From positions 91,305 through 155,304 of IMG/VR virus record IMGVR_UViG_3300031949_000001: DNA of 64,000 bases; one strand, 5' to 3'. The position numbers and the translations under genes are program-made. Source of the stretch: a virus. Its lineage: Duplodnaviria > Heunggongvirae > Uroviricota > Caudoviricetes. Of this stretch, positions 1 to 64,000 are shown piece by piece; positions within the stretch are counted from its first letter, which is position 1; every line of letters begins with the position of its first letter. The notes beneath the pieces were generated by a model. That model had not been told where the DNA came from. It made no database searches and worked only from the letters and a program-made list of their open reading frames with translations.

Positions 1-145
1 AAGCTAATTTATTGACTTGGGGAATTGGTTGACGAGAAATTGGGGTAACAGCATCTACAGATAGGTCTATAGGAGCCATTTCTGGTATCTCAGATTCATC
101 ATAGATTTTTTCGGTGAATCTAGGTAAAAACTCAGGATTTTTCAT
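1..145 (-). CDS. hypothetical protein, N-terminal part (runs off window start)
   Basis: ATG at 145, GAGAG SD upstream; frame MKNPEFLPRFTEKIYDES... stays open to the window edge. Confidence 0.55.
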   Translation of the reverse strand, partial: MKNPEFLPRFTEKIYDESEIPEMAPIDLSVDAVTPISRQPIPQVNKLA

Positions 146-176
146 TGCTACTCTCTATTTGAGAGGTATATATGGA

Positions 177-881
177 TTAATTAGGTAACCCTACGATGTG
201 CATCATTTGTACATCTCCAATTGTCCAAAGGTCGTATTGTTGTGACCCATCTTGAGATTGCATTCTCTCAATCGGAATGTCCGTAGCGGCTAGAATTTGT
301 TGGCGAACTTTAGAATCATCACGAATGTCTTTTTGAATTTTGTATACCCAAAGTTCATTGTACGTGCCGTCTTCTTCCTTGCGTTTGAACACAAGATGCG
401 CTCCTGAAACCTTTCTGATTAGACCTTGACGATTTGGATCTTCTCCGGGTTGTTCTGGATCATCTTCACCATCTCCAAGTCTAACTGGGGTATCACTCAT
501 GGTAGGCTTAGGATTATCGGCTTGCTTCTCACGCTCCGGGTCTTGTTCAGCATGATTGTTTGATGCTGCGGAGTCACCACGGTCTTCCTGGTAGCTCCTA
601 TCACGAGGATTAGAGTCACCTGGAACGGCATTTTGCATGTTTGGTTCTTCGTTTTTTGGATTTGGACGAAAACGGTTGACCCCTTTCTTACGAGGAGTTT
701 CTTCACCTTCTCCACCCATACCTAAGCCCAAACTAGCACTCATGTTGTCAGCGTCGGCATTTGGAGTTGGTCCATTCTTGGGACCATATTCACTATCTGG
801 ATATGGAGTTTGGAATTGACGAAGTTTCGTCAGCGTAGCACGCTGCTTGTTACCCCTTAGATAGTCCTTTAATGAAATCAT
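177..881 (-). CDS. hypothetical late protein with low-complexity acidic/Pro-rich middle
   Basis: 234-aa ORF; GATAAATA late motif at 903-910 upstream. Confidence 0.75.
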   Translation of the reverse strand: MISLKDYLRGNKQRATLTKLRQFQTPYPDSEYGPKNGPTPNADADNMSASLGLGMGGEGEETPRKKGVNRFRPNPKNEEPNMQNAVPGDSNPRDRSYQEDRGDSAASNNHAEQDPEREKQADNPKPTMSDTPVRLGDGEDDPEQPGEDPNRQGLIRKVSGAHLVFKRKEEDGTYNELWVYKIQKDIRDDSKVRQQILAATDIPIERMQSQDGSQQYDLWTIGDVQMMHIVGLPN

Positions 882-900
882 ACATAATCCCTTGTTTAAT

Positions 901-927
901 ATTATTTATCGGCGCGGGATAAATAAT
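901..927. promoter_or_regulatory. back-to-back divergent late promoters (GATAAATA on each strand)
   Basis: ATTATTTATC-7 nt-GATAAATAAT inverted repeat between divergent ORFs; resembles T4 late promoter TATAAATA. Confidence 0.75.
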
Positions 928-950
928 TACACCAAATCTAGGATGAACCC

Positions 951-1406
951 ATGGAGATAACAACAGAACAAGTCGTTAAAAGGTCTTTTCCTTTTATAAT
1001 ACAGAATCACCCGATAGAATATACCGGATATCCTTTTCTTTCAGTAATTCAATACAAGAACCAACATATCATATCTATCATTGACAACATCAACAAGAAG
1101 ACTGTCAAAGCCTTTGTGTTAGATTTGTGTGCGCCTGAGGGTGTGGATGAAGAGCTTGTAATCAATATCGCTGGTTATTGGTATGAATTCGAAAGGAATC
1201 GTTATCCTCTTTCAATTGAATTTTCTAAGCGTGGTATGGCTGGTATTACTGCCAAGATTTTGAAAACCTATACCATCGATTCTATTTCTAGGATCATGGG
1301 ACCATTATACGTTTACCCAACAGAAAATAACATAAAAATCAAAAGACGCAAGCGACGTGAGATATCTCCAACTGTGGAAATTAAACGGTTAATAGCAATT
1401 AAATAA
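951..1406 (+). CDS. hypothetical phage protein
   Basis: 151-aa ORF, AGGA SD, late motif upstream. Confidence 0.75.
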   Translation: MEITTEQVVKRSFPFIIQNHPIEYTGYPFLSVIQYKNQHIISIIDNINKKTVKAFVLDLCAPEGVDEELVINIAGYWYEFERNRYPLSIEFSKRGMAGITAKILKTYTIDSISRIMGPLYVYPTENNIKIKRRKRREISPTVEIKRLIAIK

Positions 1407-1887
1407 TTTTGAGATAGTCTTTGAAAGAGAACTTGGCACTTTCGTTTTGGAATGGAATGTTAAGACCGCTTGGAGAAGGTGCCGGTGAAGCAGCAGAACC
1501 TTGTCCACCGTTTCCTTGGGAAAGAGCCGCTGGTGGTGTAGTAACCACAGAAGGAGCTACTGTCGATTGAGCGCCAGTCTCGCTTGTGCCATACGCTAAG
1601 TCTTTACCAAACTCAGTAAGCTGATTGTTCTCGTCTGTAACACCATCTTCTTGCATAGCGCCAGCGCCAGCGTCTGTAACACGCACTCGATCTGTTTGTG
1701 GATCACGTTCCACGTATTGAATTCGTTCAAGGGTGTCCAAAGCATCAACCAACTTTTCATCATTCAAAGCCAATTTTTTAAACCCATCCATATTTGGATC
1801 GGGTGAGGCGGTAATCTTCGCCAGGATGCGCTTTTGGTTGGTTGTAAGATTGATATCTTGACCAATTTGAATTTCAAACAATCTCAT
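1399..1887 (-). CDS. hypothetical late protein
   Basis: 162-aa ORF, GAGG SD, TATAAATA at 1909-1916. Confidence 0.75.
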   Translation of the reverse strand: MRLFEIQIGQDINLTTNQKRILAKITASPDPNMDGFKKLALNDEKLVDALDTLERIQYVERDPQTDRVRVTDAGAGAMQEDGVTDENNQLTEFGKDLAYGTSETGAQSTVAPSVVTTPPAALSQGNGGQGSAASPAPSPSGLNIPFQNESAKFSFKDYLKII

Positions 1888-1911
1888 AAAAGTTCCTCTA
1901 GAGACAAGTAT

Positions 1912-2481
1912 TTATAATAATCCAGCCTTCACGAGATGAAGTTGAAGAACTATAGTTGCGGAATAAGCGACTGCGTGAGGCTTTTTGAAAAAATATTTAT
2001 CGGTTTTTCTATATATTTCTTTTCTGATTGTGTCTTTATCTTTGATATAAGCATTGAGTAAATAGCGCTTACCCGGTCGAATTAAAGCAATACAATCTGC
2101 CAATTCTATAATTGACCTCGGACGAATGGCATCAACTACATCAAAATGGTTCTTGATTTGGTCTAATTTCTTGACGACCCCAGGACTTTGGAGAAGATTC
2201 CAGTCTGGTTCAATCCGGAGTAACGCGCGCATCTCTTCCTTGGATTCAAAAGAATCCAATGCGCTTAGATGTAAAAAATCAACCTTGAAGAATCCTTCTT
2301 TTTCTGCTTCTTTGAACGGAATAGCCGCCAATCCAGTTTCTTGGTCTTTGGCTATGTTCTGAAAGTACACACCAACTGGGTGTTTTATTAGTTCACCATT
2401 TTCGACCTTTGAGGCTAAAATGATAGTCGGAAAAATATCTTTTGGGTTAAAGTTTATTTTTGTATCGAGGTCAATATCCAT
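1912..2481 (-). CDS. DNA polymerase III alpha (DnaE)-like protein, C-terminal palm/fingers half, highly reduced
   Basis: Ordered DnaE-like motifs MDIDLD (PDIDID), KHPVGVY (HAAGVV), FKVDFLHL (KxDFLGL), ALIRPG, FKKPHAVAY (FNKSHAAAY). Confidence 0.8.
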   Translation of the reverse strand: MDIDLDTKINFNPKDIFPTIILASKVENGELIKHPVGVYFQNIAKDQETGLAAIPFKEAEKEGFFKVDFLHLSALDSFESKEEMRALLRIEPDWNLLQSPGVVKKLDQIKNHFDVVDAIRPRSIIELADCIALIRPGKRYLLNAYIKDKDTIRKEIYRKTDKYFFKKPHAVAYSATIVLQLHLVKAGLL

Positions 2482-2487
2482 CTATGT

Positions 2488-2516
2488 AATATAGCCGATA
2501 GACTGAAAAAAGTCAA
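2488..2516 (-). promoter_or_regulatory. sigma70-type promoter, probably giving a leaderless mRNA
   Basis: TTGACT-17-TATATT, then 6 nt to the ATG at 2481; no SD. Confidence 0.6.
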
Positions 2517-2857
2517 TTTGGGGTGATGCGTGATACGCAATCGGTTAGGTAATCTGTTTGCTCTTCATCGATAGAGCGTTTTGAATGGTATACTTTCTCT
2601 AACAAAGAAAAGAATGCTTCATCATCTGCTGGATCTAACACGAAAGCCTTTTCTGGTTTAACTATACGAATAGCATCCATGTGGTTTCTAATTGCTTCTT
2701 CGATTTGTTCATAAGGTATATTTTGATCTCTTGCTCCAATCGTGGTGGTAATCCACTCAGTTACATCGAGACATTGATTAAATGTAAACGTGTGTGATAA
2801 AACAGAATTAGAATAAAAGATTCCTATTAGCGCAGCAATTTTAACAAAATTACGCAT
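2513..2857 (-). CDS. hypothetical exported protein
   Basis: 114 aa with signal-peptide-like N-terminus MRNFVKIAALIGIFYSNSVLS. Confidence 0.65.
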   Translation of the reverse strand: MRNFVKIAALIGIFYSNSVLSHTFTFNQCLDVTEWITTTIGARDQNIPYEQIEEAIRNHMDAIRIVKPEKAFVLDPADDEAFFSLLEKVYHSKRSIDEEQTDYLTDCVSRITPN

Positions 2858-3264
2858 TACTCGCTGTTCTCAAACAATTCTACGTATACGATCCATGTTA
2901 CGGTATCGCCTGTATTGCCTTTAACTTCAATCTTCAATGAACCGTTTGTGGTATCTGCTGTTATTTGAATATCCCAAGCAGCATCGTCTTCTTTTGTTAA
3001 AATAGTGAGAGTTGTTGTATCAACGATAGCTGTTGAACCGTTTGTTGTTACGCGTTTGATGCCTCCGACGACAATGTACGTAGCGGCATCTACGAGAGGA
3101 GTTGTACGACCGACGAATGTGGCTTTGAATCCCCATACAACATTATCACCTAGAGTTAAACGAGAATCCATTACACCTTCTAGAAACAGTTCATGAAATG
3201 CATTGTCTGTCGTTGTTCCTGTAAAACGATTCGTAAGTTGATCGGCGCCAATTTTATTTCTCAT
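2857..3264 (-). CDS. stand-alone fibre C-terminal module (virion protein)
   Basis: Homologous to the C-termini of 8032-10278 and 45094-47436 (ELFxxG ... ADTTNGSL..V.G...T..W); TATAAATA at 3286-3293. Confidence 0.7.
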   Translation of the reverse strand: MRNKIGADQLTNRFTGTTTDNAFHELFLEGVMDSRLTLGDNVVWGFKATFVGRTTPLVDAATYIVVGGIKRVTTNGSTAIVDTTTLTILTKEDDAAWDIQITADTTNGSLKIEVKGNTGDTVTWIVYVELFENSE

Positions 3265-3288
3265 GGTATGTCCTCAATGATCTGATAT

Positions 3289-3858
3289 TTATATTTTTGG
3301 TTTATTTACTCGGAGAACAAATCGTATCTCCTGACAGACCCCAGGAATGGATTTCATTTTGATTTCTGCTGTCTTATCGCTCCAACCTTCGATCACTGAT
3401 ATTTGTGCCCAATAAGGGTCTGGAATATAATTCAACTCTTCCATTTTGAAGTCTACGTCAATCATCAGTCCAAGTTTGCTTTCTGAACCTTTGTTTTTGA
3501 GATCATTGAGGTTTCTATCTTTGTCGAACATAGCGAGACCTACTGGTGTGACTATTCGGCAATGTGTTGGGTCGTGTGCAAAGTTTTCATGCATCCAGTG
3601 AGGGACATTGATAAAAAGTTTGGCATCGTGTTTACAAATTCGGTATAGTTCTTTTATGATTTGAAGATAGGTCTTGCTATCGTTTCCGAGATGTTCCAAG
3701 ACATGATCCATATAGATCTCGCTGATAGAGTTATTTTCCCACGGATAAGGAAATTTTTCTAGATCATGGAGCACGTCTGGATTACACATGGGAAAATTGT
3801 CCACATTAGTGCAATTGTGCTTGTGGTTGAAGCCACACCCAAGGTTAAGTTTTTCCAT
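3289..3858 (-). CDS. class I SAM-dependent methyltransferase (Methyltransf_11-like)
   Basis: LNLGCG motif I, HVLEHL, ELYRICK, DPTH. Confidence 0.8.
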   Translation of the reverse strand: MEKLNLGCGFNHKHNCTNVDNFPMCNPDVLHDLEKFPYPWENNSISEIYMDHVLEHLGNDSKTYLQIIKELYRICKHDAKLFINVPHWMHENFAHDPTHCRIVTPVGLAMFDKDRNLNDLKNKGSESKLGLMIDVDFKMEELNYIPDPYWAQISVIEGWSDKTAEIKMKSIPGVCQEIRFVLRVNKPKI

Positions 3859-5218
3859 TTTTGATGTCCTGTTCGATCCAGTTATAGCAATTTTGAATTG
3901 CCTCGTCCCAATTATCGAAGCTGGTTTGTCTGAATATTCTTATGGTGGGATACCAGATCGATGTATCTTTTAGTTCTGCCCAAGGAAAGTATGGCACGAA
4001 CGGGGCTATTAGGCAAACCTTCTTACCCATTGCAGCAGCGGCATGTGTTATAGATGTACAACTTGTGACGATGTAATCCATGTTTGCCATATATCCAAGA
4101 GTGTCTTCCCATGTCTGTAAGTCGTCTCTTAAATCAACTAATGGATCACCGATGCGAAGATCATCGAAATCACCATCGCGTTGTAGAGAATAGAGCTTAC
4201 CGAGAGTTGCGAATTTCAATAGTTTACGTGCTGGGATGGTTCTAAATTGTTCATGTTCAAACATTGGATTACCCGACCAACGAATACCAATCTTGAGAAT
4301 TGGCTCATCTATGTTCCGTCTTTTTTCCAATATCTTTTCAGGTAATGGCTCGATATACGTCATATTCGAGACAATGGGATCATTCAGTTTTAAAAGATTG
4401 ACACTGTTCATGCTTGGGAGGTAATAGTCGTAATCCCATTTTTTGACTTCTTCGATGGTACCGACGCGATCAACAAATGGAAGTCGTGAAAAGACCGACA
4501 CTAGATGAGGGCTACATCCTACGTTAACAATAGCACCCCTTTCTTTTAACATCTGTGCAAAACGAACGAAAATGATTTCATCACCCTGACCACCTTCGCA
4601 CGCAAAAAAGATGGTTTTTCCCTTTATGACCGTGGTGGTTTTCATTCTTTTGTATCGTGGTAAATCAAATAAATGTTCAGATCCCCAAGCACGTTCTTTA
4701 TTCCCATGTGCGAGATATTCAAATCCCTTTAAAAATTCACCACATCGTAATGTATGCCATCCTAAATTGAAGAGAGTTATATTACTATCCTGATCGAGTG
4801 TTTTTAACAACTCATGGGCTTCATCCATTCTACCAGCGTGATCTAAAAGAACAACCAATGTTAGACCTAAATCAGTTTCAGCTACTGGGTCTTCTATGTC
4901 CTTCCAAAGATTTTCGGCAATCTCAAGTGCCTCAGGTATTCGACGCAAATAGTACAAGACCAATGCGTAATTTTTTTGAAGTTCTGGAGGGAAAAAACCG
5001 AGTTTATCTCGTATATTTTCGACAAAGAGTGCTGATTGTTTATATTCATGGAGATGATAATACGAACCTGCTACCATATTAGCGAGTTCAACATTTGTTG
5101 GTTGAGATAGAAGAGCCAAAATGCCGAGTTCTTTCGCTGCTCGAAATTGTCCGTTATCGAATAGGTATTTTACTGGTTCAACAGGAATGACGACTGATTT
5201 TTGGTCTGGTGTTGGCAT
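3845..5218 (-). CDS. TPR-domain GT-B glycosyltransferase (family 9-like)
   Basis: Helical TPR-like N-half; EGGQGDEIIFVRF, IGIRWSGNP, YSLQ, DYIVTSCTSITHAAAAMG, WYPTIRIFRQ; CATAAATA at 5247-5254. Confidence 0.8.
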   Translation of the reverse strand: MPTPDQKSVVIPVEPVKYLFDNGQFRAAKELGILALLSQPTNVELANMVAGSYYHLHEYKQSALFVENIRDKLGFFPPELQKNYALVLYYLRRIPEALEIAENLWKDIEDPVAETDLGLTLVVLLDHAGRMDEAHELLKTLDQDSNITLFNLGWHTLRCGEFLKGFEYLAHGNKERAWGSEHLFDLPRYKRMKTTTVIKGKTIFFACEGGQGDEIIFVRFAQMLKERGAIVNVGCSPHLVSVFSRLPFVDRVGTIEEVKKWDYDYYLPSMNSVNLLKLNDPIVSNMTYIEPLPEKILEKRRNIDEPILKIGIRWSGNPMFEHEQFRTIPARKLLKFATLGKLYSLQRDGDFDDLRIGDPLVDLRDDLQTWEDTLGYMANMDYIVTSCTSITHAAAAMGKKVCLIAPFVPYFPWAELKDTSIWYPTIRIFRQTSFDNWDEAIQNCYNWIEQDIKNGKT

Positions 5219-5269
5219 ATGGTGTTATGATTAGATTATCACAACGTATTTATGCCGTTTTTAGCAACG

Positions 5270-6409
5270 TTATTTCTTACCAAGAACAACGACATTACTA
5301 CTCGAAATTGCTTGCCATGTCCCTGTAGGTATCAATATTGGCGAAGAAACCGCAGAAGCTGTTGTGCCTTGAGATAATTGAGCACCGGTATTATCACCCC
5401 ATCCCCAAAGGGTGTTATCGGATTTAATACCAAAGGTAGAAGTTACCCCACATGATACAAAAATCCATATTCCAGCAACTTGAGTTGGTGATGAACGATT
5501 GACTATGTCACCAAGTCCAAGTTGTCCACTAGTGTTAGTTCCCCACATCCAAAGACTACCATCTAGTTTAATTGCTGCGCCGTGTCCACCAAATGAAATT
5601 TGTGCCCACGTTCCTGTAAGTTGAACCGGCACACTGAGCACCGCCGCCGTGCTGGTTCCATCACCCCTTGATCCGTTCTCACCACGTCCAAATGCCCACA
5701 TCGTATTGTCATTTTTAAGAAGAATGAACGTGCCGACGTTGTTCGTGCCAGCCGGTTCACCACCTTCAATTCGTTTCCAACCAGTAGCGCTTAGAAATAA
5801 TATAGGCGATGAGACTAGTCCAAAAGGAGTATTTCCAACTCCCCATACCTGACCATCTGCTCTGATCATCATTGCTTGTAAGTTACCAGAACCTGTGACA
5901 ACAAATTCTTTTGTCCATGCTCCTGATATTTGAACAGGAGATGATCTTGGAGTTGTGCTACCTTGTCCCAAAACTCCACTACCACCAGCACCCCATGCCC
6001 AAAGTGTGTTATTTGACTTTAAAGCATAGGTTACGCCTGTTGTAGAATTTTCAGTCAGGGTTCTAACGCGCAACCATGATCCAGTCACTTGTACAGGAGA
6101 TGACCTAATAACAACGTCACCAACTCCAAGTTGTCCAACGATATTGTTACCCCACATCCATAATGTATTATCTGATTTGATCCCCCCACCAAAGCCAGAG
6201 CCTGCGGATACTTGGTTCCACTCACCAGCAATTAAGTTTGGTGATGAAAAAAGTGTTCCTGATGAACTTCCAATACCAAGAGCACCGGAAGTATTATTTC
6301 CCCATGAATATAATCCTGTGTTTATGAACAACGGATCATATATAGGAGCCGTACCGTCAAGTAGTGCGTTTTCTATATCTTCGATGAATATTGGCCTTTG
6401 TAGAGACAT
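5270..6409 (-). CDS. RCC1/BLIP-II-type beta-propeller repeat protein
   Basis: About 7 repeats of IKSDNTLWxWGxNxxGQLGxG...RSSPVQ. Confidence 0.85.
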   Translation of the reverse strand: MSLQRPIFIEDIENALLDGTAPIYDPLFINTGLYSWGNNTSGALGIGSSSGTLFSSPNLIAGEWNQVSAGSGFGGGIKSDNTLWMWGNNIVGQLGVGDVVIRSSPVQVTGSWLRVRTLTENSTTGVTYALKSNNTLWAWGAGGSGVLGQGSTTPRSSPVQISGAWTKEFVVTGSGNLQAMMIRADGQVWGVGNTPFGLVSSPILFLSATGWKRIEGGEPAGTNNVGTFILLKNDNTMWAFGRGENGSRGDGTSTAAVLSVPVQLTGTWAQISFGGHGAAIKLDGSLWMWGTNTSGQLGLGDIVNRSSPTQVAGIWIFVSCGVTSTFGIKSDNTLWGWGDNTGAQLSQGTTASAVSSPILIPTGTWQAISSSNVVVLGKK

Positions 6410-6424
6410 TTTAGTTACCTTTCT

Positions 6425-8032
6425 TTAAACGTTTTTACCTGATACATGAACAGCAACAGTGCTTGCAATTCCTGCGGTGGCACGAACCTTATATCCGGTT
6501 GGAATTCGAACAGGATTTTCTAACAATTCCACAGTTCCACCATATGAAATCATTAAATTGTAGCAGTAATATCCTTGGATGACGTTTGATGCATCAGTCC
6601 AAACAACCTGTACTGGAACATCTTGAACGGCTGTTGAAGTGTTAACAACAAGGATGCTTTCCAGAACAGTTCCATTGGTACCAGTAGAAGTGAATACATC
6701 AGTTATGTTGATTGTTGTTAAATTCAAGTTTGCTACCGTACCTTGAACGTAATCTGTTGTTGTATTATCTTCCCAAACAAGTGTGACATGAAGTGTCGAT
6801 ACTGCATTTGCTTGGAATCTTACTAGATCACCAGGAAGCAAAACCTTAGAACGTAAATCAAGATCAACCGTGCCGTATCCTGGGATTGGCATGTTGCTTG
6901 TGAACAATACTGGAGTAGTGCCACCATAGTTTATATCAGCATTAACCGTTGCCCAAGCTGCTGTAATGTTGGTAACAATAGCCGTTCGAAGAATCGCTCT
7001 ATGACTTGCTGCAACAGTTAATCCGCTTGATGCTAATGATGCCGTAATTGCGTATCCGAGTTGGTTGTTCAAGTTGAAGTCAGGATTACCACTACCGGTA
7101 GCAGCACTCCATGTTGGTGGCGCACCAACGCCTCCTGATGCTAAAAAGAAACCTGCTGTACCTGCTGATGTTGCAAGTAACCATGCACCTGTACCATCAA
7201 TACGGAATCTTTCTGTTCCAGCACCGAATGTTGCGCCACCTGTTGTGAAGATGAGGCTACCTGGGGTGCCAAGAGGAGAGAATCCACCAACGAGTGATAC
7301 ATTTGCTCCGTTCCCGGAAGTTGAACCACCACCACCAGCAGTTAAAGTAATACCACCGGCTATACCGGAAGTGAATACATCACCACCAAGTAGAGAGATA
7401 CTACCACCCGAACCAATGTTGCTGATACCAGCAGAAAGGTTGATGCTACCAGCAAGACCCGAATTGGTGGAGTATGGAGTTATAAATGTTGCACATTGAA
7501 TATTAATGTCACCACCATCACCAATACCCCCTGGAACACCACCAGCAAGAATATTAAGTTGTCCACCACTACCAATACCATCACCATTTGCGGTTTGAAT
7601 GGTAATACCACCACCGGTTCCATCTGTTACTGATCCTTGACCACCTAAGATTTCTACTAGACCTCCTGCGCCTCCCATTGCATTAATATCATCACCCCCT
7701 TGAATTGAGGTAACGCCAGCCGCCGCTGGCGCGTGAGTACCTTGATAGTTACCACCTTTTATGAGAATATTACCACCATGGGTTACACCAATATGGGAAG
7801 TATCATCGAATGCACCACCCGCTACAATGCTGATATCAGCGCCATGTGATCTACCACTACTTGATCCTGCGGTAAAAGTTATTGTGCCGCCCGTTTTTGC
7901 GTTCAAACTTCCAAGACCGTCAATAGGAAAACCATTAGAAGCATTGATAAAAAAATCTTCGCCAGCGCTTGGATCTACTGTTCCTTCTTTGGTTTTTATT
8001 AAATTTAATACATTATCAATAGTTAATGACAT
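6425..8032 (-). CDS. Gly-rich tail fibre-like protein with duplicated C-terminal beta domain
   Basis: GGxIxIxxG repeats; two similar C-terminal units (ILRTAIVTN...GTVDL / VLESILVVN...GTVEL). Confidence 0.7.
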   Translation of the reverse strand: MSLTIDNVLNLIKTKEGTVDPSAGEDFFINASNGFPIDGLGSLNAKTGGTITFTAGSSSGRSHGADISIVAGGAFDDTSHIGVTHGGNILIKGGNYQGTHAPAAAGVTSIQGGDDINAMGGAGGLVEILGGQGSVTDGTGGGITIQTANGDGIGSGGQLNILAGGVPGGIGDGGDINIQCATFITPYSTNSGLAGSINLSAGISNIGSGGSISLLGGDVFTSGIAGGITLTAGGGGSTSGNGANVSLVGGFSPLGTPGSLIFTTGGATFGAGTERFRIDGTGAWLLATSAGTAGFFLASGGVGAPPTWSAATGSGNPDFNLNNQLGYAITASLASSGLTVAASHRAILRTAIVTNITAAWATVNADINYGGTTPVLFTSNMPIPGYGTVDLDLRSKVLLPGDLVRFQANAVSTLHVTLVWEDNTTTDYVQGTVANLNLTTINITDVFTSTGTNGTVLESILVVNTSTAVQDVPVQVVWTDASNVIQGYYCYNLMISYGGTVELLENPVRIPTGYKVRATAGIASTVAVHVSGKNV

Positions 8033-10278
8033 TAGTTGGTTACCTCCACCGTCCTAACGAATGCTGTCCATCTGATTGTTTTACCTATTTCACCAGTAAC
8101 TTGAACCCGTAGCGCTCCGTTTGTTGTGTCCGCATCGACTAGAACAGTCCATACCCCGCCGCTATCATCAGCTAGTGGGATAGAAAGAATACCACCAACC
8201 AATGCTGTTGTTGCAACGCCCACTTGTCTGTCAATAGAACCTTCAAAGTTGGTTGCGAAACTTTCATCAGTTGCGTCTGTACGTCGAGCGACAACTTTAA
8301 TTTCAAAGTTCCATGTACTATTATCAGCAAGTTTCATACGACGAGAAAAGCCGTTTGTTCCGTCGATGAATAATTCTGTAATCGTGTTATTGGTCGTTAG
8401 ATTTTGTATTAGATACTGACAAGTACGTGAATCATCATCCATAGCAAAGTTATAGCCTTGATGTTGAATGTAACCACCAAACGCTGCGACTTTAAGAGTA
8501 CCATCTTGACCAGTTGCGGATGACACACCAATTCTAACTTGAATAGTCGAGCCATTACCAGTACCTGTACCAGAACCACCAGTGACCGTGATTGGTCCAC
8601 CGTTTGCATTTACACCAAGACCATTTCCCGAAGTAAGTGTTAGTTGACCCCCAGTATTTCCGTTAATGCTATTACCTGAAGTAATATCAATGTTACCACC
8701 ATTACCACTGATTGTAGCACTACCACCATTAAATGAGAGATTACCACCAATAGTACCACCATTACCAGCGTTCAAAAATATAGTACCACCTTGAGACGGT
8801 GCAGCGGCTCCCGTAATAATGACTCCACCAGCGTTTCCTAGAGCAGAAGTACCTGATGTAATGAATACAAACCCACCGTTGTTGAAGACGCCTGCGTCAC
8901 CGGCTATAATGTTGATATCACCGCCATTGTTAGAACCACCAGTTGAACCACCGAATATGTTGAGTATTCCAGGAGTTCCAGTCACAGAATCACCAGCGTT
9001 GATGTCTATGTTACCACCTGTACCAGCAACAGTATCGTCACCGGCTGAAATGGTTAGATTAGCGCCTATTCCTGCGCCATCTGGTGCCTTGATAGTTGCT
9101 GGTGTTGCGGTTGAACCCAATGTCATCACATTGGTTAATGGTACCCACATGAAATCTGGATCGGATGAAATACTACCACCGGTTCCGTAGACGACTTGAT
9201 TTAATGGTTGCGCAGGCACACCCCCGCCCCCCGTTACGTCAACAAATGTTGCGCTATTGTCGTAAACTTTAAGAGTGTTTGAAAAACTATCGAACCACAA
9301 TTGACCCATAGTAGGATTTGATGGTGCTACGTTGAAATAGAAATTCTCCAACATATGAACTAAATCTTCAATGATGTTGAAACCGTAGTTGACCGCGCCC
9401 CGTCCTGGTAATGTTAAGGACGTATTTCCAGCCAGAGTGTATGTGATATCACCATCTGGAAACGCTGCTGTAGTTGGCACCGCTACTGTTGGAAGTATTA
9501 CAGTCAAATTCGTTACAATAGAACCAGTAACAAGAGTGAATGTGATGTTTCCAATTGCACCTTGATTCGCAGGAACTGGTGTCGTTACTGTGATTATGGT
9601 TTGATTCTGAATTAGGTTATACGTCGAAGATGAAACAATATATCCACCATTGTTGGATGGTGTGCCGGTAACGTTAAAGGCGAAGGCAGGAGTGAAATAC
9701 GCTGTCTGGTTGCCGGTAACAGTAAATGTGTCGGTTGGGTTTGCAACTGCCGAAACAATTGGGGTTGAAGCCAAACCGGAGTCATCTGGATCGGCTGGAA
9801 GACCACCACGATATCCGGAAGGAACGGTAGTTGAAATCGTAATCTCTGTGTTACCAGCAACGAACGCCGAAGATGCTACAATCCAATAGCCATTATTCGA
9901 AATTGGCGTTTGTGAGTTAACTACCTTAAAAATTCGTCCTGGTGTGAAAATGGCTGTGTAGTCAACACCGTTTAGAACAAACTTTTTTTGAATATTGCTG
10001 ATTGTGTTGATTGCTGTCGTACCTTGGAACACAGATGTCGATACGATATACGCGCCGTCGTTTGGTGGAGCTACCAGCGAATTAATTACACTGAAGGCAA
10101 AGCCAGGAATAAATCTAGGCGTAAAATCACCACTGACCGCAAAATTGCCACCCACACCGCTATTTGCGGTGACGATAGGAACAGTGTTAAGACTGCCTGG
10201 ACCTTCAGTCTCAAGAGAATTGATGACGAAGGTGCCTTTGGCTGGGTCGGTAAATGAAATTGTATATTGTCCTGACAT
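8032..10278 (-). CDS. tail fibre-like protein
   Basis: YxIxFTD N-terminus, TSLTLPGRG...YG...LENF...P..GQLWFD module, Gly-rich repeats, shared C-terminal module. Confidence 0.75.
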   Translation of the reverse strand: MSGQYTISFTDPAKGTFVINSLETEGPGSLNTVPIVTANSGVGGNFAVSGDFTPRFIPGFAFSVINSLVAPPNDGAYIVSTSVFQGTTAINTISNIQKKFVLNGVDYTAIFTPGRIFKVVNSQTPISNNGYWIVASSAFVAGNTEITISTTVPSGYRGGLPADPDDSGLASTPIVSAVANPTDTFTVTGNQTAYFTPAFAFNVTGTPSNNGGYIVSSSTYNLIQNQTIITVTTPVPANQGAIGNITFTLVTGSIVTNLTVILPTVAVPTTAAFPDGDITYTLAGNTSLTLPGRGAVNYGFNIIEDLVHMLENFYFNVAPSNPTMGQLWFDSFSNTLKVYDNSATFVDVTGGGGVPAQPLNQVVYGTGGSISSDPDFMWVPLTNVMTLGSTATPATIKAPDGAGIGANLTISAGDDTVAGTGGNIDINAGDSVTGTPGILNIFGGSTGGSNNGGDINIIAGDAGVFNNGGFVFITSGTSALGNAGGVIITGAAAPSQGGTIFLNAGNGGTIGGNLSFNGGSATISGNGGNIDITSGNSINGNTGGQLTLTSGNGLGVNANGGPITVTGGSGTGTGNGSTIQVRIGVSSATGQDGTLKVAAFGGYIQHQGYNFAMDDDSRTCQYLIQNLTTNNTITELFIDGTNGFSRRMKLADNSTWNFEIKVVARRTDATDESFATNFEGSIDRQVGVATTALVGGILSIPLADDSGGVWTVLVDADTTNGALRVQVTGEIGKTIRWTAFVRTVEVTN

Positions 10279-10287
10279 GTTATATCC

Positions 10288-13200
10288 TTAGGTTTTAAAC
10301 ACTAAAAATTCGATTCGTGCGCTGAGCGCAGGCGTATAAGTAAACGTGATTGAACTTTGAATCGAACCATATGTGCCATCTTCCGTAAAGTCGTCGTCCA
10401 AAAATTGCTTGATACCGTTAACGAATATCCATACTCTATTTAGACCCTTGGTGTATTCCAATCCTGGTTGTGATAAAGTAAATCTGAAGTCATCAAATAC
10501 AACGTTGTTTAATGAAGCGAATAATGGGTTGGCTCCGCTATCGGCAATCACGATTGTCGAATTCGAACCACCTCCAGCAAACGTGCTTGAAATTCTAATT
10601 CTACCGTTTACAAGTTCTGCTTCCGCAGGCGAAATATCGGCGTTAAGTTGGGTAACCAAGGTCGTGAATGTTTGTGCTGTTGAACCTATAATGGAAACTG
10701 GTGTTGTCACGCCATCAACGAACACTGTTGCTGTGTAAACTGTCGCATCATTGGCGAGTCCTGTTGTGTCCGCGCCAGCAATATCAATTTCGTCGCCTAG
10801 TAACGAAAAGGAAACTTCTTGGAAACCAAAACCAGCATCAAATCCAGCAATGGTAAGACTGTGTCCAAGCACGTATTGCACGGTAACACCATCTGCGGAA
10901 ATTACATCACGAGCAATAAGCGTATCCGTCCAGAATTTTGTTACGATATCGAAGTCATTGACTGGTTGAAATTCGTATGAAATGCTACCATCAGGTATAC
11001 CCGGAGTCGTAGAAAAAGGAATTGTTTCAACGACCGTAATGGTTGTTACCTTGGAACTATCATTGAATGAAGAAGACAAGATAGTATACGTTCCATTGTT
11101 GCCAATAAAGGAATCATTTATGTCAAAAGTTACACCAGGAGTTAGGCTAGTCGTGAAATCACCACCACCAATTGTAAATTCACTCGTTCCTGAATCTGCG
11201 GTAATGATAGGAACGTTGACCAATAATTGTGCTGACCCGGATACTGTAGGTCCAGATAGGTTGCTGACTGGTGTTACTGGTGTTGAACGTGGATTGACCG
11301 TAAATGAAGCCAGAACTTCTGTTGGACGATTTGTGACATTGATCGTATCAAATCCAGTTAAAGCAGTTGTTAAACTTATAGTTGGATAGCCACTAGGGAG
11401 TGTCCCACCAAAGCCTGGAACTGCGGCTGAGATGGTTGTGAAGTTCGTTAGCTGATTAAAAATGTTTCGTATGGTTGTCGTGCTGGTAAAACCAACGAAA
11501 CCCGTCAACGAAGAGAATAACGGATTTACGCCTGTGTCAACAATCAAGAGAGAAGACGTAAGACCAGTAGTTGCGCTCGTGATTGTGATGTTTCCACTTA
11601 TGAGTGCGGCTGTACCGTTTACAGTAATGGCTGCGTTGATCGTTCCGAGAAGATCATTGTATGTTTGATTCAAGCTACCAGTTGCGGAAATTGGATATCC
11701 AACACCATCAATTGTTACGGTAGCTGTATAGACGGTTGCATCGTTGGTTAGACCGGTAAGATCGGTTCCTATATGAGTACCGCCCGTATTAACCACATCA
11801 AATGCTGCGTCCAGGATCGCTATTGTCGATGAAGAACCTGTTGACTTACTTTGAATTGTCAACCAAGTGTCGTTATCTACCAATTGCGCCACCGCAAAAC
11901 CACCAAGTTGACCATTTAGGTCAGTGATTAATCCCAATCCTAATATGCTGAAATATTGATAGGTGAGTGTTGGGAAAACAGTGATGTATATTGGAGTACC
12001 ACCATCAACTGTTATGATCGTTGTGTATGCGTCCGGGTTAGTCAAGCCCGTCAAGTTTGTGTTCAATTGAGAAAGTGAGAAGTTGACTCGCTGATAACCT
12101 CCTGTTCCGAACAACCTATAGTACAAGTCTAGGTCGCTATTAGGTAGAATGAGGTATTGATCATCATCTGTTGAATGTAAATGTCCCATGTTTAAAATGA
12201 ACGGAACACCAGCGTTTGGACCAGTTTGTGTCAGATCTAAAGTTGATGTTGACGCCAAACCACCAGAAAATGTAAAGCTAGAAACATATGTGTCAGCACC
12301 AGGACCAGATACGGAATCTACATAAAACTTTGTCGCCGCATCTTGAGCAAGGGTAGGATCAGCCATATTTTTAATTTGGTTGAGACCCATGTTGATCGTA
12401 GCACCAACAAAGTTTACAATACCAGTTATTGTACCACCTGTTAGTTGCAAGTAACGACTATCACCTGTAGCCATGTTTAGCGCATCGGTTGCTACCGTTG
12501 CATTACCAAGGTTTGTAATCTTGTTACCAGTCATGTTCAGGATACCTGACATCGTATCACCAGCCTTCAGAACATGGAGAGCATCTTGACTATCAACATA
12601 AGTTTTTGTTGTGGCATCTGTGTTAAGTGTTGGAGTTCCAAGATTGATAATCTTGTTGAGACCCATATCAATTTGTCCAGTGCCGGTGAATTGAATGCCA
12701 GCGGTGCCACTGAAGACCAACAAGCCTGACATCGTGTCTCCAGCCTTCAGAACATGGAGAGCGTCTTGTGCATCGACATAGTTCTTGTTGGTGGCATCTG
12801 TACCAAGAGTTGGTGAGCCGAGATTGATAATCTTGAAGCCACCCATGTCTAGATCGCCAACTGGGGCACCGCTGAGTGAAATGGTATTCCAAATGGAGGC
12901 TTGAATATTTCCACCAGCCCCCTGGACCGCAGGTACGGATAGAACTGTGATGGTTGTGAATGCGGTGAATACTGCGGAGATAACGTTGTATATTCCATCG
13001 TTCGCTACGGTACCAGTGACAACGAACGTGTTTCCTATCGGGAACGAAGCCACTTGGTTACCAGCAACAACGAATGTGTTGGTTGAATTACTTGCTGATA
13101 GAATGGGGAAATCTCTCGGAGAAAAAACGTACAAACCAGCTATTGTCGGATCAGTCGGATTTGATGGATCGAGAAAGCTTGCATTTTTGAACCAAATTTG

Positions 13201-13458
13201 ACCTTGAATCGGAAAAGCTGGACGAACATTGTTGGCAAAATGTTCGATCATGTTGACAAGGTTTTGATCTGTACGAGAGCCGTAATTTGGGTGTCCGCGT
13301 CCATAAAGCAATAAACTGGTATGACTTGCAGAGGCATCAATGTCCAAAGTAGGCGTAGAAGGCGCTACTGGTCCGTCCGTCCTAAAAGCCGGTAAAATAA
13401 AAGCTAGTTTAGTCGGGTCAGTAAAATTAATTGTGTAGTTTGGATTTGGCAACGGCAT
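10288..13458 (-). CDS. long tail fibre-like protein (1056 aa)
   Basis: Same N-terminal module; DATxKxYVD / GDTMSG fibre repeats; three TGLxNxxxxYT repeats; GATAAATA at 13498-13505. Confidence 0.75.
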   Translation of the reverse strand: MPLPNPNYTINFTDPTKLAFILPAFRTDGPVAPSTPTLDIDASASHTSLLLYGRGHPNYGSRTDQNLVNMIEHFANNVRPAFPIQGQIWFKNASFLDPSNPTDPTIAGLYVFSPRDFPILSASNSTNTFVVAGNQVASFPIGNTFVVTGTVANDGIYNVISAVFTAFTTITVLSVPAVQGAGGNIQASIWNTISLSGAPVGDLDMGGFKIINLGSPTLGTDATNKNYVDAQDALHVLKAGDTMSGLLVFSGTAGIQFTGTGQIDMGLNKIINLGTPTLNTDATTKTYVDSQDALHVLKAGDTMSGILNMTGNKITNLGNATVATDALNMATGDSRYLQLTGGTITGIVNFVGATINMGLNQIKNMADPTLAQDAATKFYVDSVSGPGADTYVSSFTFSGGLASTSTLDLTQTGPNAGVPFILNMGHLHSTDDDQYLILPNSDLDLYYRLFGTGGYQRVNFSLSQLNTNLTGLTNPDAYTTIITVDGGTPIYITVFPTLTYQYFSILGLGLITDLNGQLGGFAVAQLVDNDTWLTIQSKSTGSSSTIAILDAAFDVVNTGGTHIGTDLTGLTNDATVYTATVTIDGVGYPISATGSLNQTYNDLLGTINAAITVNGTAALISGNITITSATTGLTSSLLIVDTGVNPLFSSLTGFVGFTSTTTIRNIFNQLTNFTTISAAVPGFGGTLPSGYPTISLTTALTGFDTINVTNRPTEVLASFTVNPRSTPVTPVSNLSGPTVSGSAQLLVNVPIITADSGTSEFTIGGGDFTTSLTPGVTFDINDSFIGNNGTYTILSSSFNDSSKVTTITVVETIPFSTTPGIPDGSISYEFQPVNDFDIVTKFWTDTLIARDVISADGVTVQYVLGHSLTIAGFDAGFGFQEVSFSLLGDEIDIAGADTTGLANDATVYTATVFVDGVTTPVSIIGSTAQTFTTLVTQLNADISPAEAELVNGRIRISSTFAGGGSNSTIVIADSGANPLFASLNNVVFDDFRFTLSQPGLEYTKGLNRVWIFVNGIKQFLDDDFTEDGTYGSIQSSITFTYTPALSARIEFLVFKT
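12545..12852. repeat. imperfect tandem coding repeat, 180-bp period
   Basis: CCAGCCTTCAGAACATGGAGAGC and AGATTGATAATCTTG each recur 180 bp apart. Confidence 0.8.
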
Positions 13459-13476
13459 TTAATCGTTCCTGCATGA

Positions 13477-13502
13477 AAATAACTCTGTGGATAGAGTTAT
13501 TT
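13477..13502 (-). terminator. hairpin after the radical SAM operon, overlapping a late promoter
   Basis: AAATAACTCT-6 nt-AGAGTTATTT 10-bp inverted repeat. Confidence 0.4.
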
Positions 13503-13521
13503 ATCATTTACCGAGATTTAC

Positions 13522-14907
13522 TCAGGCAGCAACAATAGGGATGAAACGGCTTTTTTTCTTCGGAATTACCAGATCCAATTCAGGAAATTTTGGGTAGGTT
13601 GGCTCGTGTGGACTCTTGATGCCACGTTCTAGCATCTCAATTTCGCTATTAAATAGTAGTTTAAAGGCTGTCTGTTGAATCTGCGAATAATGAACATACT
13701 CAACCGCATGGTTGGTATAGAAGACAGCCGATCCTAGATCTAGAGGACAGCTACTCTTGCACAATCTATAGACCGGACAGGTGCCGCAAAAGTCTTCTCT
13801 ATCCAGATTGATACCAACCAATTTGACGTTTTTGAGATCATTTATATGTCCACTAACATAATGATCGTCGGTATTTTGGCATGTACGAATATTTCCATTG
13901 ATGTCCATGGAAATCAAATCACTATCATCAACACCACAACTGGTCTTCAAAAGCGGAATTCTCTGTTGTTTTAACAGCTTTGTGTATGGTATAACGCCCA
14001 TTCCGGTATGGAAAAGACTGTTTGCCAGCAACTCACCATGCTTTACCGCTCCGATTTGCTTGAATTGAGCCAGATGGGCATCCAAATACGCCTTGAGAAT
14101 TACTTTATATTTCTCCAAATGTTCACCGCTAATGACGTGATGAGTTGAATTCTTAGCCATAGTTTCGTCGTAAACACGCCCAACTTCGTAGCTGATGGTA
14201 GTTTGCTTCAAACCATTCTTTTGAAAAAACTCATGGAAGAAATCATTTATTTTAAATAAATCATAATTTGTCTTGCTGATGACCGGATTGAAACTGAACT
14301 GTAGTTTAGGAAAACATTCATCCTGGATGCGTCTGAATACGTCAATCTTCTTGTGGATGAATTCCTTGCCTCGGGTTGATTCATGCGCGGGACCATCGTG
14401 GCTGATACCAAAGGCTGTTTTACCCTTCAACTGCATCAGGAAATCGATATGCTTTTGCATCAGTGGAGTGCCGTTGGTGGGTATGTACCACGTTAAACCC
14501 TCTCTATCAAATGCTTCCATGATTGGCATCATGTCTTTCCAATAGAGAAGCGTTTCACCACCCCAAAGTTCGATACGTTCTATCTTAGATAAATCGAAAT
14601 TTCCCCTCATATTTTTGATTAGAGCGGGCGTTAAACCGTTTGGTGGGCGCTCATTGGGGTTTCCAATGTCTTTTTGCATACAATAGCCGCAGCTATAGTT
14701 ACATCCATGACCAAGGGTGATCTTAATTAGATGAGGATGATTGCTTTTTACGTTGGTGCGGAACTGACTATAGAGGTCTTCATAGTCGTCAGGAACCACA
14801 ATAGGAGAACTCAATGCTCGAAAGTCAGGATCGAGCAAGCCATTTGTCTCGTTATCATAGTAAAAATGTTCGCCCGTTCGGACGATTCTATACTTTGATA
14901 GGCTCAT
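13522..14907 (-). CDS. radical SAM/SPASM enzyme
   Basis: CNYSCGYC (CxxxCxxC), LWGGET, TNG, SHDG; C-terminal CGTCPVYRLCKSSC (Cx2Cx5Cx3C). Confidence 0.9.
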   Translation of the reverse strand: MSLSKYRIVRTGEHFYYDNETNGLLDPDFRALSSPIVVPDDYEDLYSQFRTNVKSNHPHLIKITLGHGCNYSCGYCMQKDIGNPNERPPNGLTPALIKNMRGNFDLSKIERIELWGGETLLYWKDMMPIMEAFDREGLTWYIPTNGTPLMQKHIDFLMQLKGKTAFGISHDGPAHESTRGKEFIHKKIDVFRRIQDECFPKLQFSFNPVISKTNYDLFKINDFFHEFFQKNGLKQTTISYEVGRVYDETMAKNSTHHVISGEHLEKYKVILKAYLDAHLAQFKQIGAVKHGELLANSLFHTGMGVIPYTKLLKQQRIPLLKTSCGVDDSDLISMDINGNIRTCQNTDDHYVSGHINDLKNVKLVGINLDREDFCGTCPVYRLCKSSCPLDLGSAVFYTNHAVEYVHYSQIQQTAFKLLFNSEIEMLERGIKSPHEPTYPKFPELDLVIPKKKSRFIPIVAA

Positions 14908-16090
14908 TGGTTCCTTTGAAGTTCTTGATTGGTATGTGTTTTAGTTTAATTTTCGGCTTTGTTGTGACTGAAACGATGGGAATCACAGTCCCGTTAAATT
15001 TTTGAGGTACTAGAAGTCCCAATTTATTCTCTACCGCATGTTTTTGGGCTAGCTTTTGGAACATTCGACTATATGGTTTGAGCATGAATTTCGGAATGAA
15101 ATTGTAATCGGGATGAATATTCACACTCGTGGTAATATAATTGTAATAATCCAGGTATTTATTTCCGCATGATCCAGCCATTCTCTCTACATTTTCACCA
15201 TACCAGTTGAGCTTTGCTTGGAGCATGAGTGGAATGAAGGTGATTGGATCAAACGGTTGATCTTCGATTGAAGCAAATGGTCTACCAGATTCTTCGATTG
15301 ACTCAACCAAAGTCAAGAAAAAATGGTCATATTGCATGTGCATGGCTTCACAGAGGATCAAAAACAAGAAACCACCTTGGCTGTACATCGTGGTGATTTG
15401 ATGATCTGCATTTTTAAGATCGTAGCGAATGTTCTTACTTTGAAGAATATCGTCATGTATGTCGGTATAAATGTCATTCTCTTTAGCCCAATCGATAGCT
15501 TTCGCTGTGTTAGGCTCAGCATCTCCTTGTCGTTGGCTGATGATGAACTTGATTTTTTGTATCGGTTGTTTAACGTGTACATCAGTCAATCGCGCTATAA
15601 TATCATCTACGAACCGTCCGTCCTTTCTGTTCAAGAATATATCACTGAGAGTGACTTCATACGTCTTAGAAAAGCTCATCTCTTTCATCAAAATTTCGTG
15701 TTGCTGGATCAATGCTGTATCCGTCATTGAAGAACTGTACATTCGGTGGCTGTTTCTCTTATAGAAATCGAAGATATGTGGATAGTTCTTTTTTATAAAA
15801 AATAAATCATCGAGAGATGCAGCTATATCAAAGTGATCCCATGTTTCGACTATTTTTTCTTCCATGATGGTTGGAATGTTAAGCGGAACGTATGCTCCAA
15901 AACTTTCATCCGGCATCCAATTTTTTTGAACATAACATAGTTTACATCCTGCCTTGCACATATATCGTTTGAAGATTGAGAACGACACTTGTGTATCGAG
16001 GTTGCACAGCGCATCGTTCTTCAAGAAGAACTCCTTGAAATTGCCTGTATCTTCGAAATTAGGGGCTGCCGCCCATGTAGGTTGCATCAT
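14888..16090 (-). CDS. divergent radical SAM-like protein without SPASM
   Basis: CKAGCKLCY (CxxxCxxC) near the N-terminus; no GGEP and no C-terminal Cys cluster. Confidence 0.65.
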   Translation of the reverse strand: MMQPTWAAAPNFEDTGNFKEFFLKNDALCNLDTQVSFSIFKRYMCKAGCKLCYVQKNWMPDESFGAYVPLNIPTIMEEKIVETWDHFDIAASLDDLFFIKKNYPHIFDFYKRNSHRMYSSSMTDTALIQQHEILMKEMSFSKTYEVTLSDIFLNRKDGRFVDDIIARLTDVHVKQPIQKIKFIISQRQGDAEPNTAKAIDWAKENDIYTDIHDDILQSKNIRYDLKNADHQITTMYSQGGFLFLILCEAMHMQYDHFFLTLVESIEESGRPFASIEDQPFDPITFIPLMLQAKLNWYGENVERMAGSCGNKYLDYYNYITTSVNIHPDYNFIPKFMLKPYSRMFQKLAQKHAVENKLGLLVPQKFNGTVIPIVSVTTKPKIKLKHIPIKNFKGTNEPIKV

Positions 16091-17196
16091 ATGCCGATCC
16101 AGTGTAATAAGGTTGGCTTTTCCTTGAGTTTTTGAGCGTGAAGAATGAGAATGTCAACCATTTTATAGAACTCAACGCATGAGTCTCCAGGTACTTGATC
16201 CCACATGTGGTATAGAAATTTGATACCACAGCTATTTCTCGAAGGACAAATCTTACATTTGTCGTGAATGAGTTGTTCTTCGCGCGCCGCCTCGTCTCTA
16301 TATACTTTTATCACAGGAGCACCACCCTCGTCAAATTCTCTTCGCCATTCACCGATAACAGTCTCGTGCTGTTGATACTCTAAAAAGTCATACTCTGGAT
16401 AGATGAATCCATCGGGAGACAGCACGAGTTGCTTATGATTGTCGTAGTAGTGCTTGTCTATACCATCACCGTGACCATCGACATTGACATCAATGCCTTG
16501 GATGTAGAGCATTTGGATGAATTTTAGGAAAGCGTGAAAGAACTGTTTCAAATCAGGAATCTCGTCAATCATTGATTTGAACTTTGTTTTACCACGTAAA
16601 TGACGCAGAGGAATTAAATCGACCTTACGAACGTTATGCTTGTTGCAAATATCTGTTATTGCTTTTAGATTTCGAAGGCTAAACGCCTCTTTGTGTTGAA
16701 CTGGAAGAACGTATTGAAGCTGGGTATTGCTTGTTTTGTGCTTTGTCAGGACCGCAAGGGCATCATGGATGTTGAAGTCTGTACGATTGATTGGTTGAAA
16801 GATAAAATCGTAGCTGATACTGATGTTCAAACGACTATTCCACTTCTCAAAGAACCATTCGTTTTTAGCTATACGGCTACCGTTGGTCTGAATGAATATT
16901 GGAAAGGTCTGTCCTGGAAATTCCAGTGTGATGGCGTCCATGATTTTATCGATCAATTTGATCCAAATCAATGGTTCTCCTCCATGAAAACTCAGCATCG
17001 GCACTGGAAATTGCCCATCCGTGCTCATTTGTTTCAGGAAATAGATGATGTGCGGAATGTCCGTTTCTTCTAGTTGCTGATTACCGATATCATTTTTGAT
17101 GAAATCTCGATCACAATATGTGCAATTGAAATTACAGGCATTGCCTAGATATATGCTAACATCGTTGCATCCTGGCAGCTTTGATATGTGTTCCAT
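16087..17196 (-). CDS. radical SAM enzyme with partial SPASM
   Basis: CNFNCTYC, FHGGEPL, QTNG; C-terminal CKICPSRNSC...C. Confidence 0.9.
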   Translation of the reverse strand: MEHISKLPGCNDVSIYLGNACNFNCTYCDRDFIKNDIGNQQLEETDIPHIIYFLKQMSTDGQFPVPMLSFHGGEPLIWIKLIDKIMDAITLEFPGQTFPIFIQTNGSRIAKNEWFFEKWNSRLNISISYDFIFQPINRTDFNIHDALAVLTKHKTSNTQLQYVLPVQHKEAFSLRNLKAITDICNKHNVRKVDLIPLRHLRGKTKFKSMIDEIPDLKQFFHAFLKFIQMLYIQGIDVNVDGHGDGIDKHYYDNHKQLVLSPDGFIYPEYDFLEYQQHETVIGEWRREFDEGGAPVIKVYRDEAAREEQLIHDKCKICPSRNSCGIKFLYHMWDQVPGDSCVEFYKMVDILILHAQKLKEKPTLLHWIGI

Positions 17197-17199
17197 GTG

Positions 17200-18948
17200 T
17201 TATAGTTTGACGATCTTCTTCCCGTGCAACTTGTCGTCAAGTTTCTCTCCTTTGTTGTTCAAGACAAGCATGTGTAGAAGAGCTAAGTAGAATACTTTTT
17301 TGTCAAGGGATAGCTCTGTAATTTGTTGGCTTGTTCTAACAGGAGTACCGTGAAGTTCACATAATTTTTCGTAGAATTCTTTGATGGTGAGTGGCGTCGC
17401 GTTACTCTCATTAATTTCACTTAGATAGTCACAAGCGCATGTAAGAGCCTTCTGATAACGATAGGTTTTGCCGCGCTCTTTTGCGAGTTCGTAAAATCGT
17501 CCCAAGATCAATTTGTAATCCGGGAGTTTATCGATGAATATGTCAACTTCACCGACTGGAATATGGAAACCTGTAATGTGTTTGTACATCAGATGGGAAA
17601 TAGCTTTGGCAAAGATAGGTTGTTCGCCCTTTTCGGCGACCGCTTCTACAAGATCTCTATGCTTCTTTTGGAATCCTTTTTTGACTAGATCGTTTTGAAG
17701 ATCCAAGAACAATTGTACAACCTTTTGACACATGTCATCTGGTCTAAACATACGACCAGAAGCGTCCATATTACCGGCTGGACACTGATAACAGAAGTTC
17801 TGAAGGTCACAAGTTTTGCATTGTTCTTCTACGATGAACATTTCTTTATATGCTTTTTGAAAGTGATCATAACGATCAATGTAAAGTTTGTCTTCGAAAA
17901 TGTTCCCAAGGATGGTATCTGCTGCTTTTTCCTTTTGATTAGTGAAGAAATAGCAACCAGAAAAGTCACCGGAGCCGTCAATTGCGATCATATCCGATCC
18001 AACCATACAGTTGTTCTCTTCCTTTACACCCACACCTTCTGCGAATTGAATCTCAAAGTCGTAGAAATTGTCAAGAATGTAAAGAATGTCGTGATGAAGT
18101 TTCTTCCATTCAGCTTCTGACCAATGAATGTAACCGTCACGCGAACTCATGGTCAATGGATGGACGACCATCGTACGGAGTCCTTTATCGAAAAGCTTGG
18201 ATACAAATTCGATTAGATATGGTGCATTCTCACGGGATAGCGTGCATCGAACACCAACCATATGATTATCTTTGAACGATTGCGGAATCAAGCCGATCAT
18301 GTCAATAATGTGGTCGATTCTATCTTGACCAATTTCGCGATGATCGACCTCTTCACGCATCGTATCTAGACTGATTGTCATGTTTACGAATTCGTAGTTG
18401 AAAAACTCTTCGATGAAATCTGGAGTCAATAAAAGACCGTTGGTAATCATACCGACGTGCTGACGATTCATGTTACCAATCAAGTAGTCTTTATACTTCT
18501 TCAAGAATCCGATTATGAGGTCTTTATGGATCAGAGGTTCACCACCGAAGAACTGGAATTTCTTTCCAGAATTTTCATTGATGTTCAATAGAAAATCGTA
18601 GGCTTTCAGAATAGATTCTTCTGTGAATCGACCATAGTCTTTTTTATGTTGTTCATAGCAATACGAGCATGATAGGTTGCAAGCGTTCGTTAAAATAGCG
18701 TTCATGTGTTGCAAGTCGGCAAACATGGTTGCGCGCATCTCTGTGATTGTGATGATCTTTTCGGTTGGCTTTGGAACTACGGAAATGAGACTGTTTTTCT
18801 TTTGAAAACCTTTTGGGGTTGTGATCATTTCGACAGAAATTTTTAACTGACCGTCACCCGTAGCAGATGCTGCGTGATCTTGAATACGTTCAAGCTGGGC
18901 GCTGTTAAGCTTTCGATATATCGATATCGGTTGTGCAACGGCATTCAT
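17200..18948 (-). CDS. radical SAM/SPASM peptide-maturase-like enzyme with helical C-terminal extension
   Basis: CNLSCSYC, FFGGEPL, ITNG; CMVG...GC...CKTCDLQNFCYQCPAG...C. Confidence 0.9.
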   Translation of the reverse strand: MNAVAQPISIYRKLNSAQLERIQDHAASATGDGQLKISVEMITTPKGFQKKNSLISVVPKPTEKIITITEMRATMFADLQHMNAILTNACNLSCSYCYEQHKKDYGRFTEESILKAYDFLLNINENSGKKFQFFGGEPLIHKDLIIGFLKKYKDYLIGNMNRQHVGMITNGLLLTPDFIEEFFNYEFVNMTISLDTMREEVDHREIGQDRIDHIIDMIGLIPQSFKDNHMVGVRCTLSRENAPYLIEFVSKLFDKGLRTMVVHPLTMSSRDGYIHWSEAEWKKLHHDILYILDNFYDFEIQFAEGVGVKEENNCMVGSDMIAIDGSGDFSGCYFFTNQKEKAADTILGNIFEDKLYIDRYDHFQKAYKEMFIVEEQCKTCDLQNFCYQCPAGNMDASGRMFRPDDMCQKVVQLFLDLQNDLVKKGFQKKHRDLVEAVAEKGEQPIFAKAISHLMYKHITGFHIPVGEVDIFIDKLPDYKLILGRFYELAKERGKTYRYQKALTCACDYLSEINESNATPLTIKEFYEKLCELHGTPVRTSQQITELSLDKKVFYLALLHMLVLNNKGEKLDDKLHGKKIVKL

Positions 18949-18958
18949 GTGTTGCCCT

Positions 18959-19882
18959 TTATGATTTTACGACTACGAATTCAAACTCCAGCTTTTCAGC
19001 CGGATCTACCATGTTGAAAAACTTGCCTGCGTCAATTGAATACTTGATGTATCCTATAGGTTTAGTGACTTGAACGCTAAGCTTATTTCCGTCCTGTGGA
19101 ATAACGGTTAGATCGCTTGAAATGGTAACTTCCAAGTTAGGAATTGTTCCTTCAGTAGCATGGTGTTTGAAAATAGTTCTACCGAACAAATCGATAGTGA
19201 ACTGATCGGTCGTGGCGATTAAAACGTTTGACCCGATTTTGATGACAGTGTCTCCAAATTCCGGTGCGAAGAAGTTCTCTTTTATGTGAGTTTTACTATC
19301 GAGGCGATATGTTATGTCATTTTTTTCATCTGTGTAATCGAGTCCATCAGAGAGTTTGACAAGGTTCGAATCGAGAATCATGTAATAAACCGAAAGAGGC
19401 TTCATTTTAACCATACCGAAAAGAGTCGTGATGAAGGTGACCTTTTGATTTTGGTTTGTGTTAATTGGTTCTTTGGTATCGTAGTCGATAAGAACATCAT
19501 TCTCATCACGAATTACATACTTTGCATTTTGGATGAGCGAGTAATCAACAACTAGATGACTGTCAGAGTAGAATCCGAATAATACGAAATCGTAACCCGA
19601 ATCAAGGATGCTCATCATCTTCTTGGTATCAATTGGTCTGAATGTGTCTTCGTTTTGAGTTGCTTGTGTAGGATCAACAGTAAAGTGAAATAAAGCAAGA
19701 GGTAATTCTGGTTTTGTTTCGGTCCGATTCCGACCAATACGAAGATTGAAATCCATGTGAGTATAGAACCCGACCTGTTGATCATAGTCTATCTTGTCAG
19801 CACGCATGTTTACGGTTTCCATTAAATCACGGAAAATGCTAGGTTTTGCGTCGCCTTCCTTTACAAAAATAAACGTCTTCAT
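18959..19882 (-). CDS. hypothetical protein in radical SAM operon
   Basis: 307 aa, TAATG-coupled to the upstream Cys-rich gene. Confidence 0.7.
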   Translation of the reverse strand: MKTFIFVKEGDAKPSIFRDLMETVNMRADKIDYDQQVGFYTHMDFNLRIGRNRTETKPELPLALFHFTVDPTQATQNEDTFRPIDTKKMMSILDSGYDFVLFGFYSDSHLVVDYSLIQNAKYVIRDENDVLIDYDTKEPINTNQNQKVTFITTLFGMVKMKPLSVYYMILDSNLVKLSDGLDYTDEKNDITYRLDSKTHIKENFFAPEFGDTVIKIGSNVLIATTDQFTIDLFGRTIFKHHATEGTIPNLEVTISSDLTVIPQDGNKLSVQVTKPIGYIKYSIDAGKFFNMVDPAEKLEFEFVVVKS

Positions 19883-20163
19883 TAAAGGGTTCCTCTAGTG
19901 CATGCGCAGTTACAGTTGCAGTTGCATGCTGTACTGTAATCGTCATAAAAGATGTGGGTATGGTCGATCAACTCATTCAACACGTCGAGCATTTGATTAA
20001 AGCTACTAGCGGTAGCATCATTTCCATCCACTCTATCTGCTGCGGGCGTTTGTTGCGGAGTGTATGTATTAACCGGAAAACCGGTTGTTGGATCAGCACC
20101 AGGAGGACTATCGGGTACTTTTGCGTTTGCCCCGGTTCTTGCCGGTCCTAATGTGTTCGACAT
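19882..20163 (-). CDS. putative radical SAM substrate/precursor with C-terminal (CX)n tail
   Basis: 93 aa ending STACNCNCNCACTRGTL; AGGA SD; upstream of four rSAM genes. Confidence 0.7.
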   Translation of the reverse strand: MSNTLGPARTGANAKVPDSPPGADPTTGFPVNTYTPQQTPAADRVDGNDATASSFNQMLDVLNELIDHTHIFYDDYSTACNCNCNCACTRGTL

Positions 20164-20172
20164 TTTTTATCC

Positions 20173-20646
20173 TTATGACGTTTGATCACTAATTTGATGC
20201 GAATGGGTTCGCACGAAATTGATCCCCTGATTTATTACATTGAAATCTGTGTTACTTAATTCACTACCCGGTGGACTTGTTGGAAGAACACCACCTGATA
20301 GTGGTGTAACGACAGTGACTGGACCAGGGGCACCTGTTATCGCAGTTGTAGACTTTGGGTTTGGTGTTCCGAAGGTACCACCACCATAAACTGGGAAGTT
20401 ACCAAAAGTGTCCACACCTCGCAAGTCTGGATAAGCGTGCGTGTGTAATCTATACGCATTGTAGATGCCTGCCAAAATTCGAAAGTGTACAGCCTCAATT
20501 ACATGACCAGCCACCACAACAGCTTTTAAAGTCAAAATCGCAGCCTTAAACCCAGCAATAGTCGCAGCCGCTGATCCACTTGGATATTGTGGTGGTGCTG
20601 CTGGAAATGTTATTGTTCCTGGAAGTGTTCTTTGTACTGTTGGCAT
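20173..20646 (-). CDS. HxH-motif protein related to the Cys-rich precursor
   Basis: Two copies of G-x7-F-x7-N-x4-H[ST]H-x3-D, which occurs once in 19882-20163. Confidence 0.7.
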   Translation of the reverse strand: MPTVQRTLPGTITFPAAPPQYPSGSAAATIAGFKAAILTLKAVVVAGHVIEAVHFRILAGIYNAYRLHTHAYPDLRGVDTFGNFPVYGGGTFGTPNPKSTTAITGAPGPVTVVTPLSGGVLPTSPPGSELSNTDFNVINQGINFVRTHSHQISDQTS

Positions 20647-20652
20647 ACTTCA

Positions 20653-20680
20653 ATTATCCACTTATTTCAACGGTTGTCAA
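20653..20680 (-). promoter_or_regulatory. sigma70-type promoter for the radical SAM operon, probably leaderless
   Basis: TTGACA-16-GATAAT, 6 nt before the ATG at 20646; no SD. Confidence 0.55.
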
Positions 20681-20688
20681 CATCTATC

Positions 20689-22251
20689 TTATGTGTAGAT
20701 TGCTGGATATACTTGTATCCAATCGGAACTGGTTGCGGCACCGCCGCCGATATGCGCTACAATCCAAATTTTACCAGTGACTGTGCCAATGTAAATGTTA
20801 CCTTGACCAAACGGTGTAATGTTGTCGCCTGTTGGACCTGGACCATTAGCATGGGTTCCCGTAAATGTATATGCTGCTGTCTGACCACCAGGAACCTGGA
20901 AGGTTGGAGTCACGAGAGGAGAAACTGCCTTTGAAATTTCAAGCAAAACGTAATTTCTCGTAGCCGCATCTTGTGCGAGAAGCGGATCGGTGACGCTTCG
21001 AATTAAGTTAGTTCCCATATCCATTGGGGCTGTGCCAGCACCAACGAAATTGAGTGAACCAGTCATTGTGTCGCCGATTATGTTTACGTATCTACCATCT
21101 GCGAATGATAATGTCATCGCATCTTGTGCCGCAAGCGGATCGGTGACATTAGTAATTCTGTGGCTTCCCATATCAAGGATGCCCGTCATTGGTGAATTTG
21201 CACCATCAATCTTGAGATATATGAGGTTTGCGGATGCGACGTTTAATCCACCAGTGCCATTAGCGAGATTACCATTAGCACCCGAACCAACTGGAATGGT
21301 GCTTGCTGTAACGGTAATGTTTGTGTCTGGACCACTGTTTGCAGAAGCAACAACCGTATATGCGATATTGGCGGCATTCAAAGAATTGTTATCAACGTAA
21401 ACTGTATCACCCACCGTAAACAAAGATTGATGATTTCCGGAAATCGTCCAAGCATTAGCAAGACCAATCGTAACTGCGACGATATTAAATGCAGTGTTCG
21501 CGAGATTTATGATGTTGTTTCCATTCATATTCAACGTTGTGTTCGCAACTGTCGTTTGAATAGGAACAAATGTGACACCATCCCAAACAGTTAGTATTGG
21601 TGGGACCGTAGAGTAATCAAAATAAACTTGACCGATAATTGGTGATGGTGGTTGCTGTGAGACTTCTACCTGTCCTGACGGAACTCCTTGAGCGACAGGG
21701 ACTGTAGGTGAATACACAGTTGATGTGATTTCGGTCTGATCTGTACCACTGTTCCAAAATGACGAAATTACTTGATATACACCATTATTTGCTGGAAAAG
21801 ATGAATCATTTCCAACAGCAAAATTCACGCCAGCGCTAAATGCCGTCGTTTGGTCTCCTGCAATATAGAGTTTGAGTGGTGCTAATGTAACTGCTAACAA
21901 ATTAAAGTTGAAAGAAATGACGTTACCTGGAGCTAGAGTCCAACCCGACGCCGTGAAAACCTTAAGTGTGCTTACTGCATAATCGAACCAAGTCTGACCA
22001 ATTGTTGGGAGCGTCGGTTCTATACCGTCACTTGCGAAATTTTCTAAGAGATGAACAAAGTTATCATCGATCATTTGCCCGTATCTAAGGGCACCTTGAC
22101 CAAAAAGGGTGAGGGATGTGTGGGCTTTTTCTGGATGAGGAGGTAGAACTAATAATTGATCCGGACCGTCGTGTTGCGCTGGCGCGATTGTGAAGGTCGT
22201 TTTTCCAGGCAACGTAGAGTCTGTGAATTGTATGGCGTATACTGAGGACAT
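20689..22251 (-). CDS. tail fibre-like protein
   Basis: YAIQFTD...TSLTLFGQG...LLENFA...GQTWFD module; DPLxAQDA repeats; GATAAATA at 22283-22290. Confidence 0.75.
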   Translation of the reverse strand: MSSVYAIQFTDSTLPGKTTFTIAPAQHDGPDQLLVLPPHPEKAHTSLTLFGQGALRYGQMIDDNFVHLLENFASDGIEPTLPTIGQTWFDYAVSTLKVFTASGWTLAPGNVISFNFNLLAVTLAPLKLYIAGDQTTAFSAGVNFAVGNDSSFPANNGVYQVISSFWNSGTDQTEITSTVYSPTVPVAQGVPSGQVEVSQQPPSPIIGQVYFDYSTVPPILTVWDGVTFVPIQTTVANTTLNMNGNNIINLANTAFNIVAVTIGLANAWTISGNHQSLFTVGDTVYVDNNSLNAANIAYTVVASANSGPDTNITVTASTIPVGSGANGNLANGTGGLNVASANLIYLKIDGANSPMTGILDMGSHRITNVTDPLAAQDAMTLSFADGRYVNIIGDTMTGSLNFVGAGTAPMDMGTNLIRSVTDPLLAQDAATRNYVLLEISKAVSPLVTPTFQVPGGQTAAYTFTGTHANGPGPTGDNITPFGQGNIYIGTVTGKIWIVAHIGGGAATSSDWIQVYPAIYT

Positions 22252-22299
22252 AACGGTTATTCTCCGAGAACTTATTTCTCAGTATTTATCTTCAGTCTA

Positions 22300-23034
22300 T
22301 CAAATATTTAACTCCTTGGCTTTAGTGTCCATCCATTTGACGATTTCGGGATTATTTTCAAATTTATATTCCCAAAACGGTTTCTTGATTAAATTGGTAA
22401 ACAATTCTTTCTCTTCAGTATCTAAACTTTGAAGATACCTTCCGAAGCGCCGACTCCGTAACAAAAGCCAAGGGGTGAATTTTCGCTCTCGAATGAACTG
22501 CATTACATCACCCGGTTGAAGCTGATCGAACACATCCTCTACCTTACAATCGAACGCCTCGGCGATTTGACTCAAGAATTTGACAGTCTTTTCTCCAAGT
22601 TCAATCGGAGAAGCCGTATGGTCAAGATATTCCATGAACAAAGCGTATATCTGATCGTTTGTCCAAAGCTGGGGTGGAATGTTTTTTTCTCGCATCATCT
22701 GAATAAAAATATCGATCTCGGTAATATGAACTCGTTGCGCGAAATCGGCGAAACGCATGAAGGAACGATAATAACGTTTCGAATTAACGAAATTGTGGAT
22801 GTCTACCGTCTTCTTGTAGGTTTTGAGCCATTTTTGGTAATACGTCCATGCGACCTGTCCCAGCGGAGTTTTGATTTCATCCTCCCGACGCATTAATTCG
22901 CACTTGTGTAGCAAAAATGGATCTTCTCGTAAAAACACCTTAAGGCAATAGGTGCATTGATATGTCGGGGTATCGTCAATTACTTGAGTTTTTTGAACTC
23001 TGCTTTTATTTTTGTAAGTTCGTCTTTCTCGCAT
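22300..23034 (-). CDS. zinc-finger-containing hypothetical protein
   Basis: YQCTYC...HKC near the N-terminus. Confidence 0.65.
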   Translation of the reverse strand: MRERRTYKNKSRVQKTQVIDDTPTYQCTYCLKVFLREDPFLLHKCELMRREDEIKTPLGQVAWTYYQKWLKTYKKTVDIHNFVNSKRYYRSFMRFADFAQRVHITEIDIFIQMMREKNIPPQLWTNDQIYALFMEYLDHTASPIELGEKTVKFLSQIAEAFDCKVEDVFDQLQPGDVMQFIRERKFTPWLLLRSRRFGRYLQSLDTEEKELFTNLIKKPFWEYKFENNPEIVKWMDTKAKELNI

Positions 23035-23459
23035 CCGAGGTCTCCCGCCATTTCAAGGATATCTGATTCCTTGAAAATTTTCAGTAGATCCACCGCTTGC
23101 CGGTGGCTTAGATAAGGATCGTTTCTCTTGATTACGTCAAGAGAGGTTGGCATCGTTGGCATCGACTTACCTTTTGCTTTTTGCCATGTGTACTTTTTGA
23201 ATGAACCGTTCGTACACACGGTCATCAGCATAAAGAGTAGCTCTTTATGCTTGGATAATTCAAATACAAATGGATTAACAACTTCATTTAGAAATGTGAT
23301 TTGACCAGGATTGGTTGTGCCTGATAACCAACGCATGATTATCAACGGCACGAATTCTTTTTTTTCCTGATCAGAAAGTTCTCGATAATAAGTTCTTTTC
23401 TTTTTGTTGATATTACCTAACAATTCAAATAAGTCCAGTGTTCGTTCCGTCATTTCCAA
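22980..23459 (-). CDS. clamp loader small subunit (T4 gp62-like)
   Basis: LFELLGNIN...FVPLIIMRWLS pattern, size, and proximity to the gp44-like gene. Confidence 0.6.
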   Translation of the reverse strand: MEMTERTLDLFELLGNINKKKRTYYRELSDQEKKEFVPLIIMRWLSGTTNPGQITFLNEVVNPFVFELSKHKELLFMLMTVCTNGSFKKYTWQKAKGKSMPTMPTSLDVIKRNDPYLSHRQAVDLLKIFKESDILEMAGDLGCEKDELTKIKAEFKKLK

Positions 23460-24411
23460 GTATCCAGGTTGCGTCGTGACTTACCTTAGTGTCGTATATA
23501 GAGAATTCCGTGATGACTTTACCGTCAATCTTAACCGAAGTAGATTCAACACGAAGTAGCAAATATTCAAGTAAAGTTTCTGTATCATGCTGGAATTTTT
23601 GCGCCCAACCCTTATACTCTCTGAATGTTACTATAAGTGTGATGGTTCCGTCATCATGTCTTTTGGAGGTATTTTGAGACAAATGAAGACTTCCAGCATA
23701 GAAAATTTTGACGAACTTTTCAAGCGCAGGCTTATCAGCTTCTGATAGTCTAACGGGAATATGTGCCTCAAAATAACAATCCTTGGGCATTTTTTCATAA
23801 TCACCGCTGGTTTGAGGAGCAGCAGGATGCCAAGGTACAGTTTCGATTTTAATTCTCGTTATCTCCCATCCACTACGTTGTATTTCTTGAGAGATTCGTT
23901 GCGCTTCTAAATAGGCACTTTTATTGTCTCCAAAATGCTTTGAAGAAGTCATAACGTCGGTCAGAACAACCATCGAATCGCGTTGTAAATCTAGAATGAT
24001 TGGCTTAACTCCAATATCCTTGCAAAGTGCCTCAAAAAAATCATAAGTCAACCAAGGACTGGCTTTAATAGTAACATGAATTTCGTAAGGTAATGGAAAT
24101 TGAGCTTTGTCTTCGTTCGCCTGAAGTTTCGCCCATTTCTCTGCCTTCCGTACAGTCATTGCTTCGATATCTTCATGAGTATATCCCAAATGATATGCAA
24201 TGGACAGCGCGCAGAGTATAGAATCGGAACACTCTTCTAGAATGTCTTCAGGCTCAGCAAAACGATGATTGGTGCCATAGGCGCTATCATATGGTAGGAT
24301 GACCTTAGCTAGCTCTCCAACCTCTTCAGTGAGCTTTAAACCCTTTTGGGCAAGAGTCTTCTTATCTCGAACCGAAAGGGTTTGAATATAATCAAGAAAT
24401 TCTTTTTTCAT
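23425..24411 (-). CDS. MazG-like NTP pyrophosphohydrolase fused to an unknown C-terminal domain
   Basis: KLTEEVGELA...EECSD; start reassigned to the ATG at 24411 (MKKEF) to avoid a long overlap. Confidence 0.7.
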   Translation of the reverse strand: MKKEFLDYIQTLSVRDKKTLAQKGLKLTEEVGELAKVILPYDSAYGTNHRFAEPEDILEECSDSILCALSIAYHLGYTHEDIEAMTVRKAEKWAKLQANEDKAQFPLPYEIHVTIKASPWLTYDFFEALCKDIGVKPIILDLQRDSMVVLTDVMTSSKHFGDNKSAYLEAQRISQEIQRSGWEITRIKIETVPWHPAAPQTSGDYEKMPKDCYFEAHIPVRLSEADKPALEKFVKIFYAGSLHLSQNTSKRHDDGTITLIVTFREYKGWAQKFQHDTETLLEYLLLRVESTSVKIDGKVITEFSIYDTKVSHDATWILGNDGTNTGLI

Positions 24412-24781
24412 CGGTCTCTTCTCCATCCTCTTCAATAAAGCTGGCTGGTCGCATTTTAGCTTCGCAAAATTTACAATCGACGTAATCGTGACCTTCATCA
24501 TCGATTTTAAATTTAAGTAAATCGAACGGATGAATACAATCTTTAACCATTTCTTGGCGCAATATCTCGATATCATCTTTGATTGGTATCATGGATGCGT
24601 AAATTTCGAGAATTTTATCTTCCAGAGGACGAAGCTGTCTGACCATTGCTTCCATATTATCGCGCTTACGCCCCCAGGATGTTTTCTCCGGGCGTGAGGC
24701 ATGATTGGCAACTAGCTCTAGGATGCGACGAATTTTAGCCTGATCGTCGCTTTCGTTCTCAGGTTTTTTCATTCTTGCCAT
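24392..24781 (-). CDS. hypothetical protein, coiled coil plus CxH/CxxC
   Basis: 129 aa; CIHP...CKFC. Confidence 0.65.
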   Translation of the reverse strand: MARMKKPENESDDQAKIRRILELVANHASRPEKTSWGRKRDNMEAMVRQLRPLEDKILEIYASMIPIKDDIEILRQEMVKDCIHPFDLLKFKIDDEGHDYVDCKFCEAKMRPASFIEEDGEETDEKRIS

Positions 24782-24937
24782 TTATTTTCCCACAAATAAT
24801 AATGCAATTGCTGCAACGCCATAAGCGCCCCATGTTATACAGAGCGCGTATTCATGCCGCCATAGATAAGTTATGCAGGCGCCAGCATCAAGGATGCCAA
24901 CACCCACAACCCACCAATTTATAGCTGCCCAATTCAT
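24782..24937 (-). CDS. small two-helix membrane protein (51 aa, not in ORF track)
   Basis: MNWAAINWWVVGVGILDAGACITYLWRHEYALCITWGAYGVAAIALLFVGK; ATGA overlap; fills the gap exactly. Confidence 0.6.
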   Translation of the reverse strand: MNWAAINWWVVGVGILDAGACITYLWRHEYALCITWGAYGVAAIALLFVGK

Positions 24938-25167
24938 TTCACTCGAACTTCGTTGGTCGTTTCAATCCAGAGTACAGCACCGCATTGGAGAGGCTTCTCT
25001 GGACGATAAACGATCTCACACACAATCTCATCATTAACGATGATTTGAGCGTTGTGTCCGCGTATGTTGCCCTTGCTAGTCTTAACGGAAATGACTGGTT
25101 CTTTCGTCCCATGCTTCCGATTCTTAGCTATGGCGTGTCTATTGACGTGTATTCTGGACAGTGGCAT
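24934..25167 (-). CDS. small hypothetical phage protein
   Basis: 77 aa, IHVNRH...PLQCGAVLWIET. Confidence 0.7.
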   Translation of the reverse strand: MPLSRIHVNRHAIAKNRKHGTKEPVISVKTSKGNIRGHNAQIIVNDEIVCEIVYRPEKPLQCGAVLWIETTNEVRVK

Positions 25168-27160
25168 TGAATTCTTTCCAAAGGTTGCTATAAGGTGAGA
25201 TCATCGCTTCGATGGATGGTTTTAGATTAGGTAGATATGGTTTAGAAAGGATCATAAAGTCGGTTGCTTTGATTGCTCTATGTTGGAGCAGTTCATTAAC
25301 GATGATCTTAAACAATTCTGAATTCCGTAGGATTGTATCTCTAGCCAATTGTTTTTGTTTTTCCACCAATCGATGGATTTTTTTATCAAATTCTTTGTAG
25401 TTTGATGGTGCCCATTCATCATTTTGAGGGTGTCTAACCTGTGCAGTAACACTACTAAATGCCATCTGTTTGTAATATCTTGAAGCGAATTCGGTTGCTG
25501 CTTTAATATCACGCCATGCTCCGGTTGTAGAGTTTATCTGTCCGAACACGAGTTCTTCGGCGACTCGCCCTCCCAATGCAATAGCTATACGATTCAGGAA
25601 AGCCTGTTTGTTAGTCGCTTCTTCTTCATCGTAAGAAGTGTATCCGCCTTTAAATGTCGCTAAATTAATCTTGATTTCTGCTGGTGGGCAGTTATTCAAT
25701 ACAGCAAACACCATCCCATGTCCAGCTTCGTGAACCGCAACCAATGTATTGAAGTCAATAGTATTACGCAGCCGCTGCGCTCGAATGTCTAATTGGATCG
25801 GTAAATTATGAAATACCTCAATTCCTTCGAACACGTAACTGCCGGTGAGAATACTCTTATCATCATCAATAGTCACAGAAATGCCATATTGATTATTTTC
25901 AACAGCCCAAATAGCTAAATCAACTAACGGAGAACTCAAAATCTGATGGATAGATGAAAAGACCGGTCGAGTACCTTGTGCTGGAAAGACTGAATTATTG
26001 TAAATTTCTTGATAGACTGATGGCTTTAAATCAAATTCGACGCCTATATTTTGAAGAAGCTTAGCCGTATACTTTTTTGCTGTTGATTCGATAATCAATT
26101 CATAACTTCTTTTGGCTAGAGAAGGATAGATTATGTGATTGTTTCCAAGCCGCGCGATCTGTTCTTTACGAAAACGCTCCAATAAAGCCGCTTTGATATC
26201 GATCACCGAAATCTTTTTGGTTAGATCATGAAAAACATCAGCATCGGTATCACAGTCTTCAATACCACCGACCATTCGATAAGCTTCATCCAGATTTCCG
26301 CAAACAAAAATCAGCAACTTGGAAAAGTCGATTTCATTAGAAATACGACTCTTAAGTGCTTCATGACATAAGAAATTAATTTTTTGAAGATCCCATGTCA
26401 TGATTTCGGGGACTGGCTCCTTGAGCTTGAGGAGTTTCTTGTAGTCTACGGCTTCCCAAGGCGAAAGTTTGAACTTACGAATTATGATTTTCTTTTTCTT
26501 TTTGCGTCTTTTTGGAGCTTTACCTTCCTCTTTTGCACTGGAAGAGGTTTCTGCTCCACTGCTCTCACCAAGCTCATCGTCATCGGAGGCAGCTTCGTCT
26601 GACGCTTGTTTCCAATCCTCGTCATACATGCTCTGTGTAAGTTCTCGCTCAATCTTTGAGTACAACGAATAGTCAGTGGAGAACTTACCATCACTTAGTA
26701 ACATCCAAACATCTTGAAAACGCTTCACATCCAATTCTTTTGAGTCACCCTTACTGTCTAGTTCGATGGTACGGAAGCGTTGAAATTCATCCAACAAAAG
26801 AATTCCAGGCTCACCTTCGTTGATAGCGGATGCTTGGAGAATAGAACAGATGGAATCTTGATAGAAGCCAGAACCGATGCTAAAACCATCCATTTGAATT
26901 TCGACAAACTTGTCTTGAAACTGAAGCTTTTTTACAAGGCTACGTACAAGGGCGGTTTTGCCGACGCCCGTTAGCCCCCAAAGATTGATGATAACTGGAT
27001 AACTCAATGCTTGTGGAAGGAGATACCATGTAGAAACCGAATCGATGACACGGTCAATAATCGCATCTAAACCGAAGAATTCAGTTTTTAGTTCATCTCT
27101 AATTACATAAAGCGCTTCTCGTCTTTGCTTGATAACATCTATGATTGTCGTATCAGTCAT
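25139..27160 (-). CDS. soluble AAA+ ATPase / M41 (FtsH-type) zinc protease fusion
   Basis: Walker A GLTGVGKT, Walker B LLLDE, HEAGH, ALGGRVAEEL, GAWRDIKAAT; no TM helices. Confidence 0.85.
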   Translation of the reverse strand: MTDTTIIDVIKQRREALYVIRDELKTEFFGLDAIIDRVIDSVSTWYLLPQALSYPVIINLWGLTGVGKTALVRSLVKKLQFQDKFVEIQMDGFSIGSGFYQDSICSILQASAINEGEPGILLLDEFQRFRTIELDSKGDSKELDVKRFQDVWMLLSDGKFSTDYSLYSKIERELTQSMYDEDWKQASDEAASDDDELGESSGAETSSSAKEEGKAPKRRKKKKKIIIRKFKLSPWEAVDYKKLLKLKEPVPEIMTWDLQKINFLCHEALKSRISNEIDFSKLLIFVCGNLDEAYRMVGGIEDCDTDADVFHDLTKKISVIDIKAALLERFRKEQIARLGNNHIIYPSLAKRSYELIIESTAKKYTAKLLQNIGVEFDLKPSVYQEIYNNSVFPAQGTRPVFSSIHQILSSPLVDLAIWAVENNQYGISVTIDDDKSILTGSYVFEGIEVFHNLPIQLDIRAQRLRNTIDFNTLVAVHEAGHGMVFAVLNNCPPAEIKINLATFKGGYTSYDEEEATNKQAFLNRIAIALGGRVAEELVFGQINSTTGAWRDIKAATEFASRYYKQMAFSSVTAQVRHPQNDEWAPSNYKEFDKKIHRLVEKQKQLARDTILRNSELFKIIVNELLQHRAIKATDFMILSKPYLPNLKPSIEAMISPYSNLWKEFNATVQNTRQ

Positions 27161-28101
27161 TTTTCTTCAATTATTTGTTGTAATCTTATTATGCAAGCAG
27201 CGGCGTTAATTTCCGAATCCGCGCAAATTGCGTGCTTATACAAATAGTCTGCGATGGCGACGATACCTTCTTCCCATTTATTTTGATTCTTTCCAAATTT
27301 TGGTGCTTTATCCAAATTCTCATACAAGAATCTATAAACATCTACCCATTCTTCCTGAGCTATCGTTTCGCAAAGATGCTTACGTAAAGCTACCCATTGC
27401 CCTTTTTCGATATGATCTAAGATGGATAGTTTTGCGCCAGCGTCGATATCGATCATCGGCTCGAATAGTCTACCTTCGTGGCTGAATTGTTGCGTTAGAT
27501 TGATGATCTTTCGAACATCAGGATATGCCAAATCGATGTATCTGTCCAGTAGTGTTAGATCGAATTTGACCTTTTCAGCCAACAAAATCCTTGCAACCAT
27601 TTCAGCAATGTCTGTTTTATCGTGTGCTTTGAAGTCATAATGGTTACAGCGTGATTTCAATTCTGGCATTACTTTATGGGAGTAGTTACAAGTCAGAATG
27701 AATCTTGAGACCGCTTTATATTCATCCATGACATTTCGTAGAGCACCTTGAGCACTAAGCGAGAAGAAATCTACTTCATCAAGGAGAATGATTTTAAAAT
27801 CACCAACTGGATATGTGCTAAGTGTATCTACAATTTTACCACGCACAGTATCCACTGAGTTTTCATTGGATGCCGCGATAATCAATAGATCAACGGGGTC
27901 AACATTCAGCGCATTAATAAGGATTTTTGCCAAGCTCGTCTTGCCAGTCCCATGCACCCCAGTGAATAGTAGATGGTTGGGGATGCTGCCAGTTTCAACC
28001 ATCTCCTCGAATTCTGCTTTTTCTTGGGGTGTTTGAAAGATGTAACCATCTAACGTAGGTGGGGCGTACTTGTCTGCCCATGATTCTTGTAGTTTTGACA
28101 T
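27157..28101 (-). CDS. clamp loader ATPase subunit (T4 gp44/RFC-like)
   Basis: WADKYAP, GVHGTGKTS, LLDEVD, FILTCN, SRC motif. Confidence 0.9.
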   Translation of the reverse strand: MSKLQESWADKYAPPTLDGYIFQTPQEKAEFEEMVETGSIPNHLLFTGVHGTGKTSLAKILINALNVDPVDLLIIAASNENSVDTVRGKIVDTLSTYPVGDFKIILLDEVDFFSLSAQGALRNVMDEYKAVSRFILTCNYSHKVMPELKSRCNHYDFKAHDKTDIAEMVARILLAEKVKFDLTLLDRYIDLAYPDVRKIINLTQQFSHEGRLFEPMIDIDAGAKLSILDHIEKGQWVALRKHLCETIAQEEWVDVYRFLYENLDKAPKFGKNQNKWEEGIVAIADYLYKHAICADSEINAAACIIRLQQIIEEK

Positions 28102-28125
28102 ATTACCCTCATTGAATATCTAGGA

Positions 28126-28154
28126 ATGATATCAAGGTTTTCCGTCAAAGTCAA
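28126..28154 (-). promoter_or_regulatory. sigma70-type early promoter with extended -10
   Basis: TTGACT-17-TATCAT with TGn before the -10. Confidence 0.7.
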
Positions 28155-28158
28155 CAGT

Positions 28159-29223
28159 TTATCTGTCTAGTGCTGAGCCTCGGGAGAAAACAAAGTTTTG
28201 TGCTTCGTACTGACGTAGTTGTTCCTCGATTTTGGTTTTCGTAAACTGTTCTACTTTGGTTAGAGATTCTTGAGCATTTAGAGAGGCAAGTTGCTTACGT
28301 AGTTCTGCAATTAATAGTGGATGCGGACGGATACCTTTATCTGGTGGTTCAAGCTTTGGAAGGAATTCTTGAATAGGTTCTTCAACAATCGACTCCGTTT
28401 GTTCAGGAGGAGGCGATTCTATTGCTGGCTCATCCTCTATTATGGGCTCTTCGGAAATGGTTGGTTCAACGAAAGTGTAATTCGGAAATGGTTCTGATAC
28501 CCCTATTGCAGCCGGCTGCACCTTTAGATCTAATTCGCGTTGACGAATCGCGACATTTGTAGCGATTGTTAAGAGAAGAGCCAATGGATCGAAGACACAG
28601 ATAATCATTAACACGAGATAGTTCGTGGCTTTATCTGTATCAATATTGAGTGCTTTAGCAAGGTATATGATTGGACCGACGTGTGTCTCGGTCTTCAAGG
28701 ATTCTGTTTTGAGGGTCAAAATTTTAGCATCAAGATCGTCAATGCGCTTTGTAACTTCTTGTTGTTCCGCTTGGAACTGTTTTATTAGTTTAACCCGACC
28801 TCTGACGAAATCATGTGGAAGTTGAGCGATCTGTTTATCTATTTCTATCTTACGATCAATTTTTCGTACCTTCTCGCCTTCAAGAGTTTTGATTTGTTCG
28901 GAAATTTGTTTTAAAGGAAGAATATCGGCTTGATATCCGGACGACAAATAACCATAGTGTCCAGCGGCTGTAATAGCCATTACAAGGAGGGTTATACCAA
29001 CTAGTGGTGGAAACATACCCCGTTTGAGCACAGCACTAACTTGGCTCCAATATCGATACATGAAAGAAATACCGATCAGCTTACCATATTCAATGACGAT
29101 GCCCATTGCTATAACACCCCAAAATACGGCTGGGAATGTATGAGCGAGACCCCAAATACTGAAATATGCGGAAACGGAAGCCAACGATAAGGCTCCCAAC
29201 CCCAAGAGTAGGATGAAAAACAT
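28159..29223 (-). CDS. membrane protein with coiled coil
   Basis: Three N-terminal TM segments, coiled coil, VGPIIYLA, VFDPLALLL fourth TM. Confidence 0.75.
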   Translation of the reverse strand: MFFILLLGLGALSLASVSAYFSIWGLAHTFPAVFWGVIAMGIVIEYGKLIGISFMYRYWSQVSAVLKRGMFPPLVGITLLVMAITAAGHYGYLSSGYQADILPLKQISEQIKTLEGEKVRKIDRKIEIDKQIAQLPHDFVRGRVKLIKQFQAEQQEVTKRIDDLDAKILTLKTESLKTETHVGPIIYLAKALNIDTDKATNYLVLMIICVFDPLALLLTIATNVAIRQRELDLKVQPAAIGVSEPFPNYTFVEPTISEEPIIEDEPAIESPPPEQTESIVEEPIQEFLPKLEPPDKGIRPHPLLIAELRKQLASLNAQESLTKVEQFTKTKIEEQLRQYEAQNFVFSRGSALDR

Positions 29224-29237
29224 TCATTTCTCCTTGA

Positions 29238-29543
29238 TTAAGCTGGGATAGAATCTGTGTCTATTGCAACAACGCATTCTTCGACGGTTCTCCAAACCTT
29301 GATACCGTCGTGTTCCATGCCAACTGTCCATTTCATTGGCTCAATAAGGATGTTCATTTTTGGCTTGATGGTCTCACTGACCTTCTTTCCAACAGCAACG
29401 ACCTTTGCCCAACGACATTGAGTCGCGTTGTTTTCAACACTTTTGGGAATGTATAAACCCATTGCGGATTTATCGTAAAACCACCCCCCGGCTACTTCGT
29501 CAAAGAACACAAATAGGATACTTTTTCCGACTGGTTTAAGCAT
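29238..29543 (-). CDS. GroES-like co-chaperonin
   Basis: LKPVGKSIL, GLYIP, AKVVAVG; 101 aa. Confidence 0.7.
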   Translation of the reverse strand: MLKPVGKSILFVFFDEVAGGWFYDKSAMGLYIPKSVENNATQCRWAKVVAVGKKVSETIKPKMNILIEPMKWTVGMEHDGIKVWRTVEECVVAIDTDSIPA

Positions 29544-29820
29544 TTTTTACTGCCTCTTTCTTTATTATTTTTCTGACAGGTTCTTGTGAGATTACTGGTT
29601 CAATTGATTCGGTTGTGGATGCTGTTAATGCCATCGCTGCAACCAAAGCTTTCTTGCTTTCAGCAGCAGCAATTCTTGCACTCATAAAGTTTTCGTTATG
29701 AACCAAAACTGTCGAGATTTTCCTTCTTGGATTTTGAGCAGCTTGTTCGGCTTCGTACATCATTTTCAATTTGTCGAAGTCAACCATCTCCCCTCTTGCT
29801 GAGCGAACTATTCTAGACAT
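29536..29820 (-). CDS. hypothetical late protein
   Basis: Start reassigned to the ATG at 29820 (MSRIVRSARGEMVDF) on the basis of GGAGG SD and GATAAATA at 29850-29857. Confidence 0.65.
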   Translation of the reverse strand: MSRIVRSARGEMVDFDKLKMMYEAEQAAQNPRRKISTVLVHNENFMSARIAAAESKKALVAAMALTASTTESIEPVISQEPVRKIIKKEAVKNA

Positions 29821-30400
29821 TTTCATCCTCCGTTGGGTAGGTCTGTTTATATTTATCCGGTTTAAGAAAGTCTTCAATGTCCAGATCAAATTTCACACTA
29901 TCGATATCATGGACTTCCAGGACATAGAGAACATAGGATGACACACTACTACCGCGCCCCACTCCCCAAACAATATTGTTTTCCTTGAAAGTATCTATAA
30001 TGTAAACCATCAACAATAATACGTCAATTAAATCATAATCAATAAAAAGTGTTAATTCTTCTTCTATTCGACTCAGGCGAGTTGGAAGTTCGTCTGTTTG
30101 TAGTTTTTCTTTTTTCGCCAAGGCATAAAATTTTTGAAGAACATATTCAACGACATTCATTTCTTTATACTTTTCTGGTATGTTCCACCTGAAATCATGA
30201 ACAACAATATGATTTTCTTCTACTTTGATGCGATCTTGCTTTCGTACTAAACGGTTAAATTTATCAATTTCTGGTGTAATTCTGTCAACTAATATGCCTC
30301 GGACTGACAAGCCGAGTTCAAGTCTTTTCATCAGGTTTTCTGGTGCGACTGTTATTGAACCATCGTACCAAAGTTTCCTTCCATTTAACTGCGTAAACAT
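29813..30400 (-). CDS. DNA polymerase III alpha (DnaE)-like protein, N-terminal palm half
   Basis: RIEEEL...WGVGRGSSVSSYVLYVLEVHDIDSVKFDLDIEDFL matches DnaE GPGRGSxxGSLVAYxLxITxxDPxxxDLLFERFL. Confidence 0.8.
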   Translation of the reverse strand: MFTQLNGRKLWYDGSITVAPENLMKRLELGLSVRGILVDRITPEIDKFNRLVRKQDRIKVEENHIVVHDFRWNIPEKYKEMNVVEYVLQKFYALAKKEKLQTDELPTRLSRIEEELTLFIDYDLIDVLLLMVYIIDTFKENNIVWGVGRGSSVSSYVLYVLEVHDIDSVKFDLDIEDFLKPDKYKQTYPTEDENV

Positions 30401-30909
30401 TAAAGAAATTCAGATTTGTAGCTTCCGCCCGACGTATCAACGTCGCGAGTTTTAATTGCTTCAATTTTAACCGCGTTGCTGGGATCTAGGTTACCAATCC
30501 TTGCTCCTGGTGGTAGAGTCAACGGCGCAGTGGCTGCACTTGCGCCAGTTAATGATGAACCGCCTTGTGGAATCATTGGTGGACCGCCTTGTGGTAATAC
30601 TGGTTGTCCTGGATTTGGTGGACCTTGGGGTGGAATGTTCGCCTGGGTGTTGTTAGGTCTCCAGTCAAAGTTCTCTTGTTGTTGTGGCGGCACAAAGTTT
30701 TGCCATCTAATTTTACCTAGTGCTCTTTCTACGAGCATCGTAATTTGCCGTTCAACCGGAAGGTCGAAACCTTCTATAGAGAATAACTTGGTTTTTATCT
30801 TAAGCCATTGCTTAGGATCAGGAGACCAATCATCGCCTTGGAGATCAGTAATACCTTCCAGCCAAGCTTTGAATTCTGATATGGTTATTTTATTTGTATT
30901 TTCAGCCAT
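30400..30909 (-). CDS. hypothetical protein
   Basis: 169 aa; EFKAWLEG...WSPDPKQW; Pro/Gln-rich middle. Confidence 0.7.
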   Translation of the reverse strand: MAENTNKITISEFKAWLEGITDLQGDDWSPDPKQWLKIKTKLFSIEGFDLPVERQITMLVERALGKIRWQNFVPPQQQENFDWRPNNTQANIPPQGPPNPGQPVLPQGGPPMIPQGGSSLTGASAATAPLTLPPGARIGNLDPSNAVKIEAIKTRDVDTSGGSYKSEFL

Positions 30910-31051
30910 TTTGCTTATCCTTTTTTAAAGCCTCTTCTGTCTGCTTCTTTACTTGTTCTGCTATATCAAGTGTTTGTTTGTGCTTACGCAGCGTCAAAAA
31001 ATTAGCATCACCAGGGATTATAATTTTTGGTTTGCGTGGATCGTCGGTCAT
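30902..31051 (-). CDS. small basic protein (49 aa, not in ORF track)
   Basis: MTDDPRKPKIIIPG...; ATGA overlap with the upstream gene; fills the gap. Confidence 0.5.
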   Translation of the reverse strand: MTDDPRKPKIIIPGDANFLTLRKHKQTLDIAEQVKKQTEEALKKDKQNG

Positions 31052-31533
31052 ATGATGTCTCCTACAATTTTTTCTTTTAGATATTTATTATAGACATCAG
31101 TAGGTGATACATTCACCCACGCCTCTTGAGAAATCGGATGACAGAGCATTTGGTGTTTGTTTAACAAAGGTCCGACGTTCTTGTAACGACTATCATAATC
31201 AATAACAATAATCGTTCCTGGTACAGCTTTTTGGATGTTCGGACCCGCCACCAAAGCACAAAATTCTTTACCCGGCAAATCCTCTACACAAACAGAGTCT
31301 AATTGCATTGTTTCAGTATCGAATACGAGCATGTACCATGTCGTTGGAAGCATGAATTGAAAACCATGAATCTGGATCATCATAGAAGGAGCCGTGATTT
31401 CTTCGAGAATAGTAATGGAGTTTAACGTGAAATCCATCATATTCAAATCAAGAATCCACATGTGCTGTGTTACAAGCGGCGTGTAGATAGAATCTAGAAT
31501 GATAGGTCTGGAATTATCATCGAAAATAAGCAT
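31048..31533 (-). CDS. hypothetical protein
   Basis: 161-aa ORF directly downstream of uvsW. Confidence 0.7.
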   Translation of the reverse strand: MLIFDDNSRPIILDSIYTPLVTQHMWILDLNMMDFTLNSITILEEITAPSMMIQIHGFQFMLPTTWYMLVFDTETMQLDSVCVEDLPGKEFCALVAGPNIQKAVPGTIIVIDYDSRYKNVGPLLNKHQMLCHPISQEAWVNVSPTDVYNKYLKEKIVGDII

Positions 31534-31546
31534 TTTATTTTTCTTA

Positions 31547-33004
31547 TTAGTATTGTACCGAGTACTTTTTACAAGGATATTGAGCTTCCTTATAGTACTT
31601 CAGTCTTTTTCGAAGGTGTTTCTTAGAATACTCTAGATTTCCGCAGATGTCAATAACATCTACGAAATCTTTATCACACCCCTTTCTCAAACCTCTACCA
31701 ATAGACTGAATTGTACGGATAAATGATTTGCCACCATCAATGTAAATCAAGTTGAAAATACGATCAATGTCAATACCAACACCAGCAACCTGAACCGTAG
31801 CAATAACCAAGAGGTTGTCTTCTGTCTCGAACAGTCTATAGACCTCCTCTCTTTCTTCGGTTTCGTTTTTACCGTAGACAAAAATTGAGCCAGGAATCCG
31901 TTTCGACAACTTTTTTCCGATGGCAATGTTGTTAACTAAACACAGAACGTTGCCTTTCTTATTCTCCGCTTTTTCTTTCAAGAATTCAGTAATCCAATTT
32001 ACCCGCCGTTCAAGCTTATTGAGATAATCCATTTCCTGGGAGTATTCTGTTTTGAGTCCTTCCACAATCAAAGGTTCAATAATCGAAGCATCATCAAGCT
32101 GCATAACACTGATGTTGAGTTTCGCTAACCAACCTTGTTCAATTAATTCGTGTGCCGGAACGACATATAGAACTTGTCCAAGTGTCAGAGAAATAGCCAT
32201 TCGATCTGCTTTACCAGTCGGTAGCGTGGCTGTTAGTCCAAAACGATATACGACATTATTTCCGTGGTTCGTGAGTAAGTCTTTCAGAACGTTTGCTTTA
32301 GCGCCATGGCATTCATCAACCACCAAAACTTGGAAATCTTTGAGAATATGGGGAGCATTTTGTAATGCTTGCCAAGTTGATATGACGTGTGTGTGGGTTA
32401 AGTCTTTAACCTTACCACTATATTCACCAACATCTAATTTGAACAAATCAAAGTCTCGTTTGGTGCGTAAGATCAAAGAGCCACTTGGAACGATAGTTAT
32501 TGTACGCAATCCTTGCTTAGCGTATGCATCGCATAAGCAAGCGCAAACTGAAGTTTTGCCCGCGCCCGTACCAGCAATGACGATACCCATACCTTCACTA
32601 ATAAGCGCGTTGATCGCCTCTGTTTGATACGGTCGAAATTCCCATGGTTCATTGGTCTTAGGATTTATGATATATGAGAAATAATCTTTGTCTATGGGTT
32701 CGATTTGGGCTAGTTGACCATTGCGTTTGTCATCAACTTCCAGTTTATATCCTAATGCCTCTATCTTAGGGAGAATTTCATCTAAGAGAAAGTTATACGT
32801 TTTTCCTGTGTCAGAAAAAAAGCGCATCTTTCCATCCCATTTTCCCACTTTGTAGGCTAGGGTGAAGAAGTAATGTTCGGTCTTGATGCCGTATTCTTCC
32901 CAAAAGTATTTCAAATGCTCGGGGTGTAAACCGGCGATTACACAGTTGACCTCGTCCAAAATAACAATTTTAGCTCTTTGGGCAAAGGTTCTTTCTGTCG
33001 TCAT
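31547..33004 (-). CDS. uvsW: UvsW-like SF2 DNA helicase
   Basis: RPYQ, GTGAGKT, DECH, GLTAT, QSIGRGLR; WDGKMRFF. Confidence 0.9.
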   Translation of the reverse strand: MTTERTFAQRAKIVILDEVNCVIAGLHPEHLKYFWEEYGIKTEHYFFTLAYKVGKWDGKMRFFSDTGKTYNFLLDEILPKIEALGYKLEVDDKRNGQLAQIEPIDKDYFSYIINPKTNEPWEFRPYQTEAINALISEGMGIVIAGTGAGKTSVCACLCDAYAKQGLRTITIVPSGSLILRTKRDFDLFKLDVGEYSGKVKDLTHTHVISTWQALQNAPHILKDFQVLVVDECHGAKANVLKDLLTNHGNNVVYRFGLTATLPTGKADRMAISLTLGQVLYVVPAHELIEQGWLAKLNISVMQLDDASIIEPLIVEGLKTEYSQEMDYLNKLERRVNWITEFLKEKAENKKGNVLCLVNNIAIGKKLSKRIPGSIFVYGKNETEEREEVYRLFETEDNLLVIATVQVAGVGIDIDRIFNLIYIDGGKSFIRTIQSIGRGLRKGCDKDFVDVIDICGNLEYSKKHLRKRLKYYKEAQYPCKKYSVQY

Positions 33005-33456
33005 TATGAGTCTAGGTCTTTTATGATAAGCCGAGTTAGGTTATTCAACACATAGCCGCGTGATTTAAAAGCTTCAACACCAGCAGCGTACTTTGCTGTT
33101 AGTTCTTCAACCTCGTTATAAAGTTCCCTCATTGCGAGATATTCTGGATCGTGATTGATGTAGTGCTCTTTGTCTTTCTGTTGGAGCATTCGATTACTGT
33201 CGTCTGTAAGCGCTTTCCACAGACGACCCTTTGTCGAATTCAACATATCTTCAACATAGTTAAGGATAGCTTTTAATTCTACATAACATTCGTTATACAG
33301 ATACAACAACGATGCTTGTTCAATGTTGGCAGCATCTACTGGTTTACCTTTTACATTTAGATCGGCTTTGATTGGTTCGAGCTTCTTAGAGTAGTCTTCT
33401 AGTGCTATTGCGATGTTTTCAAAGTTCTCTTTAATTGCGTCTAATGCTTGACTCAT
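33004..33456 (-). CDS. uvsY: UvsY-like recombination mediator
   Basis: Helical 150 aa ending EAFKSRGYVLNNL; adjacent to uvsW. Confidence 0.65.
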   Translation of the reverse strand: MSQALDAIKENFENIAIALEDYSKKLEPIKADLNVKGKPVDAANIEQASLLYLYNECYVELKAILNYVEDMLNSTKGRLWKALTDDSNRMLQQKDKEHYINHDPEYLAMRELYNEVEELTAKYAAGVEAFKSRGYVLNNLTRLIIKDLDS

Positions 33457-34004
33457 TAATGTAGCGTCCTTTTGTTTTTATCGATATGTCGCAGAACGTC
33501 AGCACCAGTCCATTCGTCATCGTCACCGCCAGTTAGATTGTTGCTAGGAATCATAATAACCGACCCTTCCTCTTCTTCAATCATCTGTTTGACACGATTG
33601 GTGAATTTTTTTCGTGCAGTTTCTTCTGCTGCTTCTTGTTCTTTTTTGGCTTCTCTTTGTGCGTTTACCAAGAATCCAACAATTTCTTCTTTATTTCCTT
33701 TGGTAATGACTTCTAATGGGATGTCAACACTAGATATACGAACCTCCTCGGTCATGTTGATTTGAAAGTTGAAAATGATAGTACTCTCTTCTTCGCTAAA
33801 TGTTAACCCTGTCCACTTAATATCATCAGCGTTTTGATCCATAAATTCGCTGATCCCATGAAACACATGCTGTATTTCGCCTGCGATTTCATTTGTTTTA
33901 TCGTGGTGTGTTTTATCCCTCTGAATGAAGAGTTCTCGTAAGTCTTTCATGGTAGTTCCTCCATTCCACGTTACTACTATATTTAGGGACGTTCCTTCCC
34001 CCAC
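33456..34004 (-). CDS. hypothetical protein
   Basis: 182-aa ORF coupled to its neighbours. Confidence 0.65.
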   Translation of the reverse strand: MGEGTSLNIVVTWNGGTTMKDLRELFIQRDKTHHDKTNEIAGEIQHVFHGISEFMDQNADDIKWTGLTFSEEESTIIFNFQINMTEEVRISSVDIPLEVITKGNKEEIVGFLVNAQREAKKEQEAAEETARKKFTNRVKQMIEEEEGSVIMIPSNNLTGGDDDEWTGADVLRHIDKNKRTLH

Positions 34005-35059
34005 TCCATGTCTTGAAGTTGCATGAGTAGTTTGGCAGCAAACTTCGGGTCTACGGCACGAGGTAATGATGTAGTTTCGTAGAGTGCCTTAACTTCTGCA
34101 TCAAGTTGTTCGGCATATTGAACAATTTCTTCATAAGTAAATTTACCGTGACGAATGTCAAGCAACTCTTGCGCATCTGGTCTTTTAACCAAAACGATCT
34201 CGTCAGTAAGTGCTTCTTTACCCATTTTTAATAACCGGATCAAGTGCATAGCATGCTTGCAATCGAAACCGAATTGTTCTTCAAGTGCAGATCTAACTTC
34301 ATTGCGATTTTTCTTCCAAGTCCAATAATTTTTCCAGTTCTCGTGGGCAGATTGGAATTGATCTATGTTTAACTTAATAAGTAAGTCTGGCTTATCAAAA
34401 CCACCAGCGTTTGCAGACCAAAATTCATTGGTTCGTGATAGAGGGACTCCATTACGATCACACCAGTTATATTCAACATCTATGGTGTATAAAATGTTTG
34501 AACAATACAAAGCGAACATATTACTGCCTAAATCACGAGCAATGAATCCATTCGTGGGAACAGTTTTATTCCATTTTTTATTCCCAGTCATATTAAAAAC
34601 AACAGACATGAAATCCTTCTGTTGCGGTGCTTCAATACTTTGGGGATTGTTTATCCATTTATTATGTCCCTTGATTCTTAAAAGTTGAGAGTGTGCATAT
34701 CCTGAAAATGTATGAGCAAGTTTTGAAGATAAAAGATTGTATCTGTTGGCACGCAAATATTCATAAGTCGGGCTAGTGAAAAGAATATCTTCCGCTTCGC
34801 ACCAAATTATTTCTAGAATATTTGGGTTCTGATCGACAAGAAGCTTCATGAAGTTTGTCAATTCGTAGAACTTCGTGTCCTCTTTTGTTTTATCCTCAAC
34901 CTCTCGGACAATAAAGAAAGGCGTTCTGATGCAAATTTCTGGTGCAACAAAGATTCCCCGAGTATCACGATCACTAGTCGGGAGAGAGGTTCCGTAAGCC
35001 TGTGAGCCTGTCAAAACTTCACAGATCAAACCATCTTTTATCATTTGCTGCTTATCCAT
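33983..35059 (-). CDS. Pol-beta-superfamily nucleotidyltransferase
   Basis: GSQAYGT...SDRDTRG, NPNILE, KHAMHLIRL. Confidence 0.85.
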   Translation of the reverse strand: MDKQQMIKDGLICEVLTGSQAYGTSLPTSDRDTRGIFVAPEICIRTPFFIVREVEDKTKEDTKFYELTNFMKLLVDQNPNILEIIWCEAEDILFTSPTYEYLRANRYNLLSSKLAHTFSGYAHSQLLRIKGHNKWINNPQSIEAPQQKDFMSVVFNMTGNKKWNKTVPTNGFIARDLGSNMFALYCSNILYTIDVEYNWCDRNGVPLSRTNEFWSANAGGFDKPDLLIKLNIDQFQSAHENWKNYWTWKKNRNEVRSALEEQFGFDCKHAMHLIRLLKMGKEALTDEIVLVKRPDAQELLDIRHGKFTYEEIVQYAEQLDAEVKALYETTSLPRAVDPKFAAKLLMQLQDMEWGKERP

Positions 35060-35075
35060 TATATGCTTTCCTTTA

Positions 35076-35234
35076 TCACTTGAAGAACCAAAAACAAGGC
35101 GTCATACATTTTACATTTCCTGATTTGCTTCTAATTCTCATGGTACGCCAGCCGATTACTTTGTCAACGTATTCATCTTCATGAATCCAGCGCTTCCAGA
35201 TTTTGCCCCACAGCCAACACGAGAAGCGTTTCAT
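35076..35234 (-). CDS. small Trp/Cys-rich protein (52 aa, not in ORF track)
   Basis: MKRFSCWLWGKIWKRWIHEDEY...; ATGA overlap with the PRTase stop. Confidence 0.5.
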   Translation of the reverse strand: MKRFSCWLWGKIWKRWIHEDEYVDKVIGWRTMRIRSKSGNVKCMTPCFWFFK

Positions 35235-35629
35235 TCGCTTTCCAGTGTATCCTGTGTGTTAAAAAAGGTCATTTCAAAAATCGGTCGCACCCAACTTGGG
35301 CAACGATTCCGAGCAAAAATAACAATTCCTATGGCTGTCGGATCGCCAATTTTGGCTTTGGCTTCTTCCATAGAGCCACCCGTCGTAAGAATATCGTCTA
35401 CAATTAGTGTCGGACCTTCGGTTGATACATACTTTTGTAGAGCAATTGCCAGTCTAATTCCGCCTCGTGGGACGCCAACCACCCGCTTGAATTTGCCTTT
35501 GTCGGCAATTATCCAAGCCAGTGTTTCGATATCTTCATCGGTGAGGGCATCGGCTTCTATCTTATAGTGAGCCGTGCCGCCACCGTGCATTACAAAATCC
35601 TTTCGGACGAACAACGTATCTCTTTCCAT
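35231..35629 (-). CDS. type I phosphoribosyltransferase (OPRTase-like, short)
   Basis: GVPRGG and the PRPP-binding loop LIVDDILTTGGS. Confidence 0.8.
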   Translation of the reverse strand: MERDTLFVRKDFVMHGGGTAHYKIEADALTDEDIETLAWIIADKGKFKRVVGVPRGGIRLAIALQKYVSTEGPTLIVDDILTTGGSMEEAKAKIGDPTAIGIVIFARNRCPSWVRPIFEMTFFNTQDTLESE

Positions 35630-35631
35630 AG

Positions 35632-36759
35632 TTACTCCGTTACTGGAGCCTCTATTGTAGCAGCTAGTCGTTTTTCCTTCAAGTCTTTTGTTGATTCGAA
35701 TTGCTCTGGATCGATAACTGCGTTTTCATCCATAGGAACGCGGAGGTACTTCTTCACCGTTAGTTCTTCGGCTGTTTTAAGCAGTTCATCAGCATAATTG
35801 ATGAATTTAGATTCTTGAAACTTAATATCCGTCTCCGGAATACTATACCATCCTTTATTTTTATTAAGAACGCCGAGAGCTACCATCGCCTTGCTTAGAC
35901 CAGAGTAAGGGTCGATACCAGTTTCGTATGGGACTTCGATTTCAACCTTTTGAAACGGTCGGGTAAATCGGGTCTTGGGGGCTGTTGCGACCATACGGAT
36001 GCCGATCACTTCGTCTTCCTTTTCTTTTTCTTCCTTTAGCTTGAACTTCTTGAAGAGAACGATCTGCGACAAAGCGTACTGGATTGCTGAGTTGATAATG
36101 ACCCCATTTTCAGCTAAACCGGCGAGTACATCGGCTTGCTTGGCTTGATAAACGGAACCAGTAACAACGAAAGTTACATTGTAATGTTTGATAGCTTGGA
36201 TGAACTGGCGAAGCATTGCCTTACCAGTTTTTGCACGTAGACCTTGATCGCTACTAATTTCACCTTTTTCGAAATCTTTAAGTTCTGAATCGGTTGAAAG
36301 CATGTCCAAACTATCTAGTGCGATGAATACTTTACGAGCGTCAGGATCAGAACTCTTGTATTCACCTGTATATCCATCCATAAAGCTTGAAAAGACCTTG
36401 ATGACGTTGCTGTATGTACGAACTTCTTTGTACAAATAGCTTCCTGCGTTGAACGGATCGGCGCCAACATTCGACATGTAGTCGTTATCCAAAGCATGTT
36501 CCGAGTCAATGACAAGGCAGAATGCTCCCTGCTTTTGTGCTTCCTTGACCATATTGCCAATCATATAGCTCTTACCAGTGCCCGAACCACCGACAAAGCC
36601 TGTGGCTCTGCCTTGTGGTAGACCTTTGTAGAAGCTACCGGAAATAATTTTATTTAATGCGTAATTACCTGTGGAAAACCAATAGCGTGGAGGTTCGGCA
36701 GACGAGCTAATGCCTTCCTCACCCGCAATGGCTTTCTCAAATTCTTTAAGAAACTTCAA
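35632..36759 (-). CDS. uvsX: UvsX/RecA-like recombinase
   Basis: STGNYALN, GGSGTGKS, IDSEHALD, LDSL, GIDPYSGL; TTG start. Confidence 0.9.
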   Translation of the reverse strand: MKFLKEFEKAIAGEEGISSSAEPPRYWFSTGNYALNKIISGSFYKGLPQGRATGFVGGSGTGKSYMIGNMVKEAQKQGAFCLVIDSEHALDNDYMSNVGADPFNAGSYLYKEVRTYSNVIKVFSSFMDGYTGEYKSSDPDARKVFIALDSLDMLSTDSELKDFEKGEISSDQGLRAKTGKAMLRQFIQAIKHYNVTFVVTGSVYQAKQADVLAGLAENGVIINSAIQYALSQIVLFKKFKLKEEKEKEDEVIGIRMVATAPKTRFTRPFQKVEIEVPYETGIDPYSGLSKAMVALGVLNKNKGWYSIPETDIKFQESKFINYADELLKTAEELTVKKYLRVPMDENAVIDPEQFESTKDLKEKRLAATIEAPVTE

Positions 36760-36785
36760 GATTGCACCATTTTAAGTTAGAGAAT

Positions 36786-36807
36786 GAGAGCACCTTCCGG
36801 TGCTCTC
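36786..36807 (-). terminator. GNRA-loop hairpin between ssb and uvsX
   Basis: GAGAGCACC-GGAA-GGTGCTCTC; weak U tract. Confidence 0.6.
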
Positions 36808-36814
36808 GTAGCAA

Positions 36815-37777
36815 TTAAGCTGACTTGCTTGCCGACTGTTGACGACGACGTTCTGCCAACCCGGCTAGGATACGACGGGCTTCTGGATCTTGCTCGCCTG
36901 TAGTTGCTGGTGCTGGCTTCTCGATATCCTTGACAGTTTCCTTGATGACGGTTGTTGAAGCGGCTGCTGCATCCTTGACACTGGTGACAACCTGAACTGG
37001 TGTGTCATCCGCATCCGGTGTAGCATCACTTGCGTCGTCACCGCTCTTAAGAGGTTCGCCCTTAAGTGAGGCTTCTAGCATTGCTTCCAACTTATCAACG
37101 TCTGGACGCTTCGGTAGAAGTGTCGAAAGATCGATCAAACTGCTTTGAACATGAGCGATTGTTTCTTGATCCAAATCACTTGCCAACGGAACGAAACGGC
37201 TCATGTGGTAAGCTGCAACCTTGCGCTTATCTGGCAACATCTTTTCGGTCTTCTTGATGGTGAAGTTTGTTCCACCTTCGAATAAAAATGGTGGAACCTT
37301 TAGGTAGCCACTTTCGAAGGAGTCCTTGATAACATCATACAATTGGTTGCCCAATGCGAGGTAACGGGTCTTACCTTCGTGGTTCTCTTTGGTGTCCTTA
37401 TCCTTTGGAAGAGGATCGCTGACAATCAAAGCTTGGCAGATGTACTGAAGTTTGCGGTAGTAAATCTTACCATTGTCTTTGTCGTCCTTTTTGTAGTATG
37501 CTGAGGAGAGTTTGCAGATTGGACAAACTTCGTGGATGCCCCATGTCTTCGGACAGACGATAGACTTCTTCTCACCGTTGATAACAAGCTGGTGCATCTT
37601 CTTTTCGATGAGGAAACCCATTGGGTTTTCGTCGTTTCTATCTGGAAGGAATCGGACTTCAGCGGAATCGCCCATGTCCATGTTGTAAAAAGGGTAATAG
37701 TTGTTCTGACCTACGTTACTGTTTTGTTCGTTCTTCTTGAAGGCAGCGCGTAGCGCTTCCATATCGATTTTATTCAT
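36815..37777 (-). CDS. single-stranded DNA-binding protein (T4 gp32-like)
   Basis: VRFLP, CPKTWG...CPIC zinc site, GTNFTIKK; adjacent to uvsX. Confidence 0.85.
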   Translation of the reverse strand: MNKIDMEALRAAFKKNEQNSNVGQNNYYPFYNMDMGDSAEVRFLPDRNDENPMGFLIEKKMHQLVINGEKKSIVCPKTWGIHEVCPICKLSSAYYKKDDKDNGKIYYRKLQYICQALIVSDPLPKDKDTKENHEGKTRYLALGNQLYDVIKDSFESGYLKVPPFLFEGGTNFTIKKTEKMLPDKRKVAAYHMSRFVPLASDLDQETIAHVQSSLIDLSTLLPKRPDVDKLEAMLEASLKGEPLKSGDDASDATPDADDTPVQVVTSVKDAAAASTTVIKETVKDIEKPAPATTGEQDPEARRILAGLAERRRQQSASKSA

Positions 37778-37856
37778 GATGTTTTCCTTTTTCTTGTTGT
37801 GTTTCTTGTTGTTGTAATTTACTTTTCTCTTAATTCGGATGATGAATCCGTACTAC

Positions 37857-37925
37857 TATTTATCATCTGAAGTAGAAAAAGCGAGGAATTTCAACAAGTG
37901 TAATCCAAGAAAAAGGGATTGTCAA
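37857..37925 (-). promoter_or_regulatory. tandem sigma70 (TTGACA-17-TACACT, 37897-37925) and late (GATAAATA, 37857-37864) promoters of ssb
   Basis: Direct motif matches in the intergenic region. Confidence 0.65.
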
Positions 37926-38008
37926 GTGTAATCTAATTAGGCTCCGCAACCGCCACTATTTTTCGTAACAGAAACTCTAGTAACCCAACTGATGCCAGTA
38001 CCTACGCA

Positions 38009-40171
38009 TTAAAGTTGTATTACTGGATTAATTGTCATTCTCATTTTTGTCATACTCATAGCGATCCCGATCACGGCTACGAAGTTTCCGACTGTTACCG
38101 GTGCTACAATTGTAAGCATACCTGCTGTAGCATCACTCAAATAATATGTGGCTCCAGCCGTTAATCCACCGACTTGTCCTGTTACGGCGTCCCACTCTGC
38201 CGTTGTAGCTGTAAAAAATACCTCACCTGATATATTTCCAGTAGCTGCTGATGCAATAGTCGCGTCGGCAACTAATCCAACTGCTTTGGTTGTCGCTAGA
38301 ATGTTTGCTCTCGCCAAATCCACGTTATCAGCAGAAGATACGTACACTGGAGCACACTTAATAATTGGGCTTGCATTAGCATTAATTGCTGTTGTTATGG
38401 CTGTATTGGTTGCTAAAATACTATCAACATAAAACTTGGTTGCTAAATCTTGTGGGAGCGTAGGATTGTCAGCATTTATAATCTTGAAAGCACCCATGTT
38501 TATCGCACCAGTCATGGTGCCACCACTCAAAGGCAAGTAACTGCTCAATGAACTCACTAAAAATCCCAACGGAACAGCGTCGCTTGCCAATAATGGGTTA
38601 GGAAGACCAGTAACCGTTATACCAACGGTCGTCGGAAAGACTAATGAACCTGTCATCGAGTCGCCTGCTCTATTGACCTTGGCGACTAATGCAGTGACTA
38701 CAGAAACAAACGCATCCTGAACATCAGTTGGTAAAGGAATGACTGGTGCGACCGGCGTCACTGTTATTGTTGTTGCTGCTTGATTGTGTGGAAGTGGTGT
38801 ACGCGGATCAGACATTCTTGGATCGTTGTCGCCGACTGCTAATGGAGTTGCTGGGATAGCTGGGTTTAAGGTTAAATAAACGGAACCTAGTTGTGTGGCA
38901 GATGCCAATACTTGATTTCCTGGGACTCCTTGTAGTCCTTGAAGACCCAAACCACCCAAGCCTTGGTCGAAAATAATCTTTGTTGAATTGATAGTTCGTC
39001 CAACAGGAGGAGCTTTGTTTGGATGGTTAATTGGATCGGAAACAAATGGATCTATTGTGACTAAAATACCGTTGTTAACCCATAAAGTAATGTTCGGTGA
39101 AGCCCAATTCCAGTTAGGATTATCAACTACACCTTGAAGGACGGTTAGAGCTTGCTGACCTATTAATGCATTGTTTAAGATTATACCCAACACTTTGGTC
39201 GAGGTATCTTCATAGATGGCTGGATTTAGCTTTGTCGGATCAAGTGAATCTACAGAAACGACTTGATACGCTGCCATATTTTGTGTAACGTTTCCGAACG
39301 TGAATGAATCTTCTAACTTCAACGGTTGTGTCTGACCGGTTGCACTGATGAACGGACTTTCTGTTGTAAAGAATTGACCATTGACAAGTTTGACCGCCAC
39401 TCCATTTTGGTCGTAGAATATGAAACCTGATAGAATAGATGTATTGTTTCCGACTTGGCTTCCAACATCGTACGTCACTAGTTGTCCGGTTGTTAGTCCA
39501 ATAGTTGGTACGTGCTGCAAAAAGCCAGTTATTATTGGAGAAGGAACAATTTGGCTGACCGTGATTTCGCTTCGGTTCAAACCGACATTGAAAATATAGG
39601 CTGTTACGTTGTAACTACCATTATTTAGACCACCTCCAACGATTGTTATTGCGTCTCCAATAACAAATTCTGCTGTTATGTTTCCAGTGACGTAAAAAGT
39701 TTTCTGGACATTGTTACCACCAAGCAAGGCGTATTCGTTGGTGACTTGTGTGTTCTGAAGATTACCAGCGAAAACGCGAATCTTATTAACCCAATTTGTG
39801 CCATTCCAAACGAACATTCCAATCGTGAGTGTATTAAACCAGTGTTGATCAATTACTGGTGATGGTGGCGCGACCGGTCCAAAAACCGGAAACGAATTGG
39901 TGTATCCGTAGGTTTTGATACCTGTGATAACGTTCAAATCCCAATAGAACCAGTAAGACAAAGTTCCGAGGAATGGTCCAAGAAAAGCTTGAATCTGAGT
40001 ATTGTCCTGCTCTCGTATCAAATATTCAGACGGTCCTTGAGAAAAGCTTACAAGGAGTGGTCCAATTGTGGTATCAACGTAGACATCTCCACCAAGCAAT
40101 TTAAGAAAATTTGGCTGATTTGAAAAATTATGAGAGCACTGAACAATGCCTTGTCGAAAAGGTATCTGCAT
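38009..40171 (-). CDS. tail fibre/virion structural protein
   Basis: IPFRQGIV N-terminus, DQHWFN, GDNDPRMSD, GGTMTG / DLATKFYVD fibre repeats; AATAAATA at 40218-40225. Confidence 0.7.
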   Translation of the reverse strand: MQIPFRQGIVQCSHNFSNQPNFLKLLGGDVYVDTTIGPLLVSFSQGPSEYLIREQDNTQIQAFLGPFLGTLSYWFYWDLNVITGIKTYGYTNSFPVFGPVAPPSPVIDQHWFNTLTIGMFVWNGTNWVNKIRVFAGNLQNTQVTNEYALLGGNNVQKTFYVTGNITAEFVIGDAITIVGGGLNNGSYNVTAYIFNVGLNRSEITVSQIVPSPIITGFLQHVPTIGLTTGQLVTYDVGSQVGNNTSILSGFIFYDQNGVAVKLVNGQFFTTESPFISATGQTQPLKLEDSFTFGNVTQNMAAYQVVSVDSLDPTKLNPAIYEDTSTKVLGIILNNALIGQQALTVLQGVVDNPNWNWASPNITLWVNNGILVTIDPFVSDPINHPNKAPPVGRTINSTKIIFDQGLGGLGLQGLQGVPGNQVLASATQLGSVYLTLNPAIPATPLAVGDNDPRMSDPRTPLPHNQAATTITVTPVAPVIPLPTDVQDAFVSVVTALVAKVNRAGDSMTGSLVFPTTVGITVTGLPNPLLASDAVPLGFLVSSLSSYLPLSGGTMTGAINMGAFKIINADNPTLPQDLATKFYVDSILATNTAITTAINANASPIIKCAPVYVSSADNVDLARANILATTKAVGLVADATIASAATGNISGEVFFTATTAEWDAVTGQVGGLTAGATYYLSDATAGMLTIVAPVTVGNFVAVIGIAMSMTKMRMTINPVIQL

Positions 40172-40261
40172 TTAGCATCCTTGGTTTGTATAAATAAGTA
40201 AGTATGGTGATACTTTCTATTTATTAACAGCTTGTGTTAAATCATTGAGGAGGATACGTCA

Positions 40262-40753
40262 ATGAAATATGTTTTTTTGAAATGGTGGTTGTTATTTTGC
40301 GTAACTATAGCTAGTAGCGTATATGTTTACAATATTGGTTTGTTCTCTAAGTTATGGGCGCTCGATCTATCCAAGATGAGTTTTGTCACATTGGTTTTGT
40401 ATGTTGTGATGTCGCTTTACATCGGATATCAGACGTGGCGCGTCTCAAGAAAAAATCGAACGGATCATGATATTCACAAAACGGTTATTTCTTTACCGGG
40501 TTTTTGGTTTTCGTCAGAAGCTATGATGGTTTGTGGAATGATCGGTACTGTCATTGGATTTATATTGGCTCTTCGTCCAGCATTTTCGAACTTTACTATT
40601 GCACAAACAGAAGTCATCGCCCAAATGGCTAGCGGTATGGCAACATCCTGTCTAGCAACGCTATGTGGACTTTTGACTATGGTTCTGACGCGAACGCAAT
40701 TGGTTAGCCTGGAGTATTTCCTAAATGAAGACGAAACCGCTGATAACGGGTAG
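40262..40753 (+). CDS. MotA/TolQ/ExbB proton-channel family protein
   Basis: Four TM segments; GMIGTVIGF, GMATSCLATLCGL; TATAAATA at 40189-40196. Confidence 0.7.
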   Translation: MKYVFLKWWLLFCVTIASSVYVYNIGLFSKLWALDLSKMSFVTLVLYVVMSLYIGYQTWRVSRKNRTDHDIHKTVISLPGFWFSSEAMMVCGMIGTVIGFILALRPAFSNFTIAQTEVIAQMASGMATSCLATLCGLLTMVLTRTQLVSLEYFLNEDETADNG

Positions 40754-41432
40754 CCACTCTAAGTATTCTACAAACATTTCGTTCCTAGATATCTTGATGA
40801 ACATCATTCTAGCGTTCGTTATCATGTTTCTTTTGGCTTTTCTTCAGATCAACGAAAAGATTGTAAAGACTCCACAAGTCGAATCTAAGGCTGAGGTTTT
40901 AATAATTTTGACTTGGTCAGATTATAACAATGATGATATCGACCTTTGGATGCAGCTTCCTGACCGACAAACTGTTAACTTCAATACGAAGGATATGGGG
41001 TTTGCACACCTAGAACGCGATGATCGTGGAATTGGTGGTGATATTGTCGATTTGCCTGAAGGTGGTAGAAAATTTATTCGGTTAAACAAAGAGGTTTTGA
41101 CCTTACGTGCAATGGTTCCAGGACGATACGATGTAAATGTTCAGTTTTATAATGTCAACGAAGGTGCGATGTATGATGAGTCAAGAGTGACGCCAGTGAA
41201 GGCGCCATTCAAAGGGAAAGTAACGTTAGCTCGAATCAATCCTAGTTACGAAGAACTTGATGTTGTTGAAGTATTAATGAGTGCTCCGGGAGATGAAAAA
41301 ACAGCGTTTTCTTTTACAATTAACGATGAGTTAAAAATCGTTGATATCACACACAATCCAGTTTTGTTTGTTACAAAGACTCCATTCGCATCTGATGGAA
41401 TGGGACACCACAACGACGCGGCGGGTCACTAA
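40725..41432 (+). CDS. ExbD/TolR/MotB-like single-pass membrane protein with soluble domain
   Basis: ISFLDILMNIILAF (TM aspartate), then DIDLW...LERDDRG. Confidence 0.65.
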   Translation: MKTKPLITGSHSKYSTNISFLDILMNIILAFVIMFLLAFLQINEKIVKTPQVESKAEVLIILTWSDYNNDDIDLWMQLPDRQTVNFNTKDMGFAHLERDDRGIGGDIVDLPEGGRKFIRLNKEVLTLRAMVPGRYDVNVQFYNVNEGAMYDESRVTPVKAPFKGKVTLARINPSYEELDVVEVLMSAPGDEKTAFSFTINDELKIVDITHNPVLFVTKTPFASDGMGHHNDAAGH

Positions 41433-41433
41433 C

Positions 41434-41925
41434 ATGATGGCAAGTCAATTAATTTATATGTTACCATTGACTATTTTGATAGTCATCTTATCAGTGTTTT
41501 TTGCGTTTTTATTGATTAAAACAAAAATGAATTATTACGTTAAGTTTCTTGGTATTCCGTTACTTATTTTTACATCAATCTTTGCATATAAATTTCTTGA
41601 TTCTTCTCTCGGATATGCATATCCCGCAGATATTCCAGGTAAGTTCATTCTATTGGGATATGAGGTTGTTGAGAAGGAACATGTAAAAAATATTGAATTA
41701 TGGATATCTTCAGACCCAGCCAGAACCCGTTTGTTAAAACTTCCATATTCAAAAGAGATACTTCAAAAGCTTTGGGAGGCTCAAGAACTAGCGCATGGTA
41801 GACCACTAATGGGAGAGTTTAAAGATGGAAAAATGGGAGATTTTGTCTCTAATTTTAATTTTTACCCCTTCAATATATATGAAGCGTTGCCGAAGGGTGA
41901 ACCACCCAAAAGCACTATTCGTTAG
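41434..41925 (+). CDS. two-TM membrane protein, third gene of the triad
   Basis: Start reassigned to the ATG at 41434; two hydrophobic helices, then LGYAYP...IELW...LPYS. Confidence 0.65.
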   Translation: MMASQLIYMLPLTILIVILSVFFAFLLIKTKMNYYVKFLGIPLLIFTSIFAYKFLDSSLGYAYPADIPGKFILLGYEVVEKEHVKNIELWISSDPARTRLLKLPYSKEILQKLWEAQELAHGRPLMGEFKDGKMGDFVSNFNFYPFNIYEALPKGEPPKSTIR

Positions 41926-42386
41926 GTATTTCCATCTCCCCTGGTCGGTGGAGGAGTGATGGTACCCTTCCAACCAGTTGTTGAATCGTAATCCAGTAGT
42001 GCTTGTATGTCTGTTAACGCTGCTATAGCACCTTTGTGCGCGAAAGATACAAAGTAATTCGTGGAAATGAAACTAAACAATGTCTGACCCAATCCGATGA
42101 GTTGAACAGCCGTCATCGGTACGTCTACATTATCTTTAGAACGCCATATAAACCCCGCTGGCATGTCTTGCCCCTGTTGAAGTAAAAGCATTGCAAACGT
42201 AACAGAACCAGAAATGTTCTGAATAGAGGTTGCGTCCGACTGGAATGTATGACCCATATAATCAAATCCACACCGATTATGCTCGGTAAGTTGTTCGTTA
42301 ACAATTTTATTATTCCAAGTTTGTAGATTTTCGACGGTTTCGTTCCATACACCTTGTTCATTTTGTACTATGTAACCTGGATTCAT
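41922..42386 (-). CDS. tail fibre assembly/chaperone-like protein (DUF4376-like)
   Basis: GFDYMGHTFQSD...WRSKDNVDVPMT...GW; paralog of 48516-49079. Confidence 0.7.
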   Translation of the reverse strand: MNPGYIVQNEQGVWNETVENLQTWNNKIVNEQLTEHNRCGFDYMGHTFQSDATSIQNISGSVTFAMLLLQQGQDMPAGFIWRSKDNVDVPMTAVQLIGLGQTLFSFISTNYFVSFAHKGAIAALTDIQALLDYDSTTGWKGTITPPPTRGDGNT

Positions 42387-42388
42387 TT

Positions 42389-43279
42389 TTACCTCGTAGT
42401 TGTAGGAGTATATATTAATTGAGCATAGTCGATGTCTGCGACTCTAGCTGTTATGCCTGCGGCTTTGAATATGGTTGCATTAAATCCAATAGCAGTCGTT
42501 GGAATGTTTGTGGTGATCGTGGCTACAAGAGCATCATCGATATAGAAATCAACGGAAGTACCCGCTCCATTTATCAAAATTCCAAGTTTGTACCATTGGT
42601 TAGCATTAACAGTTATGCCAGTATCAACTCTTGTGCCTACCCCAGCATTCTGTGTTGCGGCTCTCCAAGTTGTTGTTACTGTTGAGTGATACACAAAAAA
42701 TACGCCGTTTGCGTTTGCGTTTGCATCAACAAAACCCATCTGAAAAATATATTCTTGTGCAACTGAACCGAGAACTGGTACCATCACTCTCCATTCTGTA
42801 TAGTACTGACCATAACCGAGTATGAAACAATCAAGACTTAAGGACATGGCTGCTACTCCTGTAGTAGTCGTTCCAGTCGATAGTTCCATAACACCAAGAC
42901 TGTTGTTTCCAGATGTCACTAGGTTGGGATTACTTGCGACTGAAGCGCCAGCGCCAGTTTCTAAAACGGTCCACCCCTCACCAAAAATTGCACCTGTTGC
43001 AATATTTGCGTCGTACAAAAAGTCATCAAACACACATCCAAATCCTCTTCCACCACTTTGAAAAATTGGTTGCCATGCGCCATTAACGAATTGTTCGGTT
43101 ACACCTAAATCTGTATTTGTACGCATTGTTCCATTGGAAGGAGAAGCAGGACGTTGTGCAATCGTTCCAGAAGGCAAAACAATTCCTTGCGTGCCAGAAA
43201 TTGTCAACACGTTCGCACCGGGATCTGCTGTTAGGATTCCGGCTATAGAACTTGCATCATTGTCGAATGTAAAAGCCAT
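42389..43279 (-). CDS. lectin-like (ConA/LamG-type) short fibre, paralog 3
   Basis: PSGTIAQRP...NGTMR, FDDF, WYKLGI, FYID, IDYAQ. Confidence 0.7.
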   Translation of the reverse strand: MAFTFDNDASSIAGILTADPGANVLTISGTQGIVLPSGTIAQRPASPSNGTMRTNTDLGVTEQFVNGAWQPIFQSGGRGFGCVFDDFLYDANIATGAIFGEGWTVLETGAGASVASNPNLVTSGNNSLGVMELSTGTTTTGVAAMSLSLDCFILGYGQYYTEWRVMVPVLGSVAQEYIFQMGFVDANANANGVFFVYHSTVTTTWRAATQNAGVGTRVDTGITVNANQWYKLGILINGAGTSVDFYIDDALVATITTNIPTTAIGFNATIFKAAGITARVADIDYAQLIYTPTTTR

Positions 43280-43282
43280 ATC

Positions 43283-44173
43283 TTACCTTGTCGTTGTCAA
43301 TGAATAATAGAATTGCGCATAATCTACATATAGACTTCTAGAAGCCGTTCCGGCTGATTTCTGAACCATCATATTTACTCCGAATGGATTAACTGGAATA
43401 TTCGTTGTTACAGTATCCAGTAGCACACCATTGATGTTAAAAGAGACTGAAGAAGCTGCTGCGTTTATCAAAATTCCAAGTGTATACCATGTCCCGGCAA
43501 CAATCGTCATAATGGCTACTGTGCTCGTTGCTACGCTTGCATTCCGACAAGTGCCTCGTAATCCAGTTGTGGCGTTATGAAAAAAGTAAGCTCCGTTTGC
43601 GCCTAGTGTTGTCGCATCGTCTTTGAATCCTATACGTGCTGTAAATGCATCACCAGCGGTTGCCAGTGTTGGTATCTGTATGCGCCATTCACCGTATAAC
43701 GTGCCATAACCAAGAGCAAAACAATTTTGGGCTAAATATGCTGATGCTACTCCAGTGGTTGTTGTGCCTGTGCTTAATTGAACAACCCCAATATCATTGT
43801 TACCAGCACTTAACACACTTGAAATACCATTTACTGCTGCTCCAGTTCCCGCAAGGAACCGTGTCCAACCTTTCGCAAAGGGAGTTGCGACCGCCGCGTT
43901 ATCAATTAAAAAATCATCAAAAAATGAATTATAGCTCCTTCCGCCTACACTACCCGGAGGTTGCCAACTACTATTACCATAAAGCTCTGGAACTACTAAA
44001 CTTGAATTGTTTCGGATCATACCATTTGCTGGTGATCCGGGACGTTGTGCGGTCGTGCCCGTAGGCACGAGAAGTCCCTGCGTACCAGCAACAGTAAGCA
44101 CATTAGCGCCAGGATCAAACGTGAGAACGTTCGTTATTTTGCCTAAATCATTATCAAATATCAAAGCAGCCAT
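43283..44173 (-). CDS. lectin-like short fibre, paralog 2
   Basis: Same architecture as its neighbours. Confidence 0.7.
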   Translation of the reverse strand: MAALIFDNDLGKITNVLTFDPGANVLTVAGTQGLLVPTGTTAQRPGSPANGMIRNNSSLVVPELYGNSSWQPPGSVGGRSYNSFFDDFLIDNAAVATPFAKGWTRFLAGTGAAVNGISSVLSAGNNDIGVVQLSTGTTTTGVASAYLAQNCFALGYGTLYGEWRIQIPTLATAGDAFTARIGFKDDATTLGANGAYFFHNATTGLRGTCRNASVATSTVAIMTIVAGTWYTLGILINAAASSVSFNINGVLLDTVTTNIPVNPFGVNMMVQKSAGTASRSLYVDYAQFYYSLTTTR

Positions 44174-44176
44174 TTC

Positions 44177-45094
44177 TTATCTCGCAGTCGTTAATGCACA
44201 TGTCATTTGAGCGTAATCAATTTCTAATGTCCTGGCTGTTGTTCCTGCTGTTTTTACAATTTGTGCTCCAAAGCCGGTCACGTTAGGAATCTCGGCGCCC
44301 CCTGTTGGAATGTTCGTTGTGGTCGTTACAACAAGCGTGTCGTTAATGTAAAACCCGACCGATGTTCCATCAGCATTCATTAGGATGCCGAGTTTATACC
44401 AAGTCGCTGAGGCTATCGCTGTGCCACTGGATGTTGAAGTTGCTGTACCACCATTGATAGTGACACAATTCCATACTGGCGCGTTACCACCAGTTCCCAA
44501 AAAGTAAACACCGTTTTGAGCAACGCCTGTCGTCCAAACATCATCGAAACCAATACGGACATTGTAAGCTTGTGCTGTCGTGCTAGTGTTTGGCATATTG
44601 ACACGCCACTCCGCATAAAACTTCGAGTAGCCAAACAAAAAGGCATTCGAACTTATAAATGCCGAGGCGAGACCGGTGGTCGTCGTTCCAGTCGATAATT
44701 CCATAATACCAAACGTGTTATTAGCCGACGTTAGTAAGGTTGTATTACCCCTGATCGCTGCCCCCGTTCCTGTAGTGGAAACACGCCAACCAAAACGTCC
44801 AAAACCCGAAACTTGTGCTGAAGTGGTAATCAAAAAATCATCAAATATTGTGTTGTAACTAGAGCCACCATCACTAAAAATTGGTTGCCAGGAGCCATTA
44901 ACGTACTCTTCAATAAAACCATAGTCTGAATTATTTCTTAGGGTTCCATTAACAGGCGAGCCTGGGCGTTGCGCAGTGGTTCCAGATGGAATTTGTGCAG
45001 CCTGTACGTTATTCCAAGTTAAAACGTTAGCGCCAGGATCTAATGTTAAAACGTTTTGAATTAAGCCCTGGTCGTCATCAAATAACAGAGCCAT
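44177..45094 (-). CDS. lectin-like short fibre, paralog 1
   Basis: Same architecture as its neighbours. Confidence 0.7.
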   Translation of the reverse strand: MALLFDDDQGLIQNVLTLDPGANVLTWNNVQAAQIPSGTTAQRPGSPVNGTLRNNSDYGFIEEYVNGSWQPIFSDGGSSYNTIFDDFLITTSAQVSGFGRFGWRVSTTGTGAAIRGNTTLLTSANNTFGIMELSTGTTTTGLASAFISSNAFLFGYSKFYAEWRVNMPNTSTTAQAYNVRIGFDDVWTTGVAQNGVYFLGTGGNAPVWNCVTINGGTATSTSSGTAIASATWYKLGILMNADGTSVGFYINDTLVVTTTTNIPTGGAEIPNVTGFGAQIVKTAGTTARTLEIDYAQMTCALTTAR

Positions 45095-47436
45095 TAGTTC
45101 GTGACCTCAGTTGTTCTCACATAAGCAACCCAACGAATTGTCTTAGCGGCTTCGCCGTTAACCTGAATACGTAATGAGCCATTGGTTGTATCGGCGTCTA
45201 CGTTCGCGTCCCATGCTGCGTTGGATTCCGCGAGAATAGTCTTTGTCACACCACCTTGAATAGCCGTTGATGCCGCATTGGCGTCTCTATAAATCAACCC
45301 TTGGAATGTATATGCAGCACGACCACCAGTCGCATCCGTTCGACGTGCCACGAGAGAGATGAAGAAATTGTAAGCTGAGTTATTTGGAAGAACATGCCGA
45401 ATTGTTGAACCATCTACGAACAGTTCTGTCGTTGTAGCATTCGTCGTAGAGTTGCGCATTATAATTTCGCTCTTCTGTGCATCGCCAGCGGTTGCGAAGT
45501 CACCAGTAGCAAATGCTTTCTCACCTTGTATTCTTGCATTCGTACCTTGACCAATTGCAATGCTGTTTGTTGCAGTTGCTGAAGAACCAGTACCGATTGC
45601 GACAGCATTAGTTCCTGCTACTAGCGGAGTAGTTGGAGTGCTTGGATTCTCTTTGTATAACTGGAGCGTTGTGGCTGCTGTGCGCCACGCACCTGTACTG
45701 TAGAAGTAAAACAAGTTATTTGTCGTGTCGATTTCAATTGGCGCTCTACCTGTAAATGTTGTTGGTGTTCCTGCTGGTGTTCCTGCTGAAGTTGTGATGT
45801 ATAAAAAACCATCAGTTGCGTTCGTAGCAACGGCAGCATTTCCAAGAACCAATGATCCTGCTTGTGTAAATTGACCAACCTGGGTTGCGCCATTGGTGTT
45901 AAACGTGATCGTTGAACCAGTTCCTGTGCCGGTTACTGCACCAGCTTGAATTGTGACTGCACCACCGTTTTGGTTTGTACCAACACCAGCAGAACCCGAA
46001 ATTGTTATTGCTCCACCAGCACCAGCAACGGGTGTGCCACCAGTTATTGCTACGCCGCCAGCATTGCCTGATGCTGTTCCGCCTGCACCACCTGTAATGT
46101 TGGCTGCACCACCGACACCTATCGTTCCACCAACACCACCAGTGACTAGAGCCTGACCACCTGTACCTGATGTTGCACCATTACCACCAATCAACGTAGC
46201 ATTTGAACCTGTTGTTGTTGCTGTTGTTGGTGTTCCACCCTTGATCGTAATCGCTGCTCCAGCAGCGCTATCAGCACCTTGTAAGGTAACCACGCCAACA
46301 TTAGTTACTGTTAAGATGTCGTTGGCTTGTGCTTGAATTCTGATTGGATTCGCAGTAGAGGCGGCGATTGTACTAACATCAACGAGAAATTGAGCGCCCG
46401 CGCCATTAGTAGCGGCTGAATTTTCTGTGAACGTAAATGCTGTTTTTGCGGCTGTTGTTAATGCCCAATTCCAGGTTTGAGCATTGTCGCCATTGTTTAT
46501 AGAATTAGCCCCGCCCGCCGCCGTAATTTTATCTAATGGTATTGTTCCATTGGCATTGCCGGTACCACCATTGGCTGTACCAAGAATTGATACTCCTACT
46601 GTCGCAGCCTTGGAAAGATCGATAGAACCAAAACCTAATACGGTGCCCGCTCCATCCACGCGAAGGATTTGATCCGTAGTGCCTGTGATTGCTGCAACGT
46701 CAGCTATAGCGGTTAAGGTGACTCCGAGTACAGACAATCCAACGATTTGTGTCAAGTTTGAAAACGGTAGATCATTTGAGACACCATTTGTTAAATCTAC
46801 TTGAGACCAAGCCGGATTGTTTGAAGCTCCCGTGTTAGACAAATAACGCGTGGTGTTTATGTCTTTTGCTAGTTGGGTTAAGGTGTTGACAGCAGAAGCG
46901 TAAATCAGATCGCCTTGTGTATATGAAGTTAAATCAGTTCCGCCTTTTGTTGTGGCTATCGTTGTTGCGCTCCATGCTCCAGTCGTAACTGTACCAAGAG
47001 TGGTTATTGAAGTCTGACCGACATAGGCTACATCAATATCAACAGTCGGATCACCCGCGACACCATCACCATTCGAAAGAGATATTCTGTTCGTTGTACC
47101 TTGGATTGTACGGGTTGTTGAAGTTCCTGAACCGGTAATGACATAGATTCCAGTTGTTGCGATTCCAGCCAAAGCGGTCAAATCGGAATCCAAAGGTTGA
47201 AAACCGCCAGAAACAAAATCTTCTGTAGCAGCAATATCCCAATCAGTGTCCAACGGACCAGTTTTTATATACAACGTTCCGGTAGTACGAAGATAGATCG
47301 AACCTTCTGCTGTTGAAAAACCAGTTACAGTAGGATCAGCAACCGCTGCTGTTACGGAAGATGTAGTAGTATCGTCAATGAATAACGCCAATCCGTTTTC
47401 ATCAAGTTCAAAGGATAATGTGATATCGATTGCCAT
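45094..47436 (-). CDS. Gly/Thr-rich tail fibre-like protein
   Basis: GGxxxITGG repeats, YadA-like AVAIG/SIAIG motifs, shared C-terminal module. Confidence 0.75.
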   Translation of the reverse strand: MAIDITLSFELDENGLALFIDDTTTSSVTAAVADPTVTGFSTAEGSIYLRTTGTLYIKTGPLDTDWDIAATEDFVSGGFQPLDSDLTALAGIATTGIYVITGSGTSTTRTIQGTTNRISLSNGDGVAGDPTVDIDVAYVGQTSITTLGTVTTGAWSATTIATTKGGTDLTSYTQGDLIYASAVNTLTQLAKDINTTRYLSNTGASNNPAWSQVDLTNGVSNDLPFSNLTQIVGLSVLGVTLTAIADVAAITGTTDQILRVDGAGTVLGFGSIDLSKAATVGVSILGTANGGTGNANGTIPLDKITAAGGANSINNGDNAQTWNWALTTAAKTAFTFTENSAATNGAGAQFLVDVSTIAASTANPIRIQAQANDILTVTNVGVVTLQGADSAAGAAITIKGGTPTTATTTGSNATLIGGNGATSGTGGQALVTGGVGGTIGVGGAANITGGAGGTASGNAGGVAITGGTPVAGAGGAITISGSAGVGTNQNGGAVTIQAGAVTGTGTGSTITFNTNGATQVGQFTQAGSLVLGNAAVATNATDGFLYITTSAGTPAGTPTTFTGRAPIEIDTTNNLFYFYSTGAWRTAATTLQLYKENPSTPTTPLVAGTNAVAIGTGSSATATNSIAIGQGTNARIQGEKAFATGDFATAGDAQKSEIIMRNSTTNATTTELFVDGSTIRHVLPNNSAYNFFISLVARRTDATGGRAAYTFQGLIYRDANAASTAIQGGVTKTILAESNAAWDANVDADTTNGSLRIQVNGEAAKTIRWVAYVRTTEVTN

Positions 47437-47437
47437 C

Positions 47438-48499
47438 TTATGGTCCCACCGCTGCTATACGCTTAATTTCGTAATCAAATGCTACTGACGCAGACACTGT
47501 TAGTGTTAATGCAGATCCTGCGGATGTTACATCGAAATCCAACCCCGTAATCACACCACCTACATTCAATAAATTCGATGCGGAAAAATTGACATTATTA
47601 GCATCGTCGCGAATAGCGAAAATATCTCTTGCTCGAACTCTAGTGGTATCTGAATTACTATTTACCCTTACGAGCCAACGAGCCAAATTGATTCCAACCG
47701 GCAGCGTATCAGAAGTGGAAAGTACATTTGTGCCTTTGAATTCCGCGTTATTTTGGTAAATAAATGCATTGAGCTTTGCGGTTGCTAGCTCTAGGTTGTC
47801 GTTTGTTCCAATGATAGTTCCGACTGTGTACGGACCGCCACCGGTTGGGTTTGCATAATCAGGTGTTTCCGCACCCGGCGCGTCTTTGCCTATAAAAGCT
47901 CTGATAGCCGCTTCTTCAGCAGCACTACCAAAACCAGCCATTGCCCATACTGTACCATTGTATGACCAAAGTTGTCCCGTGCCAGTGCCCTCAAGAATAT
48001 AGACGAAGTCACCAGCAGTTGCTGTATTGGAGTCTTCGATGAGTGTTGCGCCTGATCCTGGGTTACCATTAACAACATAGACATTTTCATCACCCACGGT
48101 GAGGTTCGTTAGAAGAATTCTATTGCCATTGATAAACAAGTTTGAGTTAAGTCCACCGATATTTCCGGGCGTTCCTATATCGTTAAGTTCGGTTTCAACC
48201 GCCGTAATGTTTGCCCAAACGGATGTATCGACAACACGGGCTGGCTCTCTCCAAGAACTATCAACGAAGGTGTTTACGTTTCTCCAATCGGTGCTATCAT
48301 TGGCTACGTCACGATACTTTTGATAAAGTTTAGTCGTGATAGAGTTTCCATTATTCACAACCCACAGCGAACCGATCCGTGCATTTTGAGCGTCGGTTTG
48401 AATGTTTGGTGCCGATGTTCCAGTCAGTAGTTGTACGAAGGACGATGGATCAACGACGATCTCAAGTCCTCGTTTCGCACGGTGAAAATCTGTGGTCAT
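47438..48499 (-). CDS. virion structural/fibre-associated protein
   Basis: N-terminal half homologous to 50419-53955 (KRGLEI, SWREP). Confidence 0.65.
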   Translation of the reverse strand: MTTDFHRAKRGLEIVVDPSSFVQLLTGTSAPNIQTDAQNARIGSLWVVNNGNSITTKLYQKYRDVANDSTDWRNVNTFVDSSWREPARVVDTSVWANITAVETELNDIGTPGNIGGLNSNLFINGNRILLTNLTVGDENVYVVNGNPGSGATLIEDSNTATAGDFVYILEGTGTGQLWSYNGTVWAMAGFGSAAEEAAIRAFIGKDAPGAETPDYANPTGGGPYTVGTIIGTNDNLELATAKLNAFIYQNNAEFKGTNVLSTSDTLPVGINLARWLVRVNSNSDTTRVRARDIFAIRDDANNVNFSASNLLNVGGVITGLDFDVTSAGSALTLTVSASVAFDYEIKRIAAVGP

Positions 48500-48515
48500 T
48501 TCTTTTTAAATTCCT

Positions 48516-49079
48516 TTAATTGGTTGGCCAACCGGTATTAATGTCATAGCTGATTAATGCGTCATAATCTGTTATTGCGTCAATGTTATTCTTGTGAAAC
48601 CAACTGTTTTTGTGAACCGCCCAAACGTAGTTGAAAAGGGATGTTCCCAAATCCAACATCTTGTTTGCGTCAGCAGGAATTGGATCATTGTTGATGTCTC
48701 TCCAAATGAAATCAGGAGGTAAATCTTCATTACGATTCAAAGCAGTTAATGCCATCAAAGACGCACCAATGACCTTAATCATCGAGAATTGATCAGATTG
48801 GATAGTACTTTTGTCATACGTGAATCCAGCGAAAATGAGTTTGTCTCGTATAGTGTTAACATTCTTTTTTAGATCCGCTTTGAGTTGGTCGAGTTTTGTG
48901 TTGTTAATTTCTTCCTTGGTCATAAGTCGAACGGTATCGTTCTCTACAATCCAAAGTGCAGGATCGGTGTCCTTTACTGCACTCAAATCGGGATTGATAA
49001 TCCACTCAGCAGGATCAAAATCAGGTGTATTGACACTCATTAAATATTGATTTGTTATTTTATTCAGTACGTCAGCCAT
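48516..49079 (-). CDS. tail fibre assembly/chaperone-like protein (DUF4376-like)
   Basis: GFTYD...IQSD...WRDINN...GWP. Confidence 0.7.
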   Translation of the reverse strand: MADVLNKITNQYLMSVNTPDFDPAEWIINPDLSAVKDTDPALWIVENDTVRLMTKEEINNTKLDQLKADLKKNVNTIRDKLIFAGFTYDKSTIQSDQFSMIKVIGASLMALTALNRNEDLPPDFIWRDINNDPIPADANKMLDLGTSLFNYVWAVHKNSWFHKNNIDAITDYDALISYDINTGWPTN

Positions 49080-50419
49080 TAAATGAATCTCCTCTTTTTA
49101 GATAGCGTGCCTTCCTCATATATAGGTCCGTTTACAGGAACACCATCATTTGCACTTGCTACATCAATAGCCCATGCTCGTGGACGAATAGCAAGCGTTC
49201 GTGCCACCCATGCCTCTGAATCTGATAATGTAAACGTGCCTGGATTGACTGGCTGGCTACTTTGATTCAGTCTAGCAGATCCAACCTCAGCACTATTATT
49301 TGCGCCTCCACCCGACTGAGTATCGGTACCATTTGTGAAACCGGCTGGATATACACTAACAGTTGCATCATCATCTGCTCCACCAGTTGAGGCTAACCAT
49401 AACCATGCTTCTGGACCTCCTGATGGACCCAAACTTGGTGGATTGGGATTAACTGAAGTTCCAGTTACTGCTCCGGAAGTAACCACACCAGGACCAACAA
49501 AGTTATTAGTGATTCTGTATACTTGACCAGCGCCATTACTTCCAACGTTCGTTGGAACGTTAACTGTTGTTCCACCCTCAGTGCCGTCAGCTAATTTTGT
49601 GTAAATTGCGTATGTACATGTAGCGTTTGTTGTTGGACCAATAACAGACCATCCTGTTGGTGTTGTACCAAATGTAGCACTTTCGACAGCGATCATCATC
49701 ACTAGACGATCATTTTCATTGACTGTTGCTGGCATGCTTACATTATGCGTAGTAGAATTCGCAGCAAATGAAGTCTCGGTGATAGAAGCGACAGTTGGGT
49801 ATGAAATCTGTGTAGCTGGTGGTTCATAATCCATTTTGTAGCGATTGATGAGTCCTGTGTAGATACCGTCATGTCCACGACATGCAAATAATGTTTCAAC
49901 TTCCGCATCTGTTAACACACGATTGTAAGTGCGAACGTCATCTAAAGCACCATTTAGCTCAAATCCAGCATCCCATTCTGCCATTCCAAGAAAGAGATTA
50001 TTTGCATTTGAGGCAAGTGTAGCCGGAATAGTTCCAAAATATGTCAATGTTTGTTGGACACCATCAAAGTAAAACTTTAAACGATCAGCGTTAGTTGCAC
50101 CACCCCCGTTATACACCATACACCAATGATGAAATAAACCATCTACAGATAAGATATTCGTTGTTGTTATTCCAAATTGCGTTGCGTCAGTCCCACCATT
50201 TTTTGCATTAACAATTACATCATTGTTATTACCAGCACCATCACTTTGCATACCCCAATGTGTTCCCGTGCTCGGACCTTTATCGATAACATGTTGATAG
50301 TCTGACAACGCAGTGATTCGAACCCACACCGAAAGAGTTAATGTGACTAACCCATCGAGAGCGTCAATATCGAAACAATTTACACCATCGACATTTCCAC
50401 TAGAAAAATTGAGTGCCAT
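49079..50419 (-). CDS. LamG/concanavalin A-like domain virion protein
   Basis: TLSVWV, FHHWCMVY, KFYFDG, GALDDVRTYNRVL; start reassigned to the TAATG-coupled ATG at 50419. Confidence 0.75.
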   Translation of the reverse strand: MALNFSSGNVDGVNCFDIDALDGLVTLTLSVWVRITALSDYQHVIDKGPSTGTHWGMQSDGAGNNNDVIVNAKNGGTDATQFGITTTNILSVDGLFHHWCMVYNGGGATNADRLKFYFDGVQQTLTYFGTIPATLASNANNLFLGMAEWDAGFELNGALDDVRTYNRVLTDAEVETLFACRGHDGIYTGLINRYKMDYEPPATQISYPTVASITETSFAANSTTHNVSMPATVNENDRLVMMIAVESATFGTTPTGWSVIGPTTNATCTYAIYTKLADGTEGGTTVNVPTNVGSNGAGQVYRITNNFVGPGVVTSGAVTGTSVNPNPPSLGPSGGPEAWLWLASTGGADDDATVSVYPAGFTNGTDTQSGGGANNSAEVGSARLNQSSQPVNPGTFTLSDSEAWVARTLAIRPRAWAIDVASANDGVPVNGPIYEEGTLSKKRRFI

Positions 50420-53400
50420 TATGTCGTAAACTCCCAAACTAGTTCCAATAAGTCCCAATCTCCTGTTAGCGTATCTCCTACTTGTGTACCACGTCGAGTT
50501 AATTCAAATTGACGGAATTCACCAGCAGTCCAACCAAGAGTAGCCAATGAAATTGTCTGGCTGTCATATTGGAAATTGGTATTCGTTGGGATTGAAAGTG
50601 TTGTTAAATTCAAAGCCGCAGACCACGCACCTACGGCAGTGTTATCTGGAACAACTCTATGATATAGCGTCGGTTGAACTGTTTGTGTTGCTCCTGGTGC
50701 TGTTTGAGCACGGCTCTTGATATAAATGGTGACGTTGACTGCGCCTGTTGGAACAGTAAATGCTCCACCAACACCTTCTTCGGTTGTGTCATCAAATCTA
50801 CGAACAACCAAACCGGCGTCTGCTGTATCAGCAGATGCAGGAGCGCGGGCGTTGACCGCCCAATTTGCTGTACCTGGGCTATCAAGTTGATCCGCCTGGA
50901 ATGTGAAGCGTTGGATAAATGCACCAGCAGCCGCAATAGTGATTGAACCTGCTGCCGGTGTTATTGTAATACCAGCACCAGCCGTTATCGTCTTATACTC
51001 AAGTCCAGTAGCACCAGTATTGACAGCGAGAACTTGATTTGCGGTACCAATAGAAGCCAAACCTGTACCACCTCTTGTCGTTGCAATGGTCGTAGCACTC
51101 CAAGTACCAGTCGTAACAGTTCCCAACGTTATAATCGACGTTTGACCCGCATATGTTGCATCTATGTCGATTGTTGGGTTTCCTGCAACACCCGATCCAT
51201 TTGAAACAGAAACTCTAGAGGCAGTTCCTAAGATTGAACGCGTCGTTGATGTACCTGAACCTGTAATGACGTAAATTCCGGTTGTCGCAATTGCAGCCAG
51301 GGCGGTCAAATCCGCATCTAAAGTTTGGAAGCCAGTAATTGCGTGAGAATGATCGCTACGTGAGAGTGTATTTGCTATACCAACCGCATTTGTCGAAACT
51401 GGTGTTAAATTTGCGATTGGCGCTGCCGTTGAAATTGGATCTGAGCTATTTGCTCCATGTCGAGCGGCATGCGCAAGAATATCAACACCATCAACTAAGT
51501 TTACGTTAGTGATGCTATTTCCGCCCATATTTAGACCACCAGACATTGCGCGTGTACCATTCACAAGTAGATATTGCAAGTGGTCATCGTTCGATAAACC
51601 TAACAAATCGCCGTGTTGGATACCACCAGAAATACTTGGTGTAGTAAATCCTAATCTTGGTCGAATATCCTGAATTTGAACTATATTAGGATTGCCTTCT
51701 TGAATAATAAGTGTAGCAATTGGAACTGCAAGATCAGCAAAAAAAACTGGTGGATTTGGTAAGTCAGCGATTTCTGCTTCTAATAATGTTTCATATTGAG
51801 CTTGCGCAGTAACAACTGCATATGTTTCTTCTGAACCTTCACCCGCCACATATAATGAATGTTTTGCATACCATCCAGGTGTAAGTGCCGTCAGATTGGT
51901 CAAATCATCATAATTAGCATTATCGACAACCGTTTGCCCTGTTAATTGATCTTGAACACCACCTGTATGAAAAAACTTAATGAACGTGATCGCTGATCCA
52001 CCACTTGGATTTACAGTACGTTTGGAATAATAGTATGTGCCCCCTGTAACATCTAATTCTAATGGTGTTACATTTTCAGTTACGATAGATCCAGTACCGA
52101 AAATAGATCCAATAGCTTTTCTTAAAAATTCATCAAGAAGAGTTGCTGAGGCGTTTGCGACTAAAGGAATTCTTGACAGAAAGGCAATTGCGCCGCCGGC
52201 AGTTCTTGCTCTTCCGAGTAAAATTGTCTCGATTACATTTGGAATACTACCAGCAAAAGTAATCGTGCCGCCGTTGTCAATGTAGATATAATTTTGTGTA
52301 TTATCTGCTACAGTTATAAGGGTTGTTGTCCAAGTAACACGTTTCTCGCGAAGCGTGACAGAATCAAGCAAATAACCATATCCAGCAGAAATTTCAACCT
52401 CTAATGGATTGAGTGTTCTTGATAATACTCCTCCTGATAAGACCCCTGTTGGTGATGCTTGCTGTATCAAGTCAGTGACATCAGTAATGTCGTTCTGTGT
52501 AGCTCCCAGGAAAAGTGGTCCAACCAAAACTGATCCGTCATCTGTTGCAACGCTGTCGTAATTCAATCCTAGTGATGCTCCAGTCGTAACGAACACAAAA
52601 TGTCGATTCGCTACCCCGTTAAAGAATCCAGTAGTCCCCGGATGTTCAACTGCAAGGTCAGCAGTAACCCCATTGAGCAATGTTAGGTTTGATGTTTGAA
52701 GTATCGGTGCTGCTCCCACATTCTCCACAAACACGTTCCGATTGAATCCAGACACAGAAATTCCTGACGTAGTGGTAAATATTGCGCCATCGTTAATACG
52801 AATTCCATCTCCAATAGTGGTAGTACTTTGCACGAACAAATTATTCGCATCGAATGTTGCTCCTGTTCCTTGTACGAAAGCAGCTTCAATGAAGTTTGTT
52901 CCATTCATCTCCGATGCCAATCCTATAAAGTTCCTAAGAACTGTTTGTTGTCCTGCTGTTGACGTGACACGGAAAAATCTACGAGTTTCTGCCCCGGAGT
53001 TTTGACGAGTAAATCGCAACAATACAAGTGCTGGAGTTGCTGTGGTTTCAACTACGATATGTTCGTAACAGTTCGAAATTCCAACATAATCCAAAACGGC
53101 AGGCACGGGTGCTGAAATAACTCTGATTGCCGCCGCATTTATTCCTGTCGCTCCCTGAATTTGAACCTTACTCAATCGACAGTTTGAACCGTTTATTATG
53201 AACACATCGTTTGTAGATACCGTTGGTTGGACGATGACGGTGTTATCACCAATCGCTTCGACTGACACAAACGATTTTAGAGTGATAGGGTCTTCCGTGT
53301 AAATTCCGGGATAAATTTGAACCGTAAACGAATTTGTTGAAGAGTTTGTTGTAATGCTATCAACAGCGTCTTTGATCGAGCTAAATTGACCTACACTTGG

Positions 53401-53955
53401 ATCGGTTGCGACAATTATGGCATTCGTGTGAACGTCATCGTTTAATTGCCAATCGGTACCTGTGTAGTAGAAAAGACGATTAGGATATGTACCTCGTTTG
53501 ATAAACAACGTATCGGCGTGAGTTTCGTTATTTGAAACTTCGCTGAATGTTGCAGAGGCTTGGTCATAAACGTATATGTTTGGACCTCCTCCACCAATGA
53601 TAGCGGTGAATAACACACGTTGGAGATCTGTAATTGATTCACCATCAACAATAATTGGATTACCGGGTGTTCCCGTTGGTGGGGTGATTGCTACAAGATC
53701 AACAACCTCGACAGGATTGCGCCAAGAGTCGGTCGTTTGGTCAATCACAAATTGTTCAGTTGCGTACACAAACCATTTGTTTGTGCCTGCGCCTGATAGT
53801 TGTTTGATGTATGCATCCCCGCTCGTGTCAAGGTAAAATGAACCAACTTGGGCTGTGTTGGTATCGCCAGTTACACCTGGACTGCCCGCACCTTGGAGAA
53901 TCCTTACAGAACGGTCTAGTTCAATACCTTTGGAAAGACGAAAAAATTCAAGCAT
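50419..53955 (-). CDS. large tail fibre/spike with pectin-lyase-like beta-helix region
   Basis: FSSIKDAVD...IYPGIYTE beta-helix start; fibre repeats; TATAAATA at 53982-53989. Confidence 0.7.
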   Translation of the reverse strand: MLEFFRLSKGIELDRSVRILQGAGSPGVTGDTNTAQVGSFYLDTSGDAYIKQLSGAGTNKWFVYATEQFVIDQTTDSWRNPVEVVDLVAITPPTGTPGNPIIVDGESITDLQRVLFTAIIGGGGPNIYVYDQASATFSEVSNNETHADTLFIKRGTYPNRLFYYTGTDWQLNDDVHTNAIIVATDPSVGQFSSIKDAVDSITTNSSTNSFTVQIYPGIYTEDPITLKSFVSVEAIGDNTVIVQPTVSTNDVFIINGSNCRLSKVQIQGATGINAAAIRVISAPVPAVLDYVGISNCYEHIVVETTATPALVLLRFTRQNSGAETRRFFRVTSTAGQQTVLRNFIGLASEMNGTNFIEAAFVQGTGATFDANNLFVQSTTTIGDGIRINDGAIFTTTSGISVSGFNRNVFVENVGAAPILQTSNLTLLNGVTADLAVEHPGTTGFFNGVANRHFVFVTTGASLGLNYDSVATDDGSVLVGPLFLGATQNDITDVTDLIQQASPTGVLSGGVLSRTLNPLEVEISAGYGYLLDSVTLREKRVTWTTTLITVADNTQNYIYIDNGGTITFAGSIPNVIETILLGRARTAGGAIAFLSRIPLVANASATLLDEFLRKAIGSIFGTGSIVTENVTPLELDVTGGTYYYSKRTVNPSGGSAITFIKFFHTGGVQDQLTGQTVVDNANYDDLTNLTALTPGWYAKHSLYVAGEGSEETYAVVTAQAQYETLLEAEIADLPNPPVFFADLAVPIATLIIQEGNPNIVQIQDIRPRLGFTTPSISGGIQHGDLLGLSNDDHLQYLLVNGTRAMSGGLNMGGNSITNVNLVDGVDILAHAARHGANSSDPISTAAPIANLTPVSTNAVGIANTLSRSDHSHAITGFQTLDADLTALAAIATTGIYVITGSGTSTTRSILGTASRVSVSNGSGVAGNPTIDIDATYAGQTSIITLGTVTTGTWSATTIATTRGGTGLASIGTANQVLAVNTGATGLEYKTITAGAGITITPAAGSITIAAAGAFIQRFTFQADQLDSPGTANWAVNARAPASADTADAGLVVRRFDDTTEEGVGGAFTVPTGAVNVTIYIKSRAQTAPGATQTVQPTLYHRVVPDNTAVGAWSAALNLTTLSIPTNTNFQYDSQTISLATLGWTAGEFRQFELTRRGTQVGDTLTGDWDLLELVWEFTT

Positions 53956-53984
53956 CTATCATGTTCCTATTGTTATCAACTTAT

Positions 53985-55148
53985 TTATACAGAAACAGGT
54001 TCTCTGAGGAGATCGACTGTGACTGGAAATGCTTCATTGTTTGTTAATTGAAGATTGATGTTTAAGCCAGACGTTACAACGTCCACGTCAATATCAAGAG
54101 CGGCTCCAACTTGTGAATACTCCGTAAATGAAGGATTTCCATAATGGGTTAACATATTAATCTGGAAACCTAGAGTTTCGTCTGAAGCATCATGAGACAC
54201 GGCGAGTAACCATTTAACTTGATAATAGTTAATATGATTAACTTGATCGATTGTTATTGTAGCACCGGGTCCGACAGATATACCGGTCGCCGCCGTGAGT
54301 AGAATGTCACATCCAACATCCGCCGCACATGGATTCGGAATACAATTCGAGGTTGGTGGTGGAGCGACAGTGTTTAATTGATCTGACGAGATTGCCATTC
54401 TAGAACCTACCACGGCGATATCGTTTACGTCATAGTTTGTTACTTTTAATAAAACTTTCGTACCATATGCAATAACGTCGATATCCGCAAAAATTCCCGT
54501 TGGTCCTACGATTGCGTATTGAGTTTGGCTAAATTGTGCAACCCCTTGAACGCTGTAGACTTCTCGCGCCTCAATATTTCCGGCTGTTAGGTCTAAGAGT
54601 GTCAAAAGCCATTTCTCAGCTTTGTAAAAACGAAATGGAACTGTATCAATTACAACTGTTTGACCAGTTGGCACTGTAGTGTCGTGAATTTGTGTAATGT
54701 TCATCGGAGCAAACTCGGGAGGAATCGGCACCGTAGGAACCGGAATACGAGGCACAGGTACTCGCGTCAAATAAACTATAATTTCATTCGGTTCACTGTT
54801 TGTTATTTCTAGCTGTAAATTACCACCACCGATTGTGACATTCGCGGAATGATTAACACCATTTCCTTGTATGGAGTAAACAGTAAAGACTGGTGAAGTT
54901 CCATCTTGATGAATCCCATAGAGTTCATACATTTCAACGTCGTTTGTGTGATGGTCTACAAGTGCGACAAACCATTTTGCGCCTCTATAATCACTCAAGG
55001 GTATAGCGTCAACGATGACAGTTGCAGCACTATTAACAACCACAACGCCCGTAATTGCCTGAATTGTGGGCACTATCGGAATGTTTAAAAATTCTGAAAC
55101 ATGGCAACCTGAAGAATCTTCGCTAGGTTTTGCTAAAATAACACTCAT
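53985..55148 (-). CDS. virion protein with three tandem ~100-aa beta repeats
   Basis: Three repeats of D...Y...KW...D...E...F..Y...G...L..TN. Confidence 0.7.
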   Translation of the reverse strand: MSVILAKPSEDSSGCHVSEFLNIPIVPTIQAITGVVVVNSAATVIVDAIPLSDYRGAKWFVALVDHHTNDVEMYELYGIHQDGTSPVFTVYSIQGNGVNHSANVTIGGGNLQLEITNSEPNEIIVYLTRVPVPRIPVPTVPIPPEFAPMNITQIHDTTVPTGQTVVIDTVPFRFYKAEKWLLTLLDLTAGNIEAREVYSVQGVAQFSQTQYAIVGPTGIFADIDVIAYGTKVLLKVTNYDVNDIAVVGSRMAISSDQLNTVAPPPTSNCIPNPCAADVGCDILLTAATGISVGPGATITIDQVNHINYYQVKWLLAVSHDASDETLGFQINMLTHYGNPSFTEYSQVGAALDIDVDVVTSGLNINLQLTNNEAFPVTVDLLREPVSV

Positions 55149-55179
55149 AAAAACCCCTTTACGATTTAACTGAATGTGG

Positions 55180-55196
55180 TATTTATCCGATAAATA
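55180..55196. promoter_or_regulatory. back-to-back divergent late promoters
   Basis: TATTTATC-C-GATAAATA between divergent ORFs. Confidence 0.75.
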
Positions 55197-55220
55197 TTCA
55201 TTACTTGGATAGGATCAATA

Positions 55221-55799
55221 ATGGCAAACAAAATAATTTCTGCTCGTTTCACTCAATGTGGTTCTCCAGCTACAGGATTGAGTCCCACGATTAACATTTG
55301 GGAATTACATCCAACGAATCCGGCTATTTACACACAAGTCGTCACCAACGGACCTTTGACAGAACTGTTTTCTGGTTGGTATCGCTATGACTTTACTACT
55401 TATGATTTCGCTAAAAATTACATTTTTGTGGTAGATGGTGGAGTCACTTTGTCACCTAGCGAGAGATATCAATACGGTGGAAATGAAAGCTACGAGGAAG
55501 ATATCGCTTTTGAGGTTTGGGAAGAGAACAACCTAGCTCATTTAAACATTAACACGACCGGTCTTGTCCTCAATCAAATCAAAGCCGATACCACTACGAT
55601 CATTATCAATGAGGTTGCGATTTTAGCTCTACTGACTTACGTCAGAAAGCTCTTAAGCAACAGAAATCGTATCGATCAAGTAGCAAACACTTTGATACTT
55701 TACGATGACGATGCAATAACACCATTGTTAGTGTTTGACCTTAAAGATTTTGGTGGTTTGCCAAGTATCAATCCGATTGCGGAAAGAGACCCACAATAA
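55221..55799 (+). CDS. hypothetical late/virion protein
   Basis: 192 aa, AGGA SD, late promoter upstream. Confidence 0.7.
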   Translation: MANKIISARFTQCGSPATGLSPTINIWELHPTNPAIYTQVVTNGPLTELFSGWYRYDFTTYDFAKNYIFVVDGGVTLSPSERYQYGGNESYEEDIAFEVWEENNLAHLNINTTGLVLNQIKADTTTIIINEVAILALLTYVRKLLSNRNRIDQVANTLILYDDDAITPLLVFDLKDFGGLPSINPIAERDPQ

Positions 55800-55810
55800 A
55801 AGGAATATAA

Positions 55811-56287
55811 ATGGCTTTTAAATTGTTAGGTGGTGTCAAGTCATATGGCTTAGGTTTTGACAGCACCGCTTACATGGCTGGAAATATATTCGAATTGTAT
55901 CCAGTCAGTGCTGTTGCAAAGGTTCCTGGTGGTGGTATGGAAGGTGTTATACCATTAGCACCCGGTCAAATACAGAATTTGTATCAGCCTGTTGGAGCAG
56001 CGTATCTTGTACCGTGGCGACGTGACTTCAAACCGACAAATATTCAACATGTTGGCATCAAGATCAAGTTTCAGGGTGATGAAACATTCGCTTCTGAGAA
56101 CTATTTTTTAATTAATGAGCCAACCTCGGGTTTTTCTGTTGAGGTAATTCAAATTAAACCGCAGCCTGTTATTGTCTTTAAGCCAACTACCGAAAGGATA
56201 GGAATTACTCTGTCAAAACCGCGAGCTTCTTTAACTCTCCAAAGAAGAGTTAAAATTAAGAAACTGACGCTCGATAACGATAAATAA
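55811..56287 (+). CDS. hypothetical protein
   Basis: 158 aa, AAGGA SD. Confidence 0.7.
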   Translation: MAFKLLGGVKSYGLGFDSTAYMAGNIFELYPVSAVAKVPGGGMEGVIPLAPGQIQNLYQPVGAAYLVPWRRDFKPTNIQHVGIKIKFQGDETFASENYFLINEPTSGFSVEVIQIKPQPVIVFKPTTERIGITLSKPRASLTLQRRVKIKKLTLDNDK

Positions 56288-56303
56288 TGAAAAGGATTGA
56301 ACC

Positions 56304-56879
56304 ATGGACAAAGAAAATCTCATAACAATCAACAACGAGAAAGACAACACGCTGTCTTTCGATGTGATGTTTGAAGGCATTGAAGCCGAAGAAAAAACAC
56401 TTCGTTTGGTCGTGGCGCTCGAAAAACCAAATACCTATCTAATGATGGAATTCGAAACAGCCAACAATAATGCTTATAAGGTTATGATTCCAGCAAAAGT
56501 CTTGCCTATCGGCATCCATGAATGTAAGATTGAGGTTGTGGCTAATGAGCACTTTTTTATTGCTATTGAAGGTAATATCAAAGTAACTGGTACCCCGAAG
56601 GTTTCTGCTAAGCTCAAGGAAGAAGTTAAGAAAAAGCCAGATGAACCTAAAGTAACAATTTCAACGCCCGTCATTGTTTCAGAAGAGCCAGAAGTAAAGG
56701 TTGAAGATGGTTCGTCTTCTATCTCCATAGACGCCGACGCAGCACAAGAAGAATCAGTAATCGAATCTATTGTCGTGCCGGGTCTCTCTAAGGATGATCA
56801 AGTCAAAGGAATTCTTACGGAGTTGGGAATTCAATCAAAGCCGAAAACTAAATCACTAAAAACTTATCTTAAGTCTTAA
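56304..56879 (+). CDS. hypothetical late protein
   Basis: 191 aa; GATAAATA at 56279-56286. Confidence 0.7.
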   Translation: MDKENLITINNEKDNTLSFDVMFEGIEAEEKTLRLVVALEKPNTYLMMEFETANNNAYKVMIPAKVLPIGIHECKIEVVANEHFFIAIEGNIKVTGTPKVSAKLKEEVKKKPDEPKVTISTPVIVSEEPEVKVEDGSSSISIDADAAQEESVIESIVVPGLSKDDQVKGILTELGIQSKPKTKSLKTYLKS

Positions 56880-57408
56880 GGATTCCTAGTTTCTCTAGGC
56901 TCTCAGAAAGCTTCAATAAATGTTTACAAATACCTGTAACTTCCATTGGGTTTGCGTATGGGCGTCCTTCGGGTGGTGGAGGAGTTTTCCTTCGGTATGG
57001 TCCTGGACCTTGACCAAATTGCGTATCCTTCTGGAAGTTCTGCATCCAAAAACGCCAAGCATAATCCAAACACGTACAACTTAATTCAACACCGTGTAGG
57101 TCTCGAAAGACCGGAACTATGTGATAGTCCTGCCCGTTCGCTGCTTTGAATGAAACGACATTTTCATTATCAGCATCCTGATAATCAACATCTCTAAAAA
57201 GCATACGACTATTGTAGGTGTGGCTTTCGCCTCGAATTGCTGCTTTGACTAAAAGCTTGTATTGTTCGGGGTATGGAAAGAATTCAGTTTTTGTTACATT
57301 GACAAGATTTGTCCGATTCTGCCTTGCTTTGGTGCGTGGGAAACCACGCTCGATATTTGTTGATAATTGAGCTAGATTGTCTTCAAATAGATTTTGTAGA
57401 GTGTTCAT
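56869..57408 (-). CDS. SWIM-type zinc-finger protein
   Basis: SCTCLDY...GICKHL (CxC...CxH). Confidence 0.7.
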   Translation of the reverse strand: MNTLQNLFEDNLAQLSTNIERGFPRTKARQNRTNLVNVTKTEFFPYPEQYKLLVKAAIRGESHTYNSRMLFRDVDYQDADNENVVSFKAANGQDYHIVPVFRDLHGVELSCTCLDYAWRFWMQNFQKDTQFGQGPGPYRRKTPPPPEGRPYANPMEVTGICKHLLKLSESLEKLGILKT

Positions 57409-58081
57409 CTTTGATTTCGGACCAGAGTAAAGTCATTTGATTAAATGTATTTAGTCTCTGATCAGCGTTGGACCATAGTTGACTGAAGTAATTAGGCGCA
57501 TAATTCATACACGATACAAAAGTTGCCTTACTACCGCACGACATCGACGGTGCAACCGTGACGAAAAACTCTTCTGCAATATTTTCTTTTACAAATGCGA
57601 AATTGTCACAATAAAGAGAGTTGAAACTTTGACCATGACAAGTGCTAATCGTTGTAGTATCAAAAAGTATTCTTGAGCCGTTGGTGAATTCTAATGTGTA
57701 TTTGTTACGATATTTAAGTTCTAACTCTCTTGAAAAAACTTCCGGTAAAGCGTCGATCATAATTTGTGTTTTATAATTGAGTTCTGTGGCTGATGCCCAT
57801 CTATCCGAAGTTATGATAATTGTCCTATCGGCATAAAATATAGCTTCCCATAAACCAAGCGCACAAATCAATGATGAACCACCGACTTGTCTACTTGTCA
57901 ATAATAAATTGTGATCAAATTCTCGAATGCCTTTGACAACTGTCTTTTGTTTCGAATGTAGTTTGAATGGGACCGGACCATTGGTTCTTGGATTGGTAAC
58001 GTGAATATTGTTATCTATAAAATTAATCGGGTCAAAAGCATTACGTATTGTTTCGTTCTCTGTTTCTGTAAATCCTATCAT
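57383..58081 (-). CDS. terminase large subunit ATPase-domain paralog, degenerate
   Basis: DPINFI, PFKLHSKQ, SRQVGGSS, LYCDNFAFV; no nuclease domain. Confidence 0.75.
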   Translation of the reverse strand: MIGFTETENETIRNAFDPINFIDNNIHVTNPRTNGPVPFKLHSKQKTVVKGIREFDHNLLLTSRQVGGSSLICALGLWEAIFYADRTIIITSDRWASATELNYKTQIMIDALPEVFSRELELKYRNKYTLEFTNGSRILFDTTTISTCHGQSFNSLYCDNFAFVKENIAEEFFVTVAPSMSCGSKATFVSCMNYAPNYFSQLWSNADQRLNTFNQMTLLWSEIKDEHSTKSI

Positions 58082-59724
58082 CTTCCTATCCTTTTAATAT
58101 TTTGTGGAAATTGTGCAAAGGGATCGAACGAGTTGGGGTCTTCTCTGTTTGTCCAATTACCTTGCGCGCCGTTGCCAACAAATGCGGCATTACCTACGCT
58201 GATCGGCATTCCTTCATCTTTATCATCATATTCTTCATCATCCAGGTAGCCGTCTTCGTCTACGACATACATGGCATCAAATGCCTCCTGTTCGTATGCA
58301 GCGACTTCTTCCAGCATTCTTGTCAACACTAGATATGCTGAGACGCAATCGTCTGTCGCCCCGATCTGAGCCTTCCAGGTACCTTCGCGTCGAACGAAAT
58401 ATTTAAGTTCTGTCAAGAGGTCTTTAGAGTAGATTGTGTACTTACTCTTTTCCAAGAGTGCCTTAAAGTTCGCACACGCTTTCATCTTGGATTTTCCTTG
58501 GGTTGAAAAGCCTAATTTGTCCTTACCTTCTTCACACAAGAATTCTCCGATGTTTGGCGGCTCTTCATCGAATTGATATAGAGCAATCAAAGCCTGACCA
58601 ACACCATTATTCTCGACAGAAAAGTATGCTTGACCGCCTACGATTTCGATTCTTCGTAAGATCCATTTCAACGCGAGATACATCGTGGCGTGATCCATGG
58701 TATTGAAACGCCATTCGGCGACTTGTTTCAACGATGGGAACTCAACGACTTCCATAGCGGTGAAGTCCTTACCTGTTCCCGTCGCCGGGTCGATAGCGAT
58801 AAGATAAGTCTTTCCTTTACCTATTTGAGACCAGAATCGAAAACCCTTTTCATTTGGTTCAGGTAATGAAACTTGATCGTTCAATGAAAGAAGGAATCGC
58901 GAAGCAATAAGTGTGGCATCAGAACTTAGAAAAATACACTCAAATTCCTGTTGCCATTTTTCCATGCTACCCAAATTCGCAATTTGTTTTCTCTTAAATG
59001 TTTCATCACGACCCGGTGGTTCATCCCATTTAACCCAACGCGGATGGAATTCGTTCTTTCTACTTTCTGCTTCTCTCCAAAGCTGAGCAAATAAGTTCGT
59101 ATCACCATTTGGAGTCGAAGCGATAATACAATTACCACCTGTTGACAATGTTGGTTGAATGGATGTCCAGAATTCATCCTGAATATTATTTTTAACGTGT
59201 GCGAATTCATCACAAAATAACAAAGATATTGAAAGACCACGACCTGACTGTTCTGTAGTTGCTTCGGATAAGATTCTCGAATCGTTATCAAAACTTATAC
59301 TATGTTTGTTCCAGCCGTCTTCCATTACTCCAGGTTTAAGCCAATTTGGCAACGACTCATAGGCATATCGAATACGTTCGATAATTTCCATAGCGTTTGA
59401 GTTTTTGTTTGAAACGATAAGAACCGTCTTATCATCATTGAAAATGGTAAACCAAAGTAAGTAAGCACCTACTGTGGTCGTCTTACCGACTTGACGCGAT
59501 GCTAATAAAATGTTATATTTGTGTTGTTGAAAATTCTGAATCATCTCCCTTTGGAAGTCATATAATTCAAAGGGAACCGAACCCAACAATGGATGTTGAA
59601 TTCGAACATATTTCACGATAAAATATTCCGGGTCTTTAGCGCACTTCTTTAATTCTTTGAGTTGTTCTGGTGTAAACTCAAATTCTTGGTGCGCTCGGAC
59701 AACCCGAGGATTTTTTGCTGGCAT
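58078..59724 (-). CDS. terL: terminase large subunit (T4 gp17-like)
   Basis: ASRQVGKTT, CDEFAHV, STPNG, QEFEC, IDPATG, VENN, DDCV. Confidence 0.95.
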   Translation of the reverse strand: MPAKNPRVVRAHQEFEFTPEQLKELKKCAKDPEYFIVKYVRIQHPLLGSVPFELYDFQREMIQNFQQHKYNILLASRQVGKTTTVGAYLLWFTIFNDDKTVLIVSNKNSNAMEIIERIRYAYESLPNWLKPGVMEDGWNKHSISFDNDSRILSEATTEQSGRGLSISLLFCDEFAHVKNNIQDEFWTSIQPTLSTGGNCIIASTPNGDTNLFAQLWREAESRKNEFHPRWVKWDEPPGRDETFKRKQIANLGSMEKWQQEFECIFLSSDATLIASRFLLSLNDQVSLPEPNEKGFRFWSQIGKGKTYLIAIDPATGTGKDFTAMEVVEFPSLKQVAEWRFNTMDHATMYLALKWILRRIEIVGGQAYFSVENNGVGQALIALYQFDEEPPNIGEFLCEEGKDKLGFSTQGKSKMKACANFKALLEKSKYTIYSKDLLTELKYFVRREGTWKAQIGATDDCVSAYLVLTRMLEEVAAYEQEAFDAMYVVDEDGYLDDEEYDDKDEGMPISVGNAAFVGNGAQGNWTNREDPNSFDPFAQFPQNIKRIGR

Positions 59725-59749
59725 AGCTCCTCCTTAGGAACTATTTATT
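59723..59749 (-). promoter_or_regulatory. late promoter overlapping an RBS-sequestering hairpin upstream of terL
   Basis: AATAAATA at 59742-59749; stem ATAGTTCCT-AAGG-AGGAGCTAT covers the SD and the AT of ATG. Confidence 0.6.
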
Positions 59750-59772
59750 TGACAAAACTGCTTATGAACTAA

Positions 59773-60219
59773 TCAGTTATTTTGATTTTCTTCCTGTAAA
59801 AGCCTTTTTAATATTTCATTACGGCTCCCAACAATCAAATTCTGATTGACGGTGCTAGGAGCTTTCTTGAGAGAGAATACAAGTTTGTCTTTATGTTTCT
59901 TAATGTCGGCTCGCTCCTTGATTGCCGCCAAAGCTGTAGCCAGTAGAGCGTTCGCAACTTCCATGTTTCGAGCGGCATACTTTTGGTCTTCTAATTCTTC
60001 AACGATCAATACTTGATTGTCATATGCGTCGATAGCTGCATCTGCGATGATTTGGAGCCTTTTTTCGATGTCATCATCTTTTTCATCATAGGTTTCGTGT
60101 GGTTTAAGTTCTCCCGTGGTATCCGTCTTGGTAACAGCGAATTCTGTTGTTCCAGGCGTGATATCAAAAACATCCTCTAAGGGATGTTCGACTTTGCGCT
60201 TTTCAGTGACCTTGCTCAT
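59773..60219 (-). CDS. terS: terminase small subunit (gp16-like)
   Basis: Helical 148 aa; ARNMEVA, TVNQNLIVGSRNEIL; directly upstream of terL. Confidence 0.65.
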   Translation of the reverse strand: MSKVTEKRKVEHPLEDVFDITPGTTEFAVTKTDTTGELKPHETYDEKDDDIEKRLQIIADAAIDAYDNQVLIVEELEDQKYAARNMEVANALLATALAAIKERADIKKHKDKLVFSLKKAPSTVNQNLIVGSRNEILKRLLQEENQNN

Positions 60220-60713
60220 CTGCGTTTACCTGCCCTTTTAATCTTACGTTTCCTAAAATTTTGTTGTCCTCTACCAGCGCCTGGACGTTCTGAGATGATA
60301 CAAAATTCTAATCCTCTCTCTTCGCACCAAACTTTGGCATATTTCCATTTAGCCTGATTCACGTGATAATCGATGACTTCTTTTCTACTGGCGCCTTCGC
60401 GCAAAGTACGCTGGGAGCGCGGTTTGACTTCAACGATTTCATGATGAACCTTTCCGTATTTATCAACATATTTTACGTAGTAATCAGGGAAATATCGATG
60501 AACTTCCCCATCTGTTGGTTTGATGTATGGAATGACGATTGGCTCACTAGACCATTCAAGAATATTGGGATTGTTATCCAGAAATTTATGCATCTCCAAT
60601 TCCCAAGACGACATGTATCGGATAGTATTCAGATTTCCTATGTACTTACGTGGATTAGCTGGGGTGTATAATCCTTGCTTATACCCATCTGGATGTGTAA
60701 CTTCTGTAGTCAT
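60216..60713 (-). CDS. head completion nuclease (T4 gp4-like)
   Basis: KYIG, SSWE, WSSE, HRYFPD, VEVKP, NQAKW. Confidence 0.85.
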   Translation of the reverse strand: MTTEVTHPDGYKQGLYTPANPRKYIGNLNTIRYMSSWELEMHKFLDNNPNILEWSSEPIVIPYIKPTDGEVHRYFPDYYVKYVDKYGKVHHEIVEVKPRSQRTLREGASRKEVIDYHVNQAKWKYAKVWCEERGLEFCIISERPGAGRGQQNFRKRKIKRAGKRR

Positions 60714-62380
60714 TAAATACCCGGAATACTAGTGGCAAAAGCTGATGAGATGATACCGGGAATTTGAGTCGGTGAAGCTGGTACATTACTAACTGGATTC
60801 GCAGGAACCAACGGTGTTTTAGCAGATAATATATCGAAGTTTGTTATTGGGTCAGTTGGGGCTCTTGGATAACGACTGACCGCTGTTTGTGCAGCAACCT
60901 GAGCCGACAAACCAGCAGTCTGGAGTTGTCGAATATTTGTAGCGATGCTTGACTCTCGGCTTGGAGTAGCTGGAGCAGTCTGTGTACCCTGCGACAAAGC
61001 AGCCTGCGAGGCTGCGTTTGTAGATATACCTTTCGGTTTTGATGCTACTGGCGTGGTTTGAAGAGCAGCAGCACCTTGATAATTTAATTGCTTTACGCCT
61101 TGTGGAACTGATTGTTGTAAGCCTAGAAGAACATCTGAATCATTCGTGAAACGCCCCACTTCTAAATTAAGAGCATCATATAGAAAATTGAAAGACATCG
61201 AACTCATTGTTGTCCCATCAGACATGTCCAATCCGTCTAATGCAAAATCTGTAATACGAGGATTGATGTAATGGTAAATATCGGTAGAAACACCGAAACC
61301 ATATACATGGTATATTGTTATTTCGTCAATGATTGTTAGCTCTTCATAAGGTAGAACGCTTCCAATGCTCCCATTACCGTTGTTTTGTAGAGCCGCAGGA
61401 CTCAAAGAACCAGTCCATGGGTTACCAGCATTGGCGGTGAAATAGTAACCTCCATCAAAATTCAAACCAGATGAATCGATGGTATCACCAGTTGCGTTTG
61501 TAACGTCGGCGCTTTTTTGACCATTTGAATTATTGCTTGCAGCAATTTGACTTCTCATTACCGGACTCATGATTTGCATGTAAGACAGAAGGAAAGCCAG
61601 TGTTAAATTATCGATTGAGTCGTGAAGCTCAACAGTAATCGGTTCGTATGAAACCATTTTAGCTGCTCGCGTTCTGAAATTGTACATATTGATTTCTTCG
61701 TAGTCGATCTTCATCTTTGGACGATCTGCCCTTTTAAGTAAAAAGGTGAAGCCGTTACTGAAAATGTTACTAAATTGCCCTTTAAACTTTACATTCATTA
61801 AGAACAAAAATTTTGGCTTTGGAACGTGTGTGTTAATCAAATCTTGAGCATAAGATCGAGTATCAACTAGAACGGCTGGATTTGTTCTACCAAAGGTGCT
61901 GACATTTGGTAGATTATTTTTTCGCAGCAACGTTTCCATAGCCACGACAAACCAGTGCATCTTTGTTAGGCTCGAAGGTAAGTTTTCATAAATCGTTACA
62001 GAAGGGTTTTGAACCAATCGCTGAAGAGTGTTCAAAGACTTCAACGGTCCAAAATTGGATTCACCAAGCTTTTTGTTGACAATGCTCATGAATACGTCGC
62101 TGGCGCCCGCGACACCAGCATTGATGACTGGATTTGAATTACCTTGATTGAGAATTGCTACCTGATTCGGGTCATAACCCATAGCAGTGAACAACTGCTG
62201 ATAACCTTGGTTTGTAAATGATTCAACCGTTCCTTGATTTTGTGCTTGGGTAAAGTCTCGAATAACTGATTGAACGGCGCCATTAACTGATGCGTTAGCG
62301 GAAGTCAAAATAGGGCTTGCCGTATTTTGAAGGTCTGCTACATTACTCGACGCTAATAGATTTTGAATATCACCCGCCAT
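60713..62380 (-). CDS. tail tube-like baseplate protein (gp19/gp54-type domain)
   Basis: ADRPKMKIDYEEINMYNFR...YEPITVELHD...LDMSD...FLYD; start at 62380 (GGAGG SD; GATAAATA at 62403-62410). Confidence 0.6.
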   Translation of the reverse strand: MAGDIQNLLASSNVADLQNTASPILTSANASVNGAVQSVIRDFTQAQNQGTVESFTNQGYQQLFTAMGYDPNQVAILNQGNSNPVINAGVAGASDVFMSIVNKKLGESNFGPLKSLNTLQRLVQNPSVTIYENLPSSLTKMHWFVVAMETLLRKNNLPNVSTFGRTNPAVLVDTRSYAQDLINTHVPKPKFLFLMNVKFKGQFSNIFSNGFTFLLKRADRPKMKIDYEEINMYNFRTRAAKMVSYEPITVELHDSIDNLTLAFLLSYMQIMSPVMRSQIAASNNSNGQKSADVTNATGDTIDSSGLNFDGGYYFTANAGNPWTGSLSPAALQNNGNGSIGSVLPYEELTIIDEITIYHVYGFGVSTDIYHYINPRITDFALDGLDMSDGTTMSSMSFNFLYDALNLEVGRFTNDSDVLLGLQQSVPQGVKQLNYQGAAALQTTPVASKPKGISTNAASQAALSQGTQTAPATPSRESSIATNIRQLQTAGLSAQVAAQTAVSRYPRAPTDPITNFDILSAKTPLVPANPVSNVPASPTQIPGIISSAFATSIPGI

Positions 62381-62418
62381 GGGTATCCCTCCGTATTTCA
62401 ATTATTTATCCGCAATCC

Positions 62419-62447
62419 TTGACATTTGTAATTGGATACTGTAGATT
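62419..62447 (+). promoter_or_regulatory. sigma70-type promoter
   Basis: TTGACA-17-TAGATT upstream of 62477. Confidence 0.55.
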
Positions 62448-62476
62448 GGTAGACGCAACTTAACTGGAGCTAATTC

Positions 62477-63259
62477 ATGACTTTGAAATTTTGTACATTA
62501 ACCGGTGCTGATGATCGCACTAGCATCGATACAATGCTTGATATTTCTGAAAAATACCCGTTTGTCGAATGGGGTATTTTGTTTTATCCTGGTAGATTCG
62601 GTACTCAACGCAATCCAAGTCCCGCTTGGGTCTCTAAATTTCTTGATGCGGTTGAGCGACAAGGTTCACATGTCAACACCGCTATGCATATTTGCGGTGA
62701 ACAAAATCTTGGGTTTTTAAATGGAGATGGTGTCATTCTCGATATCGCTCATCGTTTTGGTCGCATTCAACTCAATTATGCATTCAATAAAATCGATAAT
62801 GATGGATTGATTCGTTCTGGTATAAATCGTGTCAATCCTCAAAAAGTTATTACCCAATATTTCCCACCGAACGAACATTTGTGGGATAAGGTTCTGCTTG
62901 GAGTTGCAAACCATCAAGTTTTATTCGATACGTCTCGCGGTAAAGGCATTTTACCTGAATCTTACCACGCACCATTGTATACCGTAATTTGTGGTTATGC
63001 AGGCGGGCTAGGAATTCACAATCTTGAAACCGAACTTCCAAAAATCGCTAGAGCCGCTATGTCTCATGACTATTGGATCGATATGGAATCAAGTCTTCGG
63101 ACCTTGAACCAAGAATGGTCTGAATTTAAATTAGATGGTTGTGAGCGAGTGCTACGTTTCGTGAAAGATTGGAAGGCAGAAAATGAAATAGGGTTGCTTT
63201 TGCAACCCTATCCAGAAGGCGATTTAAGTAACCTTTTCGTTTCAATTCCGAACGATTAA
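62477..63259 (+). CDS. TrpF-like TIM-barrel protein
   Basis: TGADD, EWGILF, RIQLN, LFDTSRGKG, GYAGGL, WIDMESSLR. Confidence 0.6.
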   Translation: MTLKFCTLTGADDRTSIDTMLDISEKYPFVEWGILFYPGRFGTQRNPSPAWVSKFLDAVERQGSHVNTAMHICGEQNLGFLNGDGVILDIAHRFGRIQLNYAFNKIDNDGLIRSGINRVNPQKVITQYFPPNEHLWDKVLLGVANHQVLFDTSRGKGILPESYHAPLYTVICGYAGGLGIHNLETELPKIARAAMSHDYWIDMESSLRTLNQEWSEFKLDGCERVLRFVKDWKAENEIGLLLQPYPEGDLSNLFVSIPND

Positions 63260-63852
63260 ACTGTACCGACTGCTGGACCACCAAGAGCCTGACTGCCTGA
63301 TGTTCCGAAGAAGCGCTGATATGCGTGATCAAAACGAACGCTTAGGTTAATCTTGACCGAGGTATTTGTTTCTGAATACACTAGGTTGTTATAGTTTGCA
63401 ACCTTGATCCAGCAACCTTCATAGAACCAACTTTCAAGTGGAGCCTGATTGCCATCCATCATGTCAACTTGCATAGAGAATTTGTAAGAGTGAGCATCGA
63501 TAGCGGTAGCTAGAAACGGACCTTCAACACCGATCAAAAATTGCTGTGCCTGAATTTGTGCTTGGATGACCTTGGAAGCTATGCTTGTAATGTCATCTTC
63601 AATAATCATTTCGCACATTTCCCAATTGTGCTTACCCGCGACCCATGCTCGTGAGTTGTAACGATGTAATTCGACTTCATCCCAAGAGAGGTTTGGACGG
63701 TTTACTTCAATAGCCTGTACGGAAACTGGTCGGGAGTCAGGAACTCCACCGATGTTGTTAAACAGAACACGCCATTTATTGGTTAGTTTCGGCTGTAGGA
63801 TACCTGTGCTACCGCCAGGGATAGGGATACCAAAGTCATTGATTGTTGCCAT
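63256..63852 (-). CDS. tail tube protein (gp19-like)
   Basis: LQPKLTNKWRV, NRPNL, AGKHNW, EGCWI, VRFDHA; TATAAATA at 63888-63895. Confidence 0.8.
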   Translation of the reverse strand: MATINDFGIPIPGGSTGILQPKLTNKWRVLFNNIGGVPDSRPVSVQAIEVNRPNLSWDEVELHRYNSRAWVAGKHNWEMCEMIIEDDITSIASKVIQAQIQAQQFLIGVEGPFLATAIDAHSYKFSMQVDMMDGNQAPLESWFYEGCWIKVANYNNLVYSETNTSVKINLSVRFDHAYQRFFGTSGSQALGGPAVGTV

Positions 63853-63920
63853 TGTTTTGTCCTTTAAGAATGTTTAATCCTTAAGAGTATTTATATTCTC
63901 TGGTAAATTTCCCCACAAAG

Positions 63921-63951
63921 CAAAAATCGCGACACTATGTCGCGATTTTTG
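63921..63951. terminator. intrinsic terminator (bidirectional hairpin)
   Basis: CAAAAATCGCGACA-CTA-TGTCGCGATTTTTG perfect 14-bp inverted repeat. Confidence 0.8.
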
Positions 63952-63965
63952 TCGTGATTCAACTA

Positions 63966-64000
63966 TTAATGAATTACTGCACCTTGGCTTACGACACGAA
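63966..64000 (-). CDS. C-terminal end of an upstream gene, probably tail sheath
   Basis: ...RVVSQGAVIH-stop directly upstream of the tube gene; only 11 codons visible. Confidence 0.35.
   Translation of the reverse strand, partial: RVVSQGAVIH

Follow-up and report, generated by a model that had tools for sequence, protein, structure and literature searches.

Two ranthipeptide systems, CteB/CteA (SCIFF) and PapB/PapA (freyrasin), each pair one radical SAM enzyme carrying a full SPASM set with a small Cys-rich precursor encoded beside it, and the chemistry links Cys to a side-chain carbon as a thioether. QhpD, likewise a radical SAM/SPASM enzyme, makes several thioethers between Cys and Asp/Glu in QhpC, a small protein that is kept as a structural subunit rather than set free as a peptide. 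HxH metal sites are found in the trimeric fibres and spikes of phages, including T4 gp37 and gp12 and P2 gpV. The metal-binding fold of the T4 short fibre is cited in PMC2938197, and the streptococcal enzyme NxxcB forms a beta-thioether between Cys and Asn, with Ala, Gln and Asp tolerated besides Asn as acceptors (PMC9389541). Radical SAM genes of the kind studied here were listed among the 'other genes' of Ralstonia phages RP12 and RP31 (PMC5468394), fibre-linked ones were simply listed in the genome papers of FLC6 and S13, and eight in a structural cluster of Aeromonas phage 332-Vera were called highly unusual (PMC12390700). We found no paper describing the modification of a Cys ladder on phage fibres.

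Here we analyse a seven-gene cluster inside the tail-fibre operon of a soil/sediment phage with a genome of 378,912 bp (379 kb), within a window of 64,000 nt. We propose, with a probability of roughly 60%, that a radical SAM/SPASM enzyme of the tail-fibre module modifies a C-terminal Cys ladder on a fibre or fibre-tip protein, this cluster being the giant-phage form of an arrangement widespread among phages. If this is true, phages enzymatically modify, and most likely cross-link, the tip of the fibre that binds the host.

Results

The cluster (13522-20680) consists of seven ORFs, all on the minus strand, in the order two-HxH protein, Cys-tailed protein, unknown protein and four CxxxCxxC proteins (Table 1). 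Adjacent ORFs are separated by −20 to +10 nt, which bears out the initial annotation of seven packed, co-oriented genes; the fibre-like genes that it placed on both sides do match PHROG tail-fibre families, and the 520-aa flanking protein has an N-terminus of the same type as other fibre genes in the operon. The promoter match ends 6 nt 5′ of the hxh157 ATG and is the best within the 14 kb scanned, where the total of matches was not above that in shuffles. CxCxCxC is confined to one ORF in the whole genome, and the three genome-wide occurrences of H[ST]Hx3D all lie in pep93 and hxh157, so that the motifs of the cluster are more than chance. Two A-type Fe-S carrier genes are present on the phage, ~2-3 kb before the window.

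Table 1. Positions of the cluster genes, their flanks and associated features in the window
Feature	Position (nt)	Strand	Description
Upstream flanking tail-fibre-like gene, 520 aa	20689..22251	-	phrog_1640, 26630, 2710 (PHROG tail and tail-fibre families)
Sigma-70-like promoter match TTGACA-16-GATAAT, 11/12	20653..20680	-	Consensus match only
hxh157, 157 aa	20173..20646	-	Two helix+HxHx3D modules around a variable loop
pep93, 93 aa	19882..20163	-	Variable N-terminal part, one helix+HxHx3D module, Cys tail
Cys ladder Cys80-Cys88 of pep93	19900..19926	-	
u307, 307 aa	18959..19882	-	Fast-evolving; C-terminal Ig-like sandwich
rS582, 582 aa	17200..18948	-	Radical SAM, full 7-Cys SPASM pattern, N- and C-terminal extensions
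rS369, 369 aa	16087..17196	-	Radical SAM, partial SPASM-like C-terminus, no N-terminal extension
cx400, 400 aa	14888..16090	-	Very divergent radical-SAM-fold protein (predicted fold)
rS461, 461 aa	13522..14907	-	Radical SAM/SPASM, 6/7 SPASM Cys
Downstream flanking tail-fibre gene, 1056 aa	10288..13458	-	PHROG tail-fibre families, phrog_2710 E 1.8e-18

The presumed substrate of the enzymes, pep93, has the C-terminus FYDDYSTA-CNCNCNCAC-TRGTL and ends ACNCNCNCACTRGTL, with Cys 80, 82, 84, 86 and 88 encoded at nt 19926-19900. Its 49 homologues (65-94 aa) share the invariant residues M58, L65, H68, H70, D74, D75, C84, C86, C88, R90 and G91. The ladder reads C-[NED]-C-[NQ]-C across the family, followed by up to two further x-C (3-5 Cys in total), and the positions between the Cys hold only N/D/E/Q/A. 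The modules of pep93 and hxh157 are homologous (hhalign Prob 92%, E 6e-7), and in a 210-aa relative of pep93, P0050, an inserted domain resembles the repeats of the window's 1056-aa fibre (45% identity to residues 553-657, 38% to 894-1000). Prediction of a pep-hxh complex lends weak support to their association, with a score of 0.50 against 0.03 for the best control, at least 52% of contacts agreeing between runs and a partner pLDDT of at least 48; of 80 solved complexes 58 pass the mark used, as do 2 of 110 mismatched pairs, and passing scores of at most 0.60 came from only 7 of the 80 solved complexes and from both passing mismatches.

It could be argued that the genes have no joint function, the small ORF being no gene or its neighbours unrelated morons, and the pep homologue ORF is indeed unannotated in RP12/RP31. 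We consider this very improbable: the final 38 residues are near-invariant in 49+ homologues across enzyme divergence down to 41%, an AAGGA Shine-Dalgarno precedes the pep93 start, its stop overlaps the start of u307 (translational coupling), synteny holds in 30/30 loci and the DNA is found in several independent metagenome studies.

In hxh157, the two motifs are HTH (residues 68-70) and HSH (148-150), and H68, H70, D74, G82, H148, H150 and D154 are invariant among 12-14 homologues. The family comprises 267 cluster representatives at E<=1e-3, and an Atlas look-up returned only viral uncharacterised clusters. In longer members a beta-propeller or Gly-rich domain is inserted, or a Hint domain appended; the family acts as a scaffold for inserted binding-type domains. 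The third protein, u307, adjoins pep in the loci where it is found and retains 17-24% identity among 10 homologues, in which only N25, R125, Y166 and P207 are invariant and no catalytic-type residues are conserved. In its AF2 model (pLDDT 78.7) the C-terminal domain (199-307) is an Ig-like sandwich, with generic Ig-like structural matches only (Z<=6.8).

The four CxxxCxxC proteins had been taken for radical SAM enzymes, and Pfam Radical_SAM matches rS582 (66.7 bits), rS369 and rS461 above cut-off, whereas cx400 has no match in Pfam, NCBIfam or PDB sequence searches and matches phrog_36229. The predicted fold of cx400 nevertheless classes it as radical SAM: the top 30 structural matches of its AF2 model (pLDDT 80.4) are all radical SAM enzymes, the best being SuiB (Z 11.2, rmsd 4.9, 254 aligned residues). 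The expectation of two full SPASM sets holds for rS582, which has the 7-Cys pattern yet scores 19.5 in Pfam SPASM, under the cut-off of 21.5, and fails for rS461, which lacks the seventh Cys (TIGR04085 23.7, cut-off 27). In rS369 only CxxCx5C...C (4 Cys) is present, and in cx400 only the invariant CxAGCxxCY, with no auxiliary-cluster Cys. The best NCBIfam matches of rS582 are thioether maturases, headed by PapB (118 bits, cut-off 340), and its nearest solved structure is CteB (5WGG, E 6e-19). Every match of the cluster enzymes to thioether-maturase families is far under the curated cut-off, a point against our proposal. Against the fibre-linked enzymes JWF gp030 (Achromobacter phage), RSP15 ORF045 and those from IMG/VR, rS461 scores 101-124 bits, and rS582 and rS369 score 28-49 bits; rS461 is the window's closest relative of that family.

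Arrays of this type recur in related loci, which we read in Ralstonia phages RP12/RP31, 26 IMG/VR contigs, one JGI contig and two MAG contigs. Enzyme identity across these loci is 41-63%, and the distribution is phage-restricted, with only the 2 MAG contigs among 185,579 species genomes. Homologous arrays devoid of a linked (CX)n gene were not encountered, since the Cys-tailed gene lies directly upstream of the array in 30/30 related loci. The enzymes always number four while the ladder Cys vary from 3 to 5, and therefore enzymes and Cys do not correspond one to one, which also counts against the proposal.

These loci also bear on whether pep93 is instead a conventional RiPP precursor, with a leader and a core, from which a modified C-terminal peptide is cut free to function away from the virion, be it as an intracellular effector, as a redox or metal cofactor, or as an antimicrobial freed at lysis. 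The gene order, with SPASM enzymes after a small Cys-rich precursor, is that of RiPP systems, the 85-aa N-terminal extension of rS582 is located where CteB-type enzymes have their peptide-recognition domain, and the invariant core resembles cofactor precursors such as PqqA or MftA. Genes for a DUF3050/HamA-like diiron oxidase, an aminotransferase or a B12-radical SAM enzyme are frequent additions in related loci; this set resembles small-molecule or RiPP tailoring and counts against the fibre reading. Furthermore, mass spectrometry of RP31 virions (32 gel-band proteins) lists none of ORF68-76, the two fibre-like proteins included; the RP31 pep homologue was undetectable there because its ORF is unannotated. 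Release of a peptide nonetheless seems unlikely to us. As the initial annotation had noted, the cluster contains no recognisable peptidase or exporter in Pfam, NCBIfam or PHROG searches, and neither does any related locus read; the supposed leader holds the module common to a two-module neighbour whose family bears binding-type inserts, one pep93 relative contains a fibre repeat, and true fibre proteins, 170-620 aa long, end in the same ladder.

An unbiased scan of IMG/VR DNA for sequence encoding CNCNCNC gave 120 stretches, near-duplicate contigs included. Real C-terminal ladders, by class limits of our own choice (motif within 35 residues of a real ORF end), account for 44 of the 120, with 33 distinct tails. 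A radical SAM gene (>=60 bits) is in the locus of 36/44 ladders and 3/76 other stretches, which are chance matches (Fisher p 2e-19). For the ladders of the first 80 loci its distance was measured in 26 cases, in all of which it follows on the same strand, 0.7-3.4 kb downstream; for the eight ladders that lack it, the downstream sequence available is 3.4 kb or less. The linked radical SAM/SPASM enzyme is a relative of rS461. PHROG tail-fibre families match four of eight IMG/VR ladder carriers tested as well as JWF gp028, and some carriers have collagen-like repeats. JWF gp028 reads ...NCNCDCNCNCSC, running straight into a Hint domain, and gp030 lies two genes beyond; in RSP15 the side tail fibre has the terminus ...NCQCGN. 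Neither the u307 nor the hxh family occurs in the simple fibre-plus-enzyme loci, and the giant-phage form could thus serve another end.

The ladder might alternatively be mainly a metal or Fe-S site, or undergo chemistry other than cross-linking (Cys to formylglycine as by anSME, epimerisation, methylation), and hxh157 or the fibres may instead be the targets of the extra enzymes. HxH...D plus CxCxC are classical metal ligands, rS461 is without the seventh SPASM Cys and rS369 matches cyclophane-forming families weakly, all of which would fit. The tail end C-x-C-x-R-G is close to the sulfatase motif C-x-[PA]-x-R, but simple fibre ladders end ...CNCNC, without Arg; likewise, JWF gp030 carries the annotation of a sulfatase-maturating enzyme and anSME models give full-length alignments, but weak ones of 23-51 bits against a cut-off of 349. 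Together with the restriction of the Cys-alternating residues to N/D/E/Q/A, which fits their use as acceptors, these observations leave such chemistry improbable, if ahead of a released peptide in our ranking.

Discussion

Because the same ladder ends true fibres beside such an enzyme in many unrelated phages, phages probably modify the host-binding fibre tip. The RiPP-like system of the initial annotation, with a fibre-tip or an intracellular-effector product, is supported, and the fibre-tip fate is favoured of the two on three grounds: the (Cys-Asn)n ladder on true fibres beside rS461 homologues, the fibre-like domain in P0050, and the use of the HxH family as a scaffold for binding-type domains.

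We infer the following course of events, including the place of the product on the virion. In this phage a protein of its own, the 93-aa pep93, bears the ladder, and it would be attached to the fibre apparatus via the helix+HxH...D module that it has in common with hxh157. This module presumably binds metal and serves oligomerisation, as the HxH sites do in trimeric fibres. The four radical-SAM-fold enzymes would act on the invariant tail HxH-x-F-Y-D-D-Y-S-T-x-C-x-C-x-C..., most likely forming thioethers between the sulfur of Cys and carbons of the Asn/Asp/Glu/Gln residues next to it, with rS461 probably performing the ladder step and the three other enzymes probably adding further cross-links. 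The product would be a rigid knot, proof against reduction and proteases, that can arise in the reducing cytoplasm, in which disulfides cannot. The proposed thioether chemistry has precedents in CteB, the nearest structure to rS582, and in NxxcB with its matching acceptors.

Compared with the CteB and PapB systems, this locus likewise sets a full-SPASM enzyme beside a small Cys-rich protein, and the expected Cys thioether to a side-chain carbon is the same. In contrast, scores fall well short of the cut-offs of these families (118 vs 340; 81 vs 425), the enzymes number four rather than one, peptidase and exporter are absent, and the system is phage-only, in a tail-fibre operon, with the ladder part of fibre proteins in other phages. 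With NxxcB/NxxcA, the likeness, by description, is the NxxC register, of which the ladder contains three overlapping copies, and the acceptor range (Asn, Ala, Gln, Asp) corresponds to residues alternating with Cys in the pep family; the peptide of that system, however, is secreted, quorum-regulated and closed by a single ring, whereas here the ladder is repeated and belongs to a conserved protein of phages. QhpD matches the cluster enzymes weakly in NCBIfam (29-69 bits, cut-off 453), and the partner proteins differ, with no dehydrogenase link. As in T4 gp37 and gp12 and P2 gpV, HxH is invariant in fibre-associated proteins; here an invariant Asp at +4 and a preceding helix are added, a helix+HxH...D module not known from solved fibres, for which trimer and metal are presumed. 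The RP12/RP31, FLC6, S13, 332-Vera and JWF papers list the same kind of genes without a substrate or function.

Genomic setting and organization of the cluster

The window belongs to a single 378,912-bp contig (41.5% G+C) with a giant-phage gene set (large terminase, tail tube protein and helicases), and matching DNA comes from soil and freshwater-sediment metagenomes of several studies, with no RNA among the runs listed. A co-oriented minus-strand gene run extends from 22251 down to ~3289 and encodes several fibre-type products with a common N-terminus. Within it lie, spaced by −20 to +10 nt, the genes for hxh157 (two HxH modules), pep93 (a C-terminal ladder of alternating Cys), u307, the radical SAM enzymes rS582 and rS369, the CxxxCxxC protein cx400 and the radical SAM enzyme rS461. 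The initial annotation had described seven packed co-oriented genes with fibre-like genes on both flanks; the seven are present exactly as described, and the flanking ORFs of 520 aa and 1056 aa both match PHROG tail-fibre families. In the whole genome CxCxCxC occurs once and H[ST]Hx3D three times, all three within pep93 and hxh157.

Features of the cluster, its surroundings and related loci (L, numbered loci, of which L154 lies on the window's own contig; G000:C1, the whole contig)
Feature	Location	Strand
hxh157	window 20173-20646	minus
pep93	window 19882-20163	minus
u307	window 18959-19882	minus
rS582	window 17200-18948	minus
rS369	window 16087-17196	minus
cx400	window 14888-16090	minus
rS461	window 13522-14907	minus
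Sigma-70-like match	window 20653-20680	minus
RCC1-like repeat proteins	window 5270-6409; L007:1314-6147	minus (window)
Last two genes of the fibre operon	window 3289-5218	minus
Further CxxxCxxC ORF	G000:C1 282897-283769	
Tandem A-type Fe-S carrier genes	L154:2276-3044; G000:C1 ~88,775-89,543	
RP12 pep93 homologue	L001:12008-12205; AP017924.1 ~82,888-83,085	minus (L001)
JWF gp028	L032:4802-6253	
Larger protein with helix, SHTE and ladder	L043:6038-6700	
DUF3050/HamA-like, class III aminotransferase or B12-binding radical SAM genes in relatives	L002:15119-15874; L001:5096-5932; L029:14245-15006; L002:7573-8847; L022:6134-8185; L018:14665-16515	

The region's best sigma-70-like match (TTGACA-16-GATAAT, 11/12) ends 6 nt before the hxh157 ATG and would thus give an almost leaderless transcript; the total of such matches is no higher than in shuffles. 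Both this fibre operon and a related locus encode RCC1-like repeat proteins (PHROG 'regulator of chromosome condensation', E 5e-35); the last two genes of the window's operon overlap and encode 189 aa and 457 aa. Outside the window, distant from the cluster, lies another CxxxCxxC ORF (GPCNRACYFC, 290 aa). A tandem pair of genes for A-type Fe-S carriers (PF01521, 64 and 33 bits) lies ~2-3 kb before the window, beside genes for an ATP-grasp protein and an HNH endonuclease, and fits a high demand for Fe-S clusters.

The ladder gene accompanies the enzyme array

Searching IMG/VR with rS582 gave 26 loci, and one further locus was reached via an hxh relative; a scan of 185,579 species genomes yielded two contigs only, both MAG. 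The array is also syntenic in the Ralstonia phages RP12 and RP31, where a 65-aa ORF without annotation ends ...HTHVFYDNYGSNCNCNCACTRGSL. In 30/30 loci the pep gene is directly upstream of rS582 or separated from it by u307, and the order after pep is rS582, rS369, cx400, rS461. The linked (CX)n gene expected beside homologous radical SAM arrays is therefore there throughout, and none of these arrays lacks it. At the DNA level, the sole match among phage records is 89 nt in RP12/RP31, covering the ladder. The RP12 pep93 homologue lies between the HxH gene ORF074 and ORF075, and the same unannotated homologue is indicated in RP31 by the same DNA match and by the gap between ORF70 and ORF71.

Four radical-SAM-fold proteins are predicted in the cluster

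Three of the putative enzymes score above the Pfam Radical_SAM (PF04055) cut-off of 29.5 bits (rS582, 66.7; rS461, 41.1; rS369, 34.5), in agreement with their first assignment. The assignment of cx400 finds no such profile match: neither PF04055 nor anything named in Pfam, NCBIfam or the solved-structure sequences is matched, a cx400 profile against the solved-structure sequences gives chance matches only, and hhalign of the cx400 family with the rS369 family gives nothing significant (Prob 0.8%). What stands is the motif CxAGCxxCY, invariant in ten homologues, and the fold, as the best 30 structural matches of the AF2 model (pLDDT 80.4) are radical SAM enzymes throughout, with SuiB at the top (Z 11.2, rmsd 4.9, 254 aligned). 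By fold and motif, cx400 is thus predicted to be a radical-SAM protein, which would bring the radical-SAM-fold proteins of the cluster to four, with cx400 as a very divergent one.

Against the SPASM pattern Cx9-15Gx4C ... Cx2Cx5Cx3C ... C (PF13186/TIGR04085), rS582 has 7/7 Cys, rS461 6/7, rS369 four and cx400 none, so that of the distribution originally proposed (two full sets, one partial, one none) only the second full set needs correction. The SPASM profile scores fall just below the curated cut-offs (rS582, PF13186 19.5 vs 21.5; rS461, TIGR04085 23.7 vs 27), and the fibre-linked relatives JWF gp030, L044 and L073 are above that for TIGR04085, at 28.8-34.5 bits. All matches to NCBIfam equivalogs (PapB, SCIFF, CXXX-repeat, QhpD, anSME, YhhB/XyeB and others) are far under their cut-offs, and judged by these scores none of the cluster's enzymes appears to belong to a curated family. 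The best cluster score for the PapB ranthipeptide maturase (NF047865) is 118.4 bits (rS582) against 340 required, and for the SCIFF maturase (TIGR03974) 81.3 against 425, pep93 not being SCIFF-like as a precursor. For the anaerobic sulfatase maturase (TIGR03942), rS461 reaches 23.4 bits and JWF gp030 51.2 against 349, and the anSME target C/S-x-P/A-x-R does not match the pep tail C-x-C-x-R. Among solved structures, rS582 is most closely related to CteB, a thioether-forming enzyme (E 6e-19), ahead of whose aligned core rS582 carries an 85-aa N-terminal extension; rS369 has weak matches to cyclophane-forming families.

pep93, hxh157 and u307 as fibre-associated proteins

The 49 pep family members of the first search have a variable N-terminal part and a near-invariant C-terminus, with the consensus F..ML.VL.EL..H.H.FYDDY.T.C.C.C...RG.. 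and a ladder of 3-5 Cys, the intervening residues of which are limited to N/E/D, then N/Q, then N/Q/A, then A/N/D. The helix+HxH...D segment of pep93 and the C-terminal module of hxh157 are homologous (hhalign Prob 92%, E 6e-7); hxh157 has two such modules (invariant H68/H70/D74 and H148/H150/D154), and the two proteins together have three. A cupin or metallo-beta-lactamase reading of HxHx3D was dropped, because the motif follows a helix and a second copy stands at the very C-terminus.

The hxh family comprises 267 representatives at 50% identity, and an Atlas look-up and feature search with hxh157 returned viral, uncharacterised clusters only. Longer members keep both modules and insert a beta-propeller or glycine-rich domain between them, or carry extra domains and a Hint domain after them, and the family thus appears from its domain architectures to behave as a scaffold for binding domains. 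One Hint-fused member sits in the closest related cluster, where fibre genes again lie on both flanks. Furthermore, the pep relative P0050 (210 aa) has an extra domain between its N-terminus and the helix+HxH module, with 45% and 38% identity to two repeats of the window's 1056-aa fibre.

u307 evolves fast (17-24% identity), is without conserved catalytic-type residues and ends in an Ig-like sandwich, and for these reasons it fits a structural partner or chaperone better than an enzyme. Fold searches with its model gave generic Ig-like sandwiches only for residues 199-307 (Foldseek E>=1.6e-3; VIA Z<=6.8) and no structural match for the N-terminal part. Prediction of a pep/hxh complex scored 0.50 against 0.03 for the best control, with at least 52% of contacts agreeing between runs and a partner pLDDT of at least 48. 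The mark used is reached by 58/80 solved complexes and 2/110 mismatched pairs, and scores of 0.60 or less at the mark include only 7 of the 80 solved complexes and both passing mismatches; the model thus weakly supports pairing. Several results make pep93 look like a structural protein associated with the fibre, not like a leader-core peptide.

Hint (intein-like) domains recur on the C-terminal side of fibre-type proteins (JWF gp028, P0051, P0147, P0179 and P0185). In the pep fusion P0051 an apparent Hint domain is inserted after CNCNCNC, its intein-like look coming from reading of the sequence and not confirmed by Pfam; in P0147, P0179 and P0185 the domain is appended to HxH-family proteins, and only P0185 passes the Pfam Hint-type cut-off among these cases. 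In loci L043, L091 and L103, a 220-294-aa protein ends ...RRILQELVNRSHTEEYWKENSQCNCNCNCDCSDDSGGG, an arrangement of helix, SHTE and ladder that is like the pep93 C-terminus, though the protein is larger and the radical SAM genes near it are only weakly related; these proteins may be an intermediate form.

Ladder-tailed fibres and radical SAM genes in other phages

Unrelated phages with smaller genomes also have rS461 homologues, encoded in tail modules in every case. rS461 is 27% identical to gp030 of the Achromobacter siphophage JWF over 90% of the length (E 2e-27) and scores 101-124 bits with six further fibre-linked enzymes, to which rS582 and rS369 are not related (28-49 bits). This full-length homology places rS461, in all probability, with an uncurated, fibre-linked radical SAM/SPASM family of the JWF gp030 type.

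In JWF the gene for central tail fibre J is followed by those for gp027, fibre gp028, gp029 and radical SAM gp030. gp028 reads ...RQNCNCDCNCNCSC, directly followed by a Hint domain (CFPAGTMVLMADG...); if that domain cleaves itself off, the mature fibre would end in the ladder. Ralstonia phage RSP15 has a side tail fibre ending ...SNTNCQCGN, after which come two unknown genes and then the enzyme.

A scan of IMG/VR for any DNA able to encode CNCNCNC gave at least 120 stretches. Real ladders, defined by limits of our own choosing (motif in frame, at most 35 residues from the end, ORF of at least 100 aa or of pep type), account for 44 of the 120 matches listed, with 33 distinct tails and some near-duplicate contigs. 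A radical SAM gene of at least 60 bits is present in the locus for 36/44 among the matches listed; for the 26 whose distance was measured, all from the first 80 loci, it lies on the same strand and 0.7-3.4 kb downstream. The eight ladders without such a gene each have at most 3.4 kb of downstream sequence. The remaining 76 listed stretches (short or out-of-frame ORFs) have such a gene in only three cases, at least two of which look like misclassified real ladders (Fisher p 2e-19 for 44 vs 76 listed stretches, near-duplicates included). The co-occurrence of (CX)n tails and radical SAM genes beside fibre genes, anticipated from the window, thus extends to other phages.

PHROG tail-fibre families are matched by 4/8 tested IMG/VR carriers and by JWF gp028, and some carriers have collagen-like repeats or a gp028-type N-terminus; by these matches the ladder carriers appear to be tail fibres. 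The enzymes linked to them score 237-457 bits against one another, share the canonical seven-Cys SPASM pattern and make up a single family; none of the NCBIfam equivalogs covers this family. u307 and hxh HMMs found no relatives in these simple loci, where the ladder is on the fibre protein and there is one enzyme; both families are confined to the giant-phage form, with its pep gene and four-enzyme array.

Proposed maturation of the ladder

The alternating-Cys ladder is conserved, whether it ends a fibre protein distally (at the C-terminus) or sits on pep93, and is tightly linked to a radical SAM/SPASM enzyme, which we propose to act on it. If this enzyme works as CteB, PapB, QhpD and NxxcB do, Cys sulfur would be joined to a carbon in the side chain of a neighbouring residue. 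The register of the links is not deducible from sequence, because every Cys has a suitable residue at −3, −1, +1 and +3. The resulting thioether knot could stabilize the fibre tip as disulfides do secreted proteins, and its synthesis would be possible in the cytoplasm. The giant-phage form has three further enzymes and the invariant HxH-FYDDY segment, which suggest additional cross-links; enzyme number does not track Cys number (3-5). It is conceivable, if unlikely at perhaps one chance in four, that the three pep93/hxh157 modules form a pseudo-trimeric metal-capped stalk docked on a fibre, and that the four enzymes weave ladder and FYDDY into several kinds of covalent cross-link (overlapping NxxC-type thioethers and carbon-carbon links). 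If true, this covalent knot would be the first of any virus particle to be made by radical enzymes, and its cross-link topology, the work of several enzymes, would be new.

A released RiPP is a less probable explanation. Relatives often add a DUF3050/HamA-like (haem-oxygenase-like) diiron oxidase, a class III aminotransferase or a B12-radical SAM enzyme, which recall RiPP tailoring; the window's genome has no genes of these three types. Gel-band mass spectrometry of RP31 virions does not list ORF68-76, a study that missed two fibre-like proteins too and could not have found an unannotated small ORF. Against release, family searches found no leader peptidase or exporter in the window cluster, as the initial annotation had noted, nor in the relatives. 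Likewise less probable is a metal or Fe-S site combined with a different Cys chemistry. Both alternatives keep some weight because the RP31 spectra are silent and relatives carry tailoring genes.

Tail-fibre tips set host range and must survive outside the cell, and disulfides cannot form in the reducing cytoplasm. If phages apply radical SAM/SPASM chemistry to fibre tips, it would constitute a new class of virion post-translational modification and account for the radical SAM genes listed without function in phage genome papers. For RiPP enzymology it would mean a large enzyme family, restricted to phages, whose substrate motif is defined, and receptor-binding proteins expressed or engineered without the maturase could misfold. 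Achromobacter phage JWF and Ralstonia phages RSP15 and RP12/RP31 are culturable models. These genes were placed under 'other genes' in RP12/RP31 (PMC5468394), radical SAM genes are listed with no function given for FLC6 and S13, and eight in a structural cluster of 332-Vera were termed highly unusual (PMC12390700). Our literature search, with most subscription journals outside its reach, found no paper naming a substrate or linking radical SAM enzymes to Cys-tailed fibre proteins.

Comparison with known systems

In a trimeric fibre HxH site, the HxH of three chains sit on one Fe or Zn; the HxH of pep93/hxh157 is invariant and known at the level of sequence. The cluster resembles a general RiPP cluster in that a small precursor-like gene adjoins a modifying enzyme, in 30/30 loci, and differs from it in the leader peptidase or exporter family, not found in cluster or relatives. 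The known substrates of radical SAM/SPASM cross-linking are small secreted peptides and one dehydrogenase subunit. A parallel to the ladder is in NxxcB, which is reported to accept Asn, Ala, Gln and Asp (PMC9389541): these acceptors are the residues between the ladder Cys here, and the ladder holds overlapping NxxC motifs. What is known is radical SAM/SPASM maturation of a Cys-rich substrate, and what would be new is its use on the phage fibre apparatus.
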